Positions 1-64,000 of a stretch of 64,000 bases of DNA are shown here, one piece after another. The stretch spans positions 14,942,001 to 15,006,000 of the forward strand of contig OX597831.1 in NCBI GenBank assembly GCA_951406725.2, read 5' to 3'. The stretch's first letter is position 1. Each line of letters begins with the position of its first letter. The DNA comes from Octopus vulgaris (taxonomy: Eukaryota). The position numbers and the translations under genes were made by a program. Below the pieces are notes generated by a model. That model saw only the letters and a program-made list of their open reading frames with translations, did not search any database and was not told the DNA's origin.

Positions 1-219
1 AACAATTCATAAATAAGGGCAAACGAAAAAATTTCTAATGCCAAATATGCCGGAAAATTCTCCATTAACTATATAATTGTCCATTAACCAAATAACTTTT
101 TACAATACGCACGCCACTCGAAAAAAGGTCGATAAATTTAAAGGTATTTTTTAATATGCTGGTCATTGATAAAACTTTTTTCGAAAAGAATTTTTTTTCG
201 AAAAAATTTATCCTACATT

Positions 220-220
<1 letters not shown>
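1..220. repeat. Interspersed repeat fragment, related copy at ~20360-20520
   Basis: Shared segments TAAGGGCA..AATT(T)CTAATGCC and TTTAAAGG(T/C)ATTTTTT(A/G)ATATGCTGG(T/C)CATTGATAAAA in both places. Confidence 0.6.
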
Positions 221-268
<48 letters not shown>

Positions 269-392
269 GACGCTCTTGCGCTAAAAATAGATCCACAATG
301 GTCTCAACCACCAAGAATTGTTCCCAAGCAGAGTTAGCTCAACTATGAACGTAAACGAGCAGGACAAATGAAAAATAACAAAAATGTAGATT

Positions 393-471
393 AATTCTAG
401 ACAATTGTTTCACTGTTAATGGATTATGCAAGGTTACTTACATAATATATCTACAGCTCATCAGTAGAATT
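393..471 (-). ncRNA. Type I hammerhead ribozyme, minimal Penelope-type
   Basis: Minus strand: AATTCTA-CTGATGA-GCTGT..ACAGT-GAAAC-AATT-GTC-TAGAATT; perfect 7-bp stem I, intact core, palindromic stem III, GUC site. Confidence 0.85.
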
Positions 472-731
472 CGTCATGAATATAATTTACTGAACCGCAC
501 GCCAGATTTTAACATAAAGCGTGGTTCAGTCTATTATATTCGCAGTTATGATTCGAATGCCCTGGACCCTCTCTTATATTTGTGTATTCATTTTTAGTGT
601 ATCCCGGTTTTTATGCGCTAAACCACTTGGTTTTACATTGATGTTATTAAATTAATATCCAATTTATTCACTCTCATTTTTGATTTTATATATATATATA
701 TATACATACATATATATATTTATATATATAT

Positions 732-794
<63 letters not shown>

Positions 795-1339
795 CAAACC
801 AGTTACCCATGCGCTATATATATATATATATGTTTATATATGTGTGTGTGTGTGTGTGTGTATGTGCGTGCGTATACACAAGTGTGAGATCCTGAATGTT
901 TACATCTAACTTAGAAAGTAATCTTCAGATATAAAATGTCTCGAATGACTATTAATGTATCGTACACTATTCGAAGAAAAAAGTGTTTCAGTAAAAACGA
1001 AGTAGTTATTAACGTTCGTCGGCGTTTAGGCGAGTGTGTTAGTGTGAGCCTGTGTTTATGAATGTGTTTGTCAGTTGTGTATAACAGTGAAGAGGGATTG
1101 TTCTCATCACAACATTTTATGCGAGCTGACATTTTTAAGTACTCAGCCAAATAGTCGATATAAGAAAATGGATGTGAAGTATATATTTTATCACAAGAGA
1201 ATATCTTCCTAAACGTTATTGTTTGCAATAAAAGTAACTTGGAAGATAAATAAAATATACAGAAGTATCTGAAAAAGTGTTTTATAAAGGGGAGATAATA
1301 TTTCGCTGCAGAATGGAAGATAAATAAATAAATAAATAA

Positions 1340-1405
<66 letters not shown>

Positions 1406-1747
1406 TGTATGTATATATGTAGTCTTATATTTTATGGATGCAGAAAAGGAAAATAAAATTTTATCAACTTTTACAGCGAGAATTTTTAGTTTTATATGTG
1501 AATTTATTTCTTTGTTCGAACGTGATTTGGTACAAATCATTGTAGAAGACGAAAGCTTTTTAAGAACAAAAGTTTTGTTCAGCCATAAATATTTCACCTC
1601 TCGTATACAACGTCAATCCAAAAAGTTCACTTGCATTGTAACTTTATAGAAATATATCTAAAGTTACAATGATACTGTTTGAGCATGCATCTATATTTAT
1701 GCACACGCATACTAACATATATAATTATATATATAACATATATATAT

Positions 1748-1936
1748 CTTCTTTCATTCGTTCGACTGCAGCCATGCTGGTGCACCGCCTGTACTCGAAC
1801 AAATCGGAACTTGGACTTATTCTTTCGCTCTCTTTTGCCGAACCGCTAGGTTACGGGGATGTACACACACCGACATCGGTTATCAAGCGTTGGTGGGGTG
1901 ACCACACAGACACACAAACACACGCGCACACATACG

Positions 1937-2022
<86 letters not shown>

Positions 2023-2132
2023 CGATGGGCTTCTTTCAGTTTCTGTCTATCAAATCCTTCACAAGGATTTGGTCGGCCCGAAGCTATAGTAGATTACATC
2101 TGCCAAATGTTCGACGAAGTGAAACTGAACCC
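1748..2132 (-). mobile_element. SINE family A (tRNA-like head, CORE-like segment, internal microsatellite)
   Basis: Matches copies at 16555-17066 and 26858-27160 (GCCATGCTGG..TTTTGCCGAACCGCTA..GGGCTTCTTTCAGTTT). Confidence 0.8.
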
Positions 2133-2191
2133 AGTAGCATTAAATAAAATATCCAAGGCTGTGAATAGTTTTCAGAATATTTGTTAAGAGG

Positions 2192-2237
2192 TCTTACAGC
2201 TGTTTCCGGGATATTTTATATATCCCTTTATCAAAGA
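2192..2237 (-). ncRNA. Hammerhead-like motif with U3-A8 core
   Basis: Minus: TCT-TTGATAA-A-GGGATAT..ATATCCC-G-GAAAC-AGCT-GTA-AGA; 7-bp stem II, palindromic stem III. Confidence 0.6.
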
Positions 2238-2512
2238 AGGTGCGAGAAAATATTTATTTAATAGTTACTATAGAGAAGATATGAAATACAGAGTGAAGTG
2301 GAAGAATGAAAACAGACGTGAGATACGTAAGGATATTGTATTTGCAGTTCCATTATTGAAGCTGAATTTTGTGTATATAAGTTTCCTGTACCTTGTGTGT
2401 GAGTTTCAATAGTGTCTACAATTAGTCATTCCAGCATAGAGTCTTCAAAAAAATAAAATAATAACCACGATGGAATAACACCGATTACAAGACTATTCTT
2501 CGAAAACTTGCA

Positions 2513-3130
2513 CATTTTAGAACTTTTAGAACAAGAGACCAGGAAACCATGATGGTCCTCTGGAGGAGTGCCCTAAGCCACTTTGACTATTGCTCTCAGC
2601 TATAGTCACCAACCAGTGTCAAATTAATCTCAGAACTTGAGGCAATCCAACGAAGCTACACGAAGAAGATAGCCTCTATGCAGCATATAAACTATTGGGA
2701 AGAACTCAAGAGATTAAGTCTCTATTCCTTAGAGCGTAGGCGAGAAAGATATGCCATAATATATATCTGGAAGATCCTGGAAGGACTTGTCCCAAATTCT
2801 GGCATCAAGAGTTACACAAATACTAGAACTGGGCGCCACTGCATAGTGCCAAGGACTCTAAATTTGCCATCAAGATATAGGACAAGATACTGCAATAGCC
2901 TGGGCTTCAGAGGTCCACAGCTCTTCAATATCCTCCCGAAGGACCTGAGAGACCTGCATGGGGTGGATGTAGGTGTCTTCAAAATAAAGCTGGCCCTCTT
3001 CCTGTCAGGTTTCCCAGATGAATCAACTTCACGGCAGCAGGTGCAGATTAGGGCAACTGCATCAAACTCTCTCATGCACCAAATGTCAATTGCTAAAAAC
3101 ATTCGTGAAGTAAAATCATGTAGCAATTCC
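2513..3130 (+). mobile_element. 5'-truncated CR1/L2-group LINE, ORF2 C-terminus (pseudogenised)
   Basis: Frame of ORF 2678-3223 extends upstream through one stop (TAG 2603-2605): FRTFRTRD..HFDYCSQL*SP..LEAIQRSYTK..YWEELKRLSLYSLERRRERY..RGPQLFNILP, typical of the post-RT region of CR1-like LINEs. Confidence 0.85.
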
Positions 3131-3204
3131 GAATGGCGGTGCCCCATCATGGCCACAGCTTGCGAGCCTAAACTAGATGAAAAGTTTAATTTTTTATTAA
3201 GCCA

Positions 3205-3365
3205 GCATCTGCAGAATCTTTAGTACGCGGGGCAAATGGCTTAACGGTATTTCGTCCGAATTTACGTTGTGAGTTCAAATTCCGAGATCGATAACTTAAA
3301 TACCTTTCAATTACTGGGGTCGATGTAATCGATATTCCCCCTCTCTCAAACATGCTCACCATGTG
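3205..3365 (+). mobile_element. SINE family C, degenerate
   Basis: GGTATTTCGTC..GAGTTCAAATTCCG..TACTGGGGTCGATGTAATCGA, shared with 50975-51603. Confidence 0.65.
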
Positions 3366-4563
3366 CCAATATTTTCTTGTGAAATATAAATTAAGATGTG
3401 ATGTAGTTCTCTTTTTTTTCATAGTGACGTATTAAATCGTTTCCCTCTCGCTAGATTCTAACGTTTCACGATGCATTTATTCGAGAAGAACATCTTCATG
3501 TATAATTGTTTTGATTTAGATAAAAAACCTTACAAATTTATGGGTTGTGAGGGGTGATAGGTGATACCATGGAATCCTATACAGGACTCGCAGTTTATTT
3601 TCTCGACCCTGACAGGATGAAAGGAAAACTTGACCTCCCGGGGAATCGAACTCACACCTAAATAGTTAGAAAAAATACCGCAATGCTTACTTTAAACAAC
3701 GCTTTGATACTTCTGGCTGCCTTTTTTTATATTAATCGTATAAAATGATATACAAAGTGTCACTGAGGATCGAAATCATGCTCTAATATATTCTATCAGA
3801 GAAACATTTATTGTTCTTAAAGTTATAAACTTTTTATATCGTTAGATCTCCACTGATCAAATAACCAATCATATTATCACTGCTCTAATCTCTGAAAATT
3901 CAGTATCTATCCTCATTAATATCGCTATCTACACGTTTGCTCATATCTCTGCAATTATAAACTATATAATAAATCACATCCTCTCTGTCCACCTATCAAA
4001 TATTAACGGTGCCAATCACTAATGTTATCATTAACCTGTTTAATGATTACATCAGTCATGAATAACTTGTACTGTCACAATAATACTCATCTGTCCAGCT
4101 ATCAGAAATATTATCTACGTTTCGCTGAAATGGTTTCCGTTATGTATAACAACAAACGGCGATGTCTTTTTATTGTTGTTGTCACCACTCTTGCTTCTGT
4201 GGTTGTTTATGTAGTAAGTGATTTCAAATAGAAGAGATCCACGTTCAAAATCATCGTTATAACTGTGGATAACTCGTCCCTTTCACGCTTTACTCGTTGC
4301 TAAAACTACATTATTATAAAAATTTGTCATTATTCCGATAGTAGACTGGTATCTAAATGTAGTTTAGCTGTCATTTCTAGCTAACAAATCGGATCACGTT
4401 GAGAACTCACGTATGTAAACGAGGTCACTGTTGATTGGGGAAAGGTTTTCTAACCAACTCGTTCCCACCTTTCTTATCTAAAGGAGGACATTAATCGTCC
4501 GTCGCTTTGTTCCTTGTTTAACACCGTTGTGACTTATTTTGGGGATTTGGCTGCGATTATATA

Positions 4564-4685
<122 letters not shown>

Positions 4686-4876
4686 CTCAGAGTGTACAGA
4701 CAGACAAAATTCCGCTAAGCATTTCGCCCTGTGTGTTAATTTCACCAGCCAATTTTCCGGTTAGAGTACGTATATTTTTTTATATTTACATTAAATAATA
4801 TGGGTTGAAATTGATATTAATCAATTAAAACTAGTGGCATATTTAAATAATCCGAAGATTAACAAATTGTTTTACA

Positions 4877-5063
4877 TACAAAATTAAGACGAATGACTAT
4901 TAAAATGGGCACGTACTATGCTAAACTTAGACGTCAAATCGCCATTACCACGAAGAGTATCTTCTCTTTTGCTGTATGTTCTCTTTTGCTGATAATGGCG
5001 ATTTGACGTCTATGTTTAGCATATTAGGTTTCCACTTTAGTTGTCATTCCTCTTAAGTTTGTA
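4877..5063. repeat. Fold-back inverted repeat (~190 bp)
   Basis: TATGCTAAACTTAGACGTCAAATCGCCATTA pairs with TAATGGCGATTTGACGTCTATGTTTAGCATA (1 mismatch in 31); arms extend outward imperfectly. Confidence 0.85.
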
Positions 5064-5196
5064 CCTATCTTTATATATATATAGTAGTAACAGAAAAGAG
5101 AAATTTCGATTATCCCTTCATGGTGAGTTGTAATGTATATAAGAAATTAGAATATGAAAATACGCACACTTATATAGTTTAAATATAATTTTTAAT

Positions 5197-5231
5197 ATAT
5201 CGACCGGTTTCGCTATCGCCATTCATGATAT
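5197..5231 (-). ncRNA. Minimal hammerhead variant, A3-U8 core (A9G in this copy)
   Basis: Minus: ATATC-ATGAATG-GCGATAGC-GAAAC-CG-GTC-GATAT. Confidence 0.6.
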
Positions 5232-5399
5232 TATATTTTGCTTATTTGAATATGTATTTTTTTCTTAAGAAGAAATTTTGATCCTGTTGTGTGTGATGAA
5301 ATTCACGGGTGAGTGACTTCACAAGTAGATAAACAAAGGGCGGTAATTGGTTATCATTATTATTGTTATTGTTGTGGGTAAGGGAGATAACTGTTCAGC

Positions 5400-5900
5400 T
5401 TTCGGTAATGGGAGAGGGATACATATGTACAGACAAAGATGAGTTACGAACACCTTGTTTAGTGAGGGGATTTATGTACAGTGATTTAATCGTGAACTGA
5501 AATATGTAAAAAGATAAAAGTTGTTTATGTGTGTATATTAAGACGTGTTCTGTATTTTTCAATGAAAAAGTTTCTTTATTTAAACGTTGTAGTAGAGAGA
5601 TTGCATTTATAAATATATATATATGTAGGATATGTAAGGACAGGTTCAGCAGCATCCGACGGAGAAGATATGTCTCTTCTGGTAACAAACAGATATAACT
5701 CGTTAAAATAACAGTTAGAATGAGATATTCTATCTGAGTCGTTTCCCTATGATAAGGGTAAATTTTATGGTTCACTCTGAAACGACGAAAAGGTTTTCAT
5801 CCTTTTAGTCAAAGAATCGCCTTGTAAACACGTTTAAAGAACGTGTTTATTGTTGCATGTATTGGCAAAAACATACCTTTAGTTCCTATTAGTAATTACT
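5400..5900 (+). mobile_element. Penelope-like element remnant, GIY-YIG endonuclease C-terminal region
   Basis: Broken frames read LE*DILSESFPYDKGKFYGSL*NDEKVFIL..LVNTFKERVYCCMYWQKHTFS; homologous to 19830-20100(-). Confidence 0.65.
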
Positions 5901-6287
5901 ACCAGTATATAGAACTTGAACGTTAACTGTTTTCTTAGATTTCATATCTTCATCATATATGCAGTCATCACATTCTGTTAAAGTGTCTTGGTGATGTGTT
6001 TGGTTTCTTTCTTTTGCTTTCTGTAATAATGCCAATATTTTCTTCGTAACATATGTCGGAAGTATAAAGAATTGAATAACACCTGTCTTTAAATCAATTT
6101 ACTTATTTATATACGTCATACAAAAACATCTCACTTAACCCTGGAATTTCTACCGTTATAAGTAGGCTGTTACATCCTTGGGGCCTATGTGAACTTTTGC
6201 TACCTTAGTAACTATTTATTTTTTCCATGTTGTTTGTACACATTGAAAATATACACATACATTTATACACACACACACACACACACA

Positions 6288-6345
<58 letters not shown>

Positions 6346-6358
6346 GTATGTATATGAA

Positions 6359-6397
<39 letters not shown>

Positions 6398-7445
6398 CCA
6401 TTCTAATTTTCTCTGCGTATTTCTGTGTTCCTTTCTGTTGAAGAGCGTAAGCTCGAAACATAAAATACTGTCTAACTTCGTCTTTTGTGTTTTATGTAAA
6501 TTCCATATATACATGAATACATAATTGAAAGAGTAGAGTGGATATTTATTCACATCCAATAGTTTTATTAAAACGCTTTCTACGGCATATATAACAATGA
6601 ACTACTTATGTTTCTCTTGTAGCAACTGCACATTGCTCCGCATACAATTATGCAACTTAATTACTGCAATTTCAGGAAGGTTCCATATTTGTATGCGTGG
6701 GTATATATCTGTGTGTACCTAGGGATGAGCAAGATATTGTGCAATCCAACGGTCAGAGTAGTTGGGTTACAGTAGTTAGGCCGTTGTTTCACGGTTGTCT
6801 CCTTGGAGAGGGAATTTCATTTCACTTTGTTGCAAGACACTCAATTAGAAATGAATACTAGTGTTACCGATAGTTTTAACCTGACAACGTCTGGCGGCTC
6901 GTTTAGAAGTTTGGAGATGCATCGCTCTGTTAGCCTAAATCTCTTGATAATCCATATACTCTGTAGGCGTGAAGAAAGTTATACGAAAACAAGACAGCCC
7001 CCTTTGAGGCATTACAGTATTCTGGTTGATTACAAATGACTTGGGTGTAAAGAATAAAGTTATCTTCGACAACTTCTGTGGAAGTTTTAATTAGAATTAT
7101 CAGTGCAAATATTTTTAATGATTACAAATATTGTTCAGAAATTTAAGAAATAATAATCATTTTTTATAATTCTATGATAGACTGAGTGGATTTAATACAC
7201 AAACTATCGAACCATAATATAAAAATAATGAAAACGTAACAAAAATCTATAAAACTTTACAAACTCAACCAGTTATGTAGAAAGAATATAAAACATGTTT
7301 ATATATCTTAAATAAATCCATTTATATCTTGTTATTTAAGGCAACCCAACTGGAACGACGCTAATATGAAAAATAATTACAGGACACACTCGCCTACAAG
7401 ACTAAATGTTCGTATTTATATGTGTATGCATGAATGTGTGTGTGC

Positions 7446-7513
<68 letters not shown>

Positions 7514-7718
7514 GTATGTATATATGCATAGATACATAGATAAACACTGTGGTGTGTAGAAGCGCGTGCGTAGAAGTGTAACAAATCTAGCATGGTAAGA
7601 TAACATTTAAAATGAGTATTAAGCAACACTGGAAATAGTATCCCCTCATTGGCTCCTCCATCCTAGTAAGTGTGTGTGTGTGCGTCCCTGTGTACACACG
7701 CAAACAGTGACACACACA

Positions 7719-7780
<62 letters not shown>

Positions 7781-8038
7781 TATGCATATTTATAGAGACA
7801 GCGAAAAATAGATAGAAGGAGAAGTATAATAGACCGAGCAGCACATCAACGGTTGACTTGCTGAGAGTTTTAACGATGTGTTTGTACATCGAGCAGAGGA
7901 GTGATTCAGCCATAATTAAAGATGGCTGAAGAAGCCACGATTTCTGGAGAGTATAATTACATAGTTCAATGAAGCAATAGTTGTTATACAAGACACTAAT
8001 ATGTCGAAACCGGCAACTGCTTCATTAAATCCGTCCAG

Positions 8039-8115
<77 letters not shown>

Positions 8116-8152
8116 TTATCTACGTATCTATCTATCCTCCTATTTATCTCCG

Positions 8153-8190
<38 letters not shown>

Positions 8191-8602
8191 TGCTTGCGAT
8201 ATCATTATTTATACGTTTCTAACTATTTCATTCTCTTTCGTTTTTTTTTTCCAATTATTTATTTTCATTTAACACAGATTTAGACGTATTTTAACGTTCT
8301 CTGCTTGCTCTTTACACTTATGTATTCAACGTCCATTTATCTACCAGTCATCCACCCATTCACCCATAAAGACACATACACAAATACAAATATATATACG
8401 CACATACGCACATATATGTTATACTAAACTTAGCCGAATACTTATACACACACACATACACACACACACATACACACACACACATATATTTATATATATA
8501 TACTTACGAGCAATTAATATGAGAAAGTGATTATCTACGGAGAATTTCTTCCAGACATTGCTTCCCAAATCAGACGTCGTACCCACAATATATGCTTGTG
8601 CA

Positions 8603-8655
<53 letters not shown>

Positions 8656-9068
8656 ATTCATGCATGCCTAACTAAACGCATACCGACGTACATTTATTTA
8701 GACATACAATCAAATACGTATGTACACATTCATTGGAACATCTATGCTAGTCAGCCTTTATACTTATCTCTTGTTTACATACATATACACATGCAAGCAT
8801 TCATTGATTAATGCATACATATCTACATGCATACATACCTACATCCATACAAACACACATGCTTTATTGCATATATGTAGGGAATATTTTTTGTATGACT
8901 AAACGTTTGCTCGCTGCATACTTACGTATTGAGGAGGTGGTTATAAATTTACTTATTGAATTTATTCACTGATACTTTTGTACACAGGGTAAATGCGTTT
9001 GAAAGTTGTGGTTTCTTTCGCATGTTTGTTCCTAGACAACACTTATCTTAGTACTGTTGACACCGCTG

Positions 9069-9130
9069 CATTGAATGGTACTGCCAAGGTGCCGAAACCG
9101 TAATGATACCCGTGGGACAGCTGATGATGG
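9069..9130 (+). ncRNA. Non-circularly permuted hammerhead ribozyme candidate
   Basis: CATTGAATGGTA^CTGCC-AAGGTG-CC-GAAA-CCGTAATG..GGACAG-CTGATGA-T-GG; stems III, I and II pair only in crossed order. Confidence 0.7.
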
Positions 9131-9528
9131 AGGTATGTTGGATTGTACGTATTGCTGTTTTTGCATATGTAGAATAGTGTTAGAATACATCGTTTTGATA
9201 TATCTACATACGACTATGTATATTAGAACCTCGATCAGCACGATGTGAACTTGTAGCTTGAATAGCAATACATTTATTGACGAGCGTCATCTCAAAGTCA
9301 AAAACGACTTTGTAACAATCATGTTAACTAAAGACATTTTCTCAGTTGCCAGATTCAATATATCGATCAACTGTTCATAAGCGAAGAAACATTTCGAGGC
9401 TAGATAGTGAATACTTGAAGAATTATTGACTTTTACTTTGATATCACATGAAGCTCTGAGACTGCTAAACTGAGGATCATATTCCTTAATAAAGACGTAG
9501 AAGAGAAACACACACATGCCCCATATAA

Positions 9529-9619
<91 letters not shown>

Positions 9620-10215
9620 TGTGTGTTTTTTCCCTTGATAAAAATTAACAGAAAAAATAGAAAGTTACCAGGGTAGCAAAAAATCACACAAGTAAAAAGG
9701 TTGTAACTCCTTTTTAAAGTTAGAATCTTCGTGTTTACGTGAAATTTTTTTTATAATATATAATGTAAACGGAGTTAAACGCTAGTTATATTTCATTACA
9801 AATTCTTCCTTCTCTAAAAAAGTCCCTTGAAGAAGTAACATCGTAGTTCTTCACAGTCGTCGTCGTCATGATCATCATCATGATCATCATTATCAATAAC
9901 AACAACCTCGTTGTAGTCGTGGATGTGGCAATATTCTTCTTCTTCTTCTTCTTCTTCTTCTTCTTCTTCTTCTTCTTCTTCTCGATCTTTTTCAGTCTAT
10001 CTATCCATACATCTCTCCCCTCTCTCTCTCCCTCTCTCTCTCCCTCTCTCTCTCTGAAAAAATATATGTCTATACTTATATAAATACATATATGTATATG
10101 TGAGTGTATGAGCATACACACATACACACACACACACAGCACTCTCATATATATACATACACGTACCTCTAAATATACATATATATGTATAGTTATACTT
10201 AATTCTATTATATAA

Positions 10216-10268
<53 letters not shown>

Positions 10269-10640
10269 ATGTTACTCGTCATATGACGATTTCCGATGAA
10301 ACACATTGTATATTTTTACCACCTGAAGTTATATCAGCAAATACGATATGCATAAAATAGATATAATTTTACTTTTATCAAATTTCTTGCTGTTTATACA
10401 AAACGATGAAAAGAATGTTAATTTTCCAAAGAAAAGATATACGTTCTCTTACAATAAAATTACACAAACTACACACGTCTTCGTTTCACTTCCTGAGGAG
10501 ATCAAATTTATCTTTTTACTTTACTTAGTTTTTGGTTTGATTTTGAATCCCAGAGTTCTTAAAGCAAAACATGAAAGGCGTTTCTTGTTTTCTCTTGTTT
10601 TTGTTAACACTACCAACATTGTTTTGCGTAAATATGTGAG

Positions 10641-10693
<53 letters not shown>

Positions 10694-11339
10694 TGTGTGT
10701 GTGTAAGAAAGAGATCGAGAAATATTCTGAGTGTGTTTGTAGGTGTCAACTTCCGTGATATATAATCACCACGGATGAATCTTGTCTACCATTATATATT
10801 TTACTTTCACTATTTCAATACAAACTAGAAATTGAAGCGGAAAATGTCTTTTTCGCAATAATGTGTGTCCTAAGTTACTTCCACTATATTCTTAGATCTA
10901 TGTGCTATTTAGAATTTGAAAATTGTTAGTCTGTTACACACAGCAATTAATGTCGTTCGTTTCACACATGTATGTATATAATTATCTGCCATAATTAATC
11001 TTACAGATTTTTTCTCTTCTCCTCCCTTTTCTCCTCTGTTCTTTTTTCAGATTCTTATTCCTTTCCTCTGCATATAAACCTTTTTTTTTAATTATACCCT
11101 ACTTCAAAGCCTAGTATTTCTACTCTTCCTGCAACACTTATATTAACTCTTTCTGTATCGCGTTTCTTATCTCTCTCCATCTCCATACAATTAAAACTGC
11201 CACTGGAGTTTTATAAAAAAGAACCCAGCATTTCGACAATTACACATTCATATACACAAACACGCATGCACTCACTCACACACAACACCCAACACACAGA
11301 CACACAAGCACGCACATACACATGCACACATACGGATGC

Positions 11340-11612
11340 TTGACCTTATTTTTAAAGCCTGATACTTTTATCGAACCGCTATGTTGTGGGGACGGTACCG
11401 ATTGTTAAATGGCGGTGGGGGCTGAACGCCGACACAGAACTACACGTAGACGCATGCAAATATATATATATAAGACGGGCTTCTTTCACTTTCCGTCTAC
11501 CAAATCCACTCTCAAGTCTTTAGTCGCTCCGAAACTATAGTAGAAGCCAAATGCCGAAGGATCCACGCAGTGGCACTAACCCACAAACTGGCTGGCTGGG
11601 AAGCAAGCCACT
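11340..11612 (-). mobile_element. SINE family A, degenerate
   Basis: GACGGGCTTCTTTCACTTTCCGTCTACCAAATCCACTC..CCACGCAGTGG. Confidence 0.75.
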
Positions 11613-11730
11613 TTGCACTAACACACACACACATATATATATAGGGAGAATTCACAAAACAAAAAGTCGAAGACAGATGGTGTAGACAACGAGCAGATGT
11701 ATTAGTTTAAGGCTCAGGAAGTGAAAAAGT

Positions 11731-11765
11731 CTTAACGTTTCGAGCCCCCGCTTTTCCACAGAAAG
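11731..11765 (-). ncRNA. Minimal hammerhead variant CUGUNGA (A6U), degenerate
   Basis: Minus: CTTT-CTGTGGA-A-AAGCGGGGGCTC-GAAAC-GTT-AAG; inside a repeat starting at the (TA)n at 11641. Confidence 0.5.
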
Positions 11766-12196
11766 GAACACAGAAAGAAACAAGGAAAGAAAATGCAGAA
11801 TGTGTAGTGGCTAGCGACACACACACACACGCGCACATGTATATATATTTAATAGTGTAGGTATTTTCGGTTTCTATAGAGATTTAATAATACTAGACAA
11901 ATTTACCGCAATGGAAAGCGGAAAACTCAATATATATCTTGTACAAGCATTGCAGTGAATCTTCTAGATATTACTATACATTACATAATTGTATGTATAT
12001 TTATAGACACACCTGTACGTACACATGCACAGATAAATGCTTATGAGTGAGACTGGTGATGTTATTCTCGTCTGTTGTTCTTTAGGTCGATTCTGTCATT
12101 ATATTTCAAATGCGTGGAAAACCATTTCACTTAAACAGTACCAGGGCGTCGGTGATAAATTAGGTTATCGTCTCCCTAAAGAAGGATCAATACTTA

Positions 12197-12520
12197 GAGT
12201 ATCAGGCTAAGAATCATGAGATAGTGAGTTCAATTCCCAAACTGGGCCGTGTGTTGTTTCTTGAGCAAGACACTTCATTTCACGTTGCTCCAGTTCACTC
12301 CGCTGTAGAAACGAGTTGTGATGTCACTGATAACAAGCTGTATCGGCCTGTATCGGCCTTTATCTTTCCCTTGGATAATATCAGTGGCATGAAGAGAGGA
12401 CGCTGATATGCATGGGTCAGTGCTGGTCATTCATAAACAACCTTGACCAGAGTGTGCCTCAGGGCGGAACTTACTCGGTGCAAACCCCTGATCATTTATG
12501 ACCTAAGTGGGCCTTTACCT
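12197..12520 (+). mobile_element. SINE family D (tRNA-like head, CORE-like segment)
   Basis: B-box-like GAGTTCAATTCCC followed by CTTGAGCAAGACACTTCATTTCACGTTGCTCCAG; related minus-strand copy ~33060-33275. Confidence 0.6.
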
Positions 12521-13023
12521 ATTTTACTTTTAAGGGAGAAATGTAAAATCGCCCGTTGCGAGATTTGTATTCACGAGAAAGTACAACACTACCACAAAGC
12601 ATTTCGTCCCTCACTATAACAATTGTGTTTGAGGTATCTCATTTCAGAATTTCCCCGATAAATCATAATTGGAACTTTGCAACCGTCGTGACAGAATTTG
12701 TCAGCTGCCAAAACAGTTTAATCCAGATAAGTCCTCTGTCATTTGTTCGATGTGATAAGCATGTATCTGCAGATCACACTACAGTCACACTTGGAAAGGG
12801 ATAAGCTGGGTGGCTGATAGACTCATGTATGTATGTATGTATGTATGTATGTATGTATGTATGTATGTATGTATGTATGTATGTATGTATGTACGTACGT
12901 ATCTATCTATCTATCTATCTATCTAGCTAGCTATCTATGTATGTATCTATCTATCTGTCTGTCTATCTATTTCTCTGTCCCTCTATCTATCTCTCTCTCT
13001 ATCTATCTCTCTGTCTCTCTCTT

Positions 13024-13077
<54 letters not shown>

Positions 13078-13957
13078 CATACATATATATATATATATTT
13101 ATACATACATATATACACACAATCACACACATGCATATAAAAGTATGATTAAATACTTTACCCACAAGTGTATCACAAAGCTTTACCAGTTATATTTCAT
13201 TACAAATTCTTCCTTCTCCAAAAAAGCCTCTTTAAAACGTAACGTCGTTAAAATACCTCTTTAAAAAGTAACAAAACAGAGAATAGCATCGCTGCGATGT
13301 GCGATGCAACAATGTATTGCATATTAAGATGAATTATGATAAATTTGTTAATCACCATAAATATGTAATGCATATTAACGTTAATACATTCATTTATTAA
13401 TAGAAAATATGTAAGAAAATCATTTACATATTTTAATTATGCTGAATCATATCACATTTTATGACGTATGAAAATGCAATAAAAATCTGAATATATTTAA
13501 AAACACTTTAAAACGGAATGCTCTTTTAATGTTTAGTTCATCCTGCACTGCATAACACAACGATTGTAGCAGTAAAGCTGTATAATATACATTAAATAAA
13601 ATTGTATATATATATTAAATTTACCTGATGGATTGAGCCTTCTTTAATCATTCATTACATATTTATTAGTATAGGATAAATCCGATGAAGCAGTGGAAAC
13701 CGTGACGGTGAGCCTGAAAGGAAAACTTAGAAATTTCGCTTATCTTCAAGATATTCTGTGTTCAAAATCGGATGACATCCCTCTGTAATATAACTCCTGT
13801 TTGAAAGCTTGTTCGGTGAACTGAATGCAGTCATCCAAACACTGCTGAGAATGAAAACATCAAATCACCACAGAGGGAAGATGATATCACACAACGAGTT
13901 AACAAAGATGAGCCTCATATATCACTTTGCATCAGTGTGTGGTATTGGGGGCATATA

Positions 13958-14118
13958 TACGACGAGTTACTTTCAGTTTCCATCTACCAAATCCACTCCC
14001 ATCGATTTGCTAGCTTTGGTCGGCCTGAGAATATATTTGCACAGTTTACGACGCAGTGGGACTGAACCCGAAACCATCTGGATCGGAAGCATGCATCTTT
14101 CCACACTGTCACGACCAC
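13958..14118 (-). mobile_element. SINE family A head
   Basis: TTTCAGTTTCCATCTACCAAATCCACTC..CGCAGTGGGACTGAACCC. Confidence 0.7.
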
Positions 14119-14143
14119 GTCTAAATTATTTATGTCTATAATC

Positions 14144-14220
14144 ATACATACATACATACGTCCATACATACATACATACATACATACATACATACATACA
14201 CACATACATACATACATACA

Positions 14221-14254
<34 letters not shown>

Positions 14255-14370
14255 CATACATACATACATACGTCCATACATACATACATACATACATACA
14301 TACATACATACATACATACATACATACATACATACATACATACGTCCATACATACATACATACATACATA
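14144..14370. repeat. (TACA)n microsatellite
   Basis: Direct inspection; source of the MYVC/HTYI ORFs. Confidence 0.95.
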
Positions 14371-14488
14371 TGAACATGACTTCTTACCCATCACAAATAT
14401 ATATATACATACATATATATACACACACACATACACCCTTGCCCTCACGGATCAGTATACTATGTGTCTGTGTATATATATAGATACA

Positions 14489-14549
<61 letters not shown>

Positions 14550-14796
14550 CATACATACACACACATATATATACATACATACTCACACACACACACACAC
14601 ACATATATATATTCTGTCTCCTATCGCTTCTGAGCTATTCTAGTCATAGAGCAGATATCGTATTAACGAGTTTCCCAAATTGTTTTTTTTTTTAATGTCA
14701 AAATGCAAAGATAGGTTTATTGTTTAGTTTATTCCAATAATGATCCATCTTCCATCGTTGCTTATTTTTTTTTTCATTGATAGTTTCTCATACTCA

Positions 14797-14832
<36 letters not shown>

Positions 14833-15732
14833 AAAGTATATCCGCATATTATTTTTCTCTTTTCGCTGACTTTCAGATATTCATATTCTCTGTGTTCATA
14901 AAAAAAAAACCAAAACACAAAACCAAAAAAAATAAATACGATGGCTTCTACGTAATATATCTGGCCTGATACCACTTTCAAGATAACAGATATATTTCTA
15001 CAATTGTATATTATGAAAACTTACTTACCTAAAAAAGATTAATGTGAAATATTTCCTACAGGTTACATGTGAAAGTATAGCGCACCATTTCGGAACTATA
15101 ATTATAAATATATTTTCTACAATGTTTAAAGTTCAGCTGTGGGAGGATGGACCATTTACACAAATGTTCCTGCTTCTTTTCTTGTGTCGAGATATTTATG
15201 GTCTCCATACAGATTCGCAAGCAGAATGTACGAATGCGTTGGGGAGGGAATATCGTGTTGAAAGTAGGTGCTAAAAATATATCAAGTTTTTGGCTGTTTG
15301 AATGTATGTGTGTACATATATACATACATACGTACGTGCGTACGTACATTTATATAAATACATATGTATGTGTGTGTGCTTGTGTGTTCATAAGCAATGG
15401 AAGCAGAATTAAATCAAAATAGCCATATATATATTATACTTAGCATTGAAAGAAAGTTGATAAGCCAGTTATTCCGGTATCTTTTCTGGGGTAACCTATC
15501 TCACGGACGTGCGTTGTTAAAAACCAAAATAAATATTGAGGGAGAAGAAAAGAATCAGTTGAATGTATACACAATGCCACGTGTAGTAGGTGTTTTGGGT
15601 CTTTTTTATTTCGTGGACCTTCCGCCAACCACGGACGCATCCAGTATAGGAAACAATGAGTAAAACATGGGATGTCTTTAAGAGACGTCTTTTCGGGAGA
15701 AATTCTGCAGTCGTTTGTCTATCAACTGCGTC

Positions 15733-16088
15733 GTGGCACTCTATCGGTTACGACGACGAGGGTTCCAGTTGATCCGCACGTGAAATTAACGTGCAAGTGG
15801 CTGAGCACTCCACAGACACGTATACACTTAACGTAGTTTTCGGGGAGATTCAGCGTGAGACAGAGTGTGCCAAAGCCGGCCCTTTGAGATATAGATACAA
15901 GAGAAGCAGGAAGAAAGAGTGAGAGAAAGTTGTGGTAAAAGAGTAGGGTTCGACACCACCTCCTGCCGCGACCTCGTGAAGCTTTGAGTGTTTTCGCTCA
16001 ATAAACATCCACAATGCCTGGTCTGGGAATCGAAACCTCGATCATACGACCACGAGTGCACTAACCGCTGGGAAAATGCGCGTCTACG
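15733..16088 (-). mobile_element. SINE family B (tRNA-derived head), alternative tail
   Basis: Head and body match 31876-32172; the tail recurs alone at ~56783-56825(+). Confidence 0.75.
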
Positions 16089-16114
16089 TATCAACGGCGT
16101 ATATATATTGTTCT

Positions 16115-16320
16115 CAAATATTGGCACAAGGCTATCGATTTTGTGGTAATGCCCCAGGATCTTTCGGCGACCCCAATGGGCAACTGCTTCTAATTTTATT
16201 GACCCCGAAATGATGAAGGGCAAGGTCGACGTTCGCGCAATTTGAATTCAGAAATTGAAGACGGACGAATGCCTCGCACCATTTTGTCCAGCATGCTAAT
16301 TAATCAACCAGCTCACCGTA
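16115..16320 (-). mobile_element. SINE family C, degenerate
   Basis: TTGGCACAAGGC..GACCCCGAAATGATGAAGGGCAAGGTCGAC..ATTTGAATTCAGAA. Confidence 0.65.
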
Positions 16321-16326
16321 CGAACG

Positions 16327-16398
<72 letters not shown>

Positions 16399-16554
16399 CT
16401 GCATGTGTGTGTATATATACGTGTGTGTTTGCGTGTATATATATGTGTGTGTATATATATGCGTGTGTGTGTGTATATATATATATGTGTGTATGTGTGT
16501 GTATTACATGTATATTGCTATAAACATGTATTTATATTATTTTACATTCTCTTA

Positions 16555-16839
16555 TTCTTTTATTTATTTCAGTCATTTGACTGCGCCCATGCTGGAGCAC
16601 CGCCTTTAGTCAAGCAAATCGACCCCAGGATTTATTATTTGGGAGCCTAGTACTTATTCTATCGTTCTCTTTTGCCGAAACGCTAAGTTACGGGGACGTA
16701 AACACACCAGCATCGGTTGTCAAGAGATGGATGGAGTACAAACACAGGCACACAGACATATACACACACATACACATAAACATGCATACATATGTATATA
16801 TATATATACATAAATATATATATACACACACACACATAC

Positions 16840-16901
<62 letters not shown>

Positions 16902-17066
16902 TACATATATACGACGGGCTTTCACTTTCCGTCTACCAAATCCACTCTCAAGACTTTGGTCGGCCCGAGGCTATAGTAGAAGACAGTTGCCCAAGGCTCC
17001 ACGCAGTGGGACTGAACCCAGAACAATGTGGCTGGTAAGCAAGCTACTTACCTCACAGCCACTCCT
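16555..17066 (-). mobile_element. SINE family A, near full length
   Basis: Minus head GTGGCTGTGAGGTAAG..GGTTCAGTCCCACTGCGTGG, CORE-like CCTTGGGCAAC, central (TA)n, conserved tail. Confidence 0.85.
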
Positions 17067-17448
17067 GAATACATTATGATACATAGGTGTCTCTCTACCT
17101 CTCTCTCTCTCCTCATCTCTCTTCCTTCACTTTCTCAATTTCTCTTTCTGTCTGTCTATGTGTGTGTGCGTACGAGTACTTCTGTATTAATATATTTGTA
17201 GATACCAACAATCACACACACACACACACACATACATACACATCCGCATATACAAATTTACTGACATAAATTATGTCCATGATTAGTTCAGGTCACGTCT
17301 AACTTAGAACTACATTAATTAATCTTCTAGAATTTATGTTATCTGCGTCTTTTGCCGAACCGTTAAGTTACGGGAATATATTGCACCAACTTCGGTTTTC
17401 AAGCGACGGTGTGTGTAGGCGGAATAAAACACAGAAAAATAAAAAAGG

Positions 17449-17768
17449 AAAATACGCACACTTACATGGTTATAGAATAATTTTTAATGTATCGACCGGT
17501 TACGTACACATATTCTTCCCCACCCAAAACCTAAACAGTTATCTCCCTTACAGACAACAATAACTATAATAACACCCAATTACCTCCCTTTTCTTGTCAA
17601 CTTATAAAATCATTCACTCGTGAATCTCATTATAAACAACATGGACCTATTTTCTTCTCAAGAAAAAATATACTTGCATATAAATTACACATTGTATCAT
17701 GAATAGTGATTGCGAAACCGGTCGATACATTAAAAATTATACTATAACCATGTAAGTGTGCGTATTTT
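17449..17768 (+). mobile_element. Penelope-like terminal repeat with a 53-bp inverted copy of its end
   Basis: 17449-17501 is the reverse complement of 17716-17768 (1 mismatch); body homologous to 5160-5400(-). Confidence 0.7.
17693..17729 (+). ncRNA. Minimal hammerhead variant, A3-U8 core
   Basis: TGTATC-ATGAATA-GTGATTGC-GAAAC-CG-GTC-GATACA; 6-bp stem I, 2-bp stem II, palindromic ACCGGT stem III. Confidence 0.7.
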
Positions 17769-17845
17769 TCTTTTTTCTTTTTCTTATATACATTACAATC
17801 CACCACGTGGGGACAACCGAAATTCCTCTTTTCTGTTACTACTAC

Positions 17846-17924
<79 letters not shown>

Positions 17925-17927
<3 letters not shown>

Positions 17928-18082
17928 ACGTTCTTCTTTCAGTTTCCTTCTAACAAAACTTTTCACAAGACATTGCTCGACCCGTAGGTACAGTAGAAGA
18001 CATTTGCCCAAGGTGCCACGCAGTGGACCTGAAACCAGAACCATGCGGGTGGAAATCAAGCTTCTTACCACACAACCACTCG
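17925..18082 (-). mobile_element. SINE family A head
   Basis: TTGCCCAAGGTGCCACGCAGTGG..AAGCTTCTTACCACACAACCAC. Confidence 0.75.
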
Positions 18083-18291
18083 TACGCGTGGATACATGTA
18101 TGAATGTAGTTTTGAAACGTGATACAGGGAGGTCCCTATTCGGTGTATTTGGTGACATTTTGCTAGAAATTCATCTTAGAATTCAAATTCAAGAAATTCT
18201 GAATTGAAATATAAATTTATTAATACAAGTATACTCACACACACAACACACACTCTCATACATATTTACATATATGTGTGTATACACTCAT

Positions 18292-18345
<54 letters not shown>

Positions 18346-18568
18346 ACAGAAAGTAAGAGAGAGAGAGGGACAGAGAGAGAATTTATCGTGAGAGGGATGG
18401 AAGTGTTGCACTTGATCACTGCATCTTCACTGCAAACTAACCTAAGCGTACTTGGAGACTTCCGAAAATTAGCAATGCATGAGAAGTGACAGAAACATGA
18501 ATTTTAAGAATAGTAATAATCATATCAATAATTATAGCATTAATAGCAACAACATCAACAACAACAAC

Positions 18569-18644
<76 letters not shown>

Positions 18645-19098
18645 GATGACATAAATAACATAAAATAGTGAAAGAAAGGGAAGAAGGAATTGGAATTTCA
18701 CAAAACAAAAATAATATAAACTTAAAAACAAATATTTTTATAGAAATTTGGAAAATAGATGAAATGCAACGAATAATGTTATGCAACGAATAATGAGGTA
18801 AGAAAGGAAAAAGAAACGAATATAATGAAGTAATATTTCGAGTGTTCTTCATCTTCTGGAAATTATCAAGTCTACTTTTTGAGGAAAGAAATGTAATTTG
18901 AAATCGGAAAATATAAATATTAGCGCAAAGAAAGCATAAAAAAAAAACCTGTAGCGTGAGTGGTTGGGATGAGATAAAACGTCATATTCGGACTCCTTTT
19001 AATTTGGAAGAAATTTATCATTTACGATGTTAGGAAGGAAATCAATTACGTGGAAAGCCATTAATATACATATGTATATATATATATATATGTATATA

Positions 19099-19178
<80 letters not shown>

Positions 19179-19273
19179 TGTATGTATCAATATATATCTG
19201 TAAATATGTATATGCATGTATGTATGTATGTACATTCTTTGTGTCAGTGTCTATATACCTAAGAACATCTATA

Positions 19274-19322
<49 letters not shown>

Positions 19323-19370
19323 TTGTGTATATATATATATATATATACATATCTATTTAAGTGTGAAGAG

Positions 19371-20272
19371 AAAAGGAAATTGGAGAGAAACGCACAAGAT
19401 GTTATTTAAATCATGTATATCACCATATAACTGACATGTTTCGATTGATACGTTAGAATTAATCCGAGGGGGAGAAGAATGTAGAATAGTGTATCAGTCT
19501 CACCAGGGAGGAGTTTATAAAGAACAGTGTTCATTAATAAATCATTTTTACTGTTTTAAGAAATTATAATATATAATATATTAAAAGTAAAACGTGCATA
19601 GTGAACGCTAGTAATTTTAAGATATCGTTAAGAAATTTGATGTAATAGGACTAGGAAACAGCTGAAGGAAAAGAGAAAGAGAATTAAAGGAGCAATGGAG
19701 GGATGAACAAATAGCAGGTGAATGACAAATGGATAGAAATGATAAAGGAAATAAGGGGATACGTAGGAGGAAAAGAGTAAAGTGAAAGTTACCGATAAAG
19801 GGAAATTTAAGCAATGGCGCAGAATATTTGACAAAACTGAAAGTGTGTTTTTTCAAATGTAAACACGCTCTTTATAGGAGCTGACCAGTATGTGTTTGAA
19901 AAAAGGATGAATAATTGTTCATCCATCATAAAGAAGACAAAAAGATTTCCCTTCATCATAAGGGAATGATCTATCAAAATATTCCTATCCAAAGAAAATT
20001 GATTATTACAGTCTTTCAGGTATCAAAAGTAGTTTACTGAGACCTGTAGTATTAGGTTTATTGATATATCTAAATGTAGAAAGATGATTGGGCATACGTT
20101 TTTTTTTTATTCCGGTGGAGGAGATTGATACATTATTGATGAGATCGATAGATTATTCCACATTATTCTTCTTCTCGGATTAATTTTAGTTTATCAGTCA
20201 AAAATATGTCGGCAATATGGTGATATAGATAATTAAAATAACATCTTTTGCGTTTGTCTCCATTTTCCTTTT
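19371..20272 (-). mobile_element. Penelope-like element remnant: GIY-YIG C-terminus between diverged inverted repeats carrying decayed HHRs
   Basis: Minus 19830-20100 reads RMPNHLSTFRYINKPNTTGLSKL..SFPYDEGKSFCLL..LVSSYKERVY; 19371-19510 and ~20134-20272 are inverted copies; left copy has CTGGTGA-GACTGATAC..GTATCAATC-GAAAC-AT-GTC. Confidence 0.7.
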
Positions 20273-20274
20273 GC

Positions 20275-20333
<59 letters not shown>

Positions 20334-20697
20334 GCATATATATATATGTATATATATATAATTTACAAGATAAGGGCAGAAAAACAAATTCTAATGCCCT
20401 TATCTTTCTTCTGCCCTTATCTTGTAAATTATGTATAAATTTTACCTTTAAAGGCATTTTTTGATATGCTGGCCATTGATAAAATTTTTTTTCCCGAAAA
20501 ATATTTTATCCTATATTAATTATAAATAGATTAGTGTTCATTTCCGGATTCTATCACTCTGTGAAAGTTTCTAGTTCGAATCACATGTGTCTCGAGGTGC
20601 GCTGAAGATTTTTCTATTTTGGATATACTTAAGTCTGCTCGGGACTTAGTGCTTGCATTTTCCGTGGGTATGAGTAAGTATCTCATTTATATCTCAC

Positions 20698-20753
<56 letters not shown>

Positions 20754-20795
20754 AGTAGGAGAGACGAAAGATGTAAGATACGAAAAGGTTTATTG

Positions 20796-20895
20796 ATTAT
20801 TACAATTGTTTCGACCCATCTAGCATCGATACCTCACGAATGAGAGATACTGATCCAGGAGTGTCAGTCGGTGTAGATGTGTGCCTTCAGGTGAT
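20796..20895 (-). ncRNA. Degenerate type I hammerhead (family of 37495-37599)
   Basis: Minus: ATCAC-CTGAAGG-CACACATCT..AGATGGGTC-GAAAC-AATT-GTA-ATAAT. Confidence 0.5.
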
Positions 20896-20914
20896 TACAA
20901 AATCAATCTATCTA

Positions 20915-20963
<49 letters not shown>

Positions 20964-21100
20964 ATATCTATCTATCTATAGGGAGAGAGACAGGCAGATA
21001 GATAGATATATGTTTGAAATTTATGGAAAAAACAACAAACTAAGACAGGTGTATAAACAACAAACAGGTGTATCAGTTTGGCGCTCGGGAAAGTGAGAAA

Positions 21101-21141
21101 TTCTTTTACGTTTCGAGCGTACGCTCTTCAACAGAAAAGAA
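21101..21141 (-). ncRNA. Minimal hammerhead variant CUGUNGA (A6U)
   Basis: Minus: TCTTTT-CTGTTGA-A-GAGC-GTAC-GCTC-GAAAC-GTA-AAAGAA. Confidence 0.65.
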
Positions 21142-21553
21142 TAAATGAAAAATATATAGAGAGAGAGAATAAAAAAAAAGAAAACCTGTAGATTTATCGC
21201 TCAGATACACAGACAAACAAACGCAAATTGATAGCTAGATGTTTGAGTATCATAGTTTGCAGTCCGCTATATAAAGGTTACATAGAGCAACCTATAAAAA
21301 GCTTCTTTGAAACATGTATCACTGAAGATTAATAATTTTCAATCATATTTGTATCGATTTCCACAAAAGAACGTATATACGGTAACAAGATGTACAAAGA
21401 TATATTCAAACATTTAGTCATTAATCATAGTATCGCTGCACGTACTTCACCGATGAGTAGATTAAGTGAGAAACAATAACTGCATGAGTGTCTGCGTATG
21501 GTCGAATCCATTTTAATGGACATGAAACTTTGTCTATATGCCTAACTGTCTGT

Positions 21554-21634
<81 letters not shown>

Positions 21635-21644
21635 CAGACAGACA

Positions 21645-22000
21645 GTTATGCGGTTGTATGGTAAGAAGATACGTTCACAATAATAAAGTATAGGTTCAGA
21701 TCCACTGCGTGGCACTTTGAGCCATTGTCTTCCGCAGTGGTCCCGGGTCGACCAAAGCCTTGTGAAAGATCGTGTTCGGCAGAAACTATTTATATGTCTA
21801 TGTGTGTGTGTGTGTGTGCATGATTGTGTGTGTTTATGAGTACTTGATTTTATTTCTGTTTGTGTCTGCCCCCACCCATCGCTTGATAACATTTTTGTGT
21901 GTCTTCTGATCTCAGATACAATACCTGGCTACCTTTAAGTTGCAGGTTCGATCTGTGTGACTAAACACATCAAGGCTGTAGTCCAGCATGACCGCAATCC
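21645..22000 (+). mobile_element. SINE family A, degenerate
   Basis: GGTTCAGATCCACTGCGTGGCAC..GACCAAAGCCTTGTG..TCCAGCATGACCGCA. Confidence 0.7.
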
Positions 22001-22389
22001 AAAGATTGGATTATTTAAATATATGTATGCATGTGTGTGAATATGTGTGTGCGTGTGTGTTTTGTGAATGTCTATATTGTTTACTAAATATACGACTAAA
22101 ATTCTTGATGTATTAAAATCATTTCCGCTTTTAGCTGACCTGTTCAGAATTAGACATAAACGTTTGGTTGCCCAATGTTTCGTTGTCATTAAACACTGTA
22201 TCTAGTATGTTAAATCCGTGTGGAATTCTTAAGTGACCATTTTCTCCTTCCATTATCGTAAGTTCTCTCAGCTGAACGGCTCAGCTGTGGAACGATGTAA
22301 CAGTTTGACTGCATTTTAAAGAACTGCCTTACTGAAGTTTCCACTTCCTCACTATTCTTGAAGCATTGCAAATGAAAGAGATGAGCCAC

Positions 22390-22630
22390 GGATCAGAAGA
22401 ACTAATAATCCGAGGGAGATTTTGTTCCCGCAATCTTACCGTGCCTAAGCAGTGGTTAAGCAAGGGCCAGCATCTGGAATCTGTTACCAAACATAGGCGT
22501 TACAATCACAAGGGGATGCAATGCGTCTGGTAGAATTATTAGGAGATTATTCACTACGAATACGTTCAGGACGGTCTAACCATCGACGCTAACTTGTATT
22601 CCGAACGCCTGGGGTGGATGTATGCTATTG
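22390..22630 (+). mobile_element. Mariner transposase fragment
   Basis: QWLSKG..HKGMQCVW*NY*EIIHYEYVQDGLTIDANLYSERL resembles the mariner motif KVMLCVWWD..GIIHYELL..G.TI.A..Y..QL. Confidence 0.7.
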
Positions 22631-22745
22631 TGTTCTTTAATTTCAGTATTAAGAAAATGTTCTCCCCTCTCTATATATCTACCCTCTTTGTAATGTTGGC
22701 AAATGAAATAAGTATAAGAATGTGCATTGTCTGTTTAATTATATA

Positions 22746-22830
22746 TGTGGCTGAAGATTGCTCGACATTTTAAAACTGATGTAATACTTACAGTGTTTAA
22801 TAAAATGAAGCATGAAACAATTGTACTACA
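22746..22830 (+). ncRNA. Type I hammerhead ribozyme, minimal
   Basis: TGTGG-CTGAAGA-TTGCT..AGCAT-GAAAC-AATT-GTA-CTACA. Confidence 0.7.
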
Positions 22831-22859
22831 CTACCTTGGATATCATTGTTGCTTATTTT

Positions 22860-22916
<57 letters not shown>

Positions 22917-23587
22917 ATAATTAATAAATTTCAGGGTAGTAAATTATTATTTAGAATTTTTGTTATCACCGTGGCCTAGCGTGTAGAAAAATCTAGTCAA
23001 TAGAATATATCTTATTCATTACATATACAGTGAACATTTAAACGCATAAGAGATAGCCATAATCGGACATCTCAACCGCCAGAATAAGTAGTTGAAATCC
23101 AGAACCACAATTAGTGGTAATTTCGAAAGGGAATGAAAGATAAAAACATTTACCATCCATTTCCCGGACCATGATTTCGAGCAATCTTCAGCTAATAAAA
23201 TGTATCTCAAGTCAGGCTGAAGTGACAGAAAGATGATGAAATTGATTGGAGGCCTGGGTGACCAGGGACACGTTAGTGTCCTGGCATATACATGTCCGTG
23301 TGCAAGGACATGTGCATGTATGAAGCTAATGAATGGTGTGCGTGTGTGGGGGGGGAGAGGAGCGCATTTGTTCGACACATAAGTGATCTAAAATATATGT
23401 GTGCGCAAGCAGATGTGTATAAAGCTATGTGCTTGAGTGTGTGTGTGCATGTTAGCGTACGTGTGTGTGTGAATGTTTGTGCTTTTATTCACTAACAAGT
23501 ATGTGTGTGAAGCAATGCTTGCGTTTATTGGTTACGTAGTTGTGTGTGTGTATATGTGTACTGTAGTGTCTACGTATATATCCATCA

Positions 23588-23621
<34 letters not shown>

Positions 23622-23918
23622 GCAGTGAAGTTAATGCTTAATAGATATTAGCATAATATTACTGTACTGATCTTATGTTTGTATATTTTACTAAAAGGGA
23701 TTTATGCATATCATATCGGATAAATATCAGACTCGAATAGTTTTGAATATTGAACGCTAATATCACGCAGGTTTTCTTTGATTCTGGCAGAAAGTATTAC
23801 AAACTATTGCAACTAAGTAACCAGAAAATGCATAAAATTTACTGAAACCTCTCCCCCATCTTTCCGCCTGTCAGGAAATATATATCTATATCTATATCTA
23901 TAGCTATATCTATAGCTA

Positions 23919-24048
<130 letters not shown>

Positions 24049-24607
24049 ATAAAATAAACAGGAGAAATGGAAGTCAATGTGTGAATATATATTTATTATT
24101 ATTTTTTTTTTTATCGGCAAAAAAGTTCTGAATGTGACACAACTTTGGAGATTTTCCGGCATGACACTTATCTAATCCCTCCACACACAGATATTTATCA
24201 TAATTCAATTTGATATTTTTGTAGCGTCTTTTGATATATTTTATGTACTGTTTTATTTATATTTACGTTTTTGTTTTTGTATTGTTTTTTTTTTTCTTCT
24301 TTCCGTTGTGGATTTTATTTGTTTTGATATACTGAATAAACTATATCGAGCTGACGCCGATGCGAGTGATCATAATTTATATACAGCAAAAACTATATTT
24401 TCTCATCAACCAGAAAATGGCTTTAATACACGAAGAGAGAAAGGTAAGTAGAAAATAGAAAAATAAAGAAAGAGAGAGAGAGAGAGAGAGAGGGGAGGAG
24501 GAGGAGAAACATGAAAACACGATGCTGTGATGTAGAGAGTGAAAGTCAGTGAAATCAAGGGTTTGCTGGCATCACAAAAACAGACACTCTGTGTATGTGT
24601 GTGTGTG

Positions 24608-24653
<46 letters not shown>

Positions 24654-24769
24654 GGAGTGAAAGAGGAACATAGGTGAGCTTGTAACAATGATTCAAATTT
24701 TAGTACAGAATCAGCAATTATGGTAGAGCACTCTGTTCCCACGACACCAATTCTCAAATGTCATGCATT

Positions 24770-25070
24770 CATCAACACTGAATGGCTAAAAAGTAAAGGT
24801 GACTTTGATAGCATTTGAACTCGGAACGCAAACTGTCGGAAGAAATGTCTATAAGCATCTTGTCCGGCGAACATAATGCCGATTCTGTTATCTCGCTGAT
24901 TTAACCAACTTTATAATTCAAATTTTAGCACAAATCGAGTAAATTTTCCGGAAAAGCCAGAGTGCTTCACTGATACTTATCTTATCGATCTCCTAATAAA
25001 ATATGAAAGGCAAAGCCGACCTCAGCGGAATTTGAACGCAGAACGTAAAACCAGAAATAACGTCGCTGTG
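24770..25070 (-). mobile_element. SINE family C, two degenerate tandem fragments
   Basis: ATTTGAACTCGGAACG and ATGAAAGGCAAAGCCGACCTCAGCGGAATTTGAACGCAGAACG. Confidence 0.55.
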
Positions 25071-26857
25071 CGTATTATTGGGTGCAGTAAAGGTTTTGCC
25101 AGTTCGCCGCCTGAAACGAATTTCTAATAATAAATGGAGTGACACAGTAAATGAGTTAAAATGTAGGAAGTGATGTTGTTGGAGAGTGAGAAAGATCCAA
25201 TAGGCAATTGGCAGGTTATAGGGCGTCGAACAAACTGCCTTCTGGTGTTTCGTTTCAGTTTCTTCTGTGTTCGAACGTCGCCCAACCAACTTTGCCATTC
25301 TTCCTAACAGGTTCGGTAAGAAATTAAAAATTCAGTTTTCTTATTGGTAGAACTGAAAACATGTCAGAACAGAGTCCCTTAGTTACTTGTTCCGGTTGTT
25401 TGTATTTTGAGTTCAAATTCCACCATAGTATATTTCATTTTCATTTTTTCATTTTCATCCAGTTTCAGCTCACGAGCTGTGGCCATGCTGGGGCATCGCC
25501 ATATGTACGCTTGATCAATCTTTCGTCTAAATTTCAACCCAACTAACTGACACCTCGGGTGCGTCTACTGGAATTCACTCTGTCGTATCCATTCGAGCCA
25601 CATTCCCAGGTTCAGAATATCATAGTCCCTCTCATCGTCCAATCTCGGATGTTATGCAAAAATTCATGGACACCATGTTCCTTCTTCTCGAAAAGATAAC
25701 ATATGTTAGATATATAGGGTCGGGCTTGCTAAAAGCAGTGGGGTGCTACGAGAGAAAATACCGTATGAAATACAGGTGAACGTCGATAAACGGAAACAAG
25801 TACGCGCTTGTATAAAAGATTTTCGTTATACAGGTGAATGAGAAATGAGGGCAAACATTTTCGCAGATATTTTGATCTGATATATTCCTCCCGTGAACAT
25901 CCCGCCTTCTGTACGATGCGTATTTCAGACTACATTATTCGTCTCTTTCAGATATGTTATGATTTCAATAATATCTGGTTTTCGTTTGGAAGAGCGATGA
26001 GGTTATTTGAATTTATCTTCGTTGTTTTCGATGACGTAATATCTTACGTTATGCTATAGGAACGATGATTTAACACTCATACCTTATACACAAAACTTTA
26101 AAGAAGTTGTATTCTGGAATCGAATTCTTGTATCACAATCTTGAAAGTAATTTAAAAGTAGAGCCAAGATGATTGAAAGTGATTCTCAAAATCTTGATCA
26201 ATTGATTCAGTGTTGAAACTAGCGAAATTTTCCATCATTCTGCCGCATAAATCTTATTAAATTAAAATATGTTCACTGCATATTTGAAGTTAATCAATCA
26301 ACATTTGAAGCAGTAATCACATCAAACGACTGCACTTTCACTTGCCAGACGTTAAATGCAATTTTTTTTACATTTCATTTAATGTAATCTTTTTATTTAT
26401 TTATTTACTTATTTATATATTTATTTCATTCAACTACTTTAATATATTCCAGTGTAGGAAGAGTTGTCGTAGTCACTACCGCATTGGAAACCAGAAACTA
26501 TGCTTCATTTCATCTTAAAAAGCAAAACTTGTTCCTCTCATATTTTTTTTAAATAGTCATTTTTATGCAAATAACACTTTTGAAAATCACTTTCGTTCAA
26601 TCAGTAAATGGGATCGACCACAAAGAAATGTTTCCATGGTGGCTTTTTGTTTTACCTATCATTCTATAACCACGCAGCGGACATAATATCGAGACGAATA
26701 AAGGAAATAAATGGGGAAAATATAAACATTGCGATACAACTGGCGTGTCCCTTTTATGTCTTACATAGTAGACACCTTCTCTGGCGTTAACCCACCCTCC
26801 TGAAAACACCGGTCCCTATCTAGACACGTAGATTTGTTAGTACTGGTGTATTTGATT

Positions 26858-27160
26858 TTTTTACTTGCTTCAATTATTTCACTGCGGCCATGCTGGAGCA
26901 CCGCCTTTAGTCGAGCAAGTCGACCCCAGGATTTATTCTTTTTAAACCTAGTACTTATTCTATAGATAAGGCACGGGGACGTAAACACACCTGCATCGGT
27001 TGTCAAGCGATGTTGGGGGGACTAACACAGACTCACAAACATATACACACACATACATATATACATATATACGACGGGCATCTTTCAGTTTCAGTCTACC
27101 AAATCCACTCACAAGGCTTTAGTCGGCACGAAGCTATAGTGGAAGACACTTGCCCAAAGT
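26858..27160 (-). mobile_element. SINE family A
   Basis: CTGCGGCCATGCTGGAGCACCGCC..CAAATCCACTCACAAGGCTTT..GAAGACACTTGCCCAA. Confidence 0.85.
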
Positions 27161-28069
27161 TTGTAAGGAGCTAGAGACTGAAAATGGAAACGTAACACCA
27201 GTATCGAAGCATTGAAAAATGTTTCAGCGTTCTGAAATCATCAGAACACCCAAATTTATCCGGCGAGTTCAACAGGCAATTGATTACAATCTCAGAAACT
27301 CCACAAAGTCCATGTGTCAGATCTAAAGTGCTCTGAAACAAACTGAAAAATGCTACAGAAGACGATTTGATCTCATTTTTCTCAAACGAGAAACACTTTG
27401 ACCAAGATCTAAAAGTTAATAGGAAAAATGACAGATGATTATGTTTAGACCTTTCGGAACTTTAAAGTGTTATGCATACAAAATTTCCTGCAAGTGTCAT
27501 GGTTTCATGGATTGTCAACAAGGAAGGACACGTGATGCATCCTTACTTCTCTCCAGAAGGACTTAGAGTTAATTGAGGTCCTGGAAATAATTGTTAAGCT
27601 CCAGATAGACAGTGTATGCAATAGAAAGCCACATGTGTTTGAGTAGGACTCTGCACTATCACACATGGCTCTAGTAACACAGGAATGGATGGCTGAAGAT
27701 TTTCACGATCACATAGCCCCTGACATTTGGCTTCCTAATTCCCCCGGTGTCAATCCATTGGACAATTACATGTGAAGCGTTGTTAGGCGAGAGGTCAATG
27801 AACACACACATAACACCAAAGATTTTTTGAAAGCTGCCACATTCAGAGTAATGCTCAAAATGAACCACGACCACTTGCTTCGAGCATGTAGGTGATTTAG
27901 ATCTCATACAGAAGCAGCTATTAAAGCTGATGTTGGTTTCATTCTATAATATTATAGAAAAGAAAGTTTATTTTTATCCTCAGAGCATTTGATAAATAAA
28001 TTTATTATCTGTTATTATGTATCTGTTTTTTTTTTATAAACATAACTTTGCTCTCAAATATGCATCCTG
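27161..28069 (+). mobile_element. IS630-Tc1-mariner DD37D (maT-like) transposon remnant
   Basis: IRTPKFIRRVQQAI..FSNEKHF..TKFPASVMV..FE*DSALSH..WLPNSPGVNPLDNY; 37 residues between second and third Asp; ends CATCCTG followed by TA. Confidence 0.85.
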
Positions 28070-28812
28070 TATATCTTTAATACACAAGGAATGGTTTTTA
28101 ACAACCATCGAGACTCTATTCTCAGACGACCTTTAGAATGCCATCGACAAGATTTTCTCCCATAACTAAGGGATGAAAATGATTATATAAACTAGACAGT
28201 TAACTCTCGATGCCAAAACAATTAAATAAAGCCAAGAGAAGTTATATCAGTTGAAATGTTAAACTCACGGCTTTTTAAGAATCCACATAGAAATATTGTA
28301 TAAGTACTGATATACAAAGTTCTGTAATAGCTGAATGCTATTTTAATTTGAGCTATTTTATCATGATAACTGATATGTTCAATTATATGGCAGAGTTTCT
28401 CGATCAGAAATAGCTCACCGAATAATAAAACAAGAAAGAATAAATATATAAGAAGCAACGATCGAGATGTTTGTTGCAATAAAAAAGTCTTATTTGAGAT
28501 CAGTTAGCGTTCACATAAAAAAAGAAATTAATTGTACGGAATGAAAGGCTTTTAAACGTTTTATCGTTTTATTAACAGACAAATAAAAAAGAAATTGTTT
28601 TTCTGTTTTGGAAACAAAAGGAAAATCGAAGAACTTTTGAGTGAAATAAAGTAACGAAAGTATAATTGTGTAGTTCCGAAGTTCTTATATGAATGTTATG
28701 GCTTTCTGTTCAGGCACTCTCTGCGGTATTTTGGGCAAATGTCGATATATTCCAGGGTCGATTATTGGTTTTACACACACGTTCACACACACACACACAC
28801 ACACACACACGC

Positions 28813-28892
<80 letters not shown>

Positions 28893-28982
28893 ACTAAGAC
28901 AGCAGATAACTCAACGGCCGAGATAAATATCAATTAAACAGTTCATATATACTTACCATTTGAGTTCTAAGATATATGTGTG

Positions 28983-29024
<42 letters not shown>

Positions 29025-30645
29025 TTGGATTCAGATTTTTGTCTTTTACGTCCCGGCAGGAAAGTGCTTCACAAACAAAAAATTGGTAGAAGAATTATGA
29101 TCCAAGGAAGTACCTGGTTCAATTTGACTTACTAAAGCTTTAGATTGGTACCTAGCATGGCCGCAGCTGAACGTCTTCAAGCAGTGAAATCATAAATGAG
29201 TTAATTTCCTCCGGTGATATCCCCTCCAGTGTGTCCCTACCCAAACATGTCTACGGGGAAACGATTTCCAGTGCGTGATATTCTCGTCCACTATTTATTT
29301 ATTGTATGTTCTTGAATATATAACCCAACACAATCTTCCCGCTTTCAAAACAACGATATATAATTTGTGATATTCTTGTCAATTTTAAGTGGATCATAAA
29401 CGGAAACATGATTTTATGTTGTATAACTAAAATGAAAATTACTGTTTTTGCAAACTCATTGATCGGTCTCTTTACTTATCCATGTAGGGTAAATGGATGT
29501 CAGAGACCTCGGTTAACTATAAATTACAATGTTCGTGTCAAAAGAGGAAGTAAAACATACAGTGAAGTGACATTATGCCCTGTTATTTTATCTATAAAAA
29601 CGGTGCATATACAAATTTTTCACCGTAGATATAACGTGCACGCATTTCGCTGAAATCTCACGTACAAATGAAATAATATGGTTATTTCAATGAAAATAAG
29701 TTGTGACATTTGTTAATCCAGCTCCAAATAGTATTAAAGAAAGCTAAATATTTGAGCATCTAACTACCTTGTCTGTCTCTAAAAATGACTTTCGATAGAT
29801 ATCCGTCTCGCTTCTCGGACCAAAGGACAAGTTGTCTTTTTGCCTCGTGTAAGAGATTTCACTTTAAGTTGGTTCAGTCCAAACTCACTCAGATGAAAAA
29901 AGCAGCCAGTGAGTGCTTCGACAGGTTTAATCTGTCCCAGAGAGAGGCGACCTCTTTAGTGCGAATCTTGTACTCTCAGTCCCTTAAACGCAACAAAAAT
30001 AGGAAACACTGGCCAAATTGTTTGAAATCAGGGAAATCGATATTTTGATGTTTCACTTTTGGGAATCGTCGGTCACTAATCACTTATCTCTCACTTTAAA
30101 AAAATATATTTTGATATCACAGCAGAAATGATAGCAAGAAACATGATGATGATGAAGGAGAAATAAAACAGCAGCGAACTCCGGGAGAAAATCGAATACA
30201 AAATGGTTTGGGGATTGCAATGATTGATCTCAACTAGAAATTTTCGATAAATCAACACTGGAAATGATTAGACGCCAGTGTAAATATCACGAAAATAAAG
30301 ATATTGATTTACTTCTGAGGATTAAGTTACAAACTAAGATTAGTAAATGATCAACGAATTGTGAAGGCAACTTTAAGAGAAAATTAATAAAAATGATTAA
30401 ATAGTTCTCTCTTTAAACCTGTAATTTATCACCTGGCAATTAACAAACATTCCTATACATGCATTCCGATTTAAAAAAAAACGTATACGAAAACACAAGC
30501 ATGTATACATGTATACTAGTGTATGAAACTCTACAAATTTACATGCATACTTACATACGTGCCTACATACATATATACATGCATACATAATTCGTACATA
30601 CATACGTACATAGATAAATATAAACATGCATACATACATACACAC

Positions 30646-30723
<78 letters not shown>

Positions 30724-31069
30724 ATGTATATATATATACGCAGATCTAATTCATTACTGGAACTGTGAAATTCTGTAAATCTTTCCAGAAGTTTATCATT
30801 TAAATATATATATGAGCATATCTAGATATGCAACGATATCTATTAGAATACATACATAAAGCAAAACAGACAAATCAACACTTATACATACAAACAAAAA
30901 TACTCTGTTGTTGATGTTGAAATTCAAATGAAAGAGCATTGGATCTAGGTTAGAAACCGACTCTTTTCTCATTGGCAAAAGATAGTGAAATAAAACTGAA
31001 GAATGACATTACAAAAATTCGCCATCTGAGATTCTCTTAGAGAATATATGCACACACTTGAATGTACGT

Positions 31070-31190
31070 GTATCCCTGTGCTCCGCAAATGGTATGCCAC
31101 GAGATGATGCTAGGTGTGCCGCAGTGTAACCTGAATATACTTTGTTCCCTAACTTTGAATGATATTTTTTGTTCACATGTGCCGCCGAAT
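31070..31190. mobile_element. Possible hAT-like DNA transposon subterminal fragment
   Basis: Repeated TGTGCCGC-like motifs; no terminal inverted repeat pair found. Confidence 0.3.
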
Positions 31191-31697
31191 TTTGAAAAGA
31201 ACATAAGTGTAGCGTAAATGACAAAGGCTGCGAAGCCTTTAGGTGAATAGACTGCATTCAACTAATAGCTCAACCAACACACTAACTTGGCCACATATTT
31301 ACAAACAACGGGGACCCTCTCTAATACAAAACGTTTTGTCGCATTTTTAGGAATTGGCTGTATATTCGAAACTTCCAGCATGCAGTATATTTTCTTTATT
31401 GACAAACAGTGTTTGATTAAATTTTCTCTATTAATAAATTACACAGTAACACAAAAATCAAACGAAATCTTATGTATAAGGTGTGTTTGGAAAATCACTG
31501 ACTTACTAGCAACCAAATATAAAATTAATTAAGTGAAAACATGTTCAGCTGGACATGTATGGATTAGGTTAAGAGGAATACATTTGAGTGACTTGTAGTA
31601 TTTATCTCACTGATCCAAGTAAGGAAGCACAACGAAATCAGAAATACTTTTTAGAGGGAATTCATCAATTCAGAGCAAGTAGGTGAGATTTGTAAAC

Positions 31698-32625
<928 letters not shown>

Positions 32626-32833
32626 GAAAGATAGCAGTGAATACAATTACACGAACTTGTTATAAATGGGATCAGCGAAGAAAGGACGTCCAACTATGTC
32701 AGAGACTATCGTTAATACTGCCGGAGAAGCTATTAAGAATAATGTCTGTATGTCTGTTCGTTATATTGTGCATAGAGCCAATCTCCGAAAGGCATCGATG
32801 CAGAACATTCTGAAAGTAAATTATTCCCAAATA

Positions 32834-32888
<55 letters not shown>

Positions 32889-33059
32889 AACATATCTCTA
32901 TCAATTTCGGGTCTGCAAAAGGAAGTCGCATGGTTTGAGTTTTTTCTATATAGAATAATATCTGTATTTCATAGATACGCTTGCCAACTTCTAGGCTTTC
33001 TTTGTTAGGTTGCCTATTTCTTCTTTGTGTGGACATCGTAGTAGTTTTTGGAAAGGTAC

Positions 33060-33275
33060 TAGCCACCTCGTTGGACTGGAGAGGAAGCCAAGATTCCTAT
33101 TGCAAAGAAGGCCCGTCCGTTGCAGAGTAAACCATTTTCAATTGACAGAGAGGACAGAAGCAACGTAAAATGAAGTGTTTTGTTCAAGATCACAAAGCAC
33201 TGCCGGATTGAGAATCGAAACCACGATATTACAACCACGAATAAAACACTGTAGCCATTAAACCATAGCCTTCCA
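33060..33275 (-). mobile_element. SINE family D, degenerate
   Basis: GCAACGTAAAATGAAGTGTTTTGTTCAAGA..GAATCGAAACCACGA, reverse-similar to the 12197-12520 head. Confidence 0.5.
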
Positions 33276-33683
33276 CACACGCACACACACACACAAGCAC
33301 ACACACACACACATACACCCAGGAATATATGTAGGTAGCGAGATTGTCTCGCCTTCACTCCCAGTCGGTGCAAATACCGTGTATAATGCATTTGTAAATT
33401 TACTCTATGCGCCCAAAGAATCCTGAACAGATTTAAACATTCGACCGTTTCTAGATCCTTTACGGACGAAACGTTCCTGCTGGTAGGGAGGGCCTCTGGC
33501 GTGAGAATGTTGCACTAATACGGTTTTTGAATTTACGATTGTGAAAAATCAGAATCAAAGTCGTTTTTGATTTGAACTCAGAACGCAGAAAATAATAACT
33601 TATATCGGAACGCCTTTCTGGATGATGTTTGAACGGCTTGCCAATCGGCTAACTTATAATTAAATAAATATACATACATTTAC

Positions 33684-33717
<34 letters not shown>

Positions 33718-34841
33718 TTACACACACATGTGTGTGTGTTTGTGTATGTGTGTGCCATGTTTTTATGTACATAGGATGTGTTGTAATCTATGACTCACCT
33801 CTACCCTTATAGGAAGCTAGTTAGAATTAGTCTCAGGAATACAACGGCAACAACCGAAAATCGAAATCTATAAAACCACAAAAGAACATATTGTAACAAG
33901 TTAATTATATATTAGGCAATATTTTTTTGCTAATTACTTTCAATTGATTCGTTTTATTAGCAATAAACTTCCGGTTGATACTCATCTTTATTTATTCAAG
34001 TCGAACCAAAACCAATAATGACATATTTACACTTCCTCTGTTCTGCTATGTTAAACAAGTCTCGCAGGAATTTTGGAATTGGTTAATTAATTGTTAGACA
34101 CTCGATAGATTTTATAAGAAAAAACACAAAATAACTTCCTTAGAACCAAACTCAGAAGTATTTTATTAAACCGAAGAAAGTTGTACACCATAACCAATTA
34201 TTTTCTCTATTGCTTCTCTTGTCCTTCCCGTGGCCATTTTTTGTTGTTCTTCCAGTTTCTTCTTTTTTTTTCTTCTGGTTGTTTTTGTTGCTGTCGTAGT
34301 TGTTGAGCGAAGAAGTCAGACATGATCGATGAGAAGAGTCGCCGTCGGTTATTTCTCCCATGGCCTTTTCTTCTTGTTTCGTTTTTATTTTTCCTGATGT
34401 TTGCGGTGTTTAGCGACACAGGTCAACCAATGTTTGAACAGATCTTTCATATAAGACACATTATTACTAAGATCATCCTCTGATTTATTGCATGTAAAAT
34501 GTCTGTTTTTGGTCTGATTGCCGTTGTCGTTTCATTCAACAGATTTATGTTGACCGTATTTCATCTCCTCGCCATCGCGTCTGTTATGACGGTTATGCAG
34601 AAGTAGAGTGTACAATATTTTGCGAATTATATAAGATGTTGAATTTGAGAATTATTCATGATAAGGTTGCTATTCTTAGCAAGTGAGAGAACATTTCCAC
34701 CTTAATCATTTATAGAAACACTTATATATACACCAACACATACGTACGTATCCACACACATACACACACACGCACACACATATACGAGAGTGTAGATGAA
34801 TAAATAAATGCATGTGGATGTATGTCATTCTCTCTTTCTTT

Positions 34842-34897
<56 letters not shown>

Positions 34898-34904
34898 GTA
34901 AATA

Positions 34905-35120
34905 TTGGTTTCGTGTCTTGGCACAATGCCAGCAATTCCAGGAGGATGGTAAGTCGGTTATATCGACCCCAGTGCTCGACTGCTACTTATTTTATTCTCT
35001 CCGGAAGGATGAAAGGCAAATTCAATCCCGGCGGAATTTGAACTCGCAAATTTAAGACGGAGGAAACGCTGCTAAACACTTTTTAATGATGTGTTAAAGA
35101 TTCTGCCGGTTCGCCGTCTT
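34905..35120 (-). mobile_element. SINE family C
   Basis: TCGACCCCAGT..GGATGAAAGGCAAA..GGCGGAATTTGAACTC..TTCTGCCGGTTCGCCG. Confidence 0.7.
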
Positions 35121-35179
35121 GTATATAGGTAAATATTAACACATAATAGCGCGAATAATAATAATAATAATATTTATTA

Positions 35180-35333
<154 letters not shown>

Positions 35334-35604
35334 TACATGTGTATGTACATACATACGGACATATATATGTATGAAATTTGGTAATCAGATTTACGTTACA
35401 AAGTTGCCTTTCGGCTCCCATAAAGTATTCAATGGCAGTTTGATTGAGCATTAATGATACAGTTGACTTCATTCTAGTCTATGTTGTCCATCAGGAGGAC
35501 TTAAATGAAGCTTCATTAATGTAATTCATTAGACAGGTTTACCTCAAAGTCATTTACTGTGTGAACCCAACGCAGTCAAATTAGACATACTTTTCTATTC
35601 TGCA

Positions 35605-35650
<46 letters not shown>

Positions 35651-35678
35651 TTATCTATATGCAAGTGTATATATATAA

Positions 35679-35744
<66 letters not shown>

Positions 35745-36908
35745 ATATATATATATATTTTCTTTTTGTGCCGGTACAATTTCCACAATTTTTTTTTATT
35801 TTCCTAAAATTTTCGTTGCGTCTTGCAACTTTTTCAATAGTCTTGGCTCTGTCCGTTATTCACGCTGCGTCCCTTTCTGTTTGTTTGTGCGCATGTGTGT
35901 GTGTGCATGTGTTTGTATATGCATGCACCCCTGTCTCCTTGTGGGTGCATGTCTGAGTGTGTGTGTGTGGGGGGGGGGTGTTTTGCAACTGTGTACTGTG
36001 CTTGTATGTATTTAAGTGTGCAATAACTGATAAACAGCCAGATGGAGCCGTCACATTTGGAACGTCTGCCATAGATTTGCCTGATTACTGCGAAACTTGG
36101 GATAAGATTTAAAACAACGGTAGCAACAAAAGTAACAACAACAAGAAAAACAACGACAGCAATATGACCGATCTTTGGTATTATGACTTCAAGCGTAACA
36201 GTTTATCAGTGTTAGCCATATTCTAGCGTGGCTCCTTCATTTGACGCCGTTATCATTTATTTAAAAGCATAGATTCTCCTATGAAAATGGCGTGGGAGGG
36301 TTTAGTGCTTTCACTGCTAAGTAAAATGTATCTCTATGGCAGAACAGACAAATATGTTCTATAAGAATGAGATACGATTATATTTATGTATAATATACGC
36401 ACAAACGCACATACATATATATTTATATATATATAGTCAGTGTGGCTGGCTTACTGTTATCTGTGCCAATTCTATAGTTGGCCATTGTACATATGTTCAA
36501 ACTGCTAATTCCGATAAGTATAGTTGTTTGTTTCCCTTTGATCTAACGCATAAACTTCAACCCTTTGGTCACCCCTAATTAATATCATGACAGTTACAGG
36601 AACATTATTCTGCAGGGGGTGGGTGTTCAGCTGGACGCCTCAGTAATGATATACACTTTATACACACACACACACACACGCACGCACACACTAACTTATA
36701 TATATATATATATATATATAACATTCAAATTATCAACGCTTGGTTTTGTGATTATTCCGATTTTATGCGACTCATATTCATAACAATGGAGTCTGTTACT
36801 CTGATAATGTGGTTATAATTCAGCAAGTATACATACTAGAATAATAAGCAGCAGAATGTGTTGGAAACTTCTGTTCAAATGTAACCAAATTTATAACTGA
36901 ATATATGA

Positions 36909-37006
<98 letters not shown>

Positions 37007-37008
37007 AT

Positions 37009-37046
<38 letters not shown>

Positions 37047-37176
37047 TTTTATATCTGCATATATTGTTAGAGGACGTTACCAACTGTGTAAACAACATGA
37101 AATACGAAAACAAACGAGTTAAACACGCAGACAAAGAGAGAAAATCGAAAACGGGACAAGTAAACACGGAGAAATG

Positions 37177-37241
37177 ACTCTTCATCAGTTGTCGACTGTC
37201 TATCTACTCCTCATTTCGAGCATTAAGCGACAATATGAGAA
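37177..37241 (-). ncRNA. Non-circularly permuted hammerhead ribozyme candidate (best preserved)
   Basis: Minus: TTCTCATA^TTGTCG-CTTAAT-GCTC-GAAA-TGAGGA..CGACAA-CTGATGA-A-GAGT; stem III 7 bp, stem I 6 bp, stem II 4 bp. Confidence 0.8.
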
Positions 37242-37494
37242 TTCAAAAACCGTTGCACCCATGAATTCTAAAATACAATTTAGGATTTATGGAGGGACAA
37301 AGTTGAGAGCAAAAACAGGAGGGTGGAGACATAAAAGGAAACCGAACAAAAACAAACATGGAGGGACGGTAGACCAGAACTAGGCGCGCACACACACAAC
37401 GACACACACACACAGCACCCAAACAGACACACATATCTATATGGTAAATGGTAAATGAAAGATGGATGATGAAATATACCAGTATTTATCATCA

Positions 37495-37599
37495 TTCCCG
37501 ACAATATTTCGACACATCTAGCATCGATCCCTCACGGGTGGGATATTTAACAATAGTTTCAGGGACATCCGACAGTGCAGATGTGTCTCGTCAGGTGAT
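37495..37599 (-). ncRNA. Type I hammerhead with long stem II loop
   Basis: Minus: ATCAC-CTGACGA-GACACATCT..AGATGTGTC-GAAAT-ATT-GTC-GGGAA; perfect 9-bp stem II, stem I partly decayed. Confidence 0.65.
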
Positions 37600-39609
37600 A
37601 AATGGATGTAACTCGTTAAAATACCATTTCTGCAATGTATCTTTTCATTCCATGTAAAGAGAAGCAGTAAAACAAAGGATATATCTTCATTTATATCAAT
37701 AATAAACAGATGCAAAAGAAGAAACGAACACGCAATACAGTGAGGAAAGTTCTAAAATTAACCGTTAACGGATAACAAACAAGTGGTAAAATGTACACTA
37801 CATATGTTTCGTAGCTAGCTGAAAGGTATTATCTAATAATCATACAAAGGGTAACGCTCAACATAACTAATCACCAGGCTAAGATTACTATGATGAAATT
37901 AGGGCTACAGTGTTGCTCAGAACTACCAACTCAACACTGCCGCAGTGCTGTGTTGAAATGAATGATTGATGGGTAGGGGTTTCAGTAGTTTAAAATTAAA
38001 TATCAAACGTTAAAGAAAAAGAAAACAAAACGTCAAGAAATGCCCATGAAATACATAGAATACTGATGTAACTAAATCATGCGAAAGGATTGAATAAAAT
38101 GATTATATAAAAGAAACACACGCACTGAAGAAACTTAAATTCTAATTACTTTGAATCGTGAAGTTGTTTTGTTTCGAATAATTTAGCAAAATGTTCTTCG
38201 CTGTATAACAATGAATGTATTCTTACAATTTCTGAGGTTATTCGCGCAAAGCCAATGCAGAGAGGAACGATTTGATTATAGAACGCAACATCCCCGATGC
38301 AATTTCAATCTATTGGCCGGTTGACAATTTTTCCTCTATTTGTCTTTTATATTTCGCCTGTTTCAGTCGTTAGACTCTGATCATTTCCGGTCGCCGCCTC
38401 GTGTGAAATTTATACTCAGTGAAATTAATTGATATTTAATTAAAATAAGTTTAATGCATGAAATTCATTATAATAATTGCAGGAATAACTATTATATCAT
38501 GACATCAAAACATAGTTGAAATCCGATCTATTGATCCGACAGTGAAATCTAGATACTCCAGAAATTATCTGACACGAAAGAACGTTCTTTCCCCCGATAG
38601 GAAAGCTTCAACGACACACGATCTACATCTGCGTATACCCCTTCACATACCCGCATCTATACACAAACATATTTTTCAAATTATTTTTTGATTATTCTAT
38701 TAAGCGTCCTTATTACGGTTTTGGAAATAAATAAATGCTGCACACGTATTGTGTGCTCTCTCCCCTAACGATTTTGAAGTTTTATGTAAACCTGTATTTA
38801 AAACTCACACTCAAGCAAGTGCACATACACTTACAAACACACTAGCACGCATACACAAATATGTATATACCTATATATGCATATACATACACCCATATAC
38901 ACACATATACATGCATACATACATATATATATATATATATACATACATCTATATGTGTGTGTGAATGTGTGCGCGCGTGTGTGTATTCGAAATTTAAGCA
39001 GGCATTTAATTATTTCTAGCTAGTCTTAATGCATGCTTAACTTCATTGACGTGTACATCATGTTTTTCAATTTTTCTCCCTGCACTAAATCTTTCAGTAA
39101 TTGAAGCTACATGTGGACAGTCTGCCTATGTTTTTACAGCTAATTTACAGCTCCAACACACTTCTTTTTGGTTTCCTTTCCGTATATTTTTTCCATTTAA
39201 ATTATTTTGGTTTTCTTGTTTTGTAATCAAAACTTAATTATGGATTCCTCCTTAAACCTGCAATAATTTTAATGTCTAATATTTTTGTTATTCTTAATTA
39301 TTTTATAAAAAAATTTAAAAAGAACCAAATCTTAATTATTTTTGAAGTAATTTGTATTGCAATAATTTAGTAAACAAATTTCGTTTGTGTGTAGAAGATG
39401 GTGGAAGTGAACACAGTTGAAATCACTTATTATAAAGAGGAGGACATTCGTGGGATTTTTGGTGAGAAGAATGGAGTTAATTAGAAGCCATTTGGTGTTA
39501 CGTCGTTCTACCAATGTGTAGCTTCATATCGCTAGGATTTCAGTTCCAATTGTCGGCCGATTCACTTTTGTTTACGTAAATATTGCGGGTTGGTCAGTGT
39601 AGTAACTGG

Positions 39610-40350
39610 TTTCAAATGTTGGCACAAGGCCAGCAATTTCGAGAGGGGAGGAGTAAGTCGATTACATCGACTCCCAGTACTCGTTAATACTTATTTTATG
39701 GAGTACAAAATAAATGAATGGGGAAGTCAACCTCGGCGGAATTTGAACGCAGAACGTAAATATGAACAAAATACCGCTATTGATTTTGCTGATGTGGTAA
39801 TGATGTTAGCAGCTCATCGCCTTCTGAATATGATAATTGAACTGTAGCCATGCTTATTTATTCGACTCGATTTATTTGCAATGCGAATCAACCATTTTTA
39901 ACGATAGTGTTTTGGCCTTCTGCTGCAAATCCACCATTACAATAATAATTCAAATAATATTTTCAACAACAAAGCCTGAAATTTCAGGTGGGTGGAGAAC
40001 TAGTCGATCACATCGACCTCAGAGCTCAACTGGCTCCTATTTTTTCGACATTGAAAAGATGTAAGACAATGTTGACCTCCTCGGATTTAGAACTCAAAAT
40101 ATAATCACGGACGAAATGTCACTAAATATTTTGTCCGGCGTGCATATTTTTCTGCCAGTTCATTCTCTTAATCATTCCAGTAACAACCTTTTAATTTTGG
40201 CTCAAAGCCAGCAATTTTGTGTAGATTAGGAGGAAGTCGATTTTATTGAGCCTAGCGATTAAGATCTATTTATTTTATCGACCTCGAAAGACAAAGCCGA
40301 TCTAGGTGACACTTGAAATCAAAATACAAAGAGCCAGATAAAGGCCGCCA
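39610..40350 (-). mobile_element. Cluster of three degenerate SINE family C copies
   Basis: Repeated (G/C)ACAAGGCCAGCAATTT..AGTCGAT..GACCTC..ATTTGAAC motifs near 39620, 39970 and 40200. Confidence 0.6.
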
Positions 40351-41591
40351 GGCCCCGTAGAGATTTTGTCAAATAATCGCCTTAACTATTACAATATTAA
40401 TAACATTAAGAAATTCAAGCTCAATGCAAGACGTGTTCCGGTATGGAACTCGAGACGGTCAACTTGCTGCGAAGAAAGTACAACGTGAATGTAGTCGTTA
40501 CTGCGTGCGATAACGTGGCTGGATCCCAAATGGGTGAAGTAAGCTGGAGTGAGTTGAGAGTGATTGAATGGGAGTGAGAAGAGAATAGATAAGGGCATAA
40601 TAGATACGTAAATGATATCAAATAGAAGGTTGTCCTTTAGAAAGATAAACAACTTACTCTTTCTTATTGATTAACCTCCGAAGGAGAAAAACAATGTTGT
40701 GGAAAAATATTTTTCGATGCAAAATGAGAAATGTCTGAAAAGTATGTGAGTATTTTCTCCTCTACACGGAAGAAACAACACGGATTAACAGTGGGTATTT
40801 GGATGTAAGAATTTTATCAAAGTAATGACATAAAAAAGTTAATTTCTAGCATAAATTTACGTCATTTAAAAGTTGAAATTTTTGTGATAATACCAATAGG
40901 GTATAAGGTCAACCAACCTCATTCTGTATTTCGTAAAATTGTAAAATTGTAAAAATATAGGCTATTATTCATTAGGGAGTGGCGGAGAGAAAACGTACGT
41001 GTCACAAGTGTGATATTAGTTATGTAAATGCCTTCTACTGTGTCAATGTTAAACGTTAGAATGTGTTGTTGTGATAATCGAAAGAGCCTAAACAAAGAAC
41101 ACACCAACAAAAGCAGGAAAGTACAAGAACCCGATACAGGTAAGTATAATTATAAATGGCGTTGAAAGTACCAGCACATTTTAAGAATTTCAGAGCAGTG
41201 CTTTCACTAATACGGAAATATGCCAGCGTAATAGTAACAACATCATGGAGGTATAATTATACACAAAAATAGACAAATATAGGAGAACCCTGGGTGGAAG
41301 ACGATAAACTGGAAATGCCAAAGAAAAGCAGATTGTCCAACATCAGTCAACAGATGAAAATCTATCAGCTTAGGAACTCGGGAAACCAAAAGGAAAGGTA
41401 GGAAGTCATGAGGTGCTCATGGATCTGTCAATCATCAAAATAAAATAAATCTAACAGGAAACAGCAACCAAAAGAATAATATAAACACAAAGACAATTAG
41501 TTCCTGGGGTATATCAAAGGAATGTTATAAAAAAAAACAAATAAAGATTATTTACATTTGACGGATATTTGTCCTCATCTTATTTCTTGTT

Positions 41592-41637
41592 AACACAACG
41601 TTTCGGCTGATGTACTCTCCAGTCTTCATCAGGTGAC
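41592..41637 (-). ncRNA. Minimal type I hammerhead (left arm)
   Basis: Minus: GTCAC-CTGATGA-A-GACTG..CAGCC-GAAAC-GTT-GTGTT. Confidence 0.7.
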
Positions 41638-41717
41638 TTGAGGAAATTTCGAACATGGGTTCTCATTCCTAAGGTATTTTACGATGTGACCTGACTACTA
41701 CTACTACTACTACTACA

Positions 41718-41781
<64 letters not shown>

Positions 41782-41783
41782 AC

Positions 41784-41889
<106 letters not shown>

Positions 41890-41943
41890 CATACCTGCGA
41901 AAAATATCTTAGGAATGAGAACCCAGGTTCGAAATTTCCCCAA

Positions 41944-41989
41944 GACACCTGATGAAGGCTGGAGGGTATATCAGCCGAAACGTTGTGTT
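41944..41989 (+). ncRNA. Minimal type I hammerhead (right arm)
   Basis: GACAC-CTGATGA-A-GGCTG-N10-CAGCC-GAAAC-GTT-GTGTT; loopless palindromic AACGTT stem III. Confidence 0.8.
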
Positions 41990-42333
41990 AACAAGAAATA
42001 AGATGAGGACAAATATCCATCAAATGTAAATAATGTAAATAATTCCTCATCTCATAAAAATTGAACTGAAAAATAGATAAACGTGATCTGAGCTGATACA
42101 ATCATATTTCCAAAGTACGAGTAAAGGTAGTCACTGTTCATGGTTGCACCATTCTTTTGCCAAAAGTATTTTCATCCATACAGCAATGAGTTAACCTAAC
42201 AGGAATGTCAATGAACTTTGTAGGAGGTCGGATATTTTTAGCGCAAAATTAAATTCTGAAAACCGCAAGGGCATTCAACAAGAAATAATATTCTTAAGTC
42301 GACTTCTTTCCTCTTTTCAAGTCATAATAATAA

Positions 42334-42374
<41 letters not shown>

Positions 42375-44321
42375 TCGTTCAGTTAATCATGAATTGTTGA
42401 TAAATTTGACATTAGTTTTATCGAGAAATGGATCAAAATTTCTTGCTTCACTAAGAATAATTCTACAATTTGTAACATGCAACGTAAGAACTGTTTATGG
42501 TCGTTTCTCAGATATCATGATTTGTTTAACAAGCGGTAAAAATTTATGATTGAGTACACCAGAAAACCTTGTGTAGTGAAGGAATTTTGCATGTGGGGAA
42601 TTTCTGTGAAAACGTTGCTGAAAATACATAAAATCGGCAATGTTTCTCAGTATCTCTATAATGGTTGAATACATTGATTAGAACAGTGTGATAATTCCTT
42701 GCAAGAAATACAAAAGCAAGAGATAAGGGCTTCAGCCATCTGGTTTTGAAAATAATCAATTTTATCGAAAATGTGATTCTTTCTTCAGTGGAAACCGGAA
42801 ACTAAAAACAAAAAGAAGTTTGCTTACTCAGGGAAGCTTCTACAATTTTATAAACAAACATATGATGTACGATTACGTCATTGTTCGTTTACTATTTAAT
42901 TATTTTATGACAGGTTCCAGATATTAGACTGTGGCCGCACTGAAGTTCTGACCACAAAGTTTATTATCGTGTAGATTGGTTTCAGTAAGTATTTGTTCTA
43001 AGAACACCACGAAATCAGAATAATCCTGCGATATTATATCCTCCTATTGATGTTCCAAGTTCAAATCTTGCTGCCGTTTAACTTAAACTTTTAGACATTC
43101 TCATTCTTCAAAGAAAAAGACAAACTCTATGGTTTGCTGGATTTATCAAACCGTGAAAAGGAAAAACGTTTTCCGGCAATTTGTTTCGCATTTTACATTT
43201 GCAGCTCATATCCTGTCGCGTTCAATTCCACCTCCGGGATCGATAAAATGGAATATAATTCCAGATTGGGAAATAGCGCATTAATATAATGTGCACAAAA
43301 CATTTTGCACTGTATTCTCCGGCATTTGTCATTCATCGTCCCTTCTTTCAGGGTTGTCCATAGCTGTAGCGTGGCAAATTGTTAGGGCGTGGACAATTTA
43401 GTTTACAAAAGTTTTCTCGCAGCTAATGTCCTGAAAGCCCTTGGACTAGTGCTTCCAGTGTTGCACTTTCTATCGTAAAATTCCCTGTTTTAATTTCTGG
43501 ACTGGGCAGTAAGTAATATTCTCGTGCAAAACATACGTTCGCGTTGTTTCAATTCTCTCATTAATATTATGGATGTTAAACCTAAGACAGATCTGCATCC
43601 GGACAGGTGTCGTAAATTTAGTCATTCGTGCACACAATGGAAATGTGATTACATTATGGTCCTATGAGTTCTTAGGTTCATAACAGACCCGAGTGCTCAA
43701 TACTAAGTGATATTGTTCTGAATTACTAAACGGACGTCTGTGTCACAGATATAAATATTGCAAAAATGTCTCTTGGTTTATTGTAGTGAATTTCAAAACA
43801 AAAGACACCCAGAAATCACGTATTTCCTCCTTAATTAAAATATGACTGAACGCAAAATCTTGAAGATGTAACGAAACGCCACAATTAGTCTATACATAGA
43901 CATACATACATATATATATATGAAAGGCATCATATAGAACACAACACGCAGCCCGGTCCGGGAATCGAACTCAAAACTTTACGATCATAAGCTCGAGTCA
44001 TACACACACACAGTACACATTTCTCTAAATTTGGTACGACTCTACAACACCGTCTCTCTCCCCCCTCTCCTACATTCTTTTGCTTTTCTTACTTTGCACT
44101 TCATCTTCTCCTCCTCCTTAATTCATTGTTCCTCGTTTTCTCTTGCTTCTCCCTCTCCTTTATTCCTCTGCCCCCCCCTTTCCTCTCTCTTCTCTTCACA
44201 CGTGACTGACTGACCGACTTTTGGGTCTGGCAGCGGTCGTGGCAGCGCCCCAAGGCACATTCCTAACACGCCAGCTGAGTTTAATACGTCTCAGTCGAAA
44301 GACGCGTGATTTGATTATTCT

Positions 44322-45461
<1,140 letters not shown>

Positions 45462-45600
45462 GTCTTTTCGCATTTTTTCTGTATTCATATTCGTGTAACA
45501 TCGTCCGTTTTCCGTCCTTCTTTCGTATACATTCGAAGCTTTTTCCCAAGGAATCTAATGCGCTTCGCTTAGTTTTTTTTCTTGGGCTGGCCAGATTGGA

Positions 45601-45660
45601 GCAATCTCAAGATTAATCAGCCGAAATTGCGAGGATGATCCGGTTCTTGACTGAAGATAG
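45601..45660 (+). ncRNA. Non-circularly permuted hammerhead ribozyme candidate
   Basis: GCAATC^TCAAGA-TTAATCAG-CC-GAAA-TTGC-N14-TCTTGA-CTGAAGA-TAG; perfect stems III (5 bp) and I (6 bp), stem II weak. Confidence 0.75.
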
Positions 45661-45780
45661 AAGACTTCGAATGTCCTGTCCGTGTTTTTTGTATCGTCTT
45701 CTAAATGCTATGCGTTCTTGTCCCAGTTTGTGCTTTATATATATGTGTGTGTGTGTATACACACACACACACACACACAT

Positions 45781-45818
<38 letters not shown>

Positions 45819-45819
<1 letters not shown>

Positions 45820-45925
45820 CGATAGGCATCTTTTCAGTTTCCGTCGACTTTAGTCAGCCTGAGATTATAAATTAAGAAAGCCTTTACCCAAAGTGATAGA
45901 GAGTCGAACTGATTTCGGGACCCTG
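45819..45925 (-). mobile_element. SINE family A fragment
   Basis: GGCATCTTTTCAGTTTCCGTC..TTTACCCAAAGTG. Confidence 0.5.
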
Positions 45926-46789
45926 TGGAACCGGGAAGGAGACCTTTCTGCATTGCGAAGCCTTCACATAATTATTTACCTTACAACATTGTTAGAGAGC
46001 ATGGAAACGTTAAAAATAAACTAAACTCTGAAAATCCAAACAAAAACATTTAAAACGATTTGCACAATCTCTCATTTGCTGGAACGCAAATGACTTGTTT
46101 CCGAGGCTGGAACTATGATTCACTTGTGCGAAACTTAAATTAAATGTTTCATATTGGTGTTCACTACTTCTATAATTGCAAATTATTGATTACCTTACTT
46201 CCTAGTCACATTCCTTATTCCTTCTATGTTTACATTCAAAATACAGAGATGAGTTTATTGCAGCTTTCGTACTGAACAGGAATTCACAACAACAACAATT
46301 CAAAATAAATAAATAAATAAATAAATAAATTGCTGCAGTTTGGTCTGAAGAAGGCGAAGATATAAGAAAAATAAAAAAAACAGATATTTCATGTTTTAAA
46401 ACGCATATACACACCTCCATCCCTCCCTATATACATACATGCATATACATACATACATTTATATATATACACACACACATATATATATATTTATATATAT
46501 ATGTGTGTGTGTGTATATGTATGTGTGTGTATGTGTGTTCCTATATGTGTATATACATATGCATATATATGTATATATAGATGTATGAAAGCTTATATAT
46601 ACATATATGATTGTTAGGTACATATATGGAAATTAACGTATGTAAATACGCATATATATATACACATATGAATATGTAAATGTATGTATACATCACACAT
46701 ACATGTGTATATATTTATATATATATATATATATATATACATATATGTATATATTTATATATGTATATATGTATATCTATTTCTATCTA

Positions 46790-46852
<63 letters not shown>

Positions 46853-47536
46853 TCTACTTCATCTACCAATATGAACTGTCAAGCACCAACAGTGTTGGTG
46901 ATTAAAAAGAAGCCAAAACAAAAAGTTATGCTTCCTTTTTGCCTGAGTGTGTTTTTAAAACTTAAGAAAACACAATCCTCTGCCTGATGTTTTCTTTAGC
47001 TTCTTATTTCCGTTTAGCAATGACAGCATTCAAGAGTACGAAAAAGTTTTTAAAAAATTTTCAAAACCAAATAGAAGGACCGTTTCATATCAATTGCTCT
47101 ATTTTATGCAAAAAGTTTTTTCGATAATCGATATTTCTATAGCTAATCACTGAGTGAAATACCCAGTGAAGCCCAAAGTTTATGAAGTGAAAATTGGTTA
47201 AAATGCTATTAAGTGATAGCATCTTACCTTGAAATAGACAAAATATATGAATAAAGATACAGGAATACATTTTAAAATGTTGTAATTATCTTAATGGTTA
47301 ATATAGATATTATTTATATAAACGATAGCCCGGGAAGAGAAGCATTTCGTTGACTCGACCAAAGGTCTTAAATTGATATTCAATTTATTTGGCATGGACA
47401 AAAAGAAAACAAAAGTTGAACACAGCCTCGTTTTGGAATATAGACTGAATCCTAAGAAGCGGATGCTAAGATACTTAGGTAAATGACCACTATACATGCA
47501 TCTGCGTATATATTTATATTTCTCTCTCTCTCTCTG

Positions 47537-47608
<72 letters not shown>

Positions 47609-47627
47609 CCTATCTATCTAGCTCTCT

Positions 47628-47673
47628 CTTCGAAACACGCATGGAGTCGTACTAGGGACAGCTGATGAAGGAG
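47628..47673 (+). ncRNA. 5'-truncated permuted hammerhead (GAAA strand and CUGAUGA strand only)
   Basis: CTTC-GAAAC-N25-CTGATGA-A-GGAG; upstream cleavage strand replaced by (TATC)n. Confidence 0.5.
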
Positions 47674-47952
47674 AATTTTCCTTGTGTTGTTTGTCTTGTA
47701 CTCTGTTTTTTCGTTATTAAAAAAAGGTCTGTTTCCATGTTTGTTTTACGTTTTCGTTTCTCGTTGAGTTCTGCGTCTATTTTTGGTGACCCGTACTCAC
47801 GTATATATATTTATATATGCATGTATATATACATGTAGATGTAGGTACGTACATATATGTATGTATGTGTGCATATATTTTATTTATTACACTATATATA
47901 TATATATATTTCTATATCTATAGAGAGTGAGATAAATATACATACACACACA

Positions 47953-48047
<95 letters not shown>

Positions 48048-48167
48048 TAAATTAGAGATAAAACAACTATTAGGCAATTCAAACAATGAAAAACATAAAC
48101 CAAAATATAAAAATAAACATAATTAATATAATATACAAAATATATAGAAAAGTGACGGAGTGTGCTA

Positions 48168-48208
<41 letters not shown>

Positions 48209-48916
48209 AGCACACTCCGTCGCTTTAGAGGCAACTGAACGAACAGCCATCTTAATAATTTATAATTGTCACTTCATCATTTTCGAGATCAATCGATGTT
48301 TCCAAAGAGGACCAAGGATTTTCCAACATAGAAGTTATAGCGCAAAAGTTACTTTGGGCAACCTTTAATGTGACGACGATTCAAGGAACAAAAAGAAGTC
48401 AGATATAACTTTTCGTTAAGTTATAGAAACAAGACATTACGTCTGACAAAAAGAAAAATTATGCGAGGAAAAGAAACGTGATATCTTCTGATATAAAGCA
48501 CCGTGTTGATTCATATTTCATCAGCTTTTTTTTTCAAAGCATTTTATATTTGTATCGTTTGATCAGTCCTTTATATTAAGATGTAAGGTTTTAACGAATC
48601 TGATGTTTTAATTAGTTACTGTGCATTTTAATTAGCTATAATGGTGAAATAGAGTCATATAGCATTGTATGTGACATTTCCTTTATAATATTAAAAATAA
48701 ACACTTTGACTGTGTTTGAATATCATGGTCATTAAAGTGATGCTAATTATCCTCAGTACATATATACATATAAACCCACACACGCACACATACATACACA
48801 GAAACACACACACACACGCACAAAAATACATACATATATATATATATATAATATAATATAATATAATATAACAATATTATATAATATAATATAGTATAAT
48901 ATAATATAATATAATA

Positions 48917-48967
<51 letters not shown>

Positions 48968-48968
48968 A

Positions 48969-49233
48969 GGTTAGGGCAGCGGACTCGCGGTCGTAGGAAC
49001 GCGGTTTCGATTCCCAGACCGGGCGTTGTGAGTGTTTTGTTAAGCGAAAACACTTAAAGCTCTACTTGGCTCCGGTAGGGGGTGGTGGTGATCCCTGCTG
49101 TACTCTTTCGCCACAACTTTCTCCCATCCTTTCTTCTGTTGGCCAGCGGGGTGGCGTCATTTGAAAGCTAAAACGATACGAAGCGCATTGTGACCAGCGA
49201 TGTATAACATCATCTGATAGTCTGGTGATCACG

Positions 49234-49237
<4 letters not shown>
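48969..49237 (+). mobile_element. SINE family B
   Basis: Colinear with 31876-32172; inserted between (TA)n tracts. Confidence 0.85.
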
Positions 49238-49290
<53 letters not shown>

Positions 49291-49376
49291 GGAATTTACA
49301 AAAACACAAAACAAAAGACGAAGACGGGTGTGTAAACAACAGATGTATTAGTTTAACGCTCGGGAAGTGAGAAAGT

Positions 49377-49412
49377 CTTTTACGTTTCGAGCCTTCGCTC
49401 TTCGACAGAAAG
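49377..49412 (-). ncRNA. Minimal hammerhead variant CUGUNGA (A6U)
   Basis: Minus: CTTT-CTGTCGA-A-GAGC-GAAG-GCTC-GAAAC-GTA-AAAG; within a longer repeat copy ~49288-49900. Confidence 0.7.
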
Positions 49413-50974
49413 GAACACTGAGATAAACAGAAAGAGAAAATAAATAGTTTTAGTGGCCAGCGATCAATCATGGCGAATGCCGGACAAAGGTGGTTAGACA
49501 GGAGAGCTAGGAAGAAGGGGAGATAAAAAATAGTTGTGGTGATCCCATAACGAGGATGCGCCTGCGTGTGTATGTGAGAGCGTGTATATGCGTGTAGGTA
49601 GGGGCTGGTGACCTTGACGTGTGCGTGTGTGCATGTGTAGGTGCGTGGATGATGGTGTGGGTGCTGGGAAGTGATCAGTGCTGGTGTGTGTGGAGGTGCT
49701 ACGATGTGGTGTGGTATATGATGGTGTGTGGTGTGGTGTAGTGGTGTGGTGTGGTGGCGTGGTGTGTTGGTGTGGTGAAGTAAGATGAGGTCTGATAGTG
49801 TGTGGTGTACTTCTGTGAGACCTTTACAGTAGCTCTAGGAGGTGCGGTTTCAATAGTATCCCTGAAAGTTTGCGTTTTTGCTCTGTAAGATATTAGACGA
49901 ATCACGTGCAAAAAATTGTAAAGCTTCGTTTTGTAAACAACACCAGCGGGAGTGTTTCCACTTCTTGCAACATCAAGTGGGGTTTCGTCAGAGGCGTTGG
50001 GGAAAGCCGCCTTCAGCACTTAACGGTAGTTTAAAGTAATCTATCCGCTTTCCAGATTAAGAGGTTTCAGTTGAGTGGTTACGTATTTGCAACTTATTTA
50101 TGTAGAGACCATTAAATAAGCATTTACGTAGCAACTTGATTTTTAAAAAAATGACATTTTAAGCTCGAAATGAGGCTGATGTCTGCCTAATGAATTTAGA
50201 TTGCGAATGATTTGCTGCTGGTGTCAATTATCTGAAAGAATGCGTGGTGGATTAATGTAGTAAACGAGAGAAAGCGGATCACCAAAGGTGAACGGAGGAT
50301 TACGTATCATTGAACTGTGTTAGAGTACGACAGAGGTTGTACAGAGAGAACACAAACCACTTTCGTTACAAAATTAGTAATTGGTACTTATTGCTATGTG
50401 ATATTTGACCAATAAAACGGATGTAACTGTTAGAAAGCGGACCAGAATATCTGTATTTGTTGCATTAGCACTGTACAGCATAAGTTAAAGTAAATTTGGT
50501 AAAATGTTGCAAGAGTAGAGAGTTTGGATTTAACTGCCTGCGCATTCGTTCCACGTCTCTCAACTTTGGGAGAAAATCCGGCACAGGTGAGGTCGACTTT
50601 CATTTTCGTCCAGCTCATTTCTAGTATCGACGCTTCTTTTCCTTTCACGTTCTTTCAGGAATGCATTATTTACAGAGATATTTAACCTCATCACAAAATG
50701 CCACTCTGATTCGGTCTGTGAATGACATTAATAGTATATGCATGTAACCAATTTTGTATATGCGTCCATCAAACACTCACTCTGCCGATTATGAATGGAA
50801 GAATTTCTTTATACAAACGGTCGAATAGGAAAGTAGCTTCTTTTCCAACTCGCATATTTTTGGTATTCGACCGGGCAGCATTGGTATATTTGACAATTGT
50901 CTTATCTATAAATTCAGATTCCCTTACAAGTCGTATTTATATAGATATCCATGTATCAGAGTAGTGTAACTCCT

Positions 50975-51603
50975 AGGCGGTGAGCTGGCAGAAACGTTAG
51001 CACACCGGGCGAAATGCGTAGCTGTATTTCGTCTGCCATTACTTTCTTAGTTCAAGTTCCGTCGAGGTCGACTTTGCCTTTCATCCTTTCGGGGTCGATA
51101 AATTAAGTACTAGTTACTTAATTTACTGGGGTCGATGTAATCGATTTAATCCGTCTGTCTGTCCTTGTTTGTCTCCTCTGTGTTTATCCCCTTTTGGGTA
51201 GTAAAGGAACAGGTATTTTGTCTGCCGAAGGCGGTGAGTTGGCAGAAACGTTAGCACGCCGGGCGAAATGCTTAGCAGTATTTCGCCGAGGTCGACTTTG
51301 CATTTTATCCTTTCGGGGTCGATTAAATTAGTACTGGGGTCGATATAATCGATTGTATCCGTTTGTCTATCCTTGTTTGTCCTATCTGTGTTTAGCCCCT
51401 TGTGGGTTGTAAAATAATAGGTATTTCGTCTGCCGCTACGTTCTGAGTTCAAATTCCGCCGAGGTCGACTTTGCCTTTCATCCTTTCGGGGTCGATTAAA
51501 TAAGTACCAGTTACGCACTGGAGTCGATATAATCGACTTAATCCGTTTGTTTGTCCTTGTTTGTCCCCTCTCTGTTTAGCCCCTTGTGGGCAGTAAAGAA
51601 ATA
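50975..51603 (+). mobile_element. Tandem trimer of SINE family C flanked by a 17-bp target site duplication
   Basis: AGAGTAGTGTAACTCCT at 50958-50974 and 51604-51620; three internal units. Confidence 0.9.
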
Positions 51604-52516
51604 AGAGTAGTGTAACTCCTCCCGCACGGAGGACTGAACAACCGATGGAGGCAACGCAAAGGTAATCAATATTTTACTGAAAAAAAAAAAACATAGAATG
51701 TGCATATTCTATGTATTCATCTGACAATACCAGTTAAAGAATGCATCGGAATATTTCTAAATTATTTTAGATTATGAATAAATTCCCCAATTTCTTAAGA
51801 TGTAATTAGATAAAAATTAAATATATTCATATTTTGTTTTTCCTCTTGTCGTTTTGACAAGAAGCCAGGAATCTGTGTGTAAGCTTGTATGTATGTACTT
51901 GTTTTTATATGCATGTGGTTTTGTATATGCTCTGTGTATACGCATTTGTGTTTATATGTATGTCGGTGCTTGTATTAGCAGGTGTGTTTATATATACGTT
52001 GTGTGTGTATCTTTGGTTCCATGTTTGTCTTTTACATTGACCAAATTTGGAAAACCAGTGCTGTTCGTTTATGTACCATAAAGTAGTAATTAAAACAATG
52101 GAAATGGATAAATCACAAAATTTTAATTACTGAAATACTTGTAATGAAATTTGAAAATATTCCGAGCTAAATTTTTTGTTTAGTTTTTCGAAATTTATTA
52201 ATTAACAGCATAATTGTAGAATTGAATCATTTTCCGGACGTGATTAGTTAGACAAATTAAATACGAGGTGAAAATATGAGATCGTTGATGAATCACATAT
52301 TTCATTTAATCTGGTTTTCGTTTTTTTACGGGGTGCACATCACAGTTTCAAAGCTTGCACCACAAAAATGGATGCTGCATGGCACTGTTGCTGCTGCTTC
52401 AACTGCTGCTGCTGCTGCTTCTGCTGTTGCTGCAGCTTATATCGCTGCCCCCAAGACCGACGTTTCAGCCGCCTACACCTCCATTATTATTGCTGCTATA
52501 ACAACAGCAACACATT

Positions 52517-52578
<62 letters not shown>

Positions 52579-53768
52579 GCTACTACAACACTACTATTAC
52601 CACCACCACCACCACCATCACCACCATGTTTCGAAGATATCACTGGTAGTATTCCAAAGGAATAAAATGGTGTAAAACAATGTAATCTTCTCTTCAGGGA
52701 AATGAAGATATGAAACTCGTCAAATAAGACATTTTAACAGAAAATGATGGATATGTATAGTGATTAACTGAACGCTATTAAGTTTGTTTTAAAAAATCGT
52801 TTTAGGATAAAACGTCAGAGGTAGCCTATAGAAAGAGGAGGGATAAAGGAAAGAAAATAATTAAGATATATATAACGATATGTACATTAAATAAAAACAT
52901 ATAGACTTGGAAAAATATATATCTAGTGAATGTGAAATGTAAGAAGAAAATTAATATTTAAATTATATATAATGTTTACATTATTATGCACGCTCTATAA
53001 TCGTGTTTACAAGGGAAGTTTAGAAAAACGAATAATAAATAGTTCAGAATTACAGAGAAGACAGAATTCCTTGCCTTTATCATAAGGTATCGAAATTGGC
53101 AGAAACACAACTTTCGTTCATATATGTGATATCTATCATTATACAGAATTTAAACATTTATTTTACCAAAATGTGCGCAGATAAGTGTTGCCAACAGTCA
53201 GTAGAGAAACTACTGGTTTTTGAACGAATATACATTTATTTATTGAGATAAGATTTGCTTAATGATGTGGGACGCAATATATTCTGACTTTCATTTGTAA
53301 CCTTTTCTTCAATGACTTCCTTGGCAAAGCTTTATGTCCAAACATCGCCTTTATATGGCGCCTCCTGTTGAATTATATTCAGTTTAATTCTGCATGTCGG
53401 GTTACTGTCACGTTTATTTAGATTTGCCAAGAGTAAACATTACCAATAGTATCTCAAGAGTTGCAAGCGTCTGTATGTCTTGGACACATTTCTTAATATT
53501 TACCTATTATCTTCAGTGTTTTATGTTGTAACTCCATCAATTAAACATCCTTCTGTAATGTTGCGATGCACATTTTAATTAGATCTATTTCTAATGGACA
53601 TTTCAGTACAGGAACACAACAAAAGATGCGTGGGACACCTAGCATCGCTATATGTTTTATATGCTCTGTAGATTTCCGAAGTATTCACGTTATGCTCATA
53701 TATTCACATATTTTAAGATCATTCAGAATGTAACTGCTATTATAGGATTTATCTGCCTCCCTCCCAAT

Positions 53769-53988
53769 TCTTCTTCTTCTTCTTCTTCTTCTTCTTCTTC
53801 TTCTTCTTCTTCTTCTTCTTCTTCCTTCTTCTTCTTCTTCTTCTTCTTCTTCTTCTTCTTCTACTCCTTTTTCTTCTTGTTCTTGTTCTTCTTGTTCTTC
53901 TTGTTCTTCTTCTTCTTGTTCTTCTTGTTCTTGTTCTTCTTCTTCTTATTCTTCTTCTTCTTCTTCTTCTTCTCCTCCTTCTTCTTCC
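53769..53988. repeat. (TTC)n/(TTG)n microsatellite
   Basis: Direct inspection. Confidence 0.95.
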
Positions 53989-54697
53989 AGTTGCTGTTGT
54001 TGTTACTGCAGTTCTCATTGCTATTGTAATGTTGTCGTATGTAGATATTTTTCCCCCTTTGCAAGTATGTTATTTAAAAGCGCACCTACTCCACACGCAA
54101 CAATATTTATTCTCTCTAACATATGGTTTGCTATTTTTATTCTGGCTCTGCTTCATAAAGTTTCAAAAGGAGTTTCTCATTTCCGTCAACTATTCCATAT
54201 TTCTAGGAAAACAATTTATTCTTTGCTATTGCGGTCGAGGATTTCACTCTGCTGCAGCAGGTGAGGCTGAGAATTCGTTCCTAATAATAATCGCTGCTAT
54301 CATCTTACAAATTCGCAGAACAGAAAAGAAAGCAAACATATCTTGTATATTAGAAATCATTACTGAAAACCAGATATATTTCTTATATTTACAGCAACCA
54401 CGACAAGAACACTATAATTAATTTTATGCAACATACGATTTATAAACGTTAATTTAGCATCGATGCAATGTTGTCAATATATTAATATAAACTGGTGAAA
54501 TGAGGCTGGAATTATATAAAATAAACAGAATATGATGATGGCTATTAAACACATTGTTGAACGATGAAAATGAACGTACACTGGCTCGGGATGGCAGTGG
54601 AAAATTGTACTTGGTTTGTTAATATAGCCTGTTTTTAGTTTCTATGTGAAGAAGAAACAGATGTGCGCTTCGGTTGTGATAGACTTGCACTGTGAGT

Positions 54698-55110
54698 GGG
54701 GATGTGGTGGGAAGCTAGCGGGGATCTAGTGAGAAGCTAGCGAGGATCTGGTGGGAATCTAGAGGGGATCTGGTGGGAAGCTAGCGAGGATCTGGTGGGA
54801 AGCTATCGGGGATCTGGTGGGAAGCTAGCGAGGATCTATTGGGTAGCTAGCGGGGATCTGGTGGGAAGCTAGAGGGGATCTGGTGGGAAGCCAGCGGGGA
54901 TCTGGTAGGGAGCTAGCGAGGATCTGGTGGGAAACTGAGGAGATCTGGTGGGAAGCTAGCGAGGACCTGGTGGGAAGCTATCGGGGATCTGGTGGGAAGC
55001 TAGCGGGGATCTGGTGGGAAGCTAGCGGGGATCTGGTGGGAAGCTAGAGGGGATCTGGTGGGAAGCCAGCGGGGATCTGGTGAGAAGCTAGCGGGGATCT
55101 GATGGGAAAC
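54698..55110. repeat. 22-bp G-rich minisatellite, ~19 copies
   Basis: Unit GGGATCTGGTGGGAAGCTAGCG; GATCT recurs at 22-bp spacing (54986, 55008). Confidence 0.95.
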
Positions 55111-56822
55111 TTTTCAATGTGCAATACTAGAAATTGCCAATGTTGCTGAAAGGAAAGAAATAGGTATATTGTGTAAGGTTTGGATTATGAAAGGAGCAGT
55201 TATTTTGCTGAAGATAAAAGGTGATTAAATAATAATTGTTAGGTATGTAAGTTATATAAATTCTCGACTGAATATGTTGGTATACGCCCCATTTCAAATG
55301 TTATGAGATTTTTCATTGAAGTGATATTTGACTGACAGAAATATTAGCTACCTATCCAACCTAATCGTAACATCCTCACTATTTTATATGACGAATATTA
55401 TTGCATGATGGGTACACATATGAACAAAGTGTGGTCTTGTAGTCATTTCTGTACATCAAATGCGTTTCATGAGATTGAAGAAAAATTCATGGTAGCGATC
55501 CAAATCTCATAAAAGTTTCTGTCCTGTGTCTTGCGCTTACATAAGAATATACGTTTATTATTATTTTTTTGCGTTAATGGACAGAAGTCTCTATTCTTTA
55601 GTATCTGGGTTACACTCTGTCAAATTAGAAAACAATGAGGCGATGTTTGAATACGCTTATGATGTGAGCGATATAATCTCTGAGATTATGTTAATGACAG
55701 ATATTGGCGTAAACCCTAAGACGTCAGAGATGATATGATAAAAAAGACACGGATTAAGATGGTACGAAGAAAGCAAAATACTTAGACGGGAAGCAATATA
55801 TAAGCGAATATTCAAGCGCTTGTGAATGCTTGAATATACGCATATATTTCGAAATATTTGAATTTTTTTGTGTCTATGAATATTTCTGGGAATCAGTAAA
55901 TACAGACATACATTATAGCATAGAAGAGTAGATACGCATAGAAGACACAGAGGCAGACACACAAGCACAAGTTAGCATACACAGATTACATTTTCGTAAT
56001 AATAGTCCCACTTGCATTAGTTATTGTAAAGAAGATCTATATAATTTGTAATCCCGCATCGGTACGCGTAACCGAGTTTATTTTAATCTAAAACAGAGAC
56101 GCGTACCGAGATTCCCGAGCGCATGGTCTCAATAATTGTGTATAGATAACTACATGAAACCATTGGTTGCATTGTTAATATACAAATACATTAAATATTA
56201 CTGTGAATGTGTGCGCATATATGATGTGCATGCAAGCGCGCATGCACAAAAATTCCTTTCAAATTACGAAAGCATCTGAAAGAAATAGAGTTACAATAAT
56301 CAGGGTGGAGGAAGGCGGAAGTGAGGTTTAAAAATCTACGCATGCCCTTTGGCAGTTTGAAAAATGCACAGAAACATGACGAGCGCTGAGAATACATTCA
56401 TCTTAATAAAGAAATATTTATCTCCCAGCGTATGCTGTCGAATAACTTGACTTATATTGCTATTTAGAAAATTTCACTCAATTCAAATTCGTGTGCGTGT
56501 ACATATGAATATATATATGAGTGTGTGTGTGTAAGAGAGAGAGAGAGACAGAGAAAGAGAGAAAGTGAGAGAGTGAGAGAGAGAAAGAAAGAAGTGAGAG
56601 AGTGAGAGAGAGAGAGATTCCAATACATGTGTGTATGAGAGTATGTGTCGTTTTATGTGTGTCTACGTCGCAGTGTGATTGTATGTACGTGTCTGCATTC
56701 ATGCACCTGCGATTATGATTATACCTATAACTATCTATCTATCTATTTATCTATCTATTTATTTGCCTATTCCGTCGATATCGGATCAACTGGAACCCTC
56801 GTTGTCGTAACCGACGGAGTGC

Positions 56823-56862
<40 letters not shown>

Positions 56863-56891
56863 CGGAACACATACATACAGATTATAGCACA

Positions 56892-56934
<43 letters not shown>

Positions 56935-57117
56935 TTCAGAAACAATTTAGATTCAAATGAATATGGTACTTAATTTAGATGCACCAGATATTTTCTGGTA
57001 TTACCTATAAAAATATGCGGGTAGATTATAATAAAAAATAATCAAAAATAAGCTTATTTTTGAGTATATATATATATATATATATCTATATCGGAACACA
57101 CACATATATATATATTA

Positions 57118-57726
57118 ATTAAATTAGAGATAAAACCACTATTAGGCAAATCAAACAGTGAAAAACATAAACTAAAACATAGAAATAAAATTAATTAATA
57201 TAATATACAAAATATATAAAATATAAAATTCACAATTTAAATTTAAAGCTAAAATTTAAAAAAAAATTTAAATTATTAATTTATACTTACAAATTTATAT
57301 ATATATTTATTTATTTTTATTTTTATTATTTTAATTTTTTAATTTTTTAATTATATATTTATTTAATTTTAAAAAAAATATATAACTATCAAAAAGTATT
57401 AAAATTTTAATATAAGTTTAATATTTCATATTAAACTTTTTAATACTTTTTGATGGTTTATATATTTTTAAAAAATTAAATAAATATATAATTAAGTAAA
57501 TAAAAAACTAAAAATAGAAATAATAATATATATATATATATAAAAATTTATAAGTATAAATTAATAATTAATAAAATTGATTTTAACTTTAAATATAAAT
57601 AATTAAAATTTCGAACTTTATATTTTATATATTTCGTATATTATATTAATTAATTTTATTTCTATGTTTTGGTTTATGATTTTCACTGTTTGATTTGCCT
57701 AATAGTGGTTTTATCTCTAATTTAAT
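57118..57726. repeat. ~610-bp AT-rich palindrome (fold-back)
   Basis: ATTAAATTAGAGATAAAACCACTATTAGGCAAATCAAACAGTGAAAA and its reverse complement at the ends, symmetry to a centre near 57420; single arm also at ~48045-48150. Confidence 0.9.
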
Positions 57727-57821
57727 ATATATATTTTACTGTAAAATTAGATTTAATCCTAAATCTAATTTTTCCCTGTCAGTTTAGATTTACTCCCTAA
57801 TATTATTATAATATATATCTA

Positions 57822-57879
<58 letters not shown>

Positions 57880-58214
57880 TGTGTGTGTGTGTATTATTAC
57901 ATTTGCATGGAATATCCTCCTATGTAATTGTATTGTTAGTGTTTCCTGCTGCATCCGCAAGTCTTTGAAAGCGTGTTTGTCAATGTTTTTTCTACCTGTT
58001 TTTAAATTATACAGCACTATTTCACGATACTCCGCTGGTAGAATAAAAAAAATGCAGATGTATATTATCTTTAATTCGATCTTTTCAGTTGTGTCAACAT
58101 CTCAATAAAAGAATTGAAAGCCGGGTATTATATATATTTGCCTGATTATCTACATAAATAGTTTCCTTTCTGTAAGAAAGGCATCAAATTTAGTTGAACG
58201 AATCGAGGAATGGC

Positions 58215-58360
58215 GGTCGTAAGTAGCTCGCCTATCAACCACATGGTTCCGGATTCAGTGTTACTGCGTGGGACCTTGGGTAAGTGTCTTCTGCTATAGC
58301 CTCATACCTACCAAGGCCTTGTGGAAGTGGTAGACGGAAAACGAAAGAAGGCCGTCCTAT
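58215..58360 (+). mobile_element. SINE family A head
   Basis: AACCACATGGTTCCGGATTCAG..ACCTTGGGTAAGTGTCTTCTG..GGTAGACGGAAA. Confidence 0.75.
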
Positions 58361-58398
58361 GTGTGTATGTATGTATGTATGTATGTATGTATATACAC

Positions 58399-58430
<32 letters not shown>

Positions 58431-58451
58431 ATGTATATATATATATATATA

Positions 58452-58575
58452 GTGGTGACGCAATGGCCCAGTGGTTAGAGCAGCGGAATCGCAGTCGTAG
58501 GTTCGCAGTTTCGATTCCTCGACCGAGCGTTGGGAGTGTTTATTCAGCTAAAACACCTAAAACTCCAACGAACGT
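58452..58575 (+). mobile_element. SINE family B head, truncated
   Basis: GCAATGGCCCAGTGGTTAGAGCAGCGGA..GTTTCGATTCC. Confidence 0.7.
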
Positions 58576-58855
58576 ACAGAAGGATGACGAAAACAAACAT
58601 GACAATAATGAATAAGCATGTACAACAAAAAAGCTGTGTGGCTGCAGTGTGAGGGCATGGGGTAACGCAGTTAGGCAGGGAGAAGCACTTGAAAATGGAA
58701 ATATAGCGTAGGACTAGTGACGGGAGAAGCACAAACAAAATGTCAATACAAAGGGAAAATTAAAGAATTAGGGACGTAAAGTGAGAGAAAGAGAGAAGGA
58801 GGAAGCGAAAAGAGGGGCAAAAGAAAAGAGAATAAGACAGAAATTGACGTCGCAC

Positions 58856-58986
<131 letters not shown>

Positions 58987-59647
58987 AATGTATATCCACA
59001 CACACATACAACTCACACATACACATATTCAAACACACAAAGACACATATATGTTTATGCTTCTGTATGCATATAGCTATATGTAAATGACTGCAAATAA
59101 TATCAGTTATTCGATATGCACACTACAAATAGTTGTGAGGCCGGCATTGTATTTAGATATTCAACGAACGCAAAAGACGAAAGAGAAATGTCAATACTGT
59201 CACTATCAGTGGCAACGATTGTAATTTATTAAATCTAGAATCCTGAACAATCTCAAAGCTTCCCCATTGTCTATCAGCAGAATCCGAAATTATATATTCC
59301 TGCGTGTTTAAATAACACGTCTCGATGTCAATGTCGGATCCATAATGGTTGACGGAACATCACCTTCTCGTTTGTCGAAGTTGCAGGATGGGATTGTGGA
59401 ATTACTTCCCGAATCATTCAAATTGTGTAATTGTGCAGAAGACCCACCTACAAAATCTATTTTAATTACAAGATGTGGCAAATAACTGATAAGCAGACTT
59501 TATCGAATAATCAGTACTTCTGGAGAATGATGTTTATTGAACTGCAAGGGGAATATATCGTCCTTTGTTCTATCGATATGAGGTATTGGAAATTTACACA
59601 AGTCCACATACACAGATATATGTGTTTGTATGTGTGTGTATATATAC

Positions 59648-59686
<39 letters not shown>

Positions 59687-59735
59687 CATATATATATATA
59701 CAGACATAGAGATACACAGATATATACGACCCCGC

Positions 59736-59776
<41 letters not shown>

Positions 59777-59832
59777 ACATATAGTGTGGTCGTATATATC
59801 TGTATATATATATATATCTATATATATATATA

Positions 59833-59873
<41 letters not shown>

Positions 59874-59901
59874 ATACATACATACTTACATACATACATA
59901 C

Positions 59902-59932
<31 letters not shown>

Positions 59933-60597
59933 CATACATACATACATACATACACGCATGTATTCATATATATATATATATGCATTATAATAAATATATG
60001 TGCAAGTCTCTTGCTGTGTCTTTCTCTCTCTTTCCCTCTCTCTTTCTCTCTCACACACTCATACACATAACCATAGACGTGATACAGAAAAAAACTTATA
60101 ATCTCAGAATGGAATTATTGTATTACAGCAGTGCCAGTCTTATCTGTCTGCTAATGGCGCCGACTTACCGTATCATTTGTTGAACTTTCATTAATATTTG
60201 TACATTCCTGCCTTTGCTTCCAGAAATTTCTTTCACATTCGGTTACAGATATTCTATTGCAACAAAATACACATTCCTCTATTACAATGGGTTGTAGATT
60301 GCGATAGATTATCGGTTCAGCCGTAAATGATGATTTGATAATACACTACGCTTAGCCAATTTCGGTCAACTCTCAATTAGACCATTGCATTACAATCTGT
60401 TTGCAGAGAAAACCTTTTAAATCACAATAAGTTTGTTTGTCTGAAATACAAGCGAGTTTATACAATAGACAAACGGATACCTATAATTTTTAAACGCCTA
60501 CCCCTACATACATACACACACATACACACACATAACATACAAGGATAGGAGCATATAGATACATGCGTCCATGCACATGGATCGATATTCCACTGTG

Positions 60598-60638
<41 letters not shown>

Positions 60639-60724
60639 AGAATTCACCAAAAAACAAAAGACGAACACAGGTAGAGTAGACAACAAAAGGATGTATTAGT
60701 TTAATGAGCGGGAAGTGAAAAAGT

Positions 60725-60760
60725 CTTTAACGTTTCGAGCCTACGCTCTTCCACAGAAAG
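60725..60760 (-). ncRNA. Minimal hammerhead variant CUGUNGA (A6U)
   Basis: Minus: CTTT-CTGTGGA-A-GAGC-GTAG-GCTC-GAAAC-GTT-AAAG. Confidence 0.7.
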
Positions 60761-60849
60761 GAACACAGAATATCCGTCTAAATTTCATTGTGAGTGGTTT
60801 TTTTTTTTGTTTTGTAGATGGTTTTATTTATGTATTTTAATGATTATTT

Positions 60850-61620
60850 CTATGTCTTTTTCAGATCGTAAAATATAAGCCTTGATGTGTGACCACATTG
60901 AGTTTGAAATTCTCGAATGGCGGGATCTTCCGTCACCAGTAAAGTTGGACTTGGTTTTTCGGGATCTACCAAGTGAAGGACCATCACTGAATTTGAGAAG
61001 CAGAGCAAAACCTTTCAGTAGGTGGCGTATGTCCGCCAAGACTTCGGAGCTCACTAAAAGTGATCGACGAGTGTTGATTCGCCTGACAACTTGAGTCCCA
61101 AAAGTGACTAGAGAGTTGAATCAGCATTTAACTAGCCCAGTGTCGATCGAAACTGTTCGCCCTGCGATTAATAAAGCCGGGTATCATGGAGGAGCTGCCA
61201 TCAGGAAACCTCTACTTTCTTATCAAAATATTTATAAAAGGCTGACCCGGTGAAGTGACCATAAGGGCTGGTCGGCAGAACAATTGAAGGAAGTAATAAT
61301 CTTTGCGGAGTCCAGTTTATCTCTTTTACCCAATGCAGGGTGAGATTATGTGTGGAGGCATCCCAGGGATGTTTTTAATCCTGACTGTCTTCTTCCTACA
61401 GTGAAGAACTAAGGAGAGTCTGTGATGGTTTGAGCTGCCATTTCTTGGAATTCTTTTGGTTCAACCGAAGCACTGCTTGGTAGGATCAACAGCGATGATT
61501 ATCTGAATATTTTTGGAAATTAAGCACTTCTCATTGTCCAGACATTATTTCCTGATGGTGAGTGCAGCTTCCAAGATGACAACGCTACAATACATAGCTC
61601 TCATATGGTTAAGAATTGTT
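60850..61620 (+). mobile_element. Tc1-like transposase remnant, 3'-truncated
   Basis: LTKSDRRVL..PVSIETVR..AIRKPLL..DYVWRHP..CLLPTVKN*GESVMV*AAISW..FQDDNATIH, with several stops. Confidence 0.9.
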
Positions 61621-61626
61621 ACGTAT

Positions 61627-61710
<84 letters not shown>

Positions 61711-61785
61711 ATAATACAAAATGGGACAAGAACGCACAACATCCAGACAGTTTGTTGATACAAAAGGGGACAACAGAACGTCCCC

Positions 61786-61851
61786 ACTTCTTCATCAGTT
61801 ATAGGTCACAGGGTCAAATGCAATTTCATGGCTTTAACGATAATATTGATT
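61786..61851 (-). ncRNA. Degenerate non-circularly permuted hammerhead candidate
   Basis: Minus: AATCAATA^TTAT-CGTTAAAGCCAT-GAAA-TTGCATT..ATAA-CTGATGA-A-GAAGT; stems III and I pair, stem II decayed. Confidence 0.55.
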
Positions 61852-63464
61852 CCCATTGAAAGTTTTGTATTTTTAAAATATAACATCTTTTATATTTGCG
61901 TATATCCGAATCATTCTTTTCATTTGGAAGATTAAACAACGTAGTGCATTGCAAATAAATGGATTAACAAATACCTATATCATCACGCACACACACACAC
62001 ACACACTCATATTATATGTATATATCTTTATACTGGTTTATACTGGTTGAACTCTTCGGCCATAATACACATTCTATCATCGCTTGCTTATTCCTGTTAA
62101 AGTCGATATATATATATATATATCTGAAAATTACAGCCACTATTTTCACCTATCCTATTTCCTCCTTCTCCTCCTCCTCCTCCTCCCCCCTATTCCCTCC
62201 CCCTCCTTCCCCTCCTCCTCTTCGTCTCTCTCTCTCTCTATCTCTGTTTCTCTGTATTTCTTCCTCTCCACCCTCGTCTTTCTAGTTTGATTATTGACTA
62301 TAGAAATATGAAGTGCTTGCTAAAACCAAAAACAAATCTTTAAATCTATTTTTGTACCCAACCTTTGGCATTCGAATCTCTGGTCGTAGATATTCATTTG
62401 GCAGTGTTGTTTCAATTGTGACTCTTCAGCTTTAGGGTGTTTTCCTATCAATCTCAGAATGTCTCAGAAGACTTGCAGAGATTCGTATACTGTCTCTTGA
62501 TTATTTCCTAAGGCCATTGAACACAAATATTACAATACACTGACAAATTACATACATTTCGACAATCAGCTTCTATTAACATATCTCTGAATTTCAAACA
62601 ATGTATTGGCATCTCTTTACAAATTAAGACCTCTTACTCCATTCAGCCATTATCTGCCGATACCAAAACACACTTTTACAAGCAAATATTATGGTATCAC
62701 ATATTACCGGTATAGGATGGATCGAGAAGTTAGGTTTTTCATTTCATCATGAAAAAGTACCGAGTTCGATACCACTGCACAGTATCTTGGCCAAGTGTCT
62801 TCTGCGTACCATTTGGTTTCATACAATTATTGGGAAGGAAAACAGCAGTTGATTTGAAGCTTTTCCAGCGGTTCATGTATAATATTACTTTATGCAGTCT
62901 ACTTTAGCGTAAACATAAAGACCAGGTCCCCCACAAAATGATTCGTAAATTAGCAATTCTATGAAGCTCGCTTTAAGATTTTTACTCAATAGATGAAACG
63001 CAGAGCTCATATCCTTTTAAATGTCTCAATCATTGATAATATTTTCCTACGTCTTGTGAAAGTCTGTCGATATTTGCCACAGAGTAGACACCATTCGGCA
63101 ATAGGGCTTATAGTGATGTTAAAACGAGAAACGGATTAAGGTTACCATCAACCCAAATATGAATGATCTTCTTACCTCTACGAAATTACTCTCAGAATGT
63201 CTCATGGCTGCTCCGAGGAAATGGTAGGAGATACTATACTGTTCACAGAGTGACTTAATCAAATTCAGTCCGAGACTACCAAAAATGCGGGTGGAACATC
63301 TAAACAACATTTCTATATCTACGCCGATTATTTGCCATAGCAAACCAACGGCTACAGAGTGGTTTTCGTTCCTTGACTCCCTTCTTTCTCAAAAGTTTCA
63401 CGACATTCATAGAAGCTGCATTTTTTTGTTGTTGTTGATAAAATACACCACAATATTGGATCCA

Positions 63465-63712
63465 AAGTTTGGCAGAAGACCAGAAATTCTGTGGGAGTGG
63501 TAAAGCGATTATATTAACCCCGAAATGATCCACGGCAAATTCGACCGCGGCGGAAATAAAATCTTAATTTTCATTTCAAAGTTTGGCACAAGGCCAGAAA
63601 TTTCGGTGTTAGGATTAAATCGATTACATCGACCTCCCCAAGCCACGCTTGCTCGAGTGTTACTTATTTTATCTGCCTCCAAAAGATTTAATGACAAAGT
63701 CGACGTCGGCAA
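63465..63712 (-). mobile_element. SINE family C, two degenerate fragments
   Basis: TTTGGCACAAGGCCAGAAATTT..ATCGATTACATCGACC..ACAAAGTCGACGTCGGC. Confidence 0.55.
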
Positions 63713-64000
63713 AAATAATCCCAATATTAAAATAGATTAGAGCTAATCTTCATATATTCACATTTACAAGCTTAAATTATAACCCTGCTTAATATAGAAA
63801 TTTAAGGATTTATACCGGAGATATGTAATATGGCTTTCAGAACAATAACTGTGAAAGGTGATATACAGAATTTAGGGTCATTTTATCCATTTCGTTTGTC
63901 CATTTTAGCCGCTTCGATTTGTCAAGGCGTGTCAAGGTCTTGGGCTGTGTATTCTGCTTCAGTGAAATATATAGTCGTTCTTACCGAAATGTGGTCAAAA

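Follow-up and report, generated by a model that had tools for sequence, protein, structure and literature searches.

The hammerhead ribozyme was divided by Eckert et al. (2023, PMC10085705) into three blocks, S, G and C, types I, II and III corresponding to CGS, GSC and SCG. In the available part of that study, the order SGC is given for 583 predicted sequences, CSG for two metagenomic DNA sequences, and GCS for a single doubtful one. Short single constructs of the SGC RNAs cleave during transcription, at 0.007-0.19 per minute, and it is stated, with 176 variants at hand, that none was found in known organisms' genomes, save for one GCS candidate. A second related system is that of the non-LTR retrozymes, non-autonomous derivatives of Penelope-like elements (PLEs) that are presumed to be PLE-driven; the 2026 preprint on animal retrozymes that describes them (bioRxiv 10.64898/2026.07.22.740005) covers, in its accessible text, type I only, and a 2026 paper cites hammerhead permutations only in passing. 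Among the PLEs themselves, Naiads have been reported without canonical hammerheads, some carrying an unexplained 'HHR_core' or 'HHR_half_core', and those of cephalopods are said to have been inactive for a long time (Craig et al. 2021, PMC8557442, in the parts available). Within the literature that was searched, most subscription papers lying outside it, no paper assigns hammerheads of type SGC or CSG to animals or PLEs.

We analysed a window of 64,000 nt of Octopus vulgaris DNA (the whole stretch, in whose positions all coordinates are given), and more specifically the element at 37241-37177 on the minus strand. By sequence and by its crossed stems this element is a type SGC hammerhead; the topology is already known, because type SGC was described and shown to cleave by Eckert et al. 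(PMC10085705), and it is the setting that is new. We propose, with a probability of about 0.7, that the element is a type SGC hammerhead carried close to the 3' end by a non-autonomous Penelope-like retroelement, whose most likely type is Naiad.

Read 5' to 3' on the minus strand, the element runs from the 3' strand of stem III through the AUA triplet, the 5' strand of stem I, a 6-nt linker, the 3' strand of stem II and GAAA, and then through the 5' strand of stem III, a second linker, the 3' strand of stem I, CUGAUGA, a bulged A and the 5' strand of stem II. Block S comprises UUCUCAU with A17 (37241-37234; U16.1 is 37235 and A17 is 37234) and UUGUCG (37233-37228), block G comprises GCUC, GAAA and the 5' strand of stem III (37221-37208), and block C comprises CGACAA, CUGAUGA, the bulged A and GAGU (37194-37177). 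All were assigned from the sequence and the descriptor used below, the second half of block S also from compensatory changes across families. The pairings that an earlier note had drawn are those we observe: stem III joins UUCUCAU (37241-37235) to AUGAGGA (37214-37208) in 7 bp, including A15.1-U16.1 and one G-U; stem I joins UUGUCG to CGACAA (37194-37189) in six Watson-Crick pairs; stem II joins GCUC (37221-37218) to GAGU (37180-37177) in 4 bp, one of them G-U. Its claim of an intact core (CUGAUGA at 37188-37182, GAAA at 37217-37214) is likewise correct, as is the position of the predicted cut, after the AUA triplet, between 37234 and 37233. The single bulged A, between CUGAUGA and the 5' strand of stem II, is 37181. 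The order cleavage site, GAAA, CUGANGA is that of type SGC, the core with A15.1-U16.1 and H17 is complete, stems I, II and III abut it with 6, 4 and 7 bp, and G10.1-C11.1 is present. Because the three stems cross, the element forms no nested three-way junction and cannot be drawn as type I, II or III, so that its description as a permuted hammerhead, borne out by the S-G-C block order, the crossing stems and the lack of an Rfam match, stands.

We built a descriptor covering all six block orders, with strict limits of at least 6 bp for stem I, 4 bp for stem II and 5 bp for stem III. In the real window, the copy at 37241-37177 is its only SGC match, and in 150 dinucleotide shuffles, made in 500-nt chunks of the window, there was no match for any block order at these limits; relaxing stem II to 2 bp gave one match among the 150 shuffles. 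Rfam gave no match at gathering score in the whole window. In the nested minimum-energy fold, GCUC forms a rival hairpin with the linker instead of the knot; its z of -0.46 is uninformative on the knot because nested folding cannot show crossing stems.

Besides the element, whose repeat family we call F1, the window has three CUGANGA motifs, each from a repeat family of its own (F2, F3 and F4), and a fifth family, F5, was found by a descriptor scan of 248 fetched loci (2085 candidates). The same fold is present in these four additional families, one of which is a Naiad. The F2 copy, at 8877-9210 (plus; 1481 candidates), corresponds to the 3' end of Naiad_Obim/Ovul and has a decayed SGC core at about 9075-9130. 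The F3 copy, at 47628-47922 (plus; 2652 candidates), is cut off inside the ribozyme and has lost block S; its family, related to F1, has the full SGC fold. The F4 copy, at 45509-45736 (plus; 2375 candidates), shows the SGC order with stems I and III intact and a non-canonical stem II. F5 is young, its best matches being 97-99% alike; it aligns with F1 at 70-73% over ribozyme and 3' end, and also with F3. It is the youngest of the SGC families (L249-L273), and inverted 5' copies are frequent in it.

One representative copy stood for each family, and its pairs were counted by core position; a MAFFT alignment of all five families misaligned the blocks and was not used for this count. From F1 to F5, 29 of 30 cells are paired in stem I and all 25 in stem III, and each position other than the fixed A15.1-U16.1 shows 2-4 pair types; when strands are swapped between families, 101 of 200 cells pair. 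Stem II pairs in 15 of 20 cells in the canonical register, being 2 bp in F2 and out of register in F4. CUGANGA, GAAA and the NUH triplet (AUA, GUA, GUU, AUC and GUA in the five families) are in exact register in all five, with 13-16 nt from the cut to GAAA and 27-30 nt from GAAA to CUGA. The pairing of F3 amounts to a prediction met, because its window copy lacks block S and the pairing was found only after the family had been fetched; that of F5, which was picked by descriptor, is partly by construction and counts for less. Within F1, 26 copies show no two-sided change, and their pairing (95.6%) equals the shuffle mean, which is what neutral decay after insertion leads one to expect and lends the structure no support. 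Covariation thus supports stems I and III across families, is weak for stem II, and is absent within F1.

The window also holds other hammerhead-like sequences and repeats. At 471-393 (minus) lies a canonical type I hammerhead of the form usual in PLEs, its stem III being palindromic and its loop II long. An inverted pair of PLE ends with type I hammerheads (41580-41680, minus, and 41900-42000, plus) surrounds an (ACT)n/(TAA)n tract, and this type I PLE family recurs in L142, L171 and L185. A degenerate type I hammerhead at about 37600-37490 (minus), with a stem II of 9 bp and a loop of about 60 nt, lies on the same strand as the SGC ribozyme, 350 nt upstream. At about 49991-49940 (minus), CUGACGA is followed by a hairpin and then GAAA, possibly a decayed type I core. 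A G-rich 22-bp minisatellite of 18.7 copies occupies 54698-55108, and at 50979-51603 a common short repeat, structured and with several hairpins, is present in three partial tandem copies, in which no hammerhead core was found.

The window ribozyme is no unique element; it is one decayed copy of a high-copy repeat. In this microsatellite-rich genome of 2.8 Gb, a first look with the 121 nt surrounding the ribozyme returned 1445 candidates, of which the best are 87-89% identical, and an upstream walk gave 1585, figures that count candidates and not copies; F1 has at least 1,000 candidate copies. The walk defines a non-coding unit of about 720-790 bp. It opens with a short 5' segment that closes on GTAAGT, resembling a splice donor, and continues with pyrimidine-rich sequence for about 430 nt; an AG resembling an acceptor follows, 34 nt ahead of the cut, and after it come the ribozyme and a 3' end that is fixed and leads into (TA)n. 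The window copy, at 37050-37380 (minus), is 5'-truncated, 83% identical to the full unit L031 over 331 nt (BLAST) and 12-17% diverged. An (AT)n tract found by repeat scan lies at its 3' end (37013-37054), and the acceptor AG of the F1 majority sequence corresponds to 37269-37268. The donor-like partner near the 5' end of the unit is absent from this copy, and the acceptor-like AG is polymorphic in F5; both are putative intron signals, which may point to splicing of the unit.

Most F1 copies are 5'-truncated and dispersed as single copies. By eye, head-to-tail copies occur in L042, L043 and L053 and an inverted copy at the 5' side in L040, and in L007 and L031 the first 40-60 nt of the unit are repeated as a tail past the unit end. 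By script, inverted copies number 1/30 in F1, 0/30 in F3 and 3/25 in F5, and tandem copies 1/30, 1/30 and 0/25; inspection by eye added tandem, inverted or tail cases at L040, L042, L043, L053, L257 and L262. A (TA)5 or longer tract lies at most 120 nt from the 3' end in 12/30 F1, 17/30 F3 and 5/25 F5 copies, in a genome that is itself microsatellite-rich. These traits, namely (TA)n ends, 5' truncation, tandems, an inverted 5' copy and tails, match PLE insertions as given in the accessible part of PMC8557442, where Naiads show (TA)n targets, tandem and inverted 5'-truncated insertions, and tails. With the non-LTR retrozymes, as far as their preprint is available (bioRxiv 10.64898/2026.07.22.740005), our families share short non-coding units, at times in tandem, with one hammerhead per unit. 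They differ in that those retrozymes are type I by definition, whereas F1, F3 and F5 are type SGC and mostly dispersed single truncated copies with intron-like signals. At L016:1125-1900, one copy each of F1 and F4 and an inverted F5-like one are nested within 800 nt, which suggests insertion into one another's (TA)n ends. A 1.4-kb tandem on C2 (L047, L051, L059, L061-L063) seems to be a larger local duplication with a truncated unit inside it, and was set aside.

The periphery adds a fourth helix. In every family from F1 to F5, the flank upstream of stem III is able to pair with the G-to-C linker in its 3' half (helix 4); in F1, 7-8 nt connect stem III to this helix. Its 3' strand in the window is AGACAG (37201-37196), one base from stem I, which pairs with the 5' flank in the near-majority copy L006, and its 5' strand (37252-37247) is CUGUCU in the F1 family and CGGUUU in the window copy. 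Against shuffled flanks, helix 4 gave p values of 0.009 for F1 (L006), 0.005 for F3 and 0.0015 for the F4 copy L096, and was not significant for the F4 copy L091 (0.37), for F5 (0.08), for the F2 copy L067, which has one linker base changed (0.42), or for the window copy (0.91), where the flank has mutated and the helix is lost. A helix 5 between the linker (37208-37202) and the 3' tail (37169-37159), placed like the stem I-II helix of Eckert et al., can be formed in F1 and is significant in no family (p 0.10-0.97). Compared with the SGC hammerheads of that study (HRIMA-1 and variants, PMC10085705, as far as available), the octopus ones share the S-G-C order, the full core, a peripheral helix on the G-to-C linker, a short S-to-G linker (typically 3 nt there, 3-6 nt here) and, by eye from the oligo table, the single bulged base after CUGAUGA, in a register like that of SGC-1 and SGC-2. 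They differ in four respects: they lie at high copy in animal chromosomal DNA and not in metatranscriptomes; their best-supported extra helix joins the linker to the 5' flank instead of the 3' tail; their stem II is shorter and G-U rich; and their cleavage is predicted.

The window copy thus has an intact core and a damaged periphery. The claim that it is the best-preserved permuted hammerhead holds for its core within the window, as the sole SGC match of the strict scan, and fails for its periphery. As the first candidate to test, it is a poorer start than the young family F5, and the construct that was suggested (37170-37250) clips both peripheral pairings (37252-37247 and 37165-37159). There is a slightly less than even chance that the fold is real in the F1 family and that this copy is a dead relic, which misfolds and does not cleave. 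Its divergence of 12-17%, the loss of helix 4, the rival hairpin of the minimum-energy fold, the neutral look of the variation in F1 and the retention of core and stems in only 11/30 F1 copies (19/30 in F3, the copies being picked by their 3' tail) are consistent with such a relic. Nevertheless, every core base and all three stems are intact in this copy, and its private changes lengthen stem III by the two outer pairs, the family having 5 bp, and turn one stem II G-U into A-U. The founder of the F1 family probably cleaved, and the odds that the window copy would cleave detectably in vitro are about even.

The link to Naiads comes from F2, whose majority sequence is, by eye, the 3' end of the Naiad_Obim and Naiad_Ovul consensi, Naiad_Ovul being flagged 'HHR_half_core' in the metadata of PMC8557442 that were available; an RT fragment also precedes F2 in L119, matching RVT_1 at E 1.3e-5 but scoring below Pfam's cut-off, and likewise in L142 and L148. 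The match to these two consensi also places the genome among octopuses. We looked by eye at the Naiad consensi of File S5 of that study, in which line breaks can hide motifs; the motif places covered were 26-44 for CTGATGA, 4-17 for CTGACGA, 5-18 of 43 for CTGAAGA and 5-13 for CTGAGGA, together with fourteen 3' ends. In this portion, SGC or CSG folds, which are circular permutations of one another, are seen in 16 of the 54 published consensi. The S-G-C order with stems I and III is present in ten, from Acropora (three, near-identical), Clytia (one), Morbakka-2, Pomphorhynchus, Darwinula (one), Octopus (two) and Euprymna, all ten with a flank-linker helix of 5-10 bp, such as the Euprymna GCCAUGA/UCAUGGU and the Clytia CCUACAC/GUGUAGG. 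Stem II next to the core could not be paired by eye in Acropora, Clytia, Morbakka-2 and Euprymna, and several SGC-order Naiads have CC directly before GAAA with no partner for G10.1 after the core. Type CSG, named by Eckert et al. (PMC10085705) and absent from the octopus window, is seen with complete cores in six nematode Naiads (Nippostrongylus 1-3, Haemonchus, one Pristionchus, and one of Heligmosomoides or Ascaris), with a stem II of 4-5 bp and a stem I-II helix of 6-13 bp. No SGC or CSG fold was seen in the bivalve and spider consensi covered; the Beroe Naiad, with 2 bp of stem I only, was excluded from the count, and for the arthropod (spider, ostracod) consensi with motifs ending CCCCTGACGA no block order fits by eye.

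From these consensi, it seems rather more probable than otherwise that Naiads kept a hammerhead, as SGC in cnidarians, an acanthocephalan, an ostracod and cephalopods and as CSG in nematodes, with a lineage-specific flank-linker helix. The scrambled block order may explain why they were thought to lack one. F1 itself is not placed within the Naiads, because no ORF is attached to it, none of the RT loci covered is in register with it, and no similarity to F2 was detected. The F1 unit has no ORF of the Naiad kind (N-terminal GIY-YIG and C-terminal RT), no similarity to F2 outside AT repeats was found by BLAST, and among 50 RT loci (the 30 best and 20 weaker of 152 RT-search matches) none was an autonomous partner in register with F1, F3 or F4 ends, the RT loci near F1 ends being only adjacent, unrelated insertions. 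In its lack of an ORF and of detected similarity to F2, F1 differs from the Naiads of PMC8557442 as available. From the fold and the insertion pattern, we lean towards mobilisation of F1 by a Naiad.

A different PLE could have moved F1, only the fold being common with Naiads, and this we consider unlikely. One such driver would be the young PLE family at L169-L177, which has intact ORFs of 753-782 aa with RT and C-terminal GIY-YIG, and whose terminal repeat shows, by eye, a type-I-like fold with UUGACAA replacing CUGAUGA. Its intact ORFs, set against cephalopod Naiads described as long inactive in the accessible part of PMC8557442, the youth of F5 and the lack of similarity between F1 and F2 outside AT repeats are in its favour. 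However, this family shares no ends with F1, F3 or F4, its fold is type-I-like with a variant core, and it is on Naiads that the SGC order and helix 4 are seen.

Under the reading that we prefer, a Naiad-type PLE acting on a type SGC unit, a transcript of tandem units, or read-through of one copy, would arrange stems I-III around the standard core in a double pseudoknot, and helix 4 would link the far ends of stems III and I as a substitute for the loop I-II contact. The RNA would then be cut after A17 of the NUH triplet. Standard hammerhead chemistry gives 2',3'-cyclic phosphate and 5'-OH ends. The cut would free a unit-length RNA with a fixed 5' end, which a PLE reverse transcriptase/GIY-YIG protein would copy in trans into (TA)n tracts, where inserted copies such as that of the window would decay.

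The active form might instead combine S and G of one unit with C supplied by a second RNA or by the unit next to it, as a swapped dimer or as C-S-G across a tandem junction, rather than being a one-molecule knot; we regard this as improbable. F1 units do occur in tandem, and type I hammerheads of PLEs reportedly cleave as dimers, both of which count for a swapped form. The same is true of the C-S-G order in the nematode Naiads and of the Darwinula and Pomphorhynchus Naiads, in the portion of File S5 covered, where by eye stem III and helix 4 run almost unbroken to stem I, making the one-molecule form hard to fit. Nevertheless, the SGC RNAs of Eckert et al. cleave as single short constructs in the available text (PMC10085705), and the 7-8 nt connectors of F1 are, by our estimate, enough for the turn.

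Signs of activity were sought in about 6% of each of three RNA-seq runs under the same species label. At 82% identity or more, 977, 884 and 636 reads fall on L007:1210-1765, showing that F1 family sequences are transcribed; reads map to both strands about equally, and the strand is unreadable. No pile-up of read starts or ends was found at any place of L007:1210-1765 in the three runs with both strands mixed, and no go-back joints indicative of circular RNA were found in these runs with a reference lacking the unit junction. A cluster of loose ends at L007:1537 (48 reads, run X2) has inverted tail letters, is probably a genomic inversion junction, and was not counted as evidence. Four of 30 F1 5' ends lie at most 3 nt from the cut, compared with 0.93 expected at constant hazard (p 0.015), in copies picked by their 3' tail, and seven of 30 lie at -13 to +1 of the cut. 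In F3 there is no such excess (1/30, p 0.41); the F1 excess, being unrepeated, is suggestive at most.

The lack of a cut-site signal in the reads could also mean that the structure is kept for a non-catalytic role, such as RT binding, RNA stability or translation, with cleavage slow or lost, which we judge more improbable still than a swapped form. Such a role is also consistent with the variable stem II, broken in several Naiads, and with the Anolis PLE, whose hammerhead cleaves in vitro, with no reads starting at its cut site, and whose insertion in vitro does not need cleavage (PMC11167929, in the part available). However, the exact register of CUGANGA, GAAA and NUH in all five families fits selection for catalysis. 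Finally, a chance arrangement of short complementary words, for which nothing speaks except the absence of covariation inside F1, is very improbable, in view of the empty strict scan of the 150 shuffles and the compensatory changes across families.

Until now, non-circularly permuted ribozymes were the subject of one environmental-sequence study, with the host unknown, and the octopus provides them with a biological setting in an animal genome, with thousands of candidate SGC copies. For structural studies, the findings add naturally occurring SGC and CSG sequences that covary, together with a new peripheral helix, and they imply that descriptor searches restricted to types I-III undercount the ribozymes of animal genomes. 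They also bear on a question about PLEs, why Naiads appeared to do well while lacking the hammerhead of the others. If our reading is true, non-circular permutations would be old and present at high copy in animal genomes, and the octopus would host a new SGC retrozyme, with F5 recently active.

Follow-up and report, generated by a model that had tools for sequence, protein, structure and literature searches.

A putative split-core hammerhead ribozyme near the 3' end of non-autonomous Penelope-like repeats in Octopus vulgaris

In hammerhead ribozymes, G12 and the 2'-OH of G8 catalyse the cut after H17, and the A9-G12 pair stacks on G10.1-C11.1, as set out in the available part of the work on the pseudoknot hammerhead (PMC11300833). 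The closest described relatives of the locus reported here are the permuted, non-circular types SGC and CSG (Eckert 2023, PMC10085705); type SGC RNAs have been shown to cleave, and type CSG comprised only two sequences, both from metagenomes. In the available portion of that paper, CUGAnGA and its adjacent paired strands are assumed to be contiguous, so that block C is uninterrupted, and no non-circular hammerhead is placed in the genome of a known organism except for one GCS candidate. Among Penelope-like elements (PLEs), insertions carry a 30-40-bp tail (PMC8557442, PMC11167929), and for Poseidon the accessible text describes a cleavage that is protein-dependent and dispensable for insertion in vitro (PMC11167929). 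The Naiads, in turn, were reported without canonical hammerheads and with (TA)n as targets (Craig 2021, PMC8557442); some of them contain core strings that match no hammerhead descriptor, for which the parts of the paper at hand give no fold, while its supplement mentions "HHR_core" 10 times and "HHR_half_core" 8 times.

We analysed a stretch of 64,000 nt, hereafter the window, from the microsatellite-rich, 2.8 Gb genome of O. vulgaris (contig OX597831.1, positions 14,942,001 to 15,006,000). A first-pass annotation had recognised a permuted hammerhead-like motif starting at 45601, and this holds: the strands follow one another in the order S, G, C, and a strict descriptor matches at 45651. The fold is nevertheless larger than in that first reading and wired differently, extending over 45529-45674 (+), with the following parts:

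45529..45545, + strand: P0 5' strand, pairing with the strand after A9
45547..45584, + strand: hairpin Px, lying between P0 and stem II as the fourth arm of the junction inserted there
45585..45590, + strand: stem II 5' strand GGCUGG, with G10.1 at 45585
45591..45597, + strand: 5' strand of helix b, the stem I/stem II interaction helix (from covariation)
45601..45612, + strand: block S, with the stem III 5' strand, C17 and the stem I 5' strand; predicted cut 3' of 45606
45617..45630, + strand: block G, with the stem II 3' strand, GAAA (45623-26) and the stem III 3' strand
45637..45643, + strand: helix b 3' strand (from covariation)
45645..45657, + strand: 3' strand of stem I, then the CUGAAGA core (45651-57)
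45658..45674, + strand: P0 3' strand, immediately after A9, pairing with 45529..45545
45675..45731, + strand: family A's T-rich 3' tail, continuing into (TA)n (from copy comparison)

Stem III (GCAAU 45601-05 with AUUGC 45626-30, 5/5 pairs) and stem I (UCAAGA 45607-12 with UCUUGA 45645-50, 6/6 pairs) are as perfect as had been claimed, and the AUC site is likewise borne out at 45604-06, with C17 at 45606 and the cut itself being a prediction, so that together with GAAA and CUGAAGA all the core nucleotides are present. Stem II is formed by GGCUGG (45585-90) and UCAGCC (45617-22), which make 6 bp free of mismatches, with G10.1-C11.1 adjoining GAAA. The 5' strand of this stem lies upstream, and the strand that follows A9 folds back to form P0 (45529-45 with 45658-74), in most copies next to a Px hairpin, which leaves the chain open between A9 and G10.1; in P0, 15/17 pairs are formed with one C-A and one C-U mismatch and a pair probability of 1.0. 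Very probably, then, the core is split at the A9/G10.1 step and P0 seals the gap again, with Px completing a four-way junction. Helix b connects the distal ends of stems I and II and thereby provides the stem I-II contact. The full strand order reads P0a - Px - IIa - b - [III, UH, I] - 4 nt - [II', GAAA, III'] - b' - [I', CUGANGA] - P0b, and this wiring amounts to a non-circular C-S-G ring whose blocks are joined to one another at all three links, the break having been shifted into block C instead. Site-specific cleavage after C45606 is predicted from this model.

The first-pass annotation had given stem II a C-A mismatch, presumably pairing AGCC 45619-22 with GACU 45663-66. Such a helix requires a 5-nt insertion after A9, competes with P0 at a pair probability of 0.0 versus 1.0, and has one pair broken in 11/39 copies, while the real stem II, part of which lies outside the range then annotated, contains no mismatch. 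The "stem II-repaired" construct proposed at the time would therefore target the wrong helix, and any construct that begins at 45601 would leave out the true stem II 5' strand, which lies at 45585-90. In this respect the earlier interpretation was wrong, and it was right on the permuted motif and on the non-autonomous Penelope-type repeat that carries it.

With the type SGC and CSG hammerheads, as far as they are described in the available text of PMC10085705, the window copy shares the S-G-C order, the helix joining the ends of stems I and II, and the pseudoknotted core, and it combines the b-to-S link of CSG with the G-to-C link of SGC. It differs from both in the upstream position of the stem II 5' strand and in the bridging of A9 and G10.1 by P0 (with Px), and its link from stem I to stem II is 4 nt, compared with typically 3 nt in type SGC. 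Its non-circular block order runs opposite to the cyclic order found in types I, II, and III (CGS, GSC, and SCG). The strict mark of type SGC, a stem II strand within 1-2 nt after CUGANGA, occurs in register in 0/94 core matches, and in the window copy at best 1 contiguous stem II pair can be formed downstream of CUGAAGA. The type I PLE hammerheads (PMC4209133), which likewise lie near PLE 3' ends, and the pseudoknot hammerhead (PMC11300833), which likewise combines the A9-G12 pair with G10.1-C11.1, have the same catalytic nucleotides in the parts of these papers at our disposal, but both differ from the octopus element in having a circular block order and a contiguous A9-G10.1. The features by which the hammerhead class is recognised, namely, the core nucleotides, stems I-III with G10.1-C11.1 and A15.1-U16.1, and the stem I-II contact, are all found here, and, as judged from its sequence, the element would work like a hammerhead while standing outside types I-III and strict SGC.

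Comparison of 45450-45730 with Rfam returned 4 matches up to E 10 without a hammerhead, and there was none either among the 150 of 379 matches listed for the whole window, in which microsatellites matched miRNA-like models; this blank is weak evidence, given that Rfam also missed the type I-like relics of the same window. These relics are ordinary type I-like PLE hammerheads in inverted orientation, at 41949(+) and 41632(-), some 320 nt apart, and they share with family A an 11-nt stretch ending in GAAA (41611, 41970). The window also contains a 205-aa frame at 2606-3220(+), which we take to resemble the C-terminal part of LINE ORF2. Readings of the motif as an HDV-like, twister, or pistol ribozyme, or as a SECIS or box C/D element, were dropped by eye against their consensus features.

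In the window, the strict descriptor matched twice, at 45651 and 37188. Shuffling 200 times yielded 3 core matches, 0 of them with stem II (the full descriptor), and reversed loci yielded 0 descriptor matches. Throughout 788,503 locus bases, from overlapping loci chosen for these families, 75 of the 94 core matches had the upstream stem II and 0 had an in-register downstream stem II. An alignment of 40 A-lineage copies, assembled by sequence alone (38 of the 71 near-complete matches, plus L043 and L129), showed pairing in 89.6% of cells, in comparison with 28-51% in slid controls. Double-sided changes were found in 17/54 pairs, versus 5.2 +/- 1.8 in shuffles (0/500), a test inflated by kinship among the copies and in which some of the P0/Px double changes come from the truncated row L129. 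By helix, they affect 4/6 pairs of stem I and 5/7 pairs of helix b, and no double-sided change of stem II was seen within these 40 copies. The two P0 pairs nearest A9, mostly U-U, are unpaired in 32-33 of the 40 rows; an A-C mismatch interrupts helix b in 31/40, and the full motif is retained in only 19/30 A loci. In the young subfamilies, a stem III pair has been swapped from C-G to U-A (subfamily G), or stems I, III, and b have changed together, with no clear Px (subfamily A').

Folding with ViennaRNA, which admits no pseudoknots, gave stems I and III a probability of at most 0.03 in the presence of rival local hairpins, and stem II a probability of 0.46 in the window copy and 0.93 in L006; the upstream stem II was not the favoured nested partner in the representatives of B, C, D, E, or F. 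Among 29 copy 5' ends, no clear accumulation at the predicted cut was seen, 3/29 falling within 6 nt of it and 7/29 from -2 to +17. The stretch is present in 14/21 sequencing runs (only presumed RNA), and in 4 presumed-RNA runs the summed contig depth was higher 3' of the cut, as read from contigs, which hide ends, and against a genome that over-represents 3' parts, so that this depth counts neither for nor against a cut there.

Four other families with the same order and different stem sequences are present in the window, namely, C (47662), D (37188), E (9121), and H (61798), the last of them in the copy that had been paired with ours at 61786:

47628..47895, + strand: family C copy, 5'-truncated, CUGAUGA at 47662; fuller copies have the same wiring
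37068..37383, - strand: family D copy, CUGAUGA at 37188; same wiring
8877..9210, + strand: family E fragment, decayed Naiad 3' end, CUGAUGA at 9121; same wiring
61712..61854, - strand: the 61786 copy, a 5'-truncated chimera with S, G, b' and CUGAUGA (61798) of family H and a subfamily-B tail

Strands pair fully within their own lineage, and across unrelated families stems II and III reach only 1-4/5 pairs, with the stem I strands of C and E cross-pairing at 5-6/6. In 10/10 family representatives the upstream stem II has 5-6 bp, whereas the best downstream alternative offers 1-5 pairs at an offset that varies; C, D, and F have a 4-pair downstream alternative at offset 0-1, partly G-U. Between families the core varies mainly at N7, where A, G, U, and C were all seen. 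Retained across families and phyla are CUGANGA, GAAA, U16.1, and, at H17, a base other than G (C, A, and U were seen). Stem II is variable within family H. Matching block order was also seen in two single copies, one of family F (L196:1195(+)) and one of a further family (L202:4935(+)), the latter downstream of a decayed Naiad-type reverse transcriptase (RT).

The first-pass annotation had noted a tail shared with the 61786 copy, and we do find an identity of 23/26 nt with 61742-61717(-) at E 0.001; the common carrier that had been deduced from it stands only loosely, for the tail (subfamily B type) and not for the ribozyme, which is of family H. The ribozyme part, 61854-61773(-), matches family H, with a junction near 61783, and the tail from about 61783 matches subfamily B, the match starting there in 22/29 loci; the window copy is the only one among 20 H loci with a B-type tail. 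The 61786 copy has neither the stem II 5' strand nor Px nor the P0 5' strand, and its sequence identifies it as a truncated chimera of two related families, possibly produced by template switching. The matches to family H ruled out that the CUGAUGA at 61798 is merely unrelated flank.

The family E fragment matches by eye the 3' ends of the Naiad_Obim and Naiad_Ovul consensus sequences (PMC8557442, available part), and family E in this genome lies downstream of Naiad-type RT remnants on the same strand, with RVT_1 below the cut-off; on sequence comparison, 8877-9210 is assigned to the 3' end of a Naiad. At L251, an EN-like piece was seen by eye upstream of the RT, with 0 Pfam matches. We looked by eye, not by computation, at the last 300-420 nt of 53/54 published Naiad consensus sequences and saw the upstream stem II wiring in 9/53, from ctenophore to octopus, namely, Bfor, 3_Chem, Amil, Aacu, Anas, 2_Movir, Plae, Obim, and Ovul. 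Given that three corals, and likewise the two octopuses, are near-identical, these nine ends represent six independent lineages. In Bfor, stem I has only 2 bp and helix b 16 bp; in Plae, P0 and Px lie beyond the viewed segment; and the Esco end looks degenerate. Six nematode Naiads (1-3_Nbra, Hcon, Hpol, and Asuum) fit an intact type CSG by eye, and 37/53 ends showed no core or no parsable fold within the viewed 300-420 nt. Core strings appear in further arrangements in Naiad_Ptep, Smim, and 1/2/4_Dst. In the same viewed ends, Naiads of bivalves and hemichordates (CGi, Sglo, Olur, Tgra, Pmar, Skow, Pfla, and 1/2_Chem) have a different common 3' motif directly after the ORF, of the GACGGGTG..CAG-AG-G-TGCTTAC..CACCTG type and with no CUGANGA visible, which is possibly another structured RNA or ribozyme.

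The carrier of the window motif, family A, is a unit of ~695 nt with no ORF, whose copies end in (TA)n/(CA)n. In the window it is represented as follows:

44012..45731, + strand: near full-length family A copy, without the first ~34 nt (the tail), ending in (TA)n/(CA)n
44323..45461, + strand: internal (ATT)n microsatellite, 1.14 kb here and short in other copies

Unit positions 35-441 correspond to 44012-44375 (70%) and positions 392-682 to 45439-45731 (90%), so the copy begins at unit position 35, which is where the tail stops. The (ATT)n tract shows periodic ACG/GTT interruptions. Genome-wide, a 21-nt core motif has 5,463 exact matches, compared with 0 for its reversed control, and a first look gave 2,079 candidates. 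Family A occurs as monomers, head-to-tail tandems, and inverted 5' pieces, and 10/53 scored 3' ends run into the start of a next unit. The non-autonomous Penelope-type carrier suspected at first is corroborated by its tandem copies, its inverted 5' pieces, its insertion into (TA)n, and its 34-nt tail; extending the family upstream, as had been suggested, did bring out tandem copies and no RT/GIY-YIG ORF of family A. An LTR element ending in ..CA was ruled out because the units stand in head-to-tail tandems with a tail.

Subfamily G is young, with 780 exact motif matches and near-identical, dispersed tandem arrays of 843-857 nt units, up to 6 copies long (loci L212-L223; array at G000:C1:108238206-108242440), and its sequence makes it the best candidate for an active retrozyme-like element. 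The short copies of subfamily A' (L224-L248) are 99-100% identical, some of them arranged in small arrays that repeat every 116-184 nt. Known non-LTR retrozymes bear hammerheads of type I and are for the most part shorter, whereas the octopus units measure ~695-860 nt and carry the split-core form. The animal non-LTR retrozymes presented in the accessible part of a recent preprint (Li, Clavereau, Pollet 2026, bioRxiv 10.64898/2026.07.22.740005) are likewise non-coding, PLE-related, and hammerhead-bearing, and likewise form monomers and head-to-tail tandems.

Naiads, as far as PMC8557442 was available, resemble family A in targeting (TA)n, in inserting as tandem and inverted copies, in the 30-40-bp tail, and in the core near the 3' end; family A differs in having no ORF, and hence no GIY-YIG and RT within the element that would make it a Naiad member. 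Fold and targets are what the two share, and a link of family A to a Naiad master, or its mobilisation by a Naiad protein, may be supposed. No autonomous partner of family A was found by an ORF scan among the listed frames of 100 loci and an RT search, nor in 36 RT regions, a 5'-end search, and tblastn on 167 loci; among these 167 (A, B, C, D, G, and A'), 3 had a PLE protein match, none of which was part of the unit, and E1 gave none. An A' copy near a Naiad RT (L129/L211) proved to be a separate insertion rather than a linked partner. All the Naiad RTs found in the genome are decayed. A young Neptune-like PLE family has 753-aa ORFs and no A-type tail; at L146-L158 (e.g., L147:3125-5383, -) it shows an intact 753-aa RT frame with a C-terminal GIY-YIG, an upstream frame of ~370 aa, (TA)n ends, and a degenerate core-like string near the 3' end, and it is a candidate for mobilising the young repeats. 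At L100:43-978(-), a PLE RT fragment has 55% identity to the Neptune-like protein, with a family D copy on the opposite strand. The unit start carries a splice-donor-like GTAAGT followed by a long pyrimidine tract (L006:991-1030; L147:450-480; D and G units), and a CACGTG motif is common to the 5' part of several families.

Three other explanations have to be weighed against a split-core ribozyme. If the element were an ordinary type SGC hammerhead, stem II would come from the strand after CUGANGA across a 1-5-nt bulge, and the upstream pairings would be inhibitory or incidental; there is indeed a 4-bp option, offset by 5 in A, A', and G and by 0-1 in C, D, and F, and the downstream stem II pairs in 88.6% of cells of the A alignment. 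We regard this as improbable, given that the window copy, B, and H provide 1 contiguous pair only, that its probability is 0.0 versus 1.0 for P0, that none of the 94 core matches has it in register, and that its offset differs from one family to the next and the upstream strand stays constant, including, by eye, in the viewed ends of the published Naiads. Somewhat less improbable, while still unlikely, is a hammerhead-derived fold that has lost the ability to cut alone and is used by the PLE protein for recognition or priming, or that cuts only with this protein bound. The heavily knotted fold with its competing hairpins, the absence of a clear pile-up of copy ends (3/29 within 6 nt of the cut), the many Naiad ends without a visible core in the viewed segments, and the precedent of the Poseidon hammerhead, protein-assisted and dispensable in vitro in the available text (PMC11167929), all agree with such a role, but the retention of CUGANGA, GAAA, U16.1, and a non-G H17 is expected of catalysis and not of protein binding.

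It is, lastly, hardly credible that the pairings arose by chance or duplication around CUGANGA and GAAA remnants of a scrambled type I PLE hammerhead. The 11-nt GAAA-ending stretch shared with the type I-like relics of the window (41611, 41970) and the likeness, in some families, of the post-A9 strand to the 5' strand of stem II would fit this origin, which is already largely refuted by the 0 full-descriptor matches in 200 shuffles and in reversed loci, by the compensatory changes between master subfamilies, and by the presence of seven helices in identical order with unrelated sequences in several phyla.

We thus consider the window element to be probably a self-cleaving hammerhead with a split core, carried by a non-autonomous Penelope-like repeat close to its 3' end. 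Stem II would stack on A9-G12 as in other hammerheads, which the continuous strand from 11.1 to G12 would allow, with P0 and Px stacking alongside and the A9 and G10.1 strands crossing over to them. The ribozyme would be complete only once the P0 3' strand had been transcribed, and the RNA would then cut after C45606. Self-cleavage is likely for the family as a whole, and for the decayed window copy its chances seem just better than even. In tandem transcripts, the cut would free a unit-length RNA whose ends are held by ~40 bp, and because the products would remain paired, circularisation and rolling copying into tandems would be favoured; the circularisation step is the most tentative part of this scheme, and we place it a little below even. 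A PLE reverse transcriptase would then start internally at the tail and copy the unit into (TA)n sites, yielding monomers, tandems, and 5'-truncated copies.

A core opened between A9 and G10.1 and closed by an extra helix is, to judge from the literature searched, undescribed: neither this wiring nor permuted hammerheads in PLEs appear among the matches listed in the full-text searches, which covered mainly freely available papers and the main text of PMC10085705. Taken together, the data lean modestly towards a seventh natural hammerhead wiring, ancestral to the Naiad clade, present from ctenophores and cnidarians to cephalopods, with an intact type CSG in nematode Naiads instead, and active in thousands of retrozyme-like copies that replicate via circular RNA. 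If this is true, the list of hammerhead layouts, which was built on the inseparability of CUGANGA and stem II, would have to be extended, and standard descriptors are predicted to overlook a class of ribozymes and retrozyme-like repeats. The helix inserted at A9/G10.1 would also be a new design site for ribozyme switches. Non-circular hammerheads, known in the available literature from metatranscriptomes and metagenomes, would be placed in animal genomes at a high copy number, and the puzzle of Naiads reported without canonical hammerheads and yet with orphan core strings would find its answer.
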